A stretch of DNA of 64,000 bases. Source: Patescibacteria group bacterium (GTDB lineage: Bacteria; Patescibacteriota; Microgenomatia; UBA1400; PJMF01). The translations under genes were made by a program, and so were the position numbers. Location: assembly GCA_039934415.1 (NCBI GenBank), contig JBDTME010000001.1, forward strand, positions 49,496 through 113,495, written 5' to 3'. Positions 1-64,000 of this stretch are shown here, in pieces. The notes under the pieces were generated by a model. The model made no database searches. It was not told where the DNA came from and saw nothing but the letters and a program-made list of their open reading frames with translations. The stretch's first letter is position 1, and every line of letters begins with the position of its first letter.

Positions 1-514
1 TTAACTGCATGTGAGCTACATAAACGGACTTAAATTCGTGATTCAAGAACGCTTTCATCACCAGTGAGCTCATCGGTAGGCTATCACGGTATGAAATTGC
101 GTCGACGAATGGTGAAAAATCAGCATATAACTCAAACCCCATTCGACTTATGAATTGTTTAGCTTTCTTTCCAACCGAAATAAAAACGGAGTTTGGATGT
201 GACTCTCTCCACTGAAGGACAGCGCGGAATAAATTACTATTCAACCCTGCTACGAGTCCACGATCAGTGGAAACAACGACCATGAGGTCTTTACCTTCAG
301 ACTCTTTTGTTAAAAGTGGATGTGCCGTGGAATCAGTGAATTGAGAAATTTTTTGTAAAATGGTTTGAAGCTCAACAGCGTATGGTCTTGAAGACATTGC
401 TTGCTGTTGACTCTTCCTCATTTTACTAGCAGAAACCATCTCCATTGCTTTAGTGATTTTGGAGATATTTTTGGCGGATTTGATGCGTTGTTTAATGGCA
501 CGAGCATTTGGCAT
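1..514 (-). CDS. atpG: ATP synthase F1 gamma subunit, partial (C-terminus beyond left edge)
   Basis: Manual minus-strand translation from ATG at 514..512 gives MPNARAIKQRIKSAKNISKITKAMEMVSASKMRK, a canonical gamma N-terminus. It lies 3 nt downstream of atpA in operon order. Confidence 0.85.
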   Translation of the reverse strand, partial: MPNARAIKQRIKSAKNISKITKAMEMVSASKMRKSQQQAMSSRPYAVELQTILQKISQFTDSTAHPLLTKESEGKDLMVVVSTDRGLVAGLNSNLFRAVLQWRESHPNSVFISVGKKAKQFISRMGFELYADFSPFVDAISYRDSLPMSSLVMKAFLNHEFKSVYVAHMQL

Positions 515-517
515 AAC

Positions 518-2032
518 CTAGATCATCCATTCTTGATGAAGAGCATTGAACGAATTCAAGGCTTCGACTAGTGTTTTTTCTGTATCTTCTGTAATTTTTT
601 GTTCTTTGATAATTGATTCAAAAATTTGAGGATGTCCACCTTGAACGTATTCCAACAGTTCTGTTTCATATTGTTTGACTTTGGAGATTTCAACTTGATC
701 CAAGAAACCTCTGACTGCTGCGTACATGCTAGCAACTTCTTGCTCTACCGGAAGAACCTCATCCCAACCTTGTTTGAGAATCTCGTTAATGCGTGATCCT
801 CTGTCGAGTTGTTTCTTTGTTTTCTCATCTAAGTCACTACTAAATTGTGCAAATGCTTGTAATTCTCGAAACTGAGCGAGGTCTAGTTTGATTGATCCTG
901 CTACCTGTTTCATGGCCTTAATTTGAGCTGCAGAACCTACGCGGGAAACTGAAGTACCAATATTAATAGCTGGTTTCTGACCAGCATTGAATAAATCAGA
1001 TTCTAAATAAATTTGTCCGTCAGTGATTGAGATGACGTTGGTCGGAATGAACGCGGAGATATCATTTGCTTGTGTCTCAATGATTGGCAAGGCTGTGATC
1101 GATCCACCACCATGTTCACTATTTAATCGGCAAGCGCGTTCAAGTAAACGAGAGTGGAGATAGAAGACATCACCTGGATAAGCTTCACGACCCGATGGAC
1201 GTCGCAACAATAACGAAATTTCTCGATATGCTTGGGCGTGTTTAGTCAAATCATCATAGACGACCAAAACATCTTTACCTTGTCTCAAGAAATACTCTGC
1301 AACTGACACACCAGCGTAAGGAGCCAAAAACTGCATACTTGCGGCATCGGAAGCCGAAGCTGTTACCACAGTTGTGTATTCCATTGCACCACGTTTTTCC
1401 AACATGGCGATCGTTTGTGATAAGAAACTGCGTTTCTGACCGATCGCAACATAGATACAAATGACGTTTTGACCTTTTTGGTTAAGAATTGCGCCCAAGG
1501 CAATAGAAGATTTACCAGTTCCCCGATCGCCGATGATTAACTGACGCTGTCCTCGACCAATAGGTATCAACGCATCGATGCCTTTAATACCAGTTTGTAA
1601 GGAAACAGTAACAGACTGACGAGCCATGACACCTGGGGCGATCTTCTCCAAAGCCTCATATTCTTTGACAGCAATTGCTGGTTTTCCATCGACCGCTTGT
1701 CCCAAAGGATTAACCACTCGACCAATGATTTCATCAGAGACTCCAATGGAAAGAATTTGACCAGTTGATCTCACTTCCTGACCAGTAGAAACTTCAATCG
1801 AGTTTTCGAGCAAAACTACACCAACTTTATCATTTTTTTCTAAGTTGAGTGCAAGACCATAACTATTTTCACCTACAATGACGAGCTCTCCAGCTCGAAC
1901 ATTAGAAAGACCATCAACTTTGAGAATACCATCACCAAAAGCTGAAACGTGTCCAATCATTTCTGGATGGACAGCAAAATCAGTTGCTTTCAATTGTTGT
2001 GCGAGTGAGGAAAACAAAGATGTCTTTGGCAT
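518..2032 (-). CDS. atpA: ATP synthase F1 alpha subunit
   Basis: 504 aa. Walker A GDRGTGKS and the alpha signature regions are present. TAG stop. Confidence 0.95.
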   Translation of the reverse strand: MPKTSLFSSLAQQLKATDFAVHPEMIGHVSAFGDGILKVDGLSNVRAGELVIVGENSYGLALNLEKNDKVGVVLLENSIEVSTGQEVRSTGQILSIGVSDEIIGRVVNPLGQAVDGKPAIAVKEYEALEKIAPGVMARQSVTVSLQTGIKGIDALIPIGRGQRQLIIGDRGTGKSSIALGAILNQKGQNVICIYVAIGQKRSFLSQTIAMLEKRGAMEYTTVVTASASDAASMQFLAPYAGVSVAEYFLRQGKDVLVVYDDLTKHAQAYREISLLLRRPSGREAYPGDVFYLHSRLLERACRLNSEHGGGSITALPIIETQANDISAFIPTNVISITDGQIYLESDLFNAGQKPAINIGTSVSRVGSAAQIKAMKQVAGSIKLDLAQFRELQAFAQFSSDLDEKTKKQLDRGSRINEILKQGWDEVLPVEQEVASMYAAVRGFLDQVEISKVKQYETELLEYVQGGHPQIFESIIKEQKITEDTEKTLVEALNSFNALHQEWMI

Positions 2033-2036
2033 AGAT

Positions 2037-2252
2037 TTACTTCAGGTTCTGTTTCAATTGTGAGATTTTGGCTTCAAGTGTTGCGTCAAGTTGTTCAGAT
2101 GCAATGGTAACTTTTAAGCCACCAATTACTTTTTTGTCAATTTGTTCTTTGATCGTTATTGGCCCGTATTTTTTTTCGAGACCAGTTTTTAGTTGCTTGT
2201 TCTGAGCATCAGATAAAGCGACGGCAGTAGTAACAAGAACTTGAGTTGTCAT
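2037..2252 (-). CDS. atpH: ATP synthase delta (OSCP) subunit, C-terminal domain only (71 aa)
   Basis: It sits between atpF and atpA. The sequence aligns to the C-terminal ~65 aa of bacterial delta (pattern LxxxQxKxxxxxLEKxxxxxIxxxxxxDxxVxGGxxVxI). The N-terminal alpha-binding domain is absent. Confidence 0.6.
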   Translation of the reverse strand: MTTQVLVTTAVALSDAQNKQLKTGLEKKYGPITIKEQIDKKVIGGLKVTIASEQLDATLEAKISQLKQNLK

Positions 2253-2257
2253 AATTC

Positions 2258-2743
2258 TTAGAGAGATTTAAGTACTTCGGCAATACCTTGATCAATCAAT
2301 TTGCCGTGTGTTTTAGTATCAATAGATTCACCGAGCACTTTTTCAGAAATGCTGAATACAGCCTCTGACATTTCTTTTTCAAGGTGTTTAATCATCTGCT
2401 GTTTCTCTTGCAACCATTTACTTTTTTCATCACTCAAGAATTGTTGCACTTCCGTCTTTGCTTTGCTCATCAGCTCATCTTTTTTCTTGTCAGCCAATTT
2501 TTTGGTTTCTGCCAAGAGATCTGTGGCTTCTTTTTTGGCCTGGTTTAAGGATTTTTGAGTCATCTTTTCTGTTTCAGCTTTTTGTTGAATAAGCTGCTCT
2601 GCTGCCTGTTGGGAGTCTTGAATTTTTTTACTTCTCTCATGGAGTGTCTTAAGTACTGGCTTGTACACTAGATACAAGAGTGCTCCAAATACCACGCCGA
2701 AATTAATCAGCTGGAACAGAATTTGTGAAAGTTGAATATTCAT
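2258..2743 (-). CDS. atpF: ATP synthase Fo b subunit
   Basis: 161 aa with an N-terminal TM helix and a long charged coiled coil. Operon position. Confidence 0.8.
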   Translation of the reverse strand: MNIQLSQILFQLINFGVVFGALLYLVYKPVLKTLHERSKKIQDSQQAAEQLIQQKAETEKMTQKSLNQAKKEATDLLAETKKLADKKKDELMSKAKTEVQQFLSDEKSKWLQEKQQMIKHLEKEMSEAVFSISEKVLGESIDTKTHGKLIDQGIAEVLKSL

Positions 2744-2772
2744 ACATTCCCTTTTTTAAGATTGCAAAAAGC

Positions 2773-3033
<261 letters not shown>

Positions 3034-3037
3034 TTAT

Positions 3038-3934
3038 TTAATGTTCGTCGTGACTAATGGTAGCAGTGTTGAAAAAGACGAGTGACAACATTGCAAAGAC
3101 CAAAGCCTGGATTGCCCCAACAAATAATTCAAGGCCATAAAATGGCATAGGAACGACTACTTTGGTGAGGTATGTGATGACAATGAGTAACACTTCTCCT
3201 GCAAAGACGTTTCCAAATAAACGGAAGGCGTATGAAACGACTTTGGTAAACTCTCCCATTAATTCTAACAATCCAACAAAAGTCATGATAGGGTTTGAAA
3301 AATTAAAGAATTTTTTAAGATATGAGAATCCAACGTATGAAAAACCAAACACTTGAGCCATGATCTGGGAAATGATAGCGAGTGCTATCGTCATGTTCAA
3401 ATCTGCAGTACCAGCACGAAGGTATGGCACAAAGACTTTGGTTGTTGAAGTTGGAGTTGATTCAATCTCTGCTGCTGCCGCTGTAGGCATCTCTGGCTCT
3501 TCTTGTTGAACATGCCCATCTTCAGCTGCCTGTACAACAGGCACTATTGATTGTGCAGTTCCATGATTTGAAGGTTCTTCCTCGTAGAATCCAATTGAGC
3601 CTACTCCTGGTAGCAGACCGAACCAGTTATTTAGACAAATGAAAATGAAAAAAGTTGCGATGTATGGAAAGAAGAGTTCAGTTTTCTTTTTTGACTGTGT
3701 GACGCCTTGAACTAAGCCGTACAAACTTTCAATGATCATTTCAATGATGTTGTGAAAGCCTTGAGGTTTTGAACTTGGCTTATAGGTGAGGTAAAAATAG
3801 ACTGCAGTTGCAAGAATGATGCCGGTTACGAAGACACTTGCGAGCATCGAGTTAGTAAAAGGAAAGCCCCCTATGTGAGTTATGGTTTCGGCAGAGATTG
3901 AGATGTGAAGGCCAGCAGCCATGAAGCTCTCCAA
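3038..3934 (-). CDS. atpB: ATP synthase Fo a subunit (with ~50 aa acidic loop insertion)
   Basis: Multi-TM protein with the conserved Arg region near the C-terminus (FRLFGNVFAGE). Operon position. Confidence 0.85.
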   Translation of the reverse strand: MESFMAAGLHISISAETITHIGGFPFTNSMLASVFVTGIILATAVYFYLTYKPSSKPQGFHNIIEMIIESLYGLVQGVTQSKKKTELFFPYIATFFIFICLNNWFGLLPGVGSIGFYEEEPSNHGTAQSIVPVVQAAEDGHVQQEEPEMPTAAAAEIESTPTSTTKVFVPYLRAGTADLNMTIALAIISQIMAQVFGFSYVGFSYLKKFFNFSNPIMTFVGLLELMGEFTKVVSYAFRLFGNVFAGEVLLIVITYLTKVVVPMPFYGLELFVGAIQALVFAMLSLVFFNTATISHDEH

Positions 3935-4014
3935 AAATGAAAAATTCCCTAATACAGGAATAACGCCATTTTACAAGACATTTTTTTGTTTTGCAACACT
4001 CAAGCCCGAAGTGT

Positions 4015-5856
4015 TTACTCGTTGAGTATGACTACAACATCATACTTATCATCAGGGTTCTCTTTTGCGCTCATTTCTTTTTCGTCAAATGAGAGCTCCG
4101 TTACTTTTTCTAGTTCGGATTTTGCGCCTGCTAGATCAGGTTTTGCGAACATAATATAGGTACCTGTCTCGTACTTATCTTTTGCGTTACCAGCGACGAC
4201 ACTATTGGCGCCAGCTTTTTTGATGGCTGCAGCTGTTTTCCCAGCCTTGCCTGCAATTGAAGTTGCATTCAAAATGAGTACATCCAGTTTCTTCAAGTCG
4301 ATTGGAGGCGCTGTTGGTTCAGGCGTTGGTGTTTTCTCATCAGGTGCTTCAGTAGGACTGACAGAACTGATGGGGGTTTGTAAAGGAGAATTGTTTTTGT
4401 CTGATAGTGCTTGTTGAGAAATTACTATTCCTCCTCCAACGAGTGAGATGGCAAGTGCAACTCCTAGTGTGAGTAATAGATACCTAAACACATTCATTTT
4501 CTTGACAGGCTTTGTGGTGGTATTCGTTGATCGTGAAACTGTTGTGGTTGTACCTGAATGAACGACGACTTTAGCTGGTGCTTCTATAGTCTTAGGAGCG
4601 ACTTCCTCTTTTTCAATGGCTGCTCTAGGTGAGTTGCTCGATGTCATAGTAGATTCTGCCAACAATTTGGGAACAGGCATGACAGTTGGAGCTGGCATCT
4701 TGGGCGCTTCAAGGGTTGGTTCATCGACAGATTCAACCACTTTCTTGACTTCGATGCTGGTTTTTACTTCAGTCTCTGTTTCCACCTGAGGTTTGCTTTC
4801 CTCCTCTGCCGTCTCGTTGGCCTCGACTGTTTCTTTTTGAGTTTCTTCTTCTTTTTCTTCCTGTTCTTTCTTTTTCTCCTCTGCTTTGACTTCTTTCAAG
4901 ATCTCGGCAATAGGTTCAACTGTTTCTTTTTCCTTGATGTCTTCAAGTGCTTCTGCAACTTCCTTCATTTCCTTTTTCTCTTCACTCGTCTTTTTTTCAG
5001 CTCTAGGTTCTGCATTTTGTATCGAAAAATGTGGTAATGGGAAATCATTTTCAACGACTTCTTTAACACCTTGAGTTAAAGCTTTGAGAAAGAATGGTGT
5101 ATCGAGTTCAGATTTAATATCTTTCACTTCTACATCTTGAATTGGTAGTACTTCTGTTAAGTCCTCCTTTAAAGAAGAGAGAGTGTCGGGATCAGCACAA
5201 ATGTAAATGTGTTGGATGTGCGGACGTTCTTTTTTCAGCGTCTTGACGGTGTTGATTAATTCTTTTGCCTCATCGGACTCTAAATTCTGAGCAAAATCAA
5301 CTCCAATATAATGAGAAGTCAATAAAAAGCTTTGAGGAGTTGCAAGTAAAAATAACGATGGATCAACTGAAACGAATGCTTTGACAACAAAACTCGCTGG
5401 TATGATTGACTCAATTTTTACTCCGGTCTCTTCTGAGGCTTCTGCAAGTGTGGCCAAGTTTGCCTTTGTCATGGCAGTGATTTGAACAGTTTGCATCTTA
5501 GATGTTTTGGCCAGATCTACTGTAACGATATGGAGTGGTTCTTTTTTATCAGCGAACACTGTTGAGACGGTTTCTTTGATCTCTTCTTCAATGTTCTTTT
5601 TGGCATCCAAAACGTAGTCCGAAATGTGGTGGTAAAAGATATCGTCTGAAGCCACTAGGTGAATTGATTTTTGTTCTAGTGATTTAAGCGCGTGAACAAA
5701 ATTCTCTTTATTAATAATGCCTTTTTCAATTAAGGGGAAGTCTATTCGAGTTACATCTTTGAGTTCTTGTTTTTTGCTATCCCCTTCGAGAATCGCGAAA
5801 AAAGAAGGTTCTGAAGCCAGATATAAGATGGAACTGGGAAACTTGAATGCAGGCAT
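4015..5856 (-). CDS. Single-pass membrane protein: N-terminal cytoplasmic domain, E/K-rich linker, TM, Pro/Thr-rich spacer, C-terminal LytR_C domain
   Basis: 613 aa. TM helix LLLTLGVALAISLVGGGIVI. The C-terminal ~90 aa (LDVLILNATSIAGKAGKTAAAIKKAGANSVVAGNA...) matches the LytR_C fold pattern. The linker is a long EEKKKE repeat. Confidence 0.6.
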   Translation of the reverse strand: MPAFKFPSSILYLASEPSFFAILEGDSKKQELKDVTRIDFPLIEKGIINKENFVHALKSLEQKSIHLVASDDIFYHHISDYVLDAKKNIEEEIKETVSTVFADKKEPLHIVTVDLAKTSKMQTVQITAMTKANLATLAEASEETGVKIESIIPASFVVKAFVSVDPSLFLLATPQSFLLTSHYIGVDFAQNLESDEAKELINTVKTLKKERPHIQHIYICADPDTLSSLKEDLTEVLPIQDVEVKDIKSELDTPFFLKALTQGVKEVVENDFPLPHFSIQNAEPRAEKKTSEEKKEMKEVAEALEDIKEKETVEPIAEILKEVKAEEKKKEQEEKEEETQKETVEANETAEEESKPQVETETEVKTSIEVKKVVESVDEPTLEAPKMPAPTVMPVPKLLAESTMTSSNSPRAAIEKEEVAPKTIEAPAKVVVHSGTTTTVSRSTNTTTKPVKKMNVFRYLLLTLGVALAISLVGGGIVISQQALSDKNNSPLQTPISSVSPTEAPDEKTPTPEPTAPPIDLKKLDVLILNATSIAGKAGKTAAAIKKAGANSVVAGNAKDKYETGTYIMFAKPDLAGAKSELEKVTELSFDEKEMSAKENPDDKYDVVVILNE

Positions 5857-5909
5857 AGCGTATTTATAGCAGTTTTTGATAGAGGGGTGTAGGGGGAATT
5901 CAAATTTTT

Positions 5910-6947
5910 TTGACTATTTTGATACCATATGATATTCTCTCGGTCGAGATGAAACGATATTTTTTCCTCCGACTCCTTCTGTTTTTTTTCGTTACTTCTG
6001 TCTTTTTTTCCCACGTAACCGTAGTATCTGCGTCGACCTCAGTTAATGATCTCGATCCTACACAAGATTATTCGGTACATACTGCTCCGATCGTGAGTAC
6101 TGAACCTCAGAAGGTCAAGCAAACTGAAAATGAAAAGAAAACGAAGACCAGTAAAGAAGTAAGTAGTCCTCTTCCCACTGCTCAAAATAATCAAGCGACT
6201 CCAATTCGCTCGCCATTTACTCAATTTGTCGATGCACTGAGTTCAACTATTAATAGTGTGGGTCATCTGTTAGGCCAAATTGGTCAAGGTATTGCTTCCA
6301 CTGTCCGTATCAGTATTCCAAGCATTTTGGGATACGTGACCCAACATGGATCGCGTATTACATTGGGAGTGGCTGTTTTTTCATTCACTACTGGAGCTGG
6401 AGTGTCCATTTTTAATAGTGAACTTGTCATTGATACTTTCAGACGAACATTAACAACAGCAACAAATTTGCAAGTGAGATTAATAAGTGTGGTTGCTGCT
6501 TTAGTTTTTTCTGCCACAACAGGCAGTTTTTGGTTAGTGTCATATCAACAGCAAATCGCTTTTTTTGAGCAGTTGACTGGCAGGAAATTAAACCCTATCG
6601 GCCAGGATTTATTGTTTGTAGGTGGCGTGTTGGGTATGTATTTGTTGATCATGGGAAGTGGTCCTCTTTTGGCTTTCACTAAATCGGCGGGAACATCAAT
6701 ACTTGCTTTACTACCCGGTGGAAAAAAAATTGCTAAGTATTTCACGACAGAAACGAAGTCAGCATTTATTGAAACAGAAAAAGAGTGCAAAGAAACAGTT
6801 AGTAAATGTTCAAGTCTTTTTGACAAAACAATCATATTAGCATTTAACTATTTGCCTGGGACCATGCCTGATTTAGGTATGGACGATGCAATTATTCAGT
6901 TTAAAAATAATTTGTTCAAAAGTCCACAATTAGAGAAGAGCAAGTAA
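5910..6947 (+). CDS. Hypothetical secreted/integral membrane protein (signal peptide plus 3-4 TM)
   Basis: Signal-peptide-like N-terminus (an alternative start at 5949 gives MKRYFFLRLLLFFFVTSVFFSHVTVVSAS). Hydrophobic helices lie in the central part. No recognisable domain. Confidence 0.5.
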   Translation: MTILIPYDILSVEMKRYFFLRLLLFFFVTSVFFSHVTVVSASTSVNDLDPTQDYSVHTAPIVSTEPQKVKQTENEKKTKTSKEVSSPLPTAQNNQATPIRSPFTQFVDALSSTINSVGHLLGQIGQGIASTVRISIPSILGYVTQHGSRITLGVAVFSFTTGAGVSIFNSELVIDTFRRTLTTATNLQVRLISVVAALVFSATTGSFWLVSYQQQIAFFEQLTGRKLNPIGQDLLFVGGVLGMYLLIMGSGPLLAFTKSAGTSILALLPGGKKIAKYFTTETKSAFIETEKECKETVSKCSSLFDKTIILAFNYLPGTMPDLGMDDAIIQFKNNLFKSPQLEKSK

Positions 6948-6979
6948 ATCAAGAAACATGGTAGTGATAGAATGAAAAC

Positions 6980-7732
6980 ATGTTACAAAAACAATTTCAG
7001 CGGGTTGGGCAAATGGATGATTCGACTTGTGGACCGGCAGTGATGCAAATGTTGTTGGACTACTATGGCATCGCTGTAACTCAAAAGGATGTTGTTCATG
7101 CCGCTGGTGCTGATGCAACTGTTGAGGAAGAAGGCACCAGAATTGATCAACTATCTACTGCACTCCGTCAGTTGGCTCCGAATTATGCACTTTGGTATAA
7201 AGAAGACGCTAGTATTGAAGATATGGTGTCATTGATTGATGAACACCAAGTGCCAGTGGTGGTGAACTGGCAAGGGCTCTTTTACGACACCCTCAAGGAA
7301 GAAGCGAAGTTAAGTACGGCTGTTACTCATGGTCACTATAGTCTTATTACTGATGTAAATGTTCAGAATGACACGATAACGATGGTTGATCCCTTTTACG
7401 AATTTGTAGAAAAGGATCGCATTTTTCCCATTGATTGGTTTAAAAGTCGGTGGTGGGATGTCGACTATAAGACCGATGCAGCTACTCATCAAGACATTGC
7501 CTACTACACTTCTCGTCTTTTATTCATTGTTGTCCCTGCCAAAGAAACATTTCCTAAAAAAGTGGGAATGACGCAAGTGCCAACAAATTATCTCCAGCAA
7601 AAATTTGAGAAAGCGCGTTTGAGCCACTCACATCATCCTCCACTGGAACCAAAAAATAGAATACAGTTTTTATGGAATTACATACTGAACTTTAGAAAAG
7701 TCATGAAGGAAGGTGGAGAGTTAAGTAGGTGA
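6980..7732 (+). CDS. C39-like (papain-fold) cysteine peptidase domain protein
   Basis: N-terminal Cys in DDSTCGPAVMQML and a downstream His in THGHYSLI match the Peptidase_C39_2 pattern. No signal peptide. Confidence 0.6.
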   Translation: MLQKQFQRVGQMDDSTCGPAVMQMLLDYYGIAVTQKDVVHAAGADATVEEEGTRIDQLSTALRQLAPNYALWYKEDASIEDMVSLIDEHQVPVVVNWQGLFYDTLKEEAKLSTAVTHGHYSLITDVNVQNDTITMVDPFYEFVEKDRIFPIDWFKSRWWDVDYKTDAATHQDIAYYTSRLLFIVVPAKETFPKKVGMTQVPTNYLQQKFEKARLSHSHHPPLEPKNRIQFLWNYILNFRKVMKEGGELSR

Positions 7733-7740
7733 AGTTTCTG

Positions 7741-8940
7741 TCACTGCACCCATCGTGGTTTAGAGATTCTTGTAGAAGATTCAACGTTAATTATAAGTGC
7801 TGGTTCCCAAATTCCATTTGCTCCCCGTCGGAGTATTTGATTTTCTGGTACAAGTATTGGAAGGTTATTGTTATCCCGACGTACTTCTCCATTTTCTTCA
7901 AAATCAAGTGTGATATTGTTTGGTACTATTTTGTAATGAGCATCATCCACTCTAATTGGATGCAGGTGTTGAGTTTGGTTGTCATAAATTCCAATGATCT
8001 CAACAGCAAAACTGTCGTGTAAAATTATCCTTAAAGGAGTGGGTTTTTGATCAAATCGTTGAAGGTAAGAAGCCGATGGTAATAGCTTCATTGCTTTTTC
8101 CAAATCCATCATTTTTTGTAAAAAATCTTGAGTCAATTCTCGCAAAGAAGTTGTTCTATTTTGCCACGCTTTTATTGTTTCCTTAGATTGACCTGTTTTT
8201 AGTGCCAAATTATTTACTTGAGATACAATAGATAAATTGTCATTCATAAGTCGTAATGAATTGGCAATTGCTGCCAACCGAACAGACTCTTCTGAGAAAC
8301 GAATCGTGACACTGGAATTGCTTTGAAAAGGGACAATTTTACGCCAGGTAAACTCACTTACTTGGATCTCAGCTTCCTGTAGGCAGGTTTTCACAGATTT
8401 CACTGTGCATTCGGTACTCTGCTCACTGTTATTCTTTAACCATTCTCGTGTCATCAACCTAACTTGCAACCAGAAATTATGTTGGGCTCTTTCTTGCAAA
8501 TGATCGTTTAATATTTGTGTTGCATTCTGTTCAAGTGTCTCCTCAGCATTTTCTCTGTACCCATCTTGTTTGGATAAACTACTCACTTTTGGTTTAATTA
8601 ATTTATTAAGACCTTTTAGTCCAGGTCTTATAGATAAAAGATCTAGTTCTGCCGCTTTGATAATTTCTGGCAAAAGTTCATGTTGAGCTGCTAAAAGTGC
8701 TCTGAGTTCTGGTGAGATTTCAGTAGAGAAAGGGACAGATTCATGTAGCCAAGCTGTTGAACGAGCGACAAGTTTTGTTAAATCTCCGAGTATTGTTAAC
8801 GCAGGTGGCGTCTCGTACAGTTTTTCTATTTGTTCCATGAAGTGACGCAATATCTTACTTTCTTCGTCTGGAGAAAATGAAACATCAGCATCTTGTATCC
8901 AACCAAAAATACGATTGTCCTTATCTTCATATGAATTCAT
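7741..8940 (-). CDS. Hypothetical protein (399 aa, soluble)
   Basis: Long ORF in a low-GC block. No TM segments and no recognised motif. Confidence 0.5.
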   Translation of the reverse strand: MNSYEDKDNRIFGWIQDADVSFSPDEESKILRHFMEQIEKLYETPPALTILGDLTKLVARSTAWLHESVPFSTEISPELRALLAAQHELLPEIIKAAELDLLSIRPGLKGLNKLIKPKVSSLSKQDGYRENAEETLEQNATQILNDHLQERAQHNFWLQVRLMTREWLKNNSEQSTECTVKSVKTCLQEAEIQVSEFTWRKIVPFQSNSSVTIRFSEESVRLAAIANSLRLMNDNLSIVSQVNNLALKTGQSKETIKAWQNRTTSLRELTQDFLQKMMDLEKAMKLLPSASYLQRFDQKPTPLRIILHDSFAVEIIGIYDNQTQHLHPIRVDDAHYKIVPNNITLDFEENGEVRRDNNNLPILVPENQILRRGANGIWEPALIINVESSTRISKPRWVQ

Positions 8941-9038
8941 AGAGCGGTATTGTATATCAGAGGGGTGAATACATCAAAATAGGTGTTTGAACTAAGGTTA
9001 GATGTCACAAAGAACGAAACTTATTTTATAATCAAACT

Positions 9039-9722
9039 ATGAATGAAACTTTACCAGTAGAAAGACATAATAATGAGCATGGAATAACATTTCTTGAAAG
9101 ATTTAGAGGAGCAGTTGAGAGAATTGATCAAAATAGACTACTGCTTGATACAGGAGAAATAATTGATAACATTGGAAATCTTTGGGGATACAGAGTATAT
9201 AAGGGCCTGCCCAGAGAAGATGTCGACGATACTGGTAAACTCAAATCGTCCTGGTCTTCAAGAGCCGAATATCTAGATGCACTGAAAGAAAGAATTACTA
9301 CATTAGAAGAATTGGGTACTAATCTTGTTGAAGATAAATGGAAATTTCGAAATAATATGAGCCTTTTCGAACAATTAGCCGTTTGTCAGTCTGGGTTATC
9401 TTCAAGTGATAATTTTGCTGGGTCTTGGACAAGAGATCCAATTGAAGCAATAGGATTTGCCGAATGGCCTAGTAGTAACTCAGGAGTTGTGTTGCAACGT
9501 GATATCCCAACCGGCTTATGTGTCTCCCAAGAAGCACTCAAGCTGAGAGAAGGAGCTAAAAACAGTAGCCCTTATCCGTTAGAGAACCGACCGGAGAGAG
9601 AAAAGGAGATTTCAGTTTTTGATTTTATAGATCTAACTGATTCCTCAATAATAAAGCACGATAGTGCTCAACTAAAAAGACAAGTAAAAGTACCCAGAAA
9701 AAAACTCAGAAAAACTAATTGA
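9039..9722 (+). CDS. Hypothetical protein (227 aa)
   Basis: ORF divergent from the 399 aa gene. Very AT-rich. No recognised motif. Confidence 0.45.
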   Translation: MNETLPVERHNNEHGITFLERFRGAVERIDQNRLLLDTGEIIDNIGNLWGYRVYKGLPREDVDDTGKLKSSWSSRAEYLDALKERITTLEELGTNLVEDKWKFRNNMSLFEQLAVCQSGLSSSDNFAGSWTRDPIEAIGFAEWPSSNSGVVLQRDIPTGLCVSQEALKLREGAKNSSPYPLENRPEREKEISVFDFIDLTDSSIIKHDSAQLKRQVKVPRKKLRKTN

Positions 9723-9881
9723 TTTTTTTATACATATCAACGTATGTTCGCGTATATGCGAACCCCTAGAGCTTTCGCATCCGAACCAGATTATTTCTAA
9801 TCTTGTAGACTTGTTGAATACTTTCTTACCTGATGTGAAACAACTTGGGTTTAACTACTCCGTATAGGGATTTGAACTTGA

Positions 9882-19301: not shown

Positions 19302-20216
19302 TTAATGATTAAGGTTGAAATTATAGCAAAGCTCGACTGCATTCTCAAGTAGAGAGATCACGGTGACAGGACCAACGCCATTGGGCACTGGGGTAATGAA
19401 GTCAGCCAAGGGTGAAACTGTCTCAAAGTCGACGTCACCTTGAGGAAAACCTGCATCTATGACAAGACAATGACGTCCAACCATATCACCACTGATCAGA
19501 TTGTGAATGCCTGTTGAAGAGACAATAGTCTTAAAATCATGGAGTTGTGAAGTAGAAGATGCCAGGGTCTGGAACTCTTTTTGGCCGACAAACTCGATAT
19601 TTTGCCATTTTTGATTTTGCAGTTCATAGAAAAGAGGAGTTCCGAGTAACTCTGATCGACCAACAATCAGCGTTTTTTGTTGACTAATCTCAATATTTAA
19701 CTGTTCTTTGGCTTCACTTAAAATTGCCAAAACTGCTCGACACGTGGCAGGCAGAACGAGTTTTTTTTCCTGCCAGTTCCCTACTTTTATTGACTGAAGT
19801 GTATCTGGATGGAGTCCGTCAATATCCTTTGATTGAGGAATGAGAGAGGTTAAAGAATGCCACCAAGTCCGGAAATCCTCAGCTTTTGAATCTGGTTGGA
19901 GTTCCTTCCAATTTCTACGCCAGGGTTTTTGAATTATGATGCCCGTAATTTGGTCATTTTCAGCAAATGCTCTAACCAACGCTTTAATCTCGTTTAGTGG
20001 TTGCCTGAGAGTAGTTTGGACGATTTCATACTCGATTCCCAATCGATTTGCAACTTGTTTCTTTTCTTGAGAATAAACTAACCCACCCTGATCTTCTAAA
20101 AAGACAAGACAACCCACACTTGGTTTGATGGAAGTTTCTTTTTGAAGTGAGCTAATCTTGTCGACCAAAAGACGTTCCTTTTGTTCCGCAAACTGCTTGC
20201 CATTGAAGATGATCAT
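19302..20216 (-). CDS. folD: Methylenetetrahydrofolate dehydrogenase/cyclohydrolase-like (divergent FolD)
   Basis: C-terminal TPVPNGVGPVTVISLLENAV resembles the FolD TPVPGGVGPMT region. Rossmann region GRSELLG. Confidence 0.7.
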   Translation of the reverse strand: MIIFNGKQFAEQKERLLVDKISSLQKETSIKPSVGCLVFLEDQGGLVYSQEKKQVANRLGIEYEIVQTTLRQPLNEIKALVRAFAENDQITGIIIQKPWRRNWKELQPDSKAEDFRTWWHSLTSLIPQSKDIDGLHPDTLQSIKVGNWQEKKLVLPATCRAVLAILSEAKEQLNIEISQQKTLIVGRSELLGTPLFYELQNQKWQNIEFVGQKEFQTLASSTSQLHDFKTIVSSTGIHNLISGDMVGRHCLVIDAGFPQGDVDFETVSPLADFITPVPNGVGPVTVISLLENAVELCYNFNLNH

Positions 20217-20242
20217 GTGTGCATTATACCAAGAAAACGGAA

Positions 20243-21106
20243 CTAATCGTGAATAAGAGCTTTCAGTCTCTTGATGTTTTCAGCATCTGGCCCTTCTCCG
20301 TCTATTCCAGGCACTTCTAAAATGAGTGGGAGTTTTTTTAGTTGTTCGAGGTTTAGAAAATGAGCGAAATCTTCAGTTGGAATCGAACCCTCACCCAAAT
20401 TGTCGTGACGGTCCTTGTGAGAGGCAAAAGGATCTCGACTATCATTGACATGAATACATTTTAGCTGTGACCATAGTTTGAATTTTTCGATTTTTTCTTC
20501 AATGATCCCAATTGCTCCTTCAGTCACAGAAGATTTTGGATTTAGCTGGTACCCAGCAGAAAACGCATGACAGGTATCAAAGCACCACCCTAACCGTGAT
20601 GATTTAATCTGGTCCATCAGCCAACGGATATCAGCTAAGTTTGTTGTGAGTTTGCCATTTTGGCCTGCCGAGTTCTCGATCAAAAAAGTTGAGTTCTCAG
20701 GTGTGTTTTTCAAGACTATTTCTATGCCTCTAGCGACCTGTTCTTTATCAGCTTCCCACCCTCTACCTTGATGACTTCCCAAGTGAACCACTACCCCACT
20801 ACCTTTGATGAAACTATCAAAACTGAGTTCAAATGTTAGCGCTTTTATAGATTTCTCGACTTGAGCAGGTACGTTTGACGCTAAGTTAATTAAATAAAGT
20901 GCGTGAGTTACGACAGGCTGAACTTCAAATTCTTTTTGTGCTTTAAAGAATTTCTCAGTATCAAAACTCTCTAGTTTTGGTTTCTGCCAAACCCGAGGGC
21001 TTGCTGAGAAAATCTGTACGCAGTTGGCACCAATACTGTGAGCTCTCTCGATTGCTTTATCAATTCCTCCAGCGGCTGAAACGTGTGCTCCTACTTTACG
21101 AGACAT
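20243..21106 (-). CDS. nfo: Endonuclease IV (AP endonuclease family 2)
   Basis: Typical Nfo N-terminus (GAHVSAAGG) and metal-binding His/Asp/Glu pattern. Confidence 0.9.
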   Translation of the reverse strand: MSRKVGAHVSAAGGIDKAIERAHSIGANCVQIFSASPRVWQKPKLESFDTEKFFKAQKEFEVQPVVTHALYLINLASNVPAQVEKSIKALTFELSFDSFIKGSGVVVHLGSHQGRGWEADKEQVARGIEIVLKNTPENSTFLIENSAGQNGKLTTNLADIRWLMDQIKSSRLGWCFDTCHAFSAGYQLNPKSSVTEGAIGIIEEKIEKFKLWSQLKCIHVNDSRDPFASHKDRHDNLGEGSIPTEDFAHFLNLEQLKKLPLILEVPGIDGEGPDAENIKRLKALIHD

Positions 21107-21125
21107 ATGTACTCCTCAAGAATTA

Positions 21126-22442
21126 TTATTCCCAAGTAAATAGTGGGAAATTTTTTGTTAACATCTTCACCTCGTCAAAGATATTGAGTAGAAATTTGTC
21201 AGTTTGAATATCCTTCATGTATTGTTTTAAGAATGCTCTGCGTTCTATTTTTTCTTCTGGCAGCTCATGATGTTTGACGTGTTGAGCGACCTGAGCAATC
21301 CAGTGAGCAATGTGTGACATCTCTTTTTCTTTCATGCCACGTGTGGTTACTAAAGGAGTGCCCAATCGTACCCCAGAAGGATAGAATGGTGAAACTGGTT
21401 CATCAGGAATGGTATTTCTATTTGCATATATACCGGCGACATCCATAGCTACAGCTACTTGCTTACCCAAACCGTGTCCCAATGTTGTCAGGTCGACCAA
21501 CATTAAGTGTGTTTCGGTCCCATCACCTACTAACTTTAGTCCTTCATTTTGTAATGCAGCAGCTAGTGCATTTGCATTTTTGCGAATCTGCTGAGCATAT
21601 GTTTTAAATTTAGGTCGCATCGCTTCTTCAGCAGCCAGAGCTATTGCTGCAGTGGTTGCGTTATGCGGTCCACCTTGCAATCCAGGAATAATTGCGGAGT
21701 CAATTTTTTTGCCCAACTTTGGATCACGCTGCAATCCTCTTTCTGTTACCAAGATCATGGCTCCACGTGGACCACGAAATGTCTTGTGTGTGGTGGACAT
21801 AATGACATCAGCATAAGGAACAGGTGATGGATGTTCACCTGCAATCACTAATCCTGTGATGTGAGAAATATCTGTCACAAGCCAAGCTCCAACTTCATCT
21901 GCAATTTCTCGAAAAGCCTTAAAATCTAGAATGAATGGATAGGCAGTGTTGCCTGCGATGATGATTTTAGGTTGATGCTGTTTTGCTAATGTTCTTACTT
22001 GATCGAAATCAATTCGGGCATTTTGATTCAGGCCAAACTGAATACTATTGTAGAAGCGACCGGAAAAGGTCACGTCTGGATGGCCATGAGTCAGGTGACC
22101 ACCAGATGATAACTTTAATCCCATTAACGTATCACCAGGATTCATCAAAGCGAATTCAATAGCAGAGTTAGCTGGTGAACCAGAATACGGTTGTACATTC
22201 ACATAGGGAACATCAAACAATTTTTTGATGCGATCAATTGCCTCGAGTTCAATCAGATCAATGAACTGATTTCCTTCGTAATAGCGAGCTTTGCTGTATC
22301 CTTCTGCGTATTTATTTGACAAGCAACTGCTCAGTACTGAAGACACTTCAGGTGAAGTATTGTTCTCTGAAGGAATGAGTCCAACTTTTTCATGTTGTCT
22401 TTTTTCTTCTTTTTTTATGTAATCGAAAATAAGGTCTGTCAT
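21126..22442 (-). CDS. glyA: Serine hydroxymethyltransferase
   Basis: SGGHLTHG motif and PLP-lysine region STTHKTFRGPRG. Confidence 0.95.
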   Translation of the reverse strand: MTDLIFDYIKKEEKRQHEKVGLIPSENNTSPEVSSVLSSCLSNKYAEGYSKARYYEGNQFIDLIELEAIDRIKKLFDVPYVNVQPYSGSPANSAIEFALMNPGDTLMGLKLSSGGHLTHGHPDVTFSGRFYNSIQFGLNQNARIDFDQVRTLAKQHQPKIIIAGNTAYPFILDFKAFREIADEVGAWLVTDISHITGLVIAGEHPSPVPYADVIMSTTHKTFRGPRGAMILVTERGLQRDPKLGKKIDSAIIPGLQGGPHNATTAAIALAAEEAMRPKFKTYAQQIRKNANALAAALQNEGLKLVGDGTETHLMLVDLTTLGHGLGKQVAVAMDVAGIYANRNTIPDEPVSPFYPSGVRLGTPLVTTRGMKEKEMSHIAHWIAQVAQHVKHHELPEEKIERRAFLKQYMKDIQTDKFLLNIFDEVKMLTKNFPLFTWE

Positions 22443-22552
22443 AGATATAAGAAATTAGGTTGTTAATAAGTAGTATATGGAAAAGAAACTTCGGGACAAG
22501 CAGGAGAGTTAGTTAAAGAGTGGAGCGGAGGGTGGCAAAAGCAAAAGCAGAT

Positions 22553-23161
22553 TTAATCATGTTTGCTCCATTGCGATAAGTAAAATTGAGTTTGCTCCTG
22601 TGGCAAACCGATCTCATTAAGGTGGATTTGAATTTTGTCTGTATCCATTCCTTTTGCTGACCACATATTGGCGAGTTCAAGAGTTGTCTCTCTGAGCTCA
22701 TTTGGAAAAACAATCCAAGCACTAACCTCTCGAACAAAGAAATCTGGTGTGATGCTAGTTTTTGGTTTATAAAAAAAGGCCGCAGTCTTCACAGAAGCCA
22801 CCCCACGATGCTTGAGATACTCAAGAGCTGTTTCCATGGTTCTGCCGGAATCAACTAAATCATCGAACAATAAAACTTTTTCATTTTTTAACGAAACAGG
22901 AATACTTTGAGTGATGACAGGCATAGTATTTGTCGAATTAATACTATTGTAAAACTCTATATGCAAAGAACTTACATCTTCGATGTTTAGGTAATCCACT
23001 AGCGAACGAGAAAAAGTTAAACCACCTTTTGCCAATGCAATCACCCGGTCAAACTGCTCACCGCTTTCAATAATCTTTTTTGCCAACTCAAAAATATCCT
23101 GACCGAGTTCCGCCCAGTTTTGAAATTGATAAGAAATGTCATTGATTTTAATTGCTGTCAT
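22553..23161 (-). CDS. Type I phosphoribosyltransferase family protein (purine-salvage-like)
   Basis: PRPP-binding motif VLLFDDLVDSGRTM. About 200 aa. Confidence 0.6.
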   Translation of the reverse strand: MTAIKINDISYQFQNWAELGQDIFELAKKIIESGEQFDRVIALAKGGLTFSRSLVDYLNIEDVSSLHIEFYNSINSTNTMPVITQSIPVSLKNEKVLLFDDLVDSGRTMETALEYLKHRGVASVKTAAFFYKPKTSITPDFFVREVSAWIVFPNELRETTLELANMWSAKGMDTDKIQIHLNEIGLPQEQTQFYLSQWSKHD

Positions 23162-24861
23162 GCTGTTTTTTTCTCAGCTGCTTTTAAGAACTCTACAAAC
23201 ATGGCATGGGGTTTGAGTGGTCTTGACTTGTACTCAGGGTGAGCTTGGGTGGCTATAAAGAATGGATGCATGCTCTTTGGTAACTCTATCATCTCAACGA
23301 AAAAATCGTCAGGTGAAGTTCCACTGATAATAAAACCTTTCTCTTCTAAAATTTTTCGGTAAGCGTTGTTGAACTCAAATCGATGACGGTGTCGTTCTGA
23401 AACGAGTTGCTTAGCAGCATCTTTGAATTGTTTATGCTTTTGATAGATTTCGTAAACAAGTGTGCCTTTTTTGACTACGCAGTCGTATGCTCCTAAACGC
23501 ATGCTGGCACCATTCCCTTTGATTTTCTGATAGTGCGGATCGAATGGAATAGCATGAATGATTGGATCTGGTGTTTTAGGGTTTACTTCTTCTGTGTGTG
23601 CTTCTTTGAGTCCTACCACGTTGCGCGCAAATTCTACTGCCGCGAGTTGCATACCGTAGCAAAGTCCTAAATAAGGTACCTTGTGTTCACGAGCATACTT
23701 AATCGCTGCAATCTTTCCCTCTACACCTCTACTCCCCCAGCCGATTGGGCAAATAATTCCATCAACCCTTGAGAGTTCTTTTTTTGCTTGAGGATCTTTT
23801 TTTTCTAGTTTTTCGGCGTTGATGAATTTAATATTGAGTTTGACTGAATTTTGCCAGCTGGCATGATTGAGTGCTTCAATTAAAGAATGATATGAGTCGA
23901 TTAATTCAAAATCTCCAGTTGAAATATACTTAGCGATAATTCCAATTGTTATTTCTTGCGTTTTGTCTGAATGAATCTTATCTACGAGTTTTCGCCAAGG
24001 TTTAAATTCACCATTCAATTTCTTTGATTTGAGATGCAATTTTTCTAAAACTAGTTCATCAAATCTTTGTTGTTGAAAAACGAGTGGCAGTTCATAAATA
24101 GAATCAAGATCGGGATTTGAGATGACATCTTCTTTATTCAAATTACAATAGAAGGCTACTTTTTCTTTGCGTTTATCATCGATCATGGTTTGAGCTCGAC
24201 CAACGACAAAGTCAGGTTGGATACCCATTGAGTTAAGCAGCTTGACTGATAATTGAGTTGGTTTGGACTTGAGTTCATGGATATGCTCTGGTGAAGGGAA
24301 ATATGTGACGTGAGCATGCAACACATCTTTAGGCTGTCTTAGCTTCATCATTCTATACGTTTCATAGTAGATAGCGTTTTGATACTCGCCGGCAGTTCCT
24401 CCGAGCTCGACCAAAATGATATCGTATCCTTTAGCCGTATTTTTAATTCGACGAATGACTTCTTCTGGAATATACGGAATAGCATCTACCGTTGCACCGT
24501 CAAAAGTTAGATTTTTGGTGTCTTCAATCACTTTGAGGTAGACTTGTCCCATCGTAGTGAAATTGCGGTTCCCCACATTTTCGTCAAGGAATCGTTCGTA
24601 AGAACCAAGGTCGAGGTCAGCCTCCAAACCATCTTCGCATAAGAAAACGTCACCGTGTTCGATAGGGTTAATGTTGCCAGAATCTAAGTTAAGGTAATTC
24701 TCACACTTAATGTTAGTTACAGAATAGCCTTGTGCCTTCAATAACACACCCAAAGAAGCTGCAGTCACACCCTTACCAAGACCGGAGAGGACTCCTCCTG
24801 AGATGAAAATATACTTGGGTGAATTGCTTGATTGTGGGGGATTTTTTCCATGAAGACTCAT
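23158..24861 (-). CDS. pyrG: CTP synthase
   Basis: N-terminal GGVLSGLGKG and C-terminal glutamine amidotransferase region GLCYGMQL...H. Confidence 0.95.
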   Translation of the reverse strand: MSLHGKNPPQSSNSPKYIFISGGVLSGLGKGVTAASLGVLLKAQGYSVTNIKCENYLNLDSGNINPIEHGDVFLCEDGLEADLDLGSYERFLDENVGNRNFTTMGQVYLKVIEDTKNLTFDGATVDAIPYIPEEVIRRIKNTAKGYDIILVELGGTAGEYQNAIYYETYRMMKLRQPKDVLHAHVTYFPSPEHIHELKSKPTQLSVKLLNSMGIQPDFVVGRAQTMIDDKRKEKVAFYCNLNKEDVISNPDLDSIYELPLVFQQQRFDELVLEKLHLKSKKLNGEFKPWRKLVDKIHSDKTQEITIGIIAKYISTGDFELIDSYHSLIEALNHASWQNSVKLNIKFINAEKLEKKDPQAKKELSRVDGIICPIGWGSRGVEGKIAAIKYAREHKVPYLGLCYGMQLAAVEFARNVVGLKEAHTEEVNPKTPDPIIHAIPFDPHYQKIKGNGASMRLGAYDCVVKKGTLVYEIYQKHKQFKDAAKQLVSERHRHRFEFNNAYRKILEEKGFIISGTSPDDFFVEMIELPKSMHPFFIATQAHPEYKSRPLKPHAMFVEFLKAAEKKTA

Positions 24862-24909
24862 GGGAATATATTGTATGACAGTGTGTCATGAGTGTCTAGG
24901 GCGAGTTTA

Positions 24910-27900
24910 CTATTGAAGTAAATCTGAGATCTGTTTCTCAAGTTTCTCTGACCAGCCTACGGTATATGGGAGCATGATCTTCTTGGGGACATCTCCATTG
25001 GGAATGATCAAAGTGACTTGATGCTCACCTTCATTTGATTTCAACATTGCACCTAGTTTTTGCAATGTTTCTTTCTCTGTTTTCCGAGGTATAAAAATTT
25101 CATGACGGAGGTCTTCTGGTACTGCTTCCAGCATAATTTCTTCAGGAATAGAAATTTTTTCAGCCATTAACTGCAGTTCGTCATCTCGTGAATCTACTTT
25201 TGCTTTCATGAGTAAAACCGTCTCATTTTTTAAATACAATTCAAACTCTTTAAAAAGTTTAGGGAACACAACGAATCGAATTTTTCCAGTCTGATCATTG
25301 AATGTTCCAAAACACATTTTTTCGGCTTTCTTTTTTGTGAGGACAAGCTTGAAATCAGAAATAAATCCGCCGAACAAAAATGTTTGTCCAACGTGAATAT
25401 GCTGATCTAAATCACCAATAAACTTGTTTGCTTGTGTTGAAACGTTTTTAAGAGCTTTGCCCATTGGATGGTCTGTCAGATAAATGCCCAACAGTTCTTT
25501 CTCAAATGAAAGCAGTTCTTGTTTGGGGAATTCTGGGAGTTTAGGAAAAGTATCTTTAACTTCACGAACGTCTTGTCCTTGATTGGCAAATAATGTGTCT
25601 TGACCTTCTTCATCAGATTGGAATTGAGTGGCCTTTGTCCTGATTTCGTCTAATTGTGTGAGCATAGAAGAGCGCGTCGCAAAATGATCAAAAGCTCCCA
25701 CTTTAATTAAACTTTCCAAAACTTTCTTATTTACTTTTCGGCTTTCAGTACGCATTAAGAATTCGGTGAAAGATCTAAATTTTCCTTCAGCTCTTTTTTC
25801 AATAATGTGTTCAATGGCTGCTGAACCTACATTTTTGATTGCGCGTAGGCCAAAACGAATCGCACTGTTTCCTACAGATTTTTCGTTTGCCTCAATGGTG
25901 AAGTTTTCATCAGAATTATTAATATCAGGAGCAAGAACGAGAATGCCAAGTTCCTTACACTCTTGAATCCCTTGCTCCACTTTTAACTCGCGATTGGCGC
26001 TATTTGCAGTGGCTTCGATTGACAACATGGCGCACATATACTCAACAGGGAAATTAACTTTCATGTAGCCAGTCTGATACGAGATCATGGCATACCCAGC
26101 ACTATGTGCCTTTCCAAATCCGTATCCAGCAAATTTCTCGATAAATCCCCAAACCTGATCAATTGTTTTTTGATCGTAACCGAGTTTTTTTGCACCAATC
26201 TCAAACTTCTTCTTTTCTGCCATCATAATTTCAATTTTCTTTTTCCCAATTGCGCGTCTCAATTCATCCGCTTGTCCCAATGAGAATCCAGCCATGACAT
26301 TGGCAACCTGTAGACACTGTTCTTGGTATAACAAAATTCCGTATGTGTCTTTTAGAATGGGTTTCAGATTTTCATGAGGATACTTAATCGCATTTGGTTG
26401 GAGCTTTCCCTGCACAAAAGCATCAATAAGGTCCATAGGGCCAGGTCGATACAGCGCAACCATAGCTGTTAAATCGGAAAAAACTGAAGGGCGTAAACTT
26501 CGTGCGAGGCGGCGCATACCAGGTGATTCCATTTGAAAGATTCCTGTAGTTTGACCCTGTGCAATCATGTCGTAGACTTTTTTATCGGTCAGTGCAATGT
26601 TTTGTAAATCAATTTCTTTCCCTTGTGTTTTTTTGACGACCCGAATTGCTTCTTCTAAAATGGATAAATTCCGTAATCCTAGAAAGTCCATCTTCATCAA
26701 ACCAATTGCATCAGGACTAATATTCAAGTCCAATACTTTCATATCGTATTGGGTGACTATTTTTCCTGACTTACTGTCTTTCTGGATTGGAGTGTACTCA
26801 GTCAGATCCTTGTCAGCGATGATGACGCCAGCAGCATGAACACTGGTATGGCGTGCATTTCCTTCTACTCCCATTGCCAGATCAATCAATTTTTTGTACT
26901 TTGGATCTTGATAATAGGTAGCCAGTTCTGGAACAGATTTGAGAGCATCTTTGATGTGAACAGTATGTCCTTGGTACGGTTCTGGAATCAGTTTAGCGAT
27001 ATGATCTGCTTCGGTATAATCAAAACCAAGTACTCGCCCTATGTCACGAATTGCAGCTTTACTTTCCATGCGCCCAAACGTGATGATCTGTGCCACTTTA
27101 TCCGCACCAAATTTATGTGTGACATATTGGATGACTTCTTCGCGACGTGTATCTGCAAAATCAATATCAATATCAGGCGTTGAAGCACGTTCTGGGTTCA
27201 TAAACCGTTCAAATGGCAGATCGTGAACGATTGGATCTATCGAAGTGATGTTCAGTGAGTACGAGAGAAGTGAACCAGCTGCACTACCGCGACCTGGACC
27301 TACAAATATACCTTGATTTTTGGCCCAGCTAACGAAATCTTGTACGATCAAAAAATAAGTGAGATATCCTTTATCAGCGATCACATCAATTTCGTAATTG
27401 AGACGTTTAGCTATTTTTATGAGCGGTTTTTCATCCACAGGAATTTCTGCCCAAGGTTGTCCCTTAGTGCTGGTTGCCAGTGCTGAAACACCGGGGTAAA
27501 ACTTTTCAAGTCGCTCAAACGCCAGTGACTTCACATATGTTTCAGTCGTTTCTCCTTCTGGAATATCGTAATGAGGAAAAATGACTTTACCTAATGGAAT
27601 TTCAAGATGACATTGGTCTGCGATTTTGATTGTATTTTCAATCGCGTCTGGGTATTTAGAAAAAGCCTGAATCATTTCCTCACTCGATTTGATGTAATAA
27701 TCAGGCGAAGCCATCATCGTCATGCGGTTGGTGTCACTAACCAATCTCCTCGTTTGAATACAAAGCAAAGCGTCCTGAGCTTCTGCATCTTGAGGATGTA
27801 CGTAGTGATTGTCATTAGTAGCAACTAAAGGGATACCAAGCTCTCTACTCAATTTAATGAGTTGTTCTGTGAGTGGTGCAAGTTCCGGTATTAAAGGGTG

Positions 27901-28425
27901 ATTTTGAACTTCTATATAAAATCTGCCTTCAAATTTTTCATAGTATTGAGTCATTTTCTGCTTAGCTTCTTCAACTTTGTCATTACGAATTAAGTTATTA
28001 AAAAGACTAGACATACAACCACTTGTTGCAATGACACCTTTACTATGTTGAAACAAAATCTCTTCATCGATTCGAGGCTTGTATGAGAAACCTTCTAAGT
28101 AGGCTGCACTAGTCAGTTTCATCAGATTTCGATAACCATCAAAATCAGCAGCTAACAATGTGATGTGAAATTGATCTGTGCCAGGACGCGACTGTTTATT
28201 GAAGCGAGATTCTTTGGCCAAGTACGCTTCCAAACCTACAATGGGTTTGAGACCTAGTGCTTTGGATTTATTATAGAAATGAACAGCACCATGCATCGCA
28301 CCATGATCGGTTAATGCCAAAGCTGGCTGACCAAGCTCCTGAATACGATGCAACATATCCGGAATTTTGCTCAAACCGTCGAGCAGAGAGTATTCAGAAT
28401 GGTTATGGAGATGGACAAAGGACAT
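24910..28425 (-). CDS. dnaE: DNA polymerase III alpha subunit
   Basis: 1171 aa. N-terminal PHP domain (HLHNHSEYSLLDG) and the polymerase core. Confidence 0.95.
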   Translation of the reverse strand: MSFVHLHNHSEYSLLDGLSKIPDMLHRIQELGQPALALTDHGAMHGAVHFYNKSKALGLKPIVGLEAYLAKESRFNKQSRPGTDQFHITLLAADFDGYRNLMKLTSAAYLEGFSYKPRIDEEILFQHSKGVIATSGCMSSLFNNLIRNDKVEEAKQKMTQYYEKFEGRFYIEVQNHPLIPELAPLTEQLIKLSRELGIPLVATNDNHYVHPQDAEAQDALLCIQTRRLVSDTNRMTMMASPDYYIKSSEEMIQAFSKYPDAIENTIKIADQCHLEIPLGKVIFPHYDIPEGETTETYVKSLAFERLEKFYPGVSALATSTKGQPWAEIPVDEKPLIKIAKRLNYEIDVIADKGYLTYFLIVQDFVSWAKNQGIFVGPGRGSAAGSLLSYSLNITSIDPIVHDLPFERFMNPERASTPDIDIDFADTRREEVIQYVTHKFGADKVAQIITFGRMESKAAIRDIGRVLGFDYTEADHIAKLIPEPYQGHTVHIKDALKSVPELATYYQDPKYKKLIDLAMGVEGNARHTSVHAAGVIIADKDLTEYTPIQKDSKSGKIVTQYDMKVLDLNISPDAIGLMKMDFLGLRNLSILEEAIRVVKKTQGKEIDLQNIALTDKKVYDMIAQGQTTGIFQMESPGMRRLARSLRPSVFSDLTAMVALYRPGPMDLIDAFVQGKLQPNAIKYPHENLKPILKDTYGILLYQEQCLQVANVMAGFSLGQADELRRAIGKKKIEIMMAEKKKFEIGAKKLGYDQKTIDQVWGFIEKFAGYGFGKAHSAGYAMISYQTGYMKVNFPVEYMCAMLSIEATANSANRELKVEQGIQECKELGILVLAPDINNSDENFTIEANEKSVGNSAIRFGLRAIKNVGSAAIEHIIEKRAEGKFRSFTEFLMRTESRKVNKKVLESLIKVGAFDHFATRSSMLTQLDEIRTKATQFQSDEEGQDTLFANQGQDVREVKDTFPKLPEFPKQELLSFEKELLGIYLTDHPMGKALKNVSTQANKFIGDLDQHIHVGQTFLFGGFISDFKLVLTKKKAEKMCFGTFNDQTGKIRFVVFPKLFKEFELYLKNETVLLMKAKVDSRDDELQLMAEKISIPEEIMLEAVPEDLRHEIFIPRKTEKETLQKLGAMLKSNEGEHQVTLIIPNGDVPKKIMLPYTVGWSEKLEKQISDLLQ

Positions 28426-28435
28426 TTGATTGATT

Positions 28436-28633
28436 CTACAGTAAGTGGTGGTTTTTTAGAGTAAGTAAATACACTTGCAAATCAAAATAAAAATCGGCCT
28501 CATTTTCAATAGAAACATCTTTAGGAGTTTCATTCTCTGGTATCCAACTAAAAAGAGTGCCTCTAACAACGAAGTAGGTGAATAAAGCAAGCCACAGCCT
28601 GTCTTTTTTAGGTTCTTTTAAGAATTCAAGCAT
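28436..28633 (-). CDS. Possible small protein (65 aa); may be non-coding
   Basis: Short ORF between gatB and dnaE. Its start overlaps the gatB stop. No homology clue. Confidence 0.25.
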   Translation of the reverse strand: MLEFLKEPKKDRLWLALFTYFVVRGTLFSWIPENETPKDVSIENEADFYFDLQVYLLTLKNHHLL

Positions 28634-29958
28634 TAACTTAGGTGTTTTTGGATTGCTTGTTGTACTATTTTGGGATCAATTTTTTTACCTATTTTCTTCA
28701 TGACTTGGCCGATTAAAAATCCCAGAATCTGGGTCTTTCCGGCTTGATAATCACTGACTGCTTTTGATTGCTCAGAAAGCACTTCTAGAATGACGGTGTT
28801 AAGTTCTTCTGTATCAACTTCATCCACTTGTGTGAGCTCTTGATACTTCGCAATGAGTTTTTCGGGATCGTTTAACAAATCATTACTGAGCTTTTTATTT
28901 ACAACAAGATTTGCAATATGATTTGTTTCTAATTTTTTTGTTTGAGTGATTGTAATTATTTTTTCAAATTGTCTGGCTAATTCTGGAGTGTCGGCTAAGA
29001 CAGTCGTGTACTTTTCTTCTATGCCAAACTCTTTCTTCCAGCGAATTTGTAGCTGCTTTGGAAGTTCTGGCAGTTCTAATTTCCACTGATCAATTTGTAC
29101 TTTAGTAAATTGAAGTGGTGGTAGATCTGGATCTGGAAAGTAACGATAATCTTCGGCATCTTCCTTCGTGCGTTGAGAAAAAGTGGCATTTTGAGCTTCA
29201 CTCCAGCCACGAGTTTCTTGTGCAGGTGTTTCACCTTTCTCTAGGATTTTAGTTTGTCTCTCAATTTCAAAATTAATGGCTTTTTCTAGGAAGCCAAAGG
29301 AATTAATGTTTTTTACTTCAGCTTTATAGTTAGGTAGTACGTTGGCGTTCTTTGATAAAGAAATATTAGCTTCCAGGCGTAGACTGCCTTGTTCCATGTT
29401 GCAGTCAGAAATGTCTAAGTATCGCAAAATTTGACGGAGTTTTTTCCCATACTCTTTAGCATGTCTAGCAGAGTGAATATCGGGTTCTGTTACAATCTCC
29501 ACGAGTGGGACACTACTGCGGTTAAAATCGATAAGACTCACTTTTTTGCCATTAATCGTTGTATGTTGTAACTTTCCGGTGTCTTCTTCCAAGTGAATTC
29601 TGCGGATTCGGACGGGTCCTTCTTCTGTTTCCAAAATGCCATTTATACAGAATGGCAAGTCATATTGGCTAATTTGATAACCTTTTGGTAAGTCTGGGTA
29701 AAAGTAATTCTTCCGATCAAACTTAGAAAATAAATTAATTTCGCAACCCAGGGCCAATCCAAGTTTAATGGTCCACTCAATCGCCTTTTTATTAGCAAAC
29801 GGTAAAGCACCAGGTAAGCCTAAACATACTGGGCACGTGTAAATATTAGGTTTTTTAGCGTGAAAAGGATCATTTTTGCATCCACAGAACATTTTAGACT
29901 GAGTTTTTAGCTCAGCATGAGTTTCCATGCCAATGATAGGAATGAGTTGAGATGACAT
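28633..29958 (-). CDS. gatB: Asp/Glu-tRNA amidotransferase subunit B
   Basis: N-terminal IGMETHAEL...CGC...CPVCLGLPGALP, typical of GatB. Confidence 0.95.
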   Translation of the reverse strand: MSSQLIPIIGMETHAELKTQSKMFCGCKNDPFHAKKPNIYTCPVCLGLPGALPFANKKAIEWTIKLGLALGCEINLFSKFDRKNYFYPDLPKGYQISQYDLPFCINGILETEEGPVRIRRIHLEEDTGKLQHTTINGKKVSLIDFNRSSVPLVEIVTEPDIHSARHAKEYGKKLRQILRYLDISDCNMEQGSLRLEANISLSKNANVLPNYKAEVKNINSFGFLEKAINFEIERQTKILEKGETPAQETRGWSEAQNATFSQRTKEDAEDYRYFPDPDLPPLQFTKVQIDQWKLELPELPKQLQIRWKKEFGIEEKYTTVLADTPELARQFEKIITITQTKKLETNHIANLVVNKKLSNDLLNDPEKLIAKYQELTQVDEVDTEELNTVILEVLSEQSKAVSDYQAGKTQILGFLIGQVMKKIGKKIDPKIVQQAIQKHLS

Positions 29959-29960
29959 AC

Positions 29961-30452
29961 CTAGAATACCTTTATCTGATCATTTAAGTCGGAAATTGAC
30001 ACATTTGTTTCAGTTTTTTTATTTTTTATATAAAGTTCTAAATCCTTTTTTATACCTGGGACTGTCATCATATCAATAGCTGCTTCTGGTTCTACCCACA
30101 TGAATTCTGAATGTTCTTCTGAAACTCTGGGTTTTTTTTCGCTTGTTTCGCAAACGAAAGTAAAACCATAAAGCTCTGTATCTTCGTGTTTATTCCCTCT
30201 ATAAATGTGCCAAATCCGATTCAATTTTTTAATTATAAGATCTTGGATGCCGGTTTCTTCCATTACTTCCCTTTTTAAACCTGTAATAAGTTCTTCATGG
30301 TGATTAATTCTTCCGTAGATCATTTCCCAAGTTCCATGTTTTATTTCACGCGTATCGCGTTTTCCTAATAAAATTTTGTTTGTTCCTTTAAGTTCGATAA
30401 TAGCTCCAACTCCAATCATGAATGAGCCAATTTTTCTACTTTGATCTCTCAT
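29961..30452 (-). CDS. NUDIX hydrolase
   Basis: Nudix box GRINHHEELITGLKREVMEETGI (GX5EX7REUXEEXGU). Confidence 0.75.
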   Translation of the reverse strand: MRDQSRKIGSFMIGVGAIIELKGTNKILLGKRDTREIKHGTWEMIYGRINHHEELITGLKREVMEETGIQDLIIKKLNRIWHIYRGNKHEDTELYGFTFVCETSEKKPRVSEEHSEFMWVEPEAAIDMMTVPGIKKDLELYIKNKKTETNVSISDLNDQIKVF

Positions 30453-30559
30453 AATTGTTTGTTTACAAATTTTTTATTGACTTTATATACGATCACTTAT
30501 TCTAGTTCATCACATTCACTAGAAATTCGTGATCTGAAATAACTGATCTGAAAAGTTTA

Positions 30560-31957
30560 TCAGTTATTTCGCCACTCATTCCACTTAGTAGCTTTCTCAT
30601 ATGCATCTGCCACTTGGATTACTAAGTCTTCTCTGAAAAAAGGTGCCATGATATTCATGCCTAAGAAAAGTTTCGTTTTTTCATCTCTATAGCAAGGAAC
30701 ACTAATTCCTGGTAGCCCAGTCATTGAGCTGGGTTCAACGAGCATGTCTTCCATTTCACCAAACATTACAGCCCCGTTTGTTGCCCCAACTTTTTTTGCA
30801 AAACCTGGAGATGGGAGTGAAACTAACACGTCATATTTTTCAAATAATCGATCATAATCTTGTCTGAAAAGAGTACGAACTTTTTGAGCGAGTAAATAGT
30901 ATTTATCAGCGTATCCTTTACTTAAGGTATAGGTGCCTAGCATTATCCTGCGTTTTGCTTCATCTCCAAAAAAAGAGCGATCATTGCCAAACCTAATCCC
31001 ATCGTAACGAGCCAAATTACTGCTGACTTCACTTCGCTGAATAACTGTATACATTGCGATGGCGTATGTAGGATCCATTGCTTGAGCATGTTCTACGTGT
31101 GCACCCAAATCTTCTAATACTTTTAGTTCCTTTTCAAACATTGGTTTCACTGATTGAAGTCCAGGCTCATTTAAATACAACACTCCTACCTTTAATCCTT
31201 TAATACCTTTATTAAGTGATAGAGTGTAATCCGGAAATTTCTGTGAAGAACTTGTTGCATCGTAAAAGTCTTTTCCAGCCAAAATATTTAATAATATTGC
31301 AGAGTCCTCAACCGTTTTAGTCATTGGACCAGGACAATCTAGTGACGATCCCATCGCGACAACCCCATAACGACTAACTCGTCCATACGTAGGTTTGAGT
31401 CCCACGACTCCACACCAAGCTGCTGGTTGTCGAATCGAACCAGCTGTTTCTGAACCAATTGCCGCTATACACATATTTGAAGCAACTGCTGCAGCACTAC
31501 CACCTGAGGAACCTCCTGGTAGATGTTCAGGGTTCCGAGGATTAAGTGTTCGCCCATACTGTGAAGTCTCAGTCGATGAGCCGTGAGCCCATGCATCCAT
31601 GTTAGTTTTACCTACGATGATGCCACCGGCGTCTTTAATTTTTGCAGTGACCGTTGATTCATACGGTGGAATAAAATTATCTAATACTGTGGATGAAGCA
31701 GTGGTCCTCAATCCTTCGGTGAGAAAATTGTCTTTGACTGCTAATGGTACACCAGCCAGTTGAAATTTCTTTGATGGAGAAACTGCTTTCTCTGACTCAC
31801 TTGAGGCTTCTTTATTAAGGGTTAAATAAATATTCAGTTGGGAATTGTCTTTCTCAATTGCATTTGAAACATCGTTGAATACATCGGCAGCCGAAAACTG
31901 CTTTTCCGACAGTCCATCGATGGTTTGTTTCAAAGTGAGGGTATTCAATGAGGACAT
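30560..31957 (-). CDS. gatA: Glu-tRNA(Gln) amidotransferase subunit A
   Basis: Amidase signature GGSSGGSAAAVA and the Ser-cisSer-Lys triad region. Confidence 0.95.
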   Translation of the reverse strand: MSSLNTLTLKQTIDGLSEKQFSAADVFNDVSNAIEKDNSQLNIYLTLNKEASSESEKAVSPSKKFQLAGVPLAVKDNFLTEGLRTTASSTVLDNFIPPYESTVTAKIKDAGGIIVGKTNMDAWAHGSSTETSQYGRTLNPRNPEHLPGGSSGGSAAAVASNMCIAAIGSETAGSIRQPAAWCGVVGLKPTYGRVSRYGVVAMGSSLDCPGPMTKTVEDSAILLNILAGKDFYDATSSSQKFPDYTLSLNKGIKGLKVGVLYLNEPGLQSVKPMFEKELKVLEDLGAHVEHAQAMDPTYAIAMYTVIQRSEVSSNLARYDGIRFGNDRSFFGDEAKRRIMLGTYTLSKGYADKYYLLAQKVRTLFRQDYDRLFEKYDVLVSLPSPGFAKKVGATNGAVMFGEMEDMLVEPSSMTGLPGISVPCYRDEKTKLFLGMNIMAPFFREDLVIQVADAYEKATKWNEWRNN

Positions 31958-31959
31958 AT

Positions 31960-32250
31960 TTATTGTTCAATTAGTTGATCGACTACAAAAAAACCGTTGT
32001 GGGTCAGCTTCGCATTGGACAACGCTTGTTCTTGTGTCAGCGTGTGGACATCATCTATTTGATCTTCTCGAACAATATTGACTAAACCAGTCAGTTGATG
32101 AGTTGGTTCGACGTTTTTGACATCCAACTCCTGCAAAGTGTCAATTACCTTGAGAGTCTCATCAAAGGCTTTTTCCAGATCTTTTTCTTCGTGAGGAGTA
32201 AGTGGAATTTGTGCGAGTTGAGCAATGTGTTGAACGATACCAGTTTTCAT
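31960..32250 (-). CDS. gatC: Glu-tRNA(Gln) amidotransferase subunit C
   Basis: 96 aa (HIAQLAQIPLTPHEEKDLEKAFDETL). Located immediately upstream of gatA. Confidence 0.85.
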   Translation of the reverse strand: MKTGIVQHIAQLAQIPLTPHEEKDLEKAFDETLKVIDTLQELDVKNVEPTHQLTGLVNIVREDQIDDVHTLTQEQALSNAKLTHNGFFVVDQLIEQ

Positions 32251-32493
32251 ATTGGTTCATTTTATCATTGTTGGTCAAGATGAGAAGGTGAAAATGTCAG
32301 TGAATAGTTAACGAACGTTGATTAACATCAAAACTGCTAAAAATGAGAAGCAAGCGATTAAGGTGACGCTGGCGAGAGTACAAACTTGTGTGGCCATTAC
32401 CTTAAAATATACTGTTTTTATTCTCGATGTGCAATGTCAGATTTAATCTGGACAGCATAAACAACCCGTGAGACAATCAAAATTCACCTCATT

Positions 32494-33435
32494 ATGGCTG
32501 AAAACGCAAATAAACGACCAGTTGTATTATCCGTCAATGAATTAACTAAAAGCTTTCCTGGTAGGAAGTCTGATTTTTTGGCAGTCGATCAAGTCTCTTT
32601 TAACGTTCATCAAGGCGAAATTGTCGGATTGCTCGGTCCGAATGGTGCGGGAAAGACTACTACAATTCAAATGTTGCTTGGTTTAATGACGCCAACTTCA
32701 GGAGGTATTCATTACTTTGGATTACCCTTTGAGCTGCATCGTGAAGAAATCCTAAAAAAACTTAACCACACCTCCGGGTATGCCAGAATGCCCTGGAGAT
32801 TGACTGTTTTGGAGAATTTAAATGTATATGGTTGGATGTATGAAGTAAAAAACCACACTGAGAAAATTGCGGAGTTAGTCGATGCATTCGAGATAAAGTC
32901 ATTTAAAAACAAGCGTTTTCAAGATTTGTCAGCAGGACAGATGACTCGGGTATTACTTGCCAAAGCGTTTATTAATACTCCTGAACTGGTTTTATTAGAT
33001 GAACCAACAGCTAGTTTAGATCCTGATATTTCATTAAAAATTCGAAACTACATTTTAGATGAACAGAAGAAACGTAAGATGTCTTTAGTGATCACGTCTC
33101 ACAACATGCACGAGGTTGAGGAAATGTGTGATCGAGTGGTTTTCCTGAACAAAGGAAAAGTGTACGCGATTGATACCCCAGATGGTTTAGCAAAGAAAAA
33201 TCAAAATTGTGAGCTACAACTCATGGTGAGGGATGGACTCAAGCGATTAATCGAAGTGATCGAAGGACATGGATTTAGATTCTCAGTCAGTAAGAGATAT
33301 ATCGCGATTACTTTACCAGAACAACAGGTAGGGGCGCTTTTAAGTGAGATGGGCGCAAAAGGATTACAGTATAGTGAGATCGAAATTGTGAAGCCGTCGT
33401 TAGAAGATTTCTTTGTAAACGTAAGTAAAAAATAA
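32494..33435 (+). CDS. ABC transporter ATP-binding protein (ABC-2 exporter type)
   Basis: Walker A GPNGAGKTT, signature LSAGQMTRV, Walker B LVLLDEPTASLD. Confidence 0.9.
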   Translation: MAENANKRPVVLSVNELTKSFPGRKSDFLAVDQVSFNVHQGEIVGLLGPNGAGKTTTIQMLLGLMTPTSGGIHYFGLPFELHREEILKKLNHTSGYARMPWRLTVLENLNVYGWMYEVKNHTEKIAELVDAFEIKSFKNKRFQDLSAGQMTRVLLAKAFINTPELVLLDEPTASLDPDISLKIRNYILDEQKKRKMSLVITSHNMHEVEEMCDRVVFLNKGKVYAIDTPDGLAKKNQNCELQLMVRDGLKRLIEVIEGHGFRFSVSKRYIAITLPEQQVGALLSEMGAKGLQYSEIEIVKPSLEDFFVNVSKK

Positions 33436-33436
33436 T

Positions 33437-34222
33437 ATGAATATTCATCGAATTTTCGCAGTACTCCTGCGCCACTGGTATAACTTCACCCACAACTTGG
33501 ATCGCATTGTTGATGCATTTTATTGGCCATCAGTCGATATTGTATTATGGGGATTGACCATTTCAGCACTGCAGAAACAAGGACAAGTCATGGTGCAGCA
33601 AGTGTATGTGTTAGTTTTCAGCGTTATTTTATGGAATATCGTTTGGCGTGCTCAAGGTGAGATTACTGTAAATTTGTTGGAAGAATTATGGAGTGAAAAT
33701 ATCACCAATTTATTTGCCTCTCCATTGAAAGTTACAGAGTGGATGGTCGGACTATCTTTGATGAGTCTATTCAAACTTACATTAACAGTCTTACTTACCT
33801 CTGCCATCTCACTGCTTATGTACTCAGCAAATATTACTTCACTCGGTATCATGCTGGTCCCGATGATGGTGACCTTGATGCTTATGGGTTGGGCATTCGG
33901 TTTTTTTGTGGCAGGCTTATTTCTCCGCCACGGTACTAGTGTGCAAACCTTGGCCTGGGCTGGTGCGTTTATCTTAATGCCATTTTCAGCAGTATATTAC
34001 CCTCTTTTCACTTTACCGTTGTGGGTGCAGAAAGTTGCTTTGTTTTTACCCTCTAGTTACATTTTCGAAGGACTCAGAACACTTATGCAAACTGGTGTAT
34101 TTCCAATGCAAAGTTTGTTGTACTCAAATGTTTTGAATGCTATTTATCTCTCTTTAGCTATTCTGTACTTTTTTCGCTCTTTTGAGAAAGCAAGAGAAAA
34201 AGGATTAGGGCATTTGAAATAG
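33437..34222 (+). CDS. ABC-2 family transporter permease
   Basis: Six-TM hydrophobic protein, apparently translationally coupled to the upstream ATPase. Confidence 0.75.
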   Translation: MNIHRIFAVLLRHWYNFTHNLDRIVDAFYWPSVDIVLWGLTISALQKQGQVMVQQVYVLVFSVILWNIVWRAQGEITVNLLEELWSENITNLFASPLKVTEWMVGLSLMSLFKLTLTVLLTSAISLLMYSANITSLGIMLVPMMVTLMLMGWAFGFFVAGLFLRHGTSVQTLAWAGAFILMPFSAVYYPLFTLPLWVQKVALFLPSSYIFEGLRTLMQTGVFPMQSLLYSNVLNAIYLSLAILYFFRSFEKAREKGLGHLK

Positions 34223-34224
34223 AA

Positions 34225-35136
34225 TTATTTCAATGACCGCAATGCTTTGAGTCGCTCTTCAACTGGAGGATGGGTATCAAATAAACCGGCAAACCAACTT
34301 CGATTGCCTTGAATATTTTTTAAAGGGTTTGAGATATATAAATGCGCAGTTGCTTTGTTAGCAGCTTCGAGCGGTTCTCTATCTGCTGAGATTTTTTCTA
34401 AAGCACTGGCTAATCCTTCGGGATATTTTGTAATTGCAACTCCGGAAGCATCTGCCAAAAACTCTCTCCTTCTGGAAATCGCGAGTTGAATCAGTTGTGC
34501 AATCAGAGGAGAAAGTAATGCTAATATTAAACCCACAATGAAAAAAACAGTTTGTAACTGGCCTCCTTCATTGTCTCGACTTCTGCGTCCTCCACCCCAT
34601 GCTGCCATGCGTAACATCCAGTCAGCCAGTAGCGCGATCATTCCTACCATGACTGTTACTAAACTCATCAATCGAATATCATAATTTTTGACGTGAGAGA
34701 GCTCGTGAGCAATGACACCCTCTAGTTCAGTACGATTGAGTCTACTCAGTATTCCAGTTGTGGCACAAATGACAGCGTGATTGGGATCACGCCCGGTTGC
34801 GAACGCATTCATGGCTGTATCTTCAATCACATACAATTTAGGCATTTTCATTTGTTGATTAAGACACAGATTTTCAGTGACTGTATAAAAATCAAAATAT
34901 TTTTCCCTAGTCGCTTCATGAGCTCCAGAAATACTCAAGATAATTTTGTCGGAAAAATAATAAGAAAAGAATGAAGTAACTCCAGAAAAAATGAGTGCGT
35001 AGCCAACGATACTTAAGTCATAGCCAAACCCTTGAGCCATCACATACGTTGCTCCGACAATGAACACAATGAATAAAACAATGATTAAGGTAGATTTGTT
35101 TTTGTTAGAATCGACCTGAGAATAGATGTTAGACAT
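34225..35136 (-). CDS. htpX: Zinc metalloprotease HtpX (M48)
   Basis: HELSHVKNYD zinc motif. N-terminal TM helices. Confidence 0.85.
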   Translation of the reverse strand: MSNIYSQVDSNKNKSTLIIVLFIVFIVGATYVMAQGFGYDLSIVGYALIFSGVTSFFSYYFSDKIILSISGAHEATREKYFDFYTVTENLCLNQQMKMPKLYVIEDTAMNAFATGRDPNHAVICATTGILSRLNRTELEGVIAHELSHVKNYDIRLMSLVTVMVGMIALLADWMLRMAAWGGGRRSRDNEGGQLQTVFFIVGLILALLSPLIAQLIQLAISRRREFLADASGVAITKYPEGLASALEKISADREPLEAANKATAHLYISNPLKNIQGNRSWFAGLFDTHPPVEERLKALRSLK

Positions 35137-35157
35137 AAACTCTATTTATGGAAGATT

Positions 35158-35748
35158 TTACAGATCAACTTTTGGATCTTTCATCTCATCTGAACTGACT
35201 TCGACGTGCTCACCAGTCATCGGTGTTGCTAAGCCTGCTTCTGGCTTAAAGCCAAACATCCCTGCGATGATATTACTTGGGAAGACCATCAACTTTTGGT
35301 TATATGTTTGTGAGAGATCAATGACAGTTCTTCGAGCGTACATTAATTTGTCTGCAGTATCTCTCAGTTCGTTCATGAATTGAGCTACTGTAGCATCAGA
35401 TTTAATTTCTGGATTTGATTCTACTAATATGTTCAAGCGACCCATGACTCCTTGCAAGTCACTGACAGCCTTATCAATATTCTTCATGGAGCTAGATGAA
35501 CTGGCAGTTTGAACAGATTTTCTGGCATTAGTCAGCATTTCAAAAATATCTTTTTCTTGCTTCATGTAGCCTTTTACTGAGGCTTGAAGATTTGGAATCA
35601 AACTTGCTTGTCGTTTAAGTTGATTACCAATCTCTTGAATACTGGCAACGATACGAGTTTTGAGTGTCTGTAGTGAATTGAAGATTGAGATCACGTACAA
35701 GGCGATTGCAACACCGACGATGACGAGAATGAGCGGTAAACTGAACAT
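35158..35748 (-). CDS. lemA: LemA family protein
   Basis: N-terminal TM helix followed by a conserved LemA helical domain. The lemA-htpX gene pair is common. Confidence 0.8.
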   Translation of the reverse strand: MFSLPLILVIVGVAIALYVISIFNSLQTLKTRIVASIQEIGNQLKRQASLIPNLQASVKGYMKQEKDIFEMLTNARKSVQTASSSSSMKNIDKAVSDLQGVMGRLNILVESNPEIKSDATVAQFMNELRDTADKLMYARRTVIDLSQTYNQKLMVFPSNIIAGMFGFKPEAGLATPMTGEHVEVSSDEMKDPKVDL

Positions 35749-35792
35749 AGTACTCCTTTATTATTCTGGTAGAAATTATACTCTTTTCTTAC

Positions 35793-37034
35793 TTATAATC
35801 CATAGTATTGTCGGTCACCCAAGAACCCAGTCACTTCTGGTCGAATAATATCGTGAGATAACAGCGATCCGGGCTTAACGGTAAATAGGCCATATTTTTC
35901 GGTAATGGCGTCTAAAGAGTGACTCAGATTCTCTTTTTGTTGCCAGGGATCAAATAACGATAAGGGCGTTTCGTTCACCTTTTTCATCAAGCTTAGTCTG
36001 ACTGCAAATTTAATCACAGGAAACTGAGGTTTTGCTGAGAGATACAATTGATGGTACAAAAGATCAAACATCTCTGAAGTGTGTTGGATGTATTGTTTAT
36101 TTGTTTGGTGGGCAGACCAACCGTGTTCGTGGCCGTACAACCCAATCCAAACTTGCCGACCAGCTAAGTTCATGCGACGAGTTTTGTAAGTTACCTCTTC
36201 GATTAAGTTCAAAATGACCATTTTTTTGAGTTCTTCATCTTTGCACAGTTTAAAGCCTGTAATTGATCGTCCGACACTTTTCATATGACTTGGTTGATCG
36301 TCAATTAGACTTAAAACGTGTGAATCTTCGCCATAGGCAATCCGCAATAACTCTTTGGCCCAGAATGGACCAAATATCGGAAGTAGTTGTTCTTCGCTGT
36401 AAAAACGAATTTGATAAGGGTTTGTTACTCCCAGTACCTTCAGTTTTTTTTCTAATCGATATCCAATTCCACAAATTTCCGAAAAAGGTGCAGATGCTAA
36501 AAACACATCTTTATTTTCGGGAGTAATGTGTAAGATGTTGCCTTTCTTGGCAATTCCGGAAGCGAGTTTGGCCAATAACCGATTGTGACTTATGCCAACA
36601 TTACAGGTTACCCACTCCCCCAATTCCTGGAAAATGGTATGTTGGATTTTTTTTGCAACTGCTACCGGATCTTTGTAAATGTAAGTGAGACAGTCGGTGA
36701 TATCGATAAATGCTTCATCTAATGAGTAGATGAAGACATCTGGTGAAACGTCGTGAAAAATCTTTTTAAGGCGTCGTGTTGCATCTAAATAACGTTCGAA
36801 TTGAGCTGGCACACATAAGATGTTTGGACAAACTTCTTTCGCGTCTTTTAAATATGAACCCGTACGAACACCCATTGCTTTGGCTTCTTTAGAGGCTGCA
36901 ATGATACAAGTACGACCGACATCTTTAATGACTCCAATGGGTCGACCTCGCAAGGCAGGATTTTCTTGTTGCAACAGAGTTGCAAAGTACGAGTTCATAT
37001 CTACATGGAGGATGGTTTTGGGAAGATTATTCAT
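35793..37034 (-). CDS. Y-family DNA polymerase (DinB/UmuC-like)
   Basis: ILHVDMNSYFATL and SLDEAFIDITD are catalytic motifs of Y-family polymerases. Start at an internal ATG. Confidence 0.85.
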   Translation of the reverse strand: MNNLPKTILHVDMNSYFATLLQQENPALRGRPIGVIKDVGRTCIIAASKEAKAMGVRTGSYLKDAKEVCPNILCVPAQFERYLDATRRLKKIFHDVSPDVFIYSLDEAFIDITDCLTYIYKDPVAVAKKIQHTIFQELGEWVTCNVGISHNRLLAKLASGIAKKGNILHITPENKDVFLASAPFSEICGIGYRLEKKLKVLGVTNPYQIRFYSEEQLLPIFGPFWAKELLRIAYGEDSHVLSLIDDQPSHMKSVGRSITGFKLCKDEELKKMVILNLIEEVTYKTRRMNLAGRQVWIGLYGHEHGWSAHQTNKQYIQHTSEMFDLLYHQLYLSAKPQFPVIKFAVRLSLMKKVNETPLSLFDPWQQKENLSHSLDAITEKYGLFTVKPGSLLSHDIIRPEVTGFLGDRQYYGL

Positions 37035-37275
37035 CGAGCCAAATCTCCTCGAGTGTCCACGACTCACTTTCTCTATTGAAAGTAAGCCGATACAGCTCTT
37101 TGCCAACGAGTACGCTGTATAAACGCTTCCTGACACCACCGTCTTTGGTGTCTGATTTTAAAGTGACTTGTTGAATTAGATACTCTCGATTTTTCCAGCG
37201 AAATTTTTTGGGGATAAACGTGGATTTGGTATACACACCCGCGACTTCGATGGGTTCGTCTATTGTTTGGTACAT
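37027..37275 (-). CDS. Small protein (82 aa) translationally coupled to the Y-family polymerase; possible YolD/UmuD-like accessory factor
   Basis: Its stop overlaps the polymerase ATG within ATGAATAA. Assigned by synteny only. Confidence 0.45.
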   Translation of the reverse strand: MYQTIDEPIEVAGVYTKSTFIPKKFRWKNREYLIQQVTLKSDTKDGGVRKRLYSVLVGKELYRLTFNRESESWTLEEIWLDE

Positions 37276-37317
37276 GTAGTAATCAAATACTAAATATACC
37301 CGAAAGTCAAAGACAGC

Positions 37318-38319
37318 TTAGTGTATCCGCGCTTGGTTGATTTCTTCTTCACCGACTCGTTTCTCTGGTGGAATCCACTGAAGACCTAAATATTTGTAAA
37401 ATTCCTCTTCTGTAGCAAATTCAACCAATTTTTTATCTTGATCAACTAATTTGATGCCATGTTCTGAAAGCGATTTATCTTGTTTAAGTGCAAACTCACG
37501 CAGTTTAATGTTGTGTTCTTTCGAACCAGTGAAGTGTTGTAAGAAGGCTCCCCAACGTTGAGGAGGAGAGCTTTTGATATCAACTTGAATATTGTTTTGT
37601 AAAATGACTCGAATTAGATTATCGCCATCTGCAAGAATTTGTTTCACATTTTTTATTTTTTTCACAAAAGTTTTCACCTGATCAAAGTGGGTTGTGGAGA
37701 TGCCTAAATCGATATCTCTAACTCGCGCCTTTTTTCTACGTAAACTCCCCAGTGGCAATGCGTCATCTACCTGTGGACAGTTTTTTAATTCTTTGAGCAA
37801 TTCGTTGGCAATCTTAAACGCTTTATCATAGCTATACGAGGCTTCCTGGTGTCTGGACAGGTTAATTGCTTCGATAATATCTTGCTCGCTCTTTTCACCA
37901 AAGCCTTCTAAAGTTCGAATCTTGCCTGCTTGAGCGAGTTTTTCCAACTCATCGACAGCAGTTTTTGGCACTAACTGAAAAGTACTCACAAACTTATAGG
38001 CTCTTTTTACTCCAATACCATTGACATCGAGTAACGGAAATACGGCAGCAGGAACTTGCGAGATAAATTGGTCCATCTCTTCCGAATGTCCAGTAGTTAA
38101 CAACTCAATGATTTTTGACTCAATAGCAGGGCCAATCCCCTCAATTGCATCTAACGATTTTTTTTCTTGATACAACTGCTCAATCTGTTCTGGCAGATCT
38201 CTCAATACCTGAGCAATTTTTTGATAGGAACGAATTTGGAAGAAATATTTTTTCTGATCTATCAACTGTAATGCCGCAGCTAGATACTCAAAACGTTTAG
38301 AGATTTCCTGGTTAGTCAT
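37318..38319 (-). CDS. Family X DNA polymerase (Pol beta-like, no PHP domain)
   Basis: HhH motifs (IEGIGPAIESKI), nucleotidyltransferase region GSLRRKKARVRDIDL, and C-terminal YLGLQWIPPEKR. Confidence 0.8.
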   Translation of the reverse strand: MTNQEISKRFEYLAAALQLIDQKKYFFQIRSYQKIAQVLRDLPEQIEQLYQEKKSLDAIEGIGPAIESKIIELLTTGHSEEMDQFISQVPAAVFPLLDVNGIGVKRAYKFVSTFQLVPKTAVDELEKLAQAGKIRTLEGFGEKSEQDIIEAINLSRHQEASYSYDKAFKIANELLKELKNCPQVDDALPLGSLRRKKARVRDIDLGISTTHFDQVKTFVKKIKNVKQILADGDNLIRVILQNNIQVDIKSSPPQRWGAFLQHFTGSKEHNIKLREFALKQDKSLSEHGIKLVDQDKKLVEFATEEEFYKYLGLQWIPPEKRVGEEEINQARIH

Positions 38320-38370
38320 AGCTGAATTATTACTCAGGAGAAAGTGTTTGGCCAGTGGAAGTTGAAAATT

Positions 38371-38446
38371 TGGCGGACTCGGCCGGATTCGAACCGGTGA
38401 TCTCCTCTGTGACAGAGAGGCGTGATAACCACTACACTACGAGTCC
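38371..38446 (-). tRNA. tRNA-Asp (anticodon GUC), CCA encoded
   Basis: Hand-folded. Acceptor GGACTCG/CGAGTCC. Anticodon stem CCTCT/AGAGG with loop CTGTCAC. T-loop TTCGAAT. Ends GCCA. Confidence 0.9.
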
Positions 38447-38511
38447 TCTTTTTCGATCTCCAATTATACTAAATTTCTAGTACTTGAGTACCACTAAAAC
38501 CTTCGAACTAG

Positions 38512-38520
38512 TGATATAAT
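38512..38520 (+). promoter_or_regulatory. Putative extended -10 element TGATATAAT for the LysM gene
   Basis: TGnTATAAT lies about 20 nt upstream of the ATG at 38541. The same 9-mer occurs upstream of the ileS leader. Confidence 0.3.
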
Positions 38521-38540
38521 CGGCCCGAAAGGTGTTGTCT

Positions 38541-39248
38541 ATGGAAAAAAATGACATTAAACAAGCTTTGAAGAATGTAAAAGAGTTTGACCAAATTGGT
38601 AGTTTCGTCATGGGAGTAGCTGTAGTTGTCATTTTGTCTGGTGGTATCATTTATGGCTTGACCAAAATGAAGTTTCGGCCTTTTTCTTTCTATTCAAAGC
38701 CAATACCTTCATCTGAGCAAGTTACGCCTTCGATGTCTATTACAGAGCTAAAAGAACTCCCAGGTTCTCCTGATTTGTATGAAAAAGATGGTGAGTGGTA
38801 TGTTCACAATTTGCCTGCTCAATATGAAGTTCGACTAGGAGATTCTAGTTGGAAAGTCGCTTTAGCGGTGTATGGATCGGGTGAAAACTACCGAGACATA
38901 GAGAGTGAAAACAACATGAAAAACAATCAGGATTTAGTTGTTGGACAAAAAATTACTCTACCAAATGTACCATCAAAGAAAACAGGAGTGATAGTTGAAC
39001 CAACTGCTACAGCTGTTCCTAGTTCAACTCCTAACCCAACGACAACGCCATCTAGCACTGAAGTTGAAGGAAATTCTGGATTACCAACTAAACACGTGGT
39101 TCAGAAATCAGAAGGTCTCTGGCAAATCTCACAAAAGTACTACAACGATGGGTACAAATATATGAAGATTTATGAGGCAAATAGAGACAAGATGAAGAAT
39201 CCTGAAGATATTTCGGTAGGAATGGAATTAAACATCCCTAAACTTTAA
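38541..39248 (+). CDS. Membrane-anchored protein with two LysM domains
   Basis: N-terminal TM helix. Two LysM-like repeats (YEVRLGDSSWKVALAVYG...GQKITLP and HVVQKSEGLWQISQKYY...GMELNIP). Confidence 0.75.
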   Translation: MEKNDIKQALKNVKEFDQIGSFVMGVAVVVILSGGIIYGLTKMKFRPFSFYSKPIPSSEQVTPSMSITELKELPGSPDLYEKDGEWYVHNLPAQYEVRLGDSSWKVALAVYGSGENYRDIESENNMKNNQDLVVGQKITLPNVPSKKTGVIVEPTATAVPSSTPNPTTTPSSTEVEGNSGLPTKHVVQKSEGLWQISQKYYNDGYKYMKIYEANRDKMKNPEDISVGMELNIPKL

Positions 39249-39251
39249 CTG

Positions 39252-39322
39252 AGCCCCCTGTCAGAATCGGACTGACATCCGCGGTTTACGATACCGCTGT
39301 TCTACCATTGAACTAAGGAGGC
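39252..39322 (-). tRNA. tRNA-Thr (anticodon CGU)
   Basis: Hand-folded. Acceptor GCCTCCT/AGGGGGC. D-stem GTTC/GAAC. Anticodon stem GCGGT/ACCGC with loop ATCGTAA. T-arm GTCAG-TCCGATT-CTGAC. Confidence 0.85.
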
Positions 39323-39335
39323 GACGAAGTAACTG

Positions 39336-39406
39336 AGCGAGGTACGGGAATCGGACCCGCTTCTCATCCTTGGGAAGGACGCATACTACCAGTGTACTAA
39401 CCTCGC
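39336..39406 (-). tRNA. tRNA-Gly (anticodon CCC)
   Basis: Hand-folded. Acceptor GCGAGGT/ACCTCGC. Anticodon stem CGTCC/GGATG with loop TTCCCAA. T-arm GCGGG-TCCGATT-CCCGT. Confidence 0.85.
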
Positions 39407-39439
39407 GATGACCAACTGATTTTAACATGTTTTCGTGTT

Positions 39440-40342
39440 TTGGGTTACAATATGAGTAGTATGATTCAGCAAATTTCTCCCCCTCCAACTAATCCTCCTT
39501 TACGAAATCCAGCACCAGTGAACCAGCCGGTTCAATTAAATCAGGCCCCTACACCTAAACCTGCTAACTCTCTACCTTTTAATGCTCTTGCCCGGTATGA
39601 GCAGACTCAAAAGTTTCTGAAAGATCAGATACTATCAGTGCAAAATAAATCTAAAAATTTGAAAGATACTGAGCGGACGCTATTGATTCAAAGCATCTTT
39701 GCTCTTTCAACTTCGCTCGCACTAGTTTTAGTTTTCATCTTTTTCTTTTTTCCATTATTGATTCGATTTGCCGGAAACTTGAGCAATTTAGCCGTTTTCC
39801 CTCAAACCGATACAATTCCTCCTAGTGTCCCTACTTTTGCAGCTCCAGTTGAGGCAACCCAGGAAAGTTCGATTACTTTAAGCGGTTTTGGTGAGCCTAA
39901 AAGTAAGGTTATACTCGTAAAAAATGGTTCAGAAGCAGGAAACGTAGTAGTTGGAGACAGTGGTGAATTTAACCTGGAGGTAAATCTAGATGAAGGTGAA
40001 AATAAGATTGCTGCGTACAGTGTTGATCTTGCAAAAAATGAAAGTTCGATGGGGAAACAATACACAGTGAAGTTCGATCAAACTCCCCCTGAAATTGATT
40101 GGCAGTCACCCGAGGAGAATAAAGTTGTTAAAAATTTAAGAGAACAATCAGTTGAAGTAAAAGGAAAAGTAAACGAGTCGGCTAAAGTGTATCTGAATGA
40201 TCAGTTCATTTCGAATTCTAGTGATGGTTCCTTTGACACTCAATTTATGCTCAAGCAAGGTGATAATATCCTGACTCTGAAAGCCGTAGACGTCGCCCAG
40301 AATGAAACTCAAGTCGAGCGAACAGTTTCTTTTAAACCATAA
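39440..40342 (+). CDS. Hypothetical membrane-anchored surface protein (Pro/Gln-rich N-terminus, TM, beta-rich ectodomain)
   Basis: TM helix LVLVFIFFFFPLLIRF. The C-terminal ~180 aa is Ig-like in composition. The start is likely the ATG at 39452. Confidence 0.5.
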   Translation: MGYNMSSMIQQISPPPTNPPLRNPAPVNQPVQLNQAPTPKPANSLPFNALARYEQTQKFLKDQILSVQNKSKNLKDTERTLLIQSIFALSTSLALVLVFIFFFFPLLIRFAGNLSNLAVFPQTDTIPPSVPTFAAPVEATQESSITLSGFGEPKSKVILVKNGSEAGNVVVGDSGEFNLEVNLDEGENKIAAYSVDLAKNESSMGKQYTVKFDQTPPEIDWQSPEENKVVKNLREQSVEVKGKVNESAKVYLNDQFISNSSDGSFDTQFMLKQGDNILTLKAVDVAQNETQVERTVSFKP

Positions 40343-41481
40343 ACAGAAAAAACAGTAGCCAGAATTGCCAAACTCCAAATATAAAACAGACTGTTATTGA
40401 ATAAACTGTGAATCCCAATAAGCAAGATAATTGATCGAATTGGTTCACTGAAGAATACTGGTCTCAGTTCCCAAATGGAGGTCAAAATTAATACTATACC
40501 TATCGTGCCGAATGAAACGAACAAGAAAACAAGTGAGTTGTCAGGAGTGACCGCATGATTGGGTACATTTAGATTCGACTGGACGATGTTTCGATAAAGG
40601 CCTCTCCCCCAGATCACTTCACTTAATGAAAGTGACTCCAGTGCTTGCTTGTTTGAGGTAATTCTTGATGAAATACTTGCAGTTCGTTCTAATTTTACGC
40701 CTGCTCCACTCGGTCTTGGTAGAAGTGGGATACAAGCGAACAGTAACAGAATAATAAAAGGGAGACGTTTGTGTTTAGAAGTTATTAGAGTGAAGATAAG
40801 TACGACTGCTAAAGATAAATATGATGCTCTCGAGTATGTAAGGAGTGTTGCCATCGTGAACAGAAAGCATACCAATATATTAAGTAACTTCAATTTCCCT
40901 TGTGCAAAGATTCTCAAGTAGAGTATTAACCCACTTGCAATCACTAAACCTGTAAAACCTGGATCAAACAGTGTAGAGATTAGCCTATAGTAGTGATCAT
41001 CCCAACCTAGAAGGATTAACCATCGTGTATCAGGGAATAAAAGATATTGAATAAAACCAAATAAAGTAATGAGACTACTCATCCAGATAAGTAGTCCATA
41101 TACTTCTGTTTTTGTAAACACTTTATCTTTAACTGCCAGTCTGATTAAAAAGAATAATTGTGCGTACAGGATCATTCTGGAAATGTAGACAACAGAAAGC
41201 AGATCTGGGTGAATGATTTGAAACAAGAGGGTTTGTAACCCCAAGAAAACTGTGAGAATGAGTAAGCTTTTTTCTCGTAAAATTTTCGTGAAAAAGTTTT
41301 TCCAAGTAGAGGAAAGTTCTATCGTGAAAACTAAAGCGATTCCAGCAAGGACGAGTTCATGGAGATAAATAGCAACTTGTGGAGTGATCTGAAGTCGTTG
41401 GATTTGACCCAGACTCATCAGGAAAAAAAAGATTGTGAGTGAAACTCTGAGTAAAGATAGTTTGAAATTATTGAGCTTCAT
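40309..41481 (-). CDS. O-antigen ligase / Wzy_C-like polytopic membrane protein
   Basis: About 10 TM helices. LTYSRASYLSL resembles the Wzy_C/O-antigen ligase motif. Confidence 0.6.
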   Translation of the reverse strand: MKLNNFKLSLLRVSLTIFFFLMSLGQIQRLQITPQVAIYLHELVLAGIALVFTIELSSTWKNFFTKILREKSLLILTVFLGLQTLLFQIIHPDLLSVVYISRMILYAQLFFLIRLAVKDKVFTKTEVYGLLIWMSSLITLFGFIQYLLFPDTRWLILLGWDDHYYRLISTLFDPGFTGLVIASGLILYLRIFAQGKLKLLNILVCFLFTMATLLTYSRASYLSLAVVLIFTLITSKHKRLPFIILLLFACIPLLPRPSGAGVKLERTASISSRITSNKQALESLSLSEVIWGRGLYRNIVQSNLNVPNHAVTPDNSLVFLFVSFGTIGIVLILTSIWELRPVFFSEPIRSIILLIGIHSLFNNSLFYIWSLAILATVFSVYGLKETVRST

Positions 41482-42214
41482 AACGCTTGATCCGAACTAC
41501 ACTCGAATGAATTGCCATAATAAAACTGTATATTAAGCCTCTATAGCCATCCAGAAAACCTTGCTTTATCACGAATGTATAAATGAACTTGCCCGCTGGT
41601 AAGACAAGAGACTTGAGCAACACCCTCTGCTCTTTTCCCTGAGTTGCGAGCAACGATGTGTAGAGGTTTATTTTTTGAATAAATTCGAAAATAGATTTGT
41701 GTGGTTCGTGGTACAGCGGAGACTTCAGTTTACCTATTTTGCTAGAATGATGAGTAAGTTGAATGTACTCATGAACCTTTCCTCTCCACTCCCCTTTTCC
41801 TTTTTTCACCAATCTTATAAAATTTGCAGATCTAGTTTCTCCGTGAAAGATGACTTTGTTGAGAAAGATATCAACTCTTCTAATTTCAAAAGCGTTTTCA
41901 TTTGTCATCTGTATGTTTTTTCTAGCTTCCTCTGCCAACGTTCTTGTAATGTATTCATCACTGTCAAGGAAAAACACCCACTCGGTTGTAACTTCCTTTA
42001 AGGCTTGGTTCTTCATATTTGAGAAACTGGTGAGGTGAGGGTGTTGAATGACATCAAAGTGATATTTTTTTTTCAGTTCTGACGAATGAATTTTTGAATT
42101 TTGATCAATGACTAACACTCGCTCTGCCCATTGAGCGCTTTCTATAGCTTTTAAGAACCGGTCATCTAGCTGGTGGCAAGGAATAATTACTGTGAGTGTC
42201 GCAGCTTGGGTCAT
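41468..42214 (-). CDS. Family 2 glycosyltransferase
   Basis: LTVIIPCHQ...FFLDSDEY with a DxD motif. Confidence 0.8.
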   Translation of the reverse strand: MTQAATLTVIIPCHQLDDRFLKAIESAQWAERVLVIDQNSKIHSSELKKKYHFDVIQHPHLTSFSNMKNQALKEVTTEWVFFLDSDEYITRTLAEEARKNIQMTNENAFEIRRVDIFLNKVIFHGETRSANFIRLVKKGKGEWRGKVHEYIQLTHHSSKIGKLKSPLYHEPHKSIFEFIQKINLYTSLLATQGKEQRVLLKSLVLPAGKFIYTFVIKQGFLDGYRGLIYSFIMAIHSSVVRIKRYEAQ

Positions 42215-43701
42215 ATGTTGTTTGGAATTTCAATTACATCAACAGTTGTGAAAAAGGTAATTTTGGCTAACGGGTAATTAATAAGTTCGCTATTATGTTT
42301 ATTGATGAAAAAGATTTTTTTGGGGATATCTTCTCTGCTCTCCTCTATATTTTTGTGTGGTAATGATAAACCTATGACTCTAAAGTTATCGAGATATGTT
42401 TCGAAGTGAGCATCTGGGTCAGTCGATCTTAATTGGAATGGGTGTTCTTCACTTTGAGACAGCACAAACTTCATGACTTCAACTTGTTCTTTGTAACCTG
42501 TGCCGTATTGGAAATCAGAAGAGTTTGGCAGAATATAAAAATTATTCTTCACAATAGCAACGACGTTCATACTTGCGATCGCGATGAAAAAACAGCTCAT
42601 GCAAATCTTCCATTGCAAATTAAGAAAGGAGACTCCAGCACCAATCACTATACAACTGAGCAGAATAATAGGAGGGAAATAGGCTTCTGAAGGTGAGCCG
42701 TGGATGAATAACGCTAACAGTAACAAGATAAGACCAAAAGATAATTCTTGCAAAAAAAGGTTTTTGGCAGCAAATTTTAAAATAAGCAAGCAGCTTGCAC
42801 CCAATACTATTAAAAAGAATAAACCAATGACCTCATGATCGAGTGAAAATATTCGTGAAAAATAATGGATAAAAGCATTCCATGCAATAGAGATTTGGCT
42901 TAAGGAAAAAGCATGTGATTTTCCAATCCAAAAAAAACTGGTTAATCGTCGCAGCAACCATACTAAAAAGCCGCCGAGTTGGGAGAACTGGTTTGTGATA
43001 TCGAAGATGATCTGAGGTAATAATCCAATAGTGAGTCCTGCTGCACTTTCCAAAATCATGACTTTAGAGTAGTTTTTTGTTTTCCATATAGTAATTGGAA
43101 CTAACAAAAATAAGGGTACTAATGCTAATTCAAACTGAAAAAGGAGAGCAAAACTCAAGGTAGTATAGAAAATAGCATACGGTTTTTTTTCAATTAACCG
43201 TTGAATATTCCAAAGATAGAGTAACAGACATGAAATAATCGGTGTGATGTGATATGGCATTCGACTGTGTGCCACAGCCAAGGGGGAAGTAGCAAGCAGT
43301 AATGTGGTTATTAAAGCAGTCGTGATATTTACATTTTTTTTGAGTAGGACAAAGCAGAATAGTAGGACTGCGCTATTAAGAAAGGCGACGAGATAACCAA
43401 TTACTATGGGATTGGGTCCCCCCACTTTGAAAACGAGCGCTTCAAACCAAACGAATAAAGGGCCCTGTTTAAATCGGGGTTCGCTTGAGGGTATACCAAG
43501 CAAAGGGATCTGACCCGATCGATTCATCTCAACAGCAGCTAGCATGTCTCGACCAGCATCTGCAAAAAAAATCATCTTTGTCTCAATTTGCCAAACCCGA
43601 ACAAAAATACCCAGAATAAGGATCAAAATCAATGCGATGTCGGTGAAAGAAAATCTATTTTTTTTTAGAAATGGATGAAGATAAAAAGCATCTTTTTTCA
43701 T
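42211..43701 (-). CDS. GT39/GT83 (ArnT/PMT-like) membrane glycosyltransferase
   Basis: N-terminal FADAGRD-type loop after the first TM (FFADAGRDMLAAVEM). About 12 TM helices. Confidence 0.6.
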   Translation of the reverse strand: MKKDAFYLHPFLKKNRFSFTDIALILILILGIFVRVWQIETKMIFFADAGRDMLAAVEMNRSGQIPLLGIPSSEPRFKQGPLFVWFEALVFKVGGPNPIVIGYLVAFLNSAVLLFCFVLLKKNVNITTALITTLLLATSPLAVAHSRMPYHITPIISCLLLYLWNIQRLIEKKPYAIFYTTLSFALLFQFELALVPLFLLVPITIWKTKNYSKVMILESAAGLTIGLLPQIIFDITNQFSQLGGFLVWLLRRLTSFFWIGKSHAFSLSQISIAWNAFIHYFSRIFSLDHEVIGLFFLIVLGASCLLILKFAAKNLFLQELSFGLILLLLALFIHGSPSEAYFPPIILLSCIVIGAGVSFLNLQWKICMSCFFIAIASMNVVAIVKNNFYILPNSSDFQYGTGYKEQVEVMKFVLSQSEEHPFQLRSTDPDAHFETYLDNFRVIGLSLPHKNIEESREDIPKKIFFINKHNSELINYPLAKITFFTTVDVIEIPNNI

Positions 43702-44942
43702 ACTTGAGAGTCAATTGTTGTTTTTGGTTTTAGTGTTTTTATTATGAAGTAGAAGAAAATAGGCAACGTAACTAATCTTGAAATTAAAACGCTACTGGCT
43801 CCCCCAATCAAGCCATATTTCGGTGTCAAAACGAGTATTCCAATCACCATCGATACTAAAGTTGTTGCTAAGACCATAGATAAAAAATAATACTTTCTTC
43901 TGACTGTGAATAGCGTGCTTCCAATATTAAACAAACCTTGGATGTATCCAGAAACCGCTAAAATAGGCAGAATGGCTGCAAGTCCTACCCACTGATTACC
44001 GAACTGGAGTTTTACGATCAATTGTGGAAATAAAACAAGAATCATCGTCGGTATGACCAAAAGTATAGAGAAGCTAATGGCCACTTTTACAAATGCAGTT
44101 TTTAAACGAACAAGATCATTTGAAAGGCGACTATAGATCGGAAAAGAAGCGTGAATGACGGAAAGACCTAATTCTGAAGTAGCCGATTGTGTGACAGCAT
44201 ACGCATTTTGGTAGAAACCTAGAGTTTCAGTACCCAATATTTTGCCAATAATGAGATTATCGAGATTTTTATTCAAATAATCTAATATTGAAATATTATT
44301 GAGCCACTTCGTTTGATGGAAAATTTCTTTAAAAATGACGCGACTAAATTCAAACTTAGGTTTAACCTTTACAAAGTAAAAAGAAATAAAGACATCAGCG
44401 ACTGTGGAGAAAAAGATTGGAATAATCAATGCATAAGTATTTTTGAAAATGAAGGCAGCACTAATAGCTGCGCAGAAATCTACTGCTACTAAAGACATTC
44501 TGTAGAAGGTATCTTTTTTGAAGTCAAGTTCTTTATAAAAATTAATAATTGCTGGATTAATGAAACCACGAACGAGTGGGATCCCACTTGCGAATAATAT
44601 AAATTGAACAAGTGAAGGTTCTTTATAATAAGATGAAAGCAGAAAAGCCATCGCAATCATGATGACGCTAATAACAACACCACGACAAATAGAAAAAATC
44701 CAGGCGGTGCTAATATACTCATCAATTTTTTTCTGAGATTGAACCAAAATAGTGTTAATTCCACTCTCAGTAAATACCTCGACTAAGGAAATTGAAACAA
44801 GTACAAGTGAAAAGACACCGAAGTCTCTTGGAGTTAGAAGTCGAGCCAAAACAGCGAGCTTGATAGCACTGACCACCTTGGAGAGAACCTTGAAAGTTCC
44901 GTTCCAGGCAACTCCTGAAATGAAGGATGATTTATAGCTCAT
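43698..44942 (-). CDS. Polysaccharide/oligosaccharide flippase (Wzx, MOP superfamily)
   Basis: 414 aa, about 12 TM helices, typical Wzx N-terminus. Coupled to the upstream GT gene. Confidence 0.7.
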   Translation of the reverse strand: MSYKSSFISGVAWNGTFKVLSKVVSAIKLAVLARLLTPRDFGVFSLVLVSISLVEVFTESGINTILVQSQKKIDEYISTAWIFSICRGVVISVIMIAMAFLLSSYYKEPSLVQFILFASGIPLVRGFINPAIINFYKELDFKKDTFYRMSLVAVDFCAAISAAFIFKNTYALIIPIFFSTVADVFISFYFVKVKPKFEFSRVIFKEIFHQTKWLNNISILDYLNKNLDNLIIGKILGTETLGFYQNAYAVTQSATSELGLSVIHASFPIYSRLSNDLVRLKTAFVKVAISFSILLVIPTMILVLFPQLIVKLQFGNQWVGLAAILPILAVSGYIQGLFNIGSTLFTVRRKYYFLSMVLATTLVSMVIGILVLTPKYGLIGGASSVLISRLVTLPIFFYFIIKTLKPKTTIDSQV

Positions 44943-45026
44943 AGTTTAATTGTATACTATACTTTCACTCTTGTTTTTGAGATAGGTACAAGAGATAATT
45001 TCTATCTGGTTAACAATATTTTTTTT

Positions 45027-45617
45027 ATGGATATCTTACGTTCAATTGGCGCTTTTTTTCTCGACATCATCGAAACTGTGGTGATTGCCTTGTCTATTTT
45101 TTTGGTCGTTTATCTTTTCTTGCTTCAACCTCATCAAGTTAATGGACAATCGATGGTTCCTAATTTTCATGACAAAGAATATTTATTGACTGACAAGATT
45201 AGCTACAAATTAGGAAAACCCAAGCGTGGTGATGTTGTCGTTTTTCATGCGCCTCCTGCCGCAAATTGTGCAATAGGTACTGGATGTGATTTCATTAAAC
45301 GAGTATTAGGTTTACCTGGTGATCAAGTTGAAGTCAAAGATAATGCAATTTGGATCAATGGACAGAAGGTTGAAGAGCCGTATATTCCTAGCAATTTTGA
45401 AATCTTACCAGGTGCGTATACTAAAGGGAAAATAATTACACTTGGTGTTGATGAGTACTTTGTTGATGGTGATAATCGTCCATTCTCAAGTGACTCTAGA
45501 GCCTGGGGTCCGATTACCTCCAAAGAGATTGTTGGCCGAGCTTTTTTCCGCTATTGGCCACTCAAAGTTGCCGGTTGGGTACCGAAAGTCACCTACAATA
45601 TAGATGCGAATCGCTAA
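45027..45617 (+). CDS. lepB: Signal peptidase I
   Basis: GQSMVPNF (Ser nucleophile), KRGDVVVF, and DSRAWGP boxes. Confidence 0.9.
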   Translation: MDILRSIGAFFLDIIETVVIALSIFLVVYLFLLQPHQVNGQSMVPNFHDKEYLLTDKISYKLGKPKRGDVVVFHAPPAANCAIGTGCDFIKRVLGLPGDQVEVKDNAIWINGQKVEEPYIPSNFEILPGAYTKGKIITLGVDEYFVDGDNRPFSSDSRAWGPITSKEIVGRAFFRYWPLKVAGWVPKVTYNIDANR

Positions 45618-45630
45618 CTATATCAGGTAG

Positions 45631-46458
45631 TTACTGTAATTTAGCAAGTTGAAGAATTTTTTCCAGTTGTTCTTGAGTTTGTTCTGGAGTGCCATTCAGA
45701 GTGATGTTCACTTTTGTTTGGCGTTTTGATCGTGATAGTCGCACATTAGAATGCTGTCCGAGTGCTTGTTCAAGCGTTTCTTTCCAAATATCAAGTTCAC
45801 TATTTAAGATTGGCTTCAAATCCTTCTTAGTTGGTGATTGATTGTTTCTCAACTGTTCATTCATCATTCTTGATAAGGCTTCGGCTCGTCTCACTGAACC
45901 ATTTTCTTTCAGAATAATTTTGTATGCTTCAATCATCAAGCGTTGATTATCAATTGCTGCAAGTGCTCTAGCATGACCTTCAGCAATGAGTCCACCGATA
46001 AGACCGTCTTTGATTGCGTCAGGCAATAATAGCAAGCGTAAAGAGTTGCTGACATAAGCGGGCGATTTACCTACTTTTTTAGCTAGGTCGGTGTTAGAAA
46101 GTTTGAACTCAGTCATTAATCGTTGGAATGCTTTCCCACGCTCAATTGAGTTCAAATCTACTCGTTGTACATTTTCAATCAGTGCCATTTCTAACATGCC
46201 GCGAGGAGTGGTTTTTTTTATCACGACAGGCACTTCTTCAAATCCTGCTAGTTTAGCTGCCCTCCACCGTCGTTCACCAGCAATAATTTGATACCCTGCC
46301 GGAGTGTGTGCCACGACAAGGGGTTCAATGATACCGTGTTCTAAGATTGATTGACGAAGGTCTTCCAATTCTTCTTTTTGGAACTCACCTCGTGGTTGGA
46401 GAGGATTTGGTTGCAGGTGATGAATTGGCAAGTGATGGATTTGGGAGTTATCGGTCAT
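45631..46458 (-). CDS. parB: ParB/Spo0J partition protein (no adjacent parA)
   Basis: GERRWRAAKLAG CTP-binding/ParB box. HTH region. Confidence 0.85.
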   Translation of the reverse strand: MTDNSQIHHLPIHHLQPNPLQPRGEFQKEELEDLRQSILEHGIIEPLVVAHTPAGYQIIAGERRWRAAKLAGFEEVPVVIKKTTPRGMLEMALIENVQRVDLNSIERGKAFQRLMTEFKLSNTDLAKKVGKSPAYVSNSLRLLLLPDAIKDGLIGGLIAEGHARALAAIDNQRLMIEAYKIILKENGSVRRAEALSRMMNEQLRNNQSPTKKDLKPILNSELDIWKETLEQALGQHSNVRLSRSKRQTKVNITLNGTPEQTQEQLEKILQLAKLQ

Positions 46459-46533
46459 AGGCTGAGTGTAACAGATAACAAGACGCGTGAAAAGATTATG
46501 AAGCGGAAAATTGAGATACGGGAATTTGAGTTT

Positions 46534-46782
46534 TTATTCGACGTTAACGACTGTTCTGCCGAATCGTTTTGAGAAGCGGACAATACCGTCAATCATTGAA
46601 AAGGCTGTGAAGTCTCTTCCTAATTTGACATTTTTGCCAGCTTTGTACACTGAGCCTCTTTGTCTGACGATAATTTGACCAATTTTAATTTTTTGACCAC
46701 CAGAAACTTTAAGCCCCAGGCGTTTTCCTGATCTTTGTTTATGTTGACTGGCTCCACTTCCACCGGCTTTGACGTGTGACAT
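46534..46782 (-). CDS. rpmA: 50S ribosomal protein L27
   Basis: MSHVKAGGS...KRLGLKVSGGQ...IIVRQRGSVYKAGKNVKLGRD. No Prp-cleaved N-terminal extension. Confidence 0.9.
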   Translation of the reverse strand: MSHVKAGGSGASQHKQRSGKRLGLKVSGGQKIKIGQIIVRQRGSVYKAGKNVKLGRDFTAFSMIDGIVRFSKRFGRTVVNVE

Positions 46783-46785
46783 ATG

Positions 46786-47913
46786 TTAGGGATTATATTT
46801 CAGATGATAAATTGCTCTCTGAACAACTGTTTGCTCTCGAGAATACGTGAGAGGTCCAGAAAGGATACTATACCCAAGCTCTCGAGATTTGTCAATCATT
46901 TTAGCCAGGGAATAGGTTTTGTCACCTTGACTTACTAAAGGTGTGACAAGGACGACTTCTCCTTTTTCGTTTAGAAGTTGAGTCCAGCGCTTGAGGGCAC
47001 CCCAATATAGCTTCTCCAAACCTTTAAAAACGTTGGGTAATTGGTCAGGTTTTGGTTGCTGTTTCCCAAGAAAGGGCTCGGTGACGATTGCATCAACTTT
47101 ACCTTGTAACTGAGCACTACTCACTTGAGTTGCGTCCGAACAAAATAAAGAGTATTGCGGTTCAATCTGTTTATATTGTGTAAACCAGTGAAGATTTTCG
47201 CCTGATTGGTTAACTGAAACTTGAGAGATATCAGAACCGATGACAGACCAACCTAGTTCACTGCCTTCAATCAAAATAGTACCAGTGCCGCAGAAAGGGT
47301 CGTACAATCGCTTTGTTTCTTGAGATTTTAATCCTGGTGATAGGAAATTGATCATGGTCCGGGCTAATTTGGGAGGTAGCATGCCTTTTTCAGGGTCACG
47401 GTTAGGTTTGTCAATGTCTTTGATGCTCCAGTGGTCAATATTTTGAACCCAGCAGGTTTTGAGTAAATAGACAAGTTCACCGATCTGAACAACGCCATAC
47501 TCATTAACTCGATGGTGGCGCAAAATAGAGGCAGACAGTCCATGCGACTGAGAAGTGACATAACGACCAGATAAGCCGTGTTCTTTCAATTTCGTTTTTA
47601 TTTCCTTCATTTGAGAGAGAGAGTCTTGACCTGGTTGGAAAAAGACGGAAAAATCTGAACGATGATCTGAGACTAAGTCAGCAACAATTTCATCAATAAA
47701 AGACTCTCCTGGGTTTTTTTGGTCGATCACACTGAATGCTTTGATGATTCCGGCAGTTTTATCAAGAATTCTTGTAAGTGTTTCCAGACTGTCCGTTTCG
47801 ACACTCACGTATGTAGGGCTGAGTTTCTGGAGTTCAAATTCAGGCTCAAAGGATTGTTTGGCTTCATACCAGCACAGATCTGAGAGTCTGCCCAGTTGGA
47901 GAAGGTTTTTCAT
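46786..47913 (-). CDS. THUMP-type class I SAM-dependent RNA (guanine-N2) methyltransferase (Trm11/TrmN/RlmL-like)
   Basis: MLPPKLARTMINF, DPFCGTGTILIEG (motif I) and DAIVTEPFLG (motif IV, an NPPY-like variant). Confidence 0.6.
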   Translation of the reverse strand: MKNLLQLGRLSDLCWYEAKQSFEPEFELQKLSPTYVSVETDSLETLTRILDKTAGIIKAFSVIDQKNPGESFIDEIVADLVSDHRSDFSVFFQPGQDSLSQMKEIKTKLKEHGLSGRYVTSQSHGLSASILRHHRVNEYGVVQIGELVYLLKTCWVQNIDHWSIKDIDKPNRDPEKGMLPPKLARTMINFLSPGLKSQETKRLYDPFCGTGTILIEGSELGWSVIGSDISQVSVNQSGENLHWFTQYKQIEPQYSLFCSDATQVSSAQLQGKVDAIVTEPFLGKQQPKPDQLPNVFKGLEKLYWGALKRWTQLLNEKGEVVLVTPLVSQGDKTYSLAKMIDKSRELGYSILSGPLTYSREQTVVQRAIYHLKYNP

Positions 47914-47948
47914 AATGGGGAGTGAGCTGAACTAATACTAAAAGTATC

Positions 47949-48266
47949 TCACTTCGAAGAGATACTGACAACTTTCAGGGTGGATTGATCTTGGCGATGA
48001 CCGTGAACTTTTCGGTGGCGTGATTTTGCGGTATAAGTAGCCACACGGATTTTTGGTGATTGGCCGTGAGAAATAACTTCTAAAGAAACTGAGACTGAGT
48101 CAAGATGAGGCTGGCCTACAGTGGTTTTTTCATCATCAGAAACTAAGAGGACAGAATCGGCTTTAAATGAGGTACCAACTTCATGCTCAACTAGGTCAGA
48201 AAGGATGGTTTCACCCTCGTAGACTTTTACTTGTTTACCTTGCAGGTTGATAATTGCGTACTTCAT
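47949..48266 (-). CDS. rplU: 50S ribosomal protein L21
   Basis: MKYAIINLQGKQVKVYEGE is a typical L21 N-terminus. Confidence 0.9.
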   Translation of the reverse strand: MKYAIINLQGKQVKVYEGETILSDLVEHEVGTSFKADSVLLVSDDEKTTVGQPHLDSVSVSLEVISHGQSPKIRVATYTAKSRHRKVHGHRQDQSTLKVVSISSK

Positions 48267-48309
48267 AGACGGAAATTATACCATAATGCTCAAGACGTAC
48301 AATCACCGG

Positions 48310-49383
48310 CTATCTCAGCTGAAAAACAGTCCTTGTATTGGTTTCAATGATGGCTCGCTCGAGAATGCCGAAACTGAGTGCAAAGCTAAGTAGAGAACTC
48401 CCTCCATAGGATAAGAAAGGAAGTGTGATGCCCGTAATGGGTAATATTCCCATGTTCATTCCAATATTAATTGTGACTTGAATACAAAAAAAACTTAAAA
48501 ATCCGATGAACAATGACTGGAAAAAGGTATTTTGACTTTTGCTCAATTTCAGACTCAAAAAGAAAAAAAGTATGCCATAGAGGAAAAGCACGAGAAATGA
48601 GCCAAGAAGTCCCAGTTCTTCCGCAAGTGAAGCAAAAATAAAATCGGTCTGTCTCTCAGGCAGGAATCGAAGTTGAGATTGTACTCCGTGTCCCAATCCC
48701 CTTCCCATTAAACCGCCAGAGCCAACAGCAATCATGGATTGTCGCGCATTGTAACTTGATTCCTGGTGGTCATCTGGTGACAAAAAAGTAAGAATTCTTT
48801 GTTTTTGATAAGGTTTAACTACAAAAATCCAGCCGATAATAGACAATATGAATATAAAAACGAGAGCACTGCCAATCCACCGAACTGGCAGGTCAGAGTG
48901 AAGTGCCATCATTCCAGCAAAGAATAAAAAAATTAAGGACGTACTGAGATTTGGTTCGATGATGGTCAGAAACCAAGGCACTACAATCAACAAGCTGTAT
49001 TTGATTAAATTACTAAATTTTCTCAGGCTGTTAGAACCTAAAAAAAAGCTGAGAGTGACAATGGTAATGGGTTGGGCAAATTGGGAGGGTTGAAAATTAA
49101 TCGGTCCAATAGGAATCCAACGTGCTGCTCCTTTGTGAACGATGCCAAGTGAAAGTGTAATAATTAATGCCAACAACGAGCCACCATAAAGCCACCAATG
49201 GTATTTTCGCCAAAGGTTGAAGTTAAAAAAACTGACACAAAAGAAGATACAACTTCCGAGCAAAAAAAAGATAAATTGCACGTAAACTAAATTAGGTGCA
49301 ATGCTTGCAATGATACTCAGACTAACCACAGCAAAACAAAAATAAAGCAGTGGAAGAACGACCAGCTGACGCATAAAAGCCAT
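48310..49383 (-). CDS. rodA: SEDS-family peptidoglycan glycosyltransferase (RodA/FtsW paralog)
   Basis: About 10 TM helices. C-terminal GILPITGITLPFLSYGGSS motif. Confidence 0.8.
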   Translation of the reverse strand: MAFMRQLVVLPLLYFCFAVVSLSIIASIAPNLVYVQFIFFLLGSCIFFCVSFFNFNLWRKYHWWLYGGSLLALIITLSLGIVHKGAARWIPIGPINFQPSQFAQPITIVTLSFFLGSNSLRKFSNLIKYSLLIVVPWFLTIIEPNLSTSLIFLFFAGMMALHSDLPVRWIGSALVFIFILSIIGWIFVVKPYQKQRILTFLSPDDHQESSYNARQSMIAVGSGGLMGRGLGHGVQSQLRFLPERQTDFIFASLAEELGLLGSFLVLFLYGILFFFLSLKLSKSQNTFFQSLFIGFLSFFCIQVTINIGMNMGILPITGITLPFLSYGGSSLLSFALSFGILERAIIETNTRTVFQLR

Positions 49384-49397
49384 TGTAGCATGACGTT

Positions 49398-52262
49398 TTA
49401 ACTGATTTTTTCGATCTTGATTTCGCTACCTTTTTGCAGGATTGTGGCGTGAGTCGCAGCTTTAATCTTATCTTCCCACTCAGATGGCCAATTTGACAAT
49501 GTTAAATTGATGGAATCATTAGTACTGAAACCAGATTTTTTGCGGAGCTGTTGAATGCTTCTGATTATTTCGCGAGCTTCTCCTTCTGCTTTTAGTTCAG
49601 CCGTGAGTTGTGTATCTACAGTAACTGTCAGCGCTTCTCCACTCTGCCAGTTCAGTTTCTTAATGTTGACTTCCTCTAATAAGACTTTAATTACCTCTGC
49701 TCCAAGTTCCTTTGATGAGCTGTTGATAGTGACAGTTGCTAAAGGTTGACGCACTTTGATTGAATGCTCCGCACGTTGAGCGTGAATTTTTTCGCTCAGT
49801 TCTTGTGCAGTTTTCATATCTTGCTCTAACTGTTCATCAATGTCTGAGGATTGAGCAACTGGCCAATCAGTATGGTGAATGCTTTTGGTTTGATCAACCA
49901 AATTGTGGTAAATCACCTCGCTGAAAAAAGGAGTAAGTGGAGCAAATAATTGCGCCAAAGTATACAGAGCCATACCGAAAGTCTGCATTTCTTCACTATT
50001 CTGGTCAGCAGTGCGTAGTCGATCACGACTTCGACGCAGATACCATGTTGATAACTCATTGACGAAATCCATTAATGTTCGAGATGCTTTAACTAAGTTG
50101 TACTCATCCATCGATTGGGTGACTGATTTGATAGTCGAATGAACACGACTCATCAGCCAGCGATCCATGACATGGGTAGGTTTTGGGTGGCGAGTTGGGT
50201 CAAACACTTTCGTGACATCGCATTGTTTATAAAATGCGAATATATTCCACCAAATTAGAAATACTTTTTTACGAATATCACCAACTTCTTTTGATGAAAA
50301 ATTGATGTTCTCAGATTTCATTACTGGTGAACTCATCAAGTAGAGACGCAAACTATCTACGCCGAACTCGTTGATGATGACCATTGGATCTGGATAGTTC
50401 TTTTTAGACTTACTCATTTTGGAACCGTCTTCTGCCAAGATGGTGCCAGTCGTTAATACATTCTCAAATGAGTGAGTTCCAAATATCCCCACGGACATAA
50501 CGTGCATGGTATAAAACCAAGCGCGAGTTTGGGCGATATACTCACTGACAAACTGAGCAGGATAATTAGCTTCAAATTCAGCTTTGTGTTCAAAAGGATA
50601 GTGTCTTGCAGCGAAAGGCATTGACCCAGACTCAACCCAACAATCGAATACTTCTTTGATTCGTTTGCCTTTGACTGTCTTGGCATCATCTAACCACACC
50701 TCAACCTCATCAAGAAACTCACGATGGATGTCAGTAAGACCTTCGACAGCTTTGGGATCGACTGCCCACTGTCGGAGTTCTTCAATTGAACCAATCACTC
50801 TATATTGCTTTGATTCCATGCCTTCTTTTGCATTGGCAACCCAAATTGGCATAGGCGTTCCCCAATAGCGAGAACGTGAAATATTCCAATCCGGAGCATT
50901 TTCTAGTCCTTTTCCAAAACGACCATATTTCAAATATTCCGGGAACCAGTTGATCAATTTATTTTTTTCCATTAATTTAGGTTTTAGTTGTTGGACATCG
51001 ATGAACCACGCTGGTACCGCATTGTAAAAAAGTGGTGTTCCGCATCGATAGCAAAATGGATACGAGTGAGTGATTTTGTTTGCATGAAGAAGCAGGTTGC
51101 GTTTCTGCAAGTCTTCAATGATAGGTTGTTCAGCTTTTTTAAAAAATTGTCCAGCAACGAGTGTGACGGAAGGTAAGAACTTCCCTTCATCATCGAGACT
51201 GGGTACACATGGCAAGTTGTTGGCTATGGCCAGTGCGTAGTCATCTTCACCATATATGGCTGCTGTGTGCACGATTCCGGTTCCGTCTTCTAGGCTAACA
51301 AAGTCCGCAGCGAGTACTTCGTAGGCACGTTTCCCTTCAGTTGGCATGTATGAGTGGAGTGGTTGGTAAGTCTTTCCGATTAGCTTGTCACCGGTAACTG
51401 TTTCAATTACAGTGGGTTTTTCAACGTGCAGCAACTTTTCGAGTTTGGGTAATAAGTTTTTTGCAAACCAATAATATTCTTTGGTGTTAGTCTCAGTTAA
51501 ATGTTCAACTTTGACGTACTCAGCGTCTTCTTTTACAGCCAAGGCAACGTTGCCTGGAAGAGTCCAAGGAGTTGTGGTCCAAGCGACAAAATACTCGTTT
51601 TCTGCATCATTCACTTTAAATTTGACATAGACTGAATTATCTTCGACGTCGCCGTAACTGTTATCCATGGCAATTTCGAAATTAGATAATGGAGTAGCAC
51701 AGCGTGGACAATAGAGGACAACTTTCCTGCCTTCATAGACCAGCTTTTTATCGTAGAGTTGCTTAAATCCCCACCAAACCGATTCCATGTACGATTTGTC
51801 CATCGTTTTGTAATTATGTTTAAAGTCGACCCAACGCCCAAGTCGTTCGATGATTTTTTCCCATTCTTTGTCGAGCATCAACACTTCTGTTCTACATGCG
51901 TCGTTAAATTTATCGATTCCTAATGCTTCGATACCTTTTTTGCCACCTTTGATATCTAATTTTTTTTCAATCATGTTTTCGATGGGTAACCCATGACAGT
52001 CCCAACCCCATACTCGCTCTACTTTGTAGCCTTTCATCGTCCAGTACCGTGGAATCACATCCTTACTGGTGGAGCCTAGTAAGTGTCCATAATGGGGTAA
52101 TCCAGTGGCGAAGGGGGGACCATCGTAGAACACATATGATTTTTGACCTTCCCTCATGTCGATTGATTTTTGGAAAGCATTGGTTTCACGCCAGTACATC
52201 AACACTTGTTCTTCAAGTTCAGCTAAATTTGGTGTTTGTTTAAAGTTTGTGACTTCTGGCAT
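49398..52262 (-). CDS. ileS: Isoleucyl-tRNA synthetase, eukaryote-like type 2
   Basis: HIGH region DGPPFATGLPHYGHLLG (type 2 signature, versus PPYANGSIHIGH in type 1). KMSKS = KMSKSKKN. 954 aa. Confidence 0.9.
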   Translation of the reverse strand: MPEVTNFKQTPNLAELEEQVLMYWRETNAFQKSIDMREGQKSYVFYDGPPFATGLPHYGHLLGSTSKDVIPRYWTMKGYKVERVWGWDCHGLPIENMIEKKLDIKGGKKGIEALGIDKFNDACRTEVLMLDKEWEKIIERLGRWVDFKHNYKTMDKSYMESVWWGFKQLYDKKLVYEGRKVVLYCPRCATPLSNFEIAMDNSYGDVEDNSVYVKFKVNDAENEYFVAWTTTPWTLPGNVALAVKEDAEYVKVEHLTETNTKEYYWFAKNLLPKLEKLLHVEKPTVIETVTGDKLIGKTYQPLHSYMPTEGKRAYEVLAADFVSLEDGTGIVHTAAIYGEDDYALAIANNLPCVPSLDDEGKFLPSVTLVAGQFFKKAEQPIIEDLQKRNLLLHANKITHSYPFCYRCGTPLFYNAVPAWFIDVQQLKPKLMEKNKLINWFPEYLKYGRFGKGLENAPDWNISRSRYWGTPMPIWVANAKEGMESKQYRVIGSIEELRQWAVDPKAVEGLTDIHREFLDEVEVWLDDAKTVKGKRIKEVFDCWVESGSMPFAARHYPFEHKAEFEANYPAQFVSEYIAQTRAWFYTMHVMSVGIFGTHSFENVLTTGTILAEDGSKMSKSKKNYPDPMVIINEFGVDSLRLYLMSSPVMKSENINFSSKEVGDIRKKVFLIWWNIFAFYKQCDVTKVFDPTRHPKPTHVMDRWLMSRVHSTIKSVTQSMDEYNLVKASRTLMDFVNELSTWYLRRSRDRLRTADQNSEEMQTFGMALYTLAQLFAPLTPFFSEVIYHNLVDQTKSIHHTDWPVAQSSDIDEQLEQDMKTAQELSEKIHAQRAEHSIKVRQPLATVTINSSSKELGAEVIKVLLEEVNIKKLNWQSGEALTVTVDTQLTAELKAEGEAREIIRSIQQLRKKSGFSTNDSINLTLSNWPSEWEDKIKAATHATILQKGSEIKIEKIS

Positions 52263-52480
52263 AGAGTTTCAGTTCTCATTTTGTTCTTATAATACAAAAA
52301 ACCCTCTTGAACTCACAGAAAATGTGAACTCAAGAGGGTCTTCGGGTCGAAGGCGGTGCCACCTCAATTTGGTCTCTACTGCTATTACGGGCGTACCCGG
52401 CTTGGTCTAATATTCTGAAAATGTACAGAAGTTCTTCAAGCACCTTGCTGAGTGATCATCAGCTCAAACGGTTGTTAATC
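52263..52480 (-). promoter_or_regulatory. T-box riboswitch-like leader of ileS (putative Ile specifier AUC, short Stem I)
   Basis: In ileS sense AAATTGAGGTGGCACCGCC (plus 52352..52370) matches the T-box consensus AAUUAGGGUGGNACCGCG at 15 of 18 positions. Its GAGG can pair with the CCTC of the downstream terminator 5' arm (antiterminator logic). A candidate specifier hairpin GCUGA-UGAUCAC-UCAGC lies at plus 52447..52463. Confidence 0.6.
52295..52338 (-). terminator. Intrinsic terminator/attenuator hairpin of the ileS leader
   Basis: In ileS sense: CCCTCTTGAGTTCACA-TTTTC-TGTGAGTTCAAGAGGG (16 bp including 2 G-U pairs) followed by TTTTTTG. It lies 30 nt upstream of the ileS ATG. Confidence 0.6.
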
Positions 52481-52487
52481 TAAAAAG

Positions 52488-52496
52488 ATTATATCA
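52488..52496 (-). promoter_or_regulatory. Putative extended -10 promoter element (TGATATAAT) for the ileS leader
   Basis: TGnTATAAT in ileS sense, about 25 nt upstream of the proposed specifier hairpin. Confidence 0.35.
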
Positions 52497-52515
52497 CAGT
52501 TCCTGAGCAAGTTAG

Positions 52516-53784
52516 CTACTTTTGTCTCAAAAAGGCTGGGATATCGAATTCGTCTTCGAACTCATTTTCGATTGTATTAGTTGGATCAGTCGGCTGTGAT
52601 TGGGAAGGGTCCTGCTGAGTATGCGGTTGGGGTTGTGTTGGTGATTGATTAAACCCAAAGGATGACATGGCGGGCTGAGGTGGAGTACTAATTACTGGTT
52701 GAACGTAAGAGTTTGGAGAGGTAGCAATGCGTGGTTCAGGTTTATCCTCTACCAATTTCTTTTCAGAGGCACGGGAGTAAGCTCCGAATTGTGGGCGTTT
52801 CATCGTACTATATGGTGTTCTGCCCTCAAATCCAGTGGCGATAACACTAATACGTAGTTCTTGTCCGATGTTTTCATCGATGGTGGCGCCAAAAATGATA
52901 TTGGCATCAGGGTCTGCAGCTTGAGCAATAATCTGTGAAGCATCAGACACTTCACTCATCGACATGTCTGCTCCACCGATAATGTTGTACAGCACACCCT
53001 TTGCTCCATCAATTGAAACTTCTAATAATGGAGAGGAGATTGCCATTCGTGCTGCATTGACAGCTCTATTTTCACCACTTGCTGTTCCAATACCCATCAA
53101 TGCTGAACCTGAATCCGACATAATTGTCTTAACATCTGCGAAGTCAACGTTAATCAATCCAGGAACGGTAATTAGATCTGAAATACCTTTAACACCCTGC
53201 CCTAAAACATTGTCGGCCAGTCGAAAAGCATCTAGCAACGTCATTTTTTTATCAACCACGTCCATTAAACGTTGATTTGGAATGACAATTAAAGTGTCAA
53301 CATGATCTTTTATCATGTCGATGCCCTCTTCGGCACTATTCATTCGACGAATACCTTCAAATAGGAATGGTTTCGTGACAACTGCAACTGTAAGTGCGCC
53401 TGCTTCTTTAGCAAGCTGAGCAATGACTGGAGAGGCGCCGGTACCGGTTCCTCCACCCATTCCTGCCGTAATAAAAATCATGTCAGTGTCAAATAACATT
53501 TCCTGGATCTTCTCGCGAGATTCTTCAGCTGCCTGACGACCAACTTCTGGATCAGCTCCGCTTCCTAAACCTTTAGTGAAGTTGGAACCAATTTGCATTT
53601 TGGTATCAGCTTTGGAGGTGAGTAATGCTTGAGCATCCGTATTGACTGTGATGAACTCAACGCCCTGAATCTTATTTGATTCAATCATTGAATTGACAGC
53701 GTTGCCGCCACCACCACCTACACCAATTACTTTAATTTTAGCGTATGTTGTATTAGTAGGTTTAACAAATGCCATAGCGTTCAA
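52516..53784 (-). CDS. ftsZ: Cell division protein FtsZ
   Basis: Tubulin signature [13 protein letters not shown]. Gln/Pro-rich C-terminal linker. Confidence 0.95.
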
Positions 53785-53990
53785 TAATAATGAAATACTT
53801 CAATTAAGCGTTTTGGTTGTTATCCAGCTCTTCACATTCGCCAGTATATTACGAACTTAATTTACCGATTTTAAAAGCATATCGGGAAATCCACGAACAA
53901 AGTGCAAAAAGTGTAACACAAATTGATTCACTTTGAAATATTGTTTTAGCCCTTTTTATCGAGTTTGTCTAGTCTTAGAGCAGTGCACAA

Positions 53991-55292
53991 TTAAGGAAGT
54001 AATGATTTGATGAGTAGCACGATTTTTTTCGGAACTTCAGTCAATGATTCGAGTGATGGAAGACTAAAACCTTGTTTAGGTGCAGACTGGAAAACAGCTT
54101 TGCTTGCTGCATACTTCAGTAAACCGAGACTCGCAGCAAATGCTGGTTTTTCGACTTCATCAATGAGTCCAAGAAATCCAGTTGGTGTTCCTACTCTAGT
54201 TGGTAGTTGTAATGTATGTCTGCAAACTTCAACAATTTCAACAGTGTCCGCGCCTCCACCTGCTAGGACTACACCGGCTGGTATCTTTGAAAACAGTTGA
54301 TGCTTTTCAATTTCTTGACCAATAAATTCAAACATCTCTTTCATGCGAGGAACCATTATCCCCTCTAGTAAGGTTTTTCGTGAAAAAGTATCAATAGGTT
54401 CCATGATCCCCAGAGTTTGAGCATCAATCGTATCTTCAGTTTTTTTTCTTCGTCTGGCATCGTCTTTAGTTTCCCCTGGTAATACGGTTCGACTTGGTGG
54501 AAGTGTTCCTAATGCTATTTTAATTTTCTCAGCAGATTCTAAGCTAACTCGGCATCCTAAGGCGATATCTTGTGTGATATGTCTAGCGCCTATCGGTAAA
54601 ACACCAGAGAACTCCAGAGAGCCTTCCACAAAGATACACATCGAAGTTGTGCCTGCGCCAATATCCACGACCACAACGCCAAGCTCTTTCTCTGTCTCTG
54701 TTACGACCACTTCAGATGCAGCTAAGCCTGAAAAAACAAACTCGTTGACCGTAATTCCCAACTCATTCATGCATTTCTCTACATTCTTCAACGCAGTCAC
54801 AGACGCAGTCACAATATGTGCTTCGGTCTCGAGACGAATGCCACTCATACCAACAGGATCTTTAATGCCATCTTGCGAATCAACTTTATAGTTTTTAGGA
54901 ATGACATGAATAATCTCTTTTCCACTCGGTAGAGAAACTGCTTTAGCCGCATCAATTACTCTTAGAACATCATCAGGTGTGATTTCTTGGGAAGGTTGGG
55001 CAACAGCTACGACGCCTTTTGAGTTTAGCGATTGAATATGTTGACCACCAATACTTACGTAAGCCTGGCGAATATTCATGCCAGCCATTCGCTCAGCAGC
55101 ATCAACACTCTCAGTAATTGCTTCGGAGGCACTGTTGAGGTCCACAATCTGACTTTTTCTAATTCCCTTAGAATGCACTGAAGAGACTCCCATCACACGA
55201 ATTTGAGAAGGACCTTCGCTAATATCAGCGACAAGCGTTACTACTTTGTCAGTACCAATATCAATAACAGAGATAATATTTTGTTTACTCAT
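53991..55292 (-). CDS. ftsA: Cell division protein FtsA
   Basis: Actin-fold N-terminus VIDIGTDKV. Position upstream of ftsZ. Confidence 0.9.
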   Translation of the reverse strand: MSKQNIISVIDIGTDKVVTLVADISEGPSQIRVMGVSSVHSKGIRKSQIVDLNSASEAITESVDAAERMAGMNIRQAYVSIGGQHIQSLNSKGVVAVAQPSQEITPDDVLRVIDAAKAVSLPSGKEIIHVIPKNYKVDSQDGIKDPVGMSGIRLETEAHIVTASVTALKNVEKCMNELGITVNEFVFSGLAASEVVVTETEKELGVVVVDIGAGTTSMCIFVEGSLEFSGVLPIGARHITQDIALGCRVSLESAEKIKIALGTLPPSRTVLPGETKDDARRRKKTEDTIDAQTLGIMEPIDTFSRKTLLEGIMVPRMKEMFEFIGQEIEKHQLFSKIPAGVVLAGGGADTVEIVEVCRHTLQLPTRVGTPTGFLGLIDEVEKPAFAASLGLLKYAASKAVFQSAPKQGFSLPSLESLTEVPKKIVLLIKSLLP

Positions 55293-55331
55293 GGTGATTA
55301 CGCGTGTTGATCTTTTTCATTATGACATAAC

Positions 55332-56057
55332 TTACTGAGTTTTCACAATTGCTTTTTGAAAACGCAAGTCAAGTTCAGTCCAACCTTCAGTTAATTGATT
55401 CTGATCAAGCAGATATTGATACATTTGAAAGGAACTCTGTAGCTGGTTAATAGGAAGAATAATACGCTGGTGCAAGGTGTTCTGAACAACTGCTGTTGTT
55501 TCATCAGTCCATTCAGCATTTAAATCTGGTGTCGTTTTCTTGATTAGTTCGGCAAAATTGATCAACTCGTTGATTGTATTTAAATCTACACTCCCTTTGT
55601 CTATTAAGGTCATACAGATGGATTGTGCTGCTTGTACAGTAGTAGTATCAAGACGAAGGAGTCGTGTGTTTTCTTCTACCTTACCATCTGAGTTAACAAG
55701 TAGATTTTCATTTTCACACTGAATTTCTGCTACAGGTTTTTTTTTATGAATAGAAAAAATTATGGTATGTGGGAATTGATGCTGAACTTGAATTTCTGAA
55801 ATATATGGATCACTGCGGATAATCTTTGTCACAGTTGTTGTTATTTGGGGTGAAAAGAAGAATTTGGTCTGAAGATGATTGAGTTCTGCTAATACCGGTT
55901 CGTCACACTCACCTTCATCAGAATTACAATTGATATCCTTGATGAAAAAAGGCCTGAAATATATCGTCATGAATAGATATGCAGAAAGGAAAATGACGAC
56001 TACTGTCATTTTTAAAAGTGAGACTGGGTGTTTATGTCGGGCAGACTTTTTTTTCAT
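55332..56057 (-). CDS. ftsQ: Cell division protein FtsQ/DivIB-like
   Basis: N-terminal basic segment plus TM and a POTRA-like region. Position between murG and ftsA. Start overlaps the murG stop. Confidence 0.65.
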   Translation of the reverse strand: MKKKSARHKHPVSLLKMTVVVIFLSAYLFMTIYFRPFFIKDINCNSDEGECDEPVLAELNHLQTKFFFSPQITTTVTKIIRSDPYISEIQVQHQFPHTIIFSIHKKKPVAEIQCENENLLVNSDGKVEENTRLLRLDTTTVQAAQSICMTLIDKGSVDLNTINELINFAELIKKTTPDLNAEWTDETTAVVQNTLHQRIILPINQLQSSFQMYQYLLDQNQLTEGWTELDLRFQKAIVKTQ

Positions 56058-57184
56058 GAAGCAACAACCTGTTCAATCAGGCTTAGCAGGTTCTCAGCAC
56101 CGTTTAGAATCATTTTTGATTTTAGTTTCTCAGCGTTCTTGCTCATTTGTACATTTTTTTGTTTGATACTATTTAAAGCACTTAAGAAAGTATCAGGTGT
56201 CAGATCTTTCTGATGTAACAGAATAGCACTTTTTGCATTTGACATGATTTCAGCATTTTTTTGCTGTTCATTGTTATGTGAAAACGGAATAGGGATGAGT
56301 ACCGCTGGCAACTGATGCAATGTTAACTCTTGAATTGTATTAGCGCCGGAACGTGAAACAGCAGCAGTCGCATGGAGGTAAATCCAAGCTAGTTCTTTTT
56401 CAGCGATCCAATTTCTGACGACGTAGCTTCTCTGCAAATTTTTAGGCAATAATTTCTGTGCAGTAACTAGTCGTTCATTATAATTAAAAGTTTTGCTGGG
56501 GTTGCCGCACTGGTGGATGACATACCATTGTGCCGTTAATGTTTGTAGTGTCTGTTCAACGACTCGATTAAGAATCTCTGAGCCCTGATTTCCCCCAGTG
56601 ATGTAGAGCACTGGTTTTGTAGTGTAACTATCAACCCAACTTGGGGCATCAGCTTTTTTTACGAGTACACTTGGTCTAATAGGATTGCCAGTCAAGACAC
56701 TTTTATGTCGAGGGAATAAATTGAGTGATGATGTGTGAGAAACGGCAATTCGATCTGATAGCAATGAAAGTATCTGATTAGCCAGTCCTTTTGTAACTGT
56801 TTGTTCATGAGTGATTACTTTGATCTGACGTATCCGACAAACTAAGGCAATAGGGAAGGCAAGGTATCCACCAAAAGAAAGGAATATATCAGGTTTTGTT
56901 CTCGAAACTGTTTTCCAAGCAATGATTAATGCTCGAGGTATTTTTCTTAATTCGATGATATTTCTCCACCAGTACGTTTTATGAAATTTGGGAGCCTGCG
57001 TTTCGATGAACTGGACTTTACGTTTCTCAACTTCAGCCTGCTCTTGAGAAATCTGTTTCGACATTTCTTGACTGTACTTTCTACCAAGAAAAATAAATCT
57101 AAAATCTTTTTTATCAACTATTGCTTGATCAATCAAAGCAAGAGCTGGGGTGAGGTGTCCACCACTGAGGAGTACTGTGATCAT
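56054..57184 (-). CDS. murG: Undecaprenyldiphospho-muramoylpentapeptide beta-N-acetylglucosaminyltransferase
   Basis: MITVLLSGGHLTPALAL GT28 N-terminus and a C-terminal UDP-GlcNAc binding region. TGA stop. Confidence 0.9.
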   Translation of the reverse strand: MITVLLSGGHLTPALALIDQAIVDKKDFRFIFLGRKYSQEMSKQISQEQAEVEKRKVQFIETQAPKFHKTYWWRNIIELRKIPRALIIAWKTVSRTKPDIFLSFGGYLAFPIALVCRIRQIKVITHEQTVTKGLANQILSLLSDRIAVSHTSSLNLFPRHKSVLTGNPIRPSVLVKKADAPSWVDSYTTKPVLYITGGNQGSEILNRVVEQTLQTLTAQWYVIHQCGNPSKTFNYNERLVTAQKLLPKNLQRSYVVRNWIAEKELAWIYLHATAAVSRSGANTIQELTLHQLPAVLIPIPFSHNNEQQKNAEIMSNAKSAILLHQKDLTPDTFLSALNSIKQKNVQMSKNAEKLKSKMILNGAENLLSLIEQVVAS

Positions 57185-57196
57185 GGTGGCATTATA

Positions 57197-58351
57197 TCAT
57201 TTATGGGTTTGAGTTCGGTTTAATCGTGTGTTTGGAACCTTCCTAGATCGAGAAAAAGGATGGTGTAACCATTTTGATTTAAGCATTGGAGTTATCTGAC
57301 GACGTGTAAGTGAAAGAAAGATCCCAATTGCAGTCAATACAGTGACCAAAGATGTTCCTCCTCGAGAAATAAATGGTAATGGGATTCCTGTTAGTGGGAA
57401 AAGTGCGACTACTGCCCCCAAGTTCAGGATAATTTGACTACTCAACCAAATGGTAATGCCAGCAGTGCATAGATATTCAAACGAATGTTCTTCTAGCGAG
57501 TTCATTGATGTGAAAAAAGAAAAGATTAAAAGTGCGAAGAGCGAAATGATTACCGTAGCACCCGCAAATCCGGTTTCCTCAGCTACTATCGAGAAAATAG
57601 AATCAGTGCTTAATTCTGGAATATATCGATATTTCTGTTTTGACTGTCCTAAGCCGGTACCAAATAATCCCCCATTCCCGAGTGCTAAGGTAATTTGATG
57701 AACGTGATATCCTTCACCCAAGGGGTCAGCTTCTGGATTGAATAGCGTAGTGACGCGTTGCATGCGATATGGTGAAGAGAAAATGAGAATGCACACTCCG
57801 ACCAAACCTACAACCATGGTAATGAGTAAAGGTTTTACAGGTGCTTTCGCCACGAAGTACATGCCAAAAGCGATTGATAATAAAATGAGAGTAGAACCTA
57901 AGTCAGGTTGTAGCATCACCAATGTCACAGGAAGCAGCGTCAGCGTTGCAAATGGGCCAAGCTTTTGATGTTTTGAAAGCCAATGTGCAAAATACAAGAC
58001 CATCCCAAATTTCATGATTTCTACAGGTTGAAATCGGAAACCGGCAATTTGTAACCACCGATGTGCGCCGTTTACCCGAACGCCTATCCCCGGAATAAAA
58101 ATACACAGTAGACCTAAAACACCAATCGCATACATCCCAGGTGCAACTTTTTTCCAAAAAGTGATTGGTAAGGATGCACTTACTGCTAGCGCCAGCATTC
58201 CCACACCCATCCACTTAACTTGTTGAACTGTAAGAGTGTATTTATTGCTGTATGTATCAAGAGATTCAGTAGTTGAAGCTTCAAAAACAACGAGGGCACC
58301 AAAGAGACAAAGCAAAATTGTAATCAGTAAAATCCGGTGGGCAGAAGTCAT
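57197..58351 (-). CDS. ftsW: Cell division SEDS protein FtsW
   Basis: SEDS topology. C-terminal TGIPLPFISRGGTSL motif. dcw position between murD and murG. Confidence 0.85.
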   Translation of the reverse strand: MTSAHRILLITILLCLFGALVVFEASTTESLDTYSNKYTLTVQQVKWMGVGMLALAVSASLPITFWKKVAPGMYAIGVLGLLCIFIPGIGVRVNGAHRWLQIAGFRFQPVEIMKFGMVLYFAHWLSKHQKLGPFATLTLLPVTLVMLQPDLGSTLILLSIAFGMYFVAKAPVKPLLITMVVGLVGVCILIFSSPYRMQRVTTLFNPEADPLGEGYHVHQITLALGNGGLFGTGLGQSKQKYRYIPELSTDSIFSIVAEETGFAGATVIISLFALLIFSFFTSMNSLEEHSFEYLCTAGITIWLSSQIILNLGAVVALFPLTGIPLPFISRGGTSLVTVLTAIGIFLSLTRRQITPMLKSKWLHHPFSRSRKVPNTRLNRTQTHK

Positions 58352-58368
58352 AATTTTTCAAAATGTGA

Positions 58369-59676
58369 TCACAGCTCTTTTACTAAATTAGAAAATTGTT
58401 CTGCTCTATCAAACTCATTGTCAAACAGTTCAAATGAAGTGAATCCAGGACTAAAAACAACCTCATTTGGTTTATCTTCTATTGCAGCGAAAAATGCTTC
58501 TTGAAGAGAGTCATATATTTTATGTTGAGTTTTCATTTTTGTTAAAAGCTCTGAGGTCCCAGAACCTTTTAAGCAAAATAAATGTCCTTTGTAGTGATCA
58601 AGTTGATCTGCAAGTTTCGAGAGGTTGAGAAATTTAGTTGTTCCACCAATGATGAGATTTGCTGTCGGAAAAGTTTCCAGGGCAACCATAACTGCCTCTG
58701 GTGTGGTGCTAGTTGAGTCATTAATAAACGTCATTCCATTTTTTGTTCCTAGATTTTGTTGGCGGAATGGAGCTCCGATAAAAGAAGGTAGGTTCATTTT
58801 AATGCTTTCTAAAGTAACACCTAGTGCGTTTGCAATTGAGATCGCAAATGCAGCATTCCATTGATTATGAGTTCCTTTGAGAGGCATGAGCTGCACCCCC
58901 TCTATCTCTGTTGGATTAACAAAATGAAGATGTGAGTGGATTTCCGGCTCCCACTTTTTCGCCCACTCATCACTTTTATTCAGGAATAAATGGTCCTCTT
59001 TTTTTTGATATGCAAAAATCGCACTTTTTTCATAGGCATACTCTTCCATAGAAGCATGTCTATTCATATGATCAGGATACAAATTAGTAATGGCAGCATA
59101 GTGTGGACTAACTTTTTCCCAGTGGCATCCTTCCAAAGCAAATGAAGAAAGCTCTAAAACGACGATTGAGTCAGGCGTTTCTGTGAGTAAAAGCGGAAGA
59201 CTGCCAGCGTCCTTAATATTGCCTCCAATCAGCACCTGTCTATTCAAGCCTTTTGAAATTAGGTGATGAGTGAGTAAAGTTGTCGTCGTTTTGCCACGAG
59301 TGCCGGTGATACCGACGGTAGTTGCTTGCGAATACTTTAAATACAGCGCTGCATCTGTCGTGATATGTTTGTTTTTTTTGATAGCCTGCTGAATAAATGT
59401 ATTAGATGTGGGAACAGCTGGGTTTTTGACGATGATATCTGCCCAATCAATGTCCTCTTCAGTGTGTCTCCCAAGTGTCAGGTGGTGGATATTTTTTGTG
59501 TTAGTTTGACTGAGCGCATCGTGAAGCTCAGTTTCTGATTTCTGATCGGTAATAACAATCTCGCAAGGAATTGACTGGAAAGTTGTAAGACTCGCCTTAC
59601 CACCACCAAGAAGGCCAAAGCCAAATAACAGAATCTTTTTATGCGAAAAAGTTTGCCGAAAAGTATCGTATGACAT
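58369..59676 (-). CDS. murD: UDP-N-acetylmuramoylalanine--D-glutamate ligase
   Basis: ATP-binding GITGTRGKTTTT Mur ligase motif. dcw position. Confidence 0.9.
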   Translation of the reverse strand: MSYDTFRQTFSHKKILLFGFGLLGGGKASLTTFQSIPCEIVITDQKSETELHDALSQTNTKNIHHLTLGRHTEEDIDWADIIVKNPAVPTSNTFIQQAIKKNKHITTDAALYLKYSQATTVGITGTRGKTTTTLLTHHLISKGLNRQVLIGGNIKDAGSLPLLLTETPDSIVVLELSSFALEGCHWEKVSPHYAAITNLYPDHMNRHASMEEYAYEKSAIFAYQKKEDHLFLNKSDEWAKKWEPEIHSHLHFVNPTEIEGVQLMPLKGTHNQWNAAFAISIANALGVTLESIKMNLPSFIGAPFRQQNLGTKNGMTFINDSTSTTPEAVMVALETFPTANLIIGGTTKFLNLSKLADQLDHYKGHLFCLKGSGTSELLTKMKTQHKIYDSLQEAFFAAIEDKPNEVVFSPGFTSFELFDNEFDRAEQFSNLVKEL

Positions 59677-59741
59677 TACAAAATCTCAGTATAAATTGCT
59701 AAATTCAACACTAAAATGATAATAAACTGCATTCTCAAAAT

Positions 59742-64000: not shown

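Follow-up and report, generated by a model that had tools for sequence, protein, structure and literature searches.

The leader of ileS, the isoleucyl-tRNA synthetase gene on the minus strand of the 64-kb window (the whole stretch of DNA analysed here), very probably contains a T-box riboswitch of class III, the short-Stem-I class, through which the gene is regulated by transcription attenuation. The leader is most likely a genuine but stripped-down T-box that would read uncharged tRNA-Ile to switch off a terminator, and would do so without two parts that are supposed to be essential in this type of RNA. Three features of this interpretation draw direct support from the comparison of sequences: homology to the ileS T-box of Actinobacteria, the conservation and covariation of the helices (except Stem IIA, which is invariant), and a terminator that is predicted to be mutually exclusive with the antiterminator.

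The leader element lies in the 253-nt gap between ftsZ and ileS, on the minus strand of a window with a G+C content of 40%. The encoded isoleucyl-tRNA synthetase (IleRS) carries the type-2 motif PPFATGLPHYGH, and its best NCBIfam matches after the general ileS model were MupB and MupA, both under their cut-offs; given this similarity, insensitivity of the enzyme to mupirocin is a reasonable inference. With one genome retained per species, the closest relatives of the IleRS (52–78% identity) came from MAGs titled Patescibacteria group, Microgenomates group and Candidatus Woesebacteria, and the next group consisted of Actinobacteria, at 32–41% identity. Many records in the same 52–78% range are titled 'uncultured Pseudomonadales' and have probably been mislabelled. 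The original prediction had listed the type-2 enzyme as an oddity; the type assignment stands but the oddity does not, as the actinobacterial genes that follow the same class of T-box are these homologues of the same type. The IleRS of Mycobacterium tuberculosis is likewise eukaryote-like.

The 253 nt first given as the length of the leader is the intergenic distance, and, judging from an extended −10 box, the transcript of the leader would measure about 219 nt, with a putative transcription start near 52481. This box was not called by the consensus promoter scan because it has no properly spaced −35 box; in many relatives a TATAAT/TATACT box, often preceded by TG, lies about 20–28 nt 5′ of Stem I. 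Between 52472 and 52296 on the minus strand the parts follow in the order short Stem I, Stem II, Stem IIA/B, T-box bulge in the antiterminator, and terminator, and the T-box element measures about 145 nt plus the terminator. The features of the locus are as follows (R1 and R2 are the covariance models described below):

53784..52516, minus strand: ftsZ (TIGR00065, 440 bits), the upstream neighbour of ileS
52496..52488, minus strand: promoter-like extended −10 box TGATATAAT, read from the sequence, with putative promoter function
52472..52442, minus strand: Stem I, short form without the distal platform (alignment to model R2)
52472..52470 with 52444..52442, minus strand: basal helix of Stem I, ACC/GGU, 3 bp
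between the basal and upper helices, minus strand: internal loop of Stem I, GUUUGA/AA, K-turn-like
52463..52459 with 52451..52447, minus strand: upper helix of Stem I, GCUGA/UCAGC, 5 bp
52458..52452, minus strand: specifier loop UGAUCAC, a 7-nt apical loop
52441..52400, minus strand: Stem II, with an S-turn and an 8-nt loop
52441..52437 with 52404..52400, minus strand: lower helix of Stem II, GCUUG/CAAGC
52436..52431 and 52412..52405, minus strand: S-turn strands of Stem II, AAGAAC and UAUUAGAC
within Stem II, minus strand: upper helix UUCUG/CAGAA (90.9% paired in the R1 alignment)
52399..52381, minus strand: Stem IIA/B with the F-box, CGGG-UACG-CCCG-UAAUAGC
52380..52366, minus strand: purine-rich 15-nt linker AGUAGAGACCAAAUU, at the usual place of Stem III
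52370..52352, minus strand: T-box sequence AAAUUGAGGUGGCACCGCC
52365..52334, minus strand: antiterminator with the T-box (aligned by R1 and R2)
52365..52362 with 52337..52334, minus strand: A1 helix, GAGG/CCUC
52361..52355, minus strand: T-box bulge UGGCACC, 7 nt between A1 and A2, with the variable base C at 52358
52354..52338, minus strand: A2 helix, basal pair G52354-C52338, one C·A mismatch inside
52343..52296, minus strand: intrinsic terminator (terminator scan)
52262..49398, minus strand: ileS (TIGR00392, 859.7 bits), encoding a type-2 (eukaryote-like) isoleucyl-tRNA synthetase of 954 aa
14 nt 3′ of ileS: rodA/ftsW-like gene

Our Rfam search of the window at the gathering score returned no T-box. 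At a relaxed threshold, the T-box model RF00230, which in essence represents classes I and II, matched 52449..52331 with 18.2 bits against a gathering score of 93 (E = 0.055 in a search of 401 nt), with 78 Stem I positions deleted. On an actinobacterial ileS leader (L047) the same model scored 33.6 bits, and its scores on L047, L052 and L014 ranged from 33 to 37 bits; it found nothing at E < 0.01 on three other actinobacterial ileS leaders, and nothing on 16 further ileS loci. As known actinobacterial members also fall under the threshold, this threshold shuts out the whole short-Stem-I class. The lack of a significant RF00230 match, named in the original prediction as grounds for rejecting a T-box, is therefore an invalid test.

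Two covariance models suited to the class gave a different result. The first, R1, was built from 17 actinobacterial ileS leaders only, with a hand-written structure comprising Stem I, the lower and upper helices of Stem II, Stem IIA, Stem III, A1 and A2. It produced a single match in the 64-kb window, at 52466..52332 (46.8 bits, E ~ 1e-13), which spans model positions 1–188, end to end, and it also matched 34 sites just upstream of ileS in relatives. Recovery of the full-length site by a model made from Actinobacteria alone bears out the proposal that this leader resembles the ultrashort ileS T-boxes of that phylum. The second model, R2, was built from the leaders of 14 relatives with the window left out, and its single match in the window lies at 52475..52331 (103.5 bits, E ~ 3e-24). 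These matches, together with the conserved architecture upstream of ileS in relatives, uphold the original reading of the leader as a T-box.

Comparison with the ileS leaders of relatives, which had been suggested as a check, revealed that Stem I, Stem II, A1 and A2 covary heavily. In the R2 alignment of 43 leaders, which like the R1 alignment was fitted to its model and so favours the structure, 94.3% of the cells were standard pairs, compared with 70% in shuffled alignments and 23–50% with slid partners; the slid controls agree with the structure, as does a plain listing of Stem I sequences. Changes on both sides were observed in 22 of the 27 pairs, including all six pairs of the upper helix of Stem I and all five of the lower helix of Stem II, and also in A1 and A2. 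Across the same 43 leaders the paired fraction was 82.5% for the basal helix of Stem I, 97.7% for its upper helix, 95.7% for the lower helix of Stem II, 93% for A1 and 94% for A2. A separate test of the basal helix of Stem I gave modest support (16/27 against a control mean of 8.9), and the R2 alignment supports this helix better. Pair counts in the R1 alignment were similar, its Stem I statistics being partly contaminated by an extra hairpin between Stem I and Stem II that was aligned as Stem I in some leaders; for Stem I the plain listing and the R2 alignment were used in its place.

The predicted decoding module is organized around the AUC-A specifier hairpin, GCUGA(UGAUCAC)UCAGC at 52463..52447, which had been recognized as a candidate in the original prediction and in which AUC-A is constant among relatives while the stem varies. 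The Ile codon AUC occupies 52456..52454, is followed by the purine A at 52453 and matches the regulated gene, ileS. The stem sequences of Stem I change freely from leader to leader (for example GCUGA/UCAGC, GUCCUG/CGGGAC, GUGUAG/CUACAC and CCUUGG/CCAAGG) around a constant loop consensus of C-Y-AUC-A, and in both phyla almost every ileS leader retains the specifier AUC. At 7 nt the loop of the window is longer than the 6 nt typical of its relatives, and the literature quotes 5–6 nt for class III. Downstream, GAAGAA and UAGA of Stem II are invariant or almost so across the leaders, and the sequence of Stem IIA/B is almost invariant in both phyla; the S-turn of Stem II and the Stem IIA/B that belong to class III are thus represented by conserved GAAGAAC, UAGA and CGGGUACGCCCGUAAUAGC. 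The pairs of Stem IIA, being invariant, speak neither for nor against the helix, and a search for covariation with a partner of the Stem IIB pseudoknot gave no consistent signal beyond the GC/GC contact. In the antiterminator, UGG and ACC of the T-box bulge are invariant among the relatives.

All features named in the earlier description of the leader are present, but two more unusual ones had been overlooked, namely the absence of Stem III and a G-C pair at the base of A2. Only 15 nt (52380..52366) separate Stem IIA/B from A1 in the window, a length in which a hairpin is impossible, and in the R1 alignment the 32 positions of Stem III shrink to 4 nt. In the linker, the GAG and AA purines that usually border Stem III are retained. 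L001, the closest relative at 78% IleRS identity, carries some 68 nt of additional sequence, including a hairpin, exactly at this place. The reduced layout is widespread, with 20 of the 36 relatives' leaders, which were unselected for this feature, having 25 nt or less between Stem IIA and A1, and most of these 20 have strong terminators. The basal pair of A2 is G52354-C52338 in the window rather than G·U; among relatives it is GC in 31 leaders, AU in seven, UG in three, UA in one and G·U in none, whereas all 17 actinobacterial leaders, like the RF00230 consensus, have G·U here. Both parts have a described role in sensing: Stem III, with its flanks (5′-RRRxG-Stem III-AA-3′), is described as part of the aminoacylation sensor and as 'indispensable for function', an antiterminator without it showing no appreciable tRNA binding (PMC7583486), and a review describes the A2 basal pair as a conserved G·U that acts as the main sensor, by steric means, of the aminoacyl group. 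Lacking Stem III and having G-C instead of G·U, the leader may therefore discriminate between charged and uncharged tRNA differently from the T-boxes studied so far.

These losses could also mean that tRNA-Ile is still bound while its charging is sensed poorly or no longer, in which case the leader would respond to the total amount of tRNA-Ile, attenuate constitutively but leakily, or be a relic in decay. The missing Stem III, the G-C pair at the base of A2, the C·A mismatch within A2, the mismatch that UGGC would make with a tRNA ending in A73 and the negligible tRNA binding reported for antiterminators without Stem III (PMC7583486) would all be consistent with such a switch. We nevertheless regard this explanation as unlikely, as the reduced layout recurs in the 20 of 36 relatives with helices kept by compensatory changes and with strong terminators, a combination that points to selection on a working switch, and as UGG and ACC in the bulge are invariant and the GAG ... 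AA purines around the absent Stem III are retained.

The attenuator itself is well defined. The 5′ arm of the terminator lies at 52339..52324 (extendable to 52343), its 7-nt loop at 52323..52317 and its 3′ arm at 52316..52301, and a run of six U (52301..52296) ends about 33–35 nt 5′ of the ileS ATG. Described earlier as a perfect 16-bp hairpin, it is indeed uninterrupted over 16 bp but not strictly perfect, comprising 14 Watson-Crick and two G·U pairs; in the scan it extended to 20 pairs by recruiting the U-run, and it was by far the strongest terminator-like hairpin within 20 kb. The 5′ arm in its extended form (52343..52324) includes the 3′ strands of both A2 and A1, so that the two folds are mutually exclusive. 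The pairing of GAGG with this arm, and with it the competition between antiterminator and terminator, had been anticipated correctly: CCUC at 52337..52334 lies inside the arm, and the computed energies were −6.3 kcal/mol for the antiterminator alone against −25 to −35 kcal/mol for the terminator fold (−25.5 kcal/mol for the terminator hairpin). T-boxes usually oppose a weak antiterminator to a strong terminator in this way, so that tRNA would be needed for the ON state.

Termination also appears to be the rule among the relatives. A strong hairpin with a U-run overlapping the 3′ strand of A1 was found in about 29 of 35 leaders; these hairpins have energies of −12 to −35 kcal/mol and a distal sequence that differs in each genome, and they begin within the model match, 5–12 nt from its 3′ end, and therefore include the 3′ strand of A1. 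The actinobacterial ileS leaders, in contrast, have no U-run and instead carry the known Shine-Dalgarno sequestrator, and from this difference we infer that the present lineage uses transcription termination as the output of a class III decoding module. As the decoding module is homologous to that of the translational T-boxes of Actinobacteria, the leader might instead act on the initiation of translation, masking the ribosome-binding site in the manner of actinobacterial ileS T-boxes. A sub-clade of the relatives (L013, L022, L029 and L140), with only a weak hairpin and a CCCUUU complementary to AAAGGGG just 5′ of the start codon, may use this mode. For the window itself we consider it very unlikely, given the six U directly after the hairpin, their distance from the ATG and the lack of any ribosome-binding site or Shine-Dalgarno-like sequence within the alternative hairpin.

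The attenuating T-box of the window has a further peculiarity in its bulge, where the base after UGG is C (52358), as originally noted, a base that is rare among the ileS leaders of the lineage. Among 39 such leaders (L025, a partial leader, being additional) 34 have U as the variable base, four have C and one has A, and all 26 actinobacterial leaders found have U. The C variants are the window, L013, L022 and L023, and close relatives with U are L001, L029, and L026 and L036; since the C variants each have close relatives with U, the change arose at least three times and at shallow depth. Bacterial tRNA-Ile normally has A73, which would form a C·A mismatch with C at 52358, and the base predicts G73 instead. 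ARAGORN found no tRNA-Ile gene in the window or in the approximately 160 fetched loci. The bulge may face a tolerated C·A mismatch or, in a subsidiary reading, UGGC may reflect that the tRNA-Ile of this organism carries G73.

The same reduced design was also observed before apparent serS and trpS genes in metagenome contigs. These short-Stem-I leaders without Stem III, one before an apparent SerRS gene (L084) and the other before an apparent TrpRS gene (L090), came from a metagenome scan by spacing pattern that yielded mostly chance matches (R1 matched 7 of 80 loci), and both carry UGGC. Both tRNA-Ser and tRNA-Trp normally have G73. The UGGC of the two leaders thus fits the expected G73, the rule at the acceptor end seems to be kept in the reduced class, and the UGGC before ileS would be a real deviation.

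The deviation could be accommodated if the switch answered to a tRNA other than tRNA-Ile that ends in G73. The codon GAU (Asp) is also contained in the specifier loop UGAUCAC, and the tRNA-Asp(GUC) encoded in the window (38371..38446) ends in G73-CCA and would pair perfectly with UGGC, so that tRNA-Asp could fit. This reading is more improbable still: G precedes AUC only in the window and in L001, whose bulge is UGGU, while the loop consensus is C-Y-AUC-A; the base after GAU is C and not a purine; and the third position of GAU would require wobble. With the G not conserved and ileS as the downstream gene, tRNA-Asp was rejected as the effector. The least probable alternative, a chance T-box-like motif beside a plain terminator or attenuator in the ftsZ–ileS gap, can claim that the 11-nt motif RGGTGGNACCR alone matches in 15 of 100 shuffles, which makes it not significant by itself, and that the RF00230 score is under the threshold, but is excluded by the matches to R1 and R2, two independent covariance models that each gave one full-length match, which argues that the element as a whole is not due to chance, and by an architecture conserved with covariation before ileS in two phyla.

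We propose that a class III T-box would operate at this locus as follows. Transcription would start at the putative promoter, about 15 nt 5′ of Stem I, and the decoding module, made up of Stem I, the S-turn of Stem II and Stem IIA/B, would clamp the anticodon stem-loop of tRNA-Ile(GAU) through the AUC of the apical loop. The 3′ NCCA end of an uncharged tRNA would then pair with UGGC in the bulge and stabilize the weak antiterminator formed by A1 and A2. Formation of the antiterminator would block the terminator and allow RNA polymerase to enter ileS and probably rodA. The further proposal that a Patescibacteria lineage uses a minimal T-box co-transcriptionally, without the elbow platform and Stem III and with a Watson-Crick pair replacing the G·U sensor, is one we put forward tentatively, with a little less than even confidence. 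According to published reviews, rapid capture of tRNA by transcriptional T-boxes generally depends on the platform of a long Stem I. If charge discrimination by the leader is real, the need of transcriptional T-boxes for a platform and the indispensability of Stem III would not be general, and another, simpler geometry of sensing must exist, for example with the Stem IIA/B pseudoknot stacked directly on A1.

T-boxes serve as a model for the sensing of tRNA charging by RNA and as antibiotic targets, and the current picture of them derives from Firmicutes and Actinobacteria. The leader described here would extend them to the candidate phyla radiation, where gene regulation is almost unexplored, and together with its relatives it would show what evolution can strip from a T-box while the remainder stays under selection. 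It may also serve structural and kinetic studies as a minimal construct of natural origin, with the window and L001 offering a ready comparison without and with Stem III. The class is missed both by the standard Rfam model and by database searches restricted to Actinobacteria; in TBDB, the short-Stem-I model was run only within Actinobacteria or among matches to the Rfam model. Our literature search found no paper that pairs T-boxes with Patescibacteria, CPR, Microgenomates, Saccharibacteria or related names, a provisional result with subscription papers mostly outside the search, and on T-boxes without Stem III it returned only a remark in a review on constructs lacking that stem.

Class III ileS T-boxes, with an 'ultrashort Stem I', were reportedly described by Sherwood et al. 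in 2015 for the Actinobacteria Mycobacterium tuberculosis, M. smegmatis and Nocardia farcinica, and structures of the class III ileS T-box are said to have been determined by Battaglia et al. and by Suddala & Zhang in 2019. The window shares with them the regulated gene and its type-2 IleRS, and its parts are arranged in the same order, from the short Stem I that presents AUC-A in an apical loop, through the S-turn GAAGAAC ... UAGA and Stem IIA/B with the F-box, to the bulge between A1 and A2. It differs in host, a Patescibacteria/Microgenomates-type bacterium, and in having an intrinsic terminator with a U-run where Actinobacteria have a Shine-Dalgarno sequestrator, a trait that is usual for class III, though not strictly defining. 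Stem III is absent from the window but present in all 17 aligned actinobacterial leaders, the base of A2 is G-C as opposed to G·U in the same 17, and the bulge reads UGGC where 26 of 26 actinobacterial leaders have UGGU.

With the class I T-boxes of Firmicutes (B. subtilis tyrS and ileS; RF00230) the leader would have in common the tRNA-dependent competition between antiterminator and terminator, the UGGNACC bulge, the S-turn of Stem II, Stem IIA/B and a specifier that matches the downstream synthetase. Unlike class I, it has no long Stem I with a distal platform of interdigitated T-loops for the tRNA elbow, its specifier is placed in an apical rather than an internal loop, Stem III is missing, and a G-C pair replaces the G·U of the RF00230 consensus. 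The class II glyQS T-box of B. subtilis, the smallest well-studied transcriptional T-box, is comparable in that both are compact, presumably both act on transcription, and both have lost a domain. The two reductions are nevertheless different, as glyQS lacks Stem II but still has Stem III and the platform of a long Stem I, whereas the leader of the window keeps Stem II and dispenses with both of the others.

Reduced T-box leaders, with a short Stem I, no Stem III and an intrinsic terminator followed by a U-run, were found on two metagenome contigs in front of genes that appear to be other than ileS:

L084:1831-1948, minus strand, contig Ga0214471_10067124, upstream of a gene with a SerRS-like N-terminus (MLDIKYIREN...)
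L090:1350-1485, minus strand, contig Ga0210057_1005667, upstream of a gene with a TrpRS-like N-terminus (...GRLHLGNYLGA...)

The apparent identity of these downstream genes indicates that the reduced design is not limited to ileS. Both leaders carry UGGC, and UGG-G occurs within the L090 loop. A further reduced T-box, followed by a hairpin and U-run, scored 66.8 bits with R2, the covariance model built from 14 relatives' leaders with the window left out:

L128:883-1003, minus strand, contig OBEQ012975759.1, bulge UGGU and loop UUUCCCG

Its specifier is possibly UUC (Phe), and the first long ORF downstream resembles a tRNA-binding-domain protein.

One further leader lies in front of an IleRS gene:

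L154:2583-2756, plus strand, contig OFRM01000931.1, T-box with an AUC specifier and a terminator and lacking Stem III

The IleRS downstream has the type-1-like motif PPTANGKPGIH, and the short-Stem-I ileS T-box is therefore not restricted to type-2 IleRS.

Among the tRNA genes of the window, the following has G73 and a genome-encoded CCA end:

38371..38446, minus strand, tRNA-Asp(GUC)

The lengths of the called genes suggest that CCA is not encoded in the window's three other tRNA genes (Glu, Thr and Gly). In Actinomycetaceae, the ileS T-box is preceded, at a distance of ~130-170 nt, by a tRNA-His gene (L047:2541-2614; L048-L050: ~2584-2658).

Several relatives' leaders contain an additional hairpin of ~15-30 nt between Stem I and Stem II. 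In some of these leaders R1, the covariance model from 17 actinobacterial ileS leaders, wrongly aligned this hairpin as Stem I. Three leaders have a variant T-box region with one additional U (UUGGUACC), and the basal pair of their antiterminator helix A2 is U-G or U-A:

L003, L007, L019, L020, L023, L026, L034-L038, L042, L043 and L064, upstream of position ~3000, leaders with the extra hairpin
L016:2746-2923, L070:2745-2932 and L044:2791-2917, leaders with the variant T-box region

Many of the MAGs behind loci L001-L044 are titled 'uncultured Pseudomonadales bacterium' although both their IleRS and their leader fall clearly among Patescibacteria/Microgenomates records, and single records bear the titles Vitreimonas, Limisphaerales or Methylococcaceae; these discordant titles probably reflect wrong taxonomic labels or faulty binning in the public records. 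Separately, a sequence-identical copy of the window's MurB-like protein (62183..63253, minus strand) was present on a 1.3-kb contig assembled from run SRR26386571, the sample of which probably contains the window organism or a very close relative.

In one sub-clade of the relatives, the leaders have only a weak hairpin 3' of the T-box and lack a good U-run:

L013:2788-3000, L022:2814-3000, L029:2822-3000 and L140:7585-7721 (the last on the minus strand)

In these four leaders, CCCUUU, the 3' strand of antiterminator helix A1, is complementary to AAAGGGG immediately upstream of the start codon, and the sub-clade may have changed to translational control inside the same lineage.
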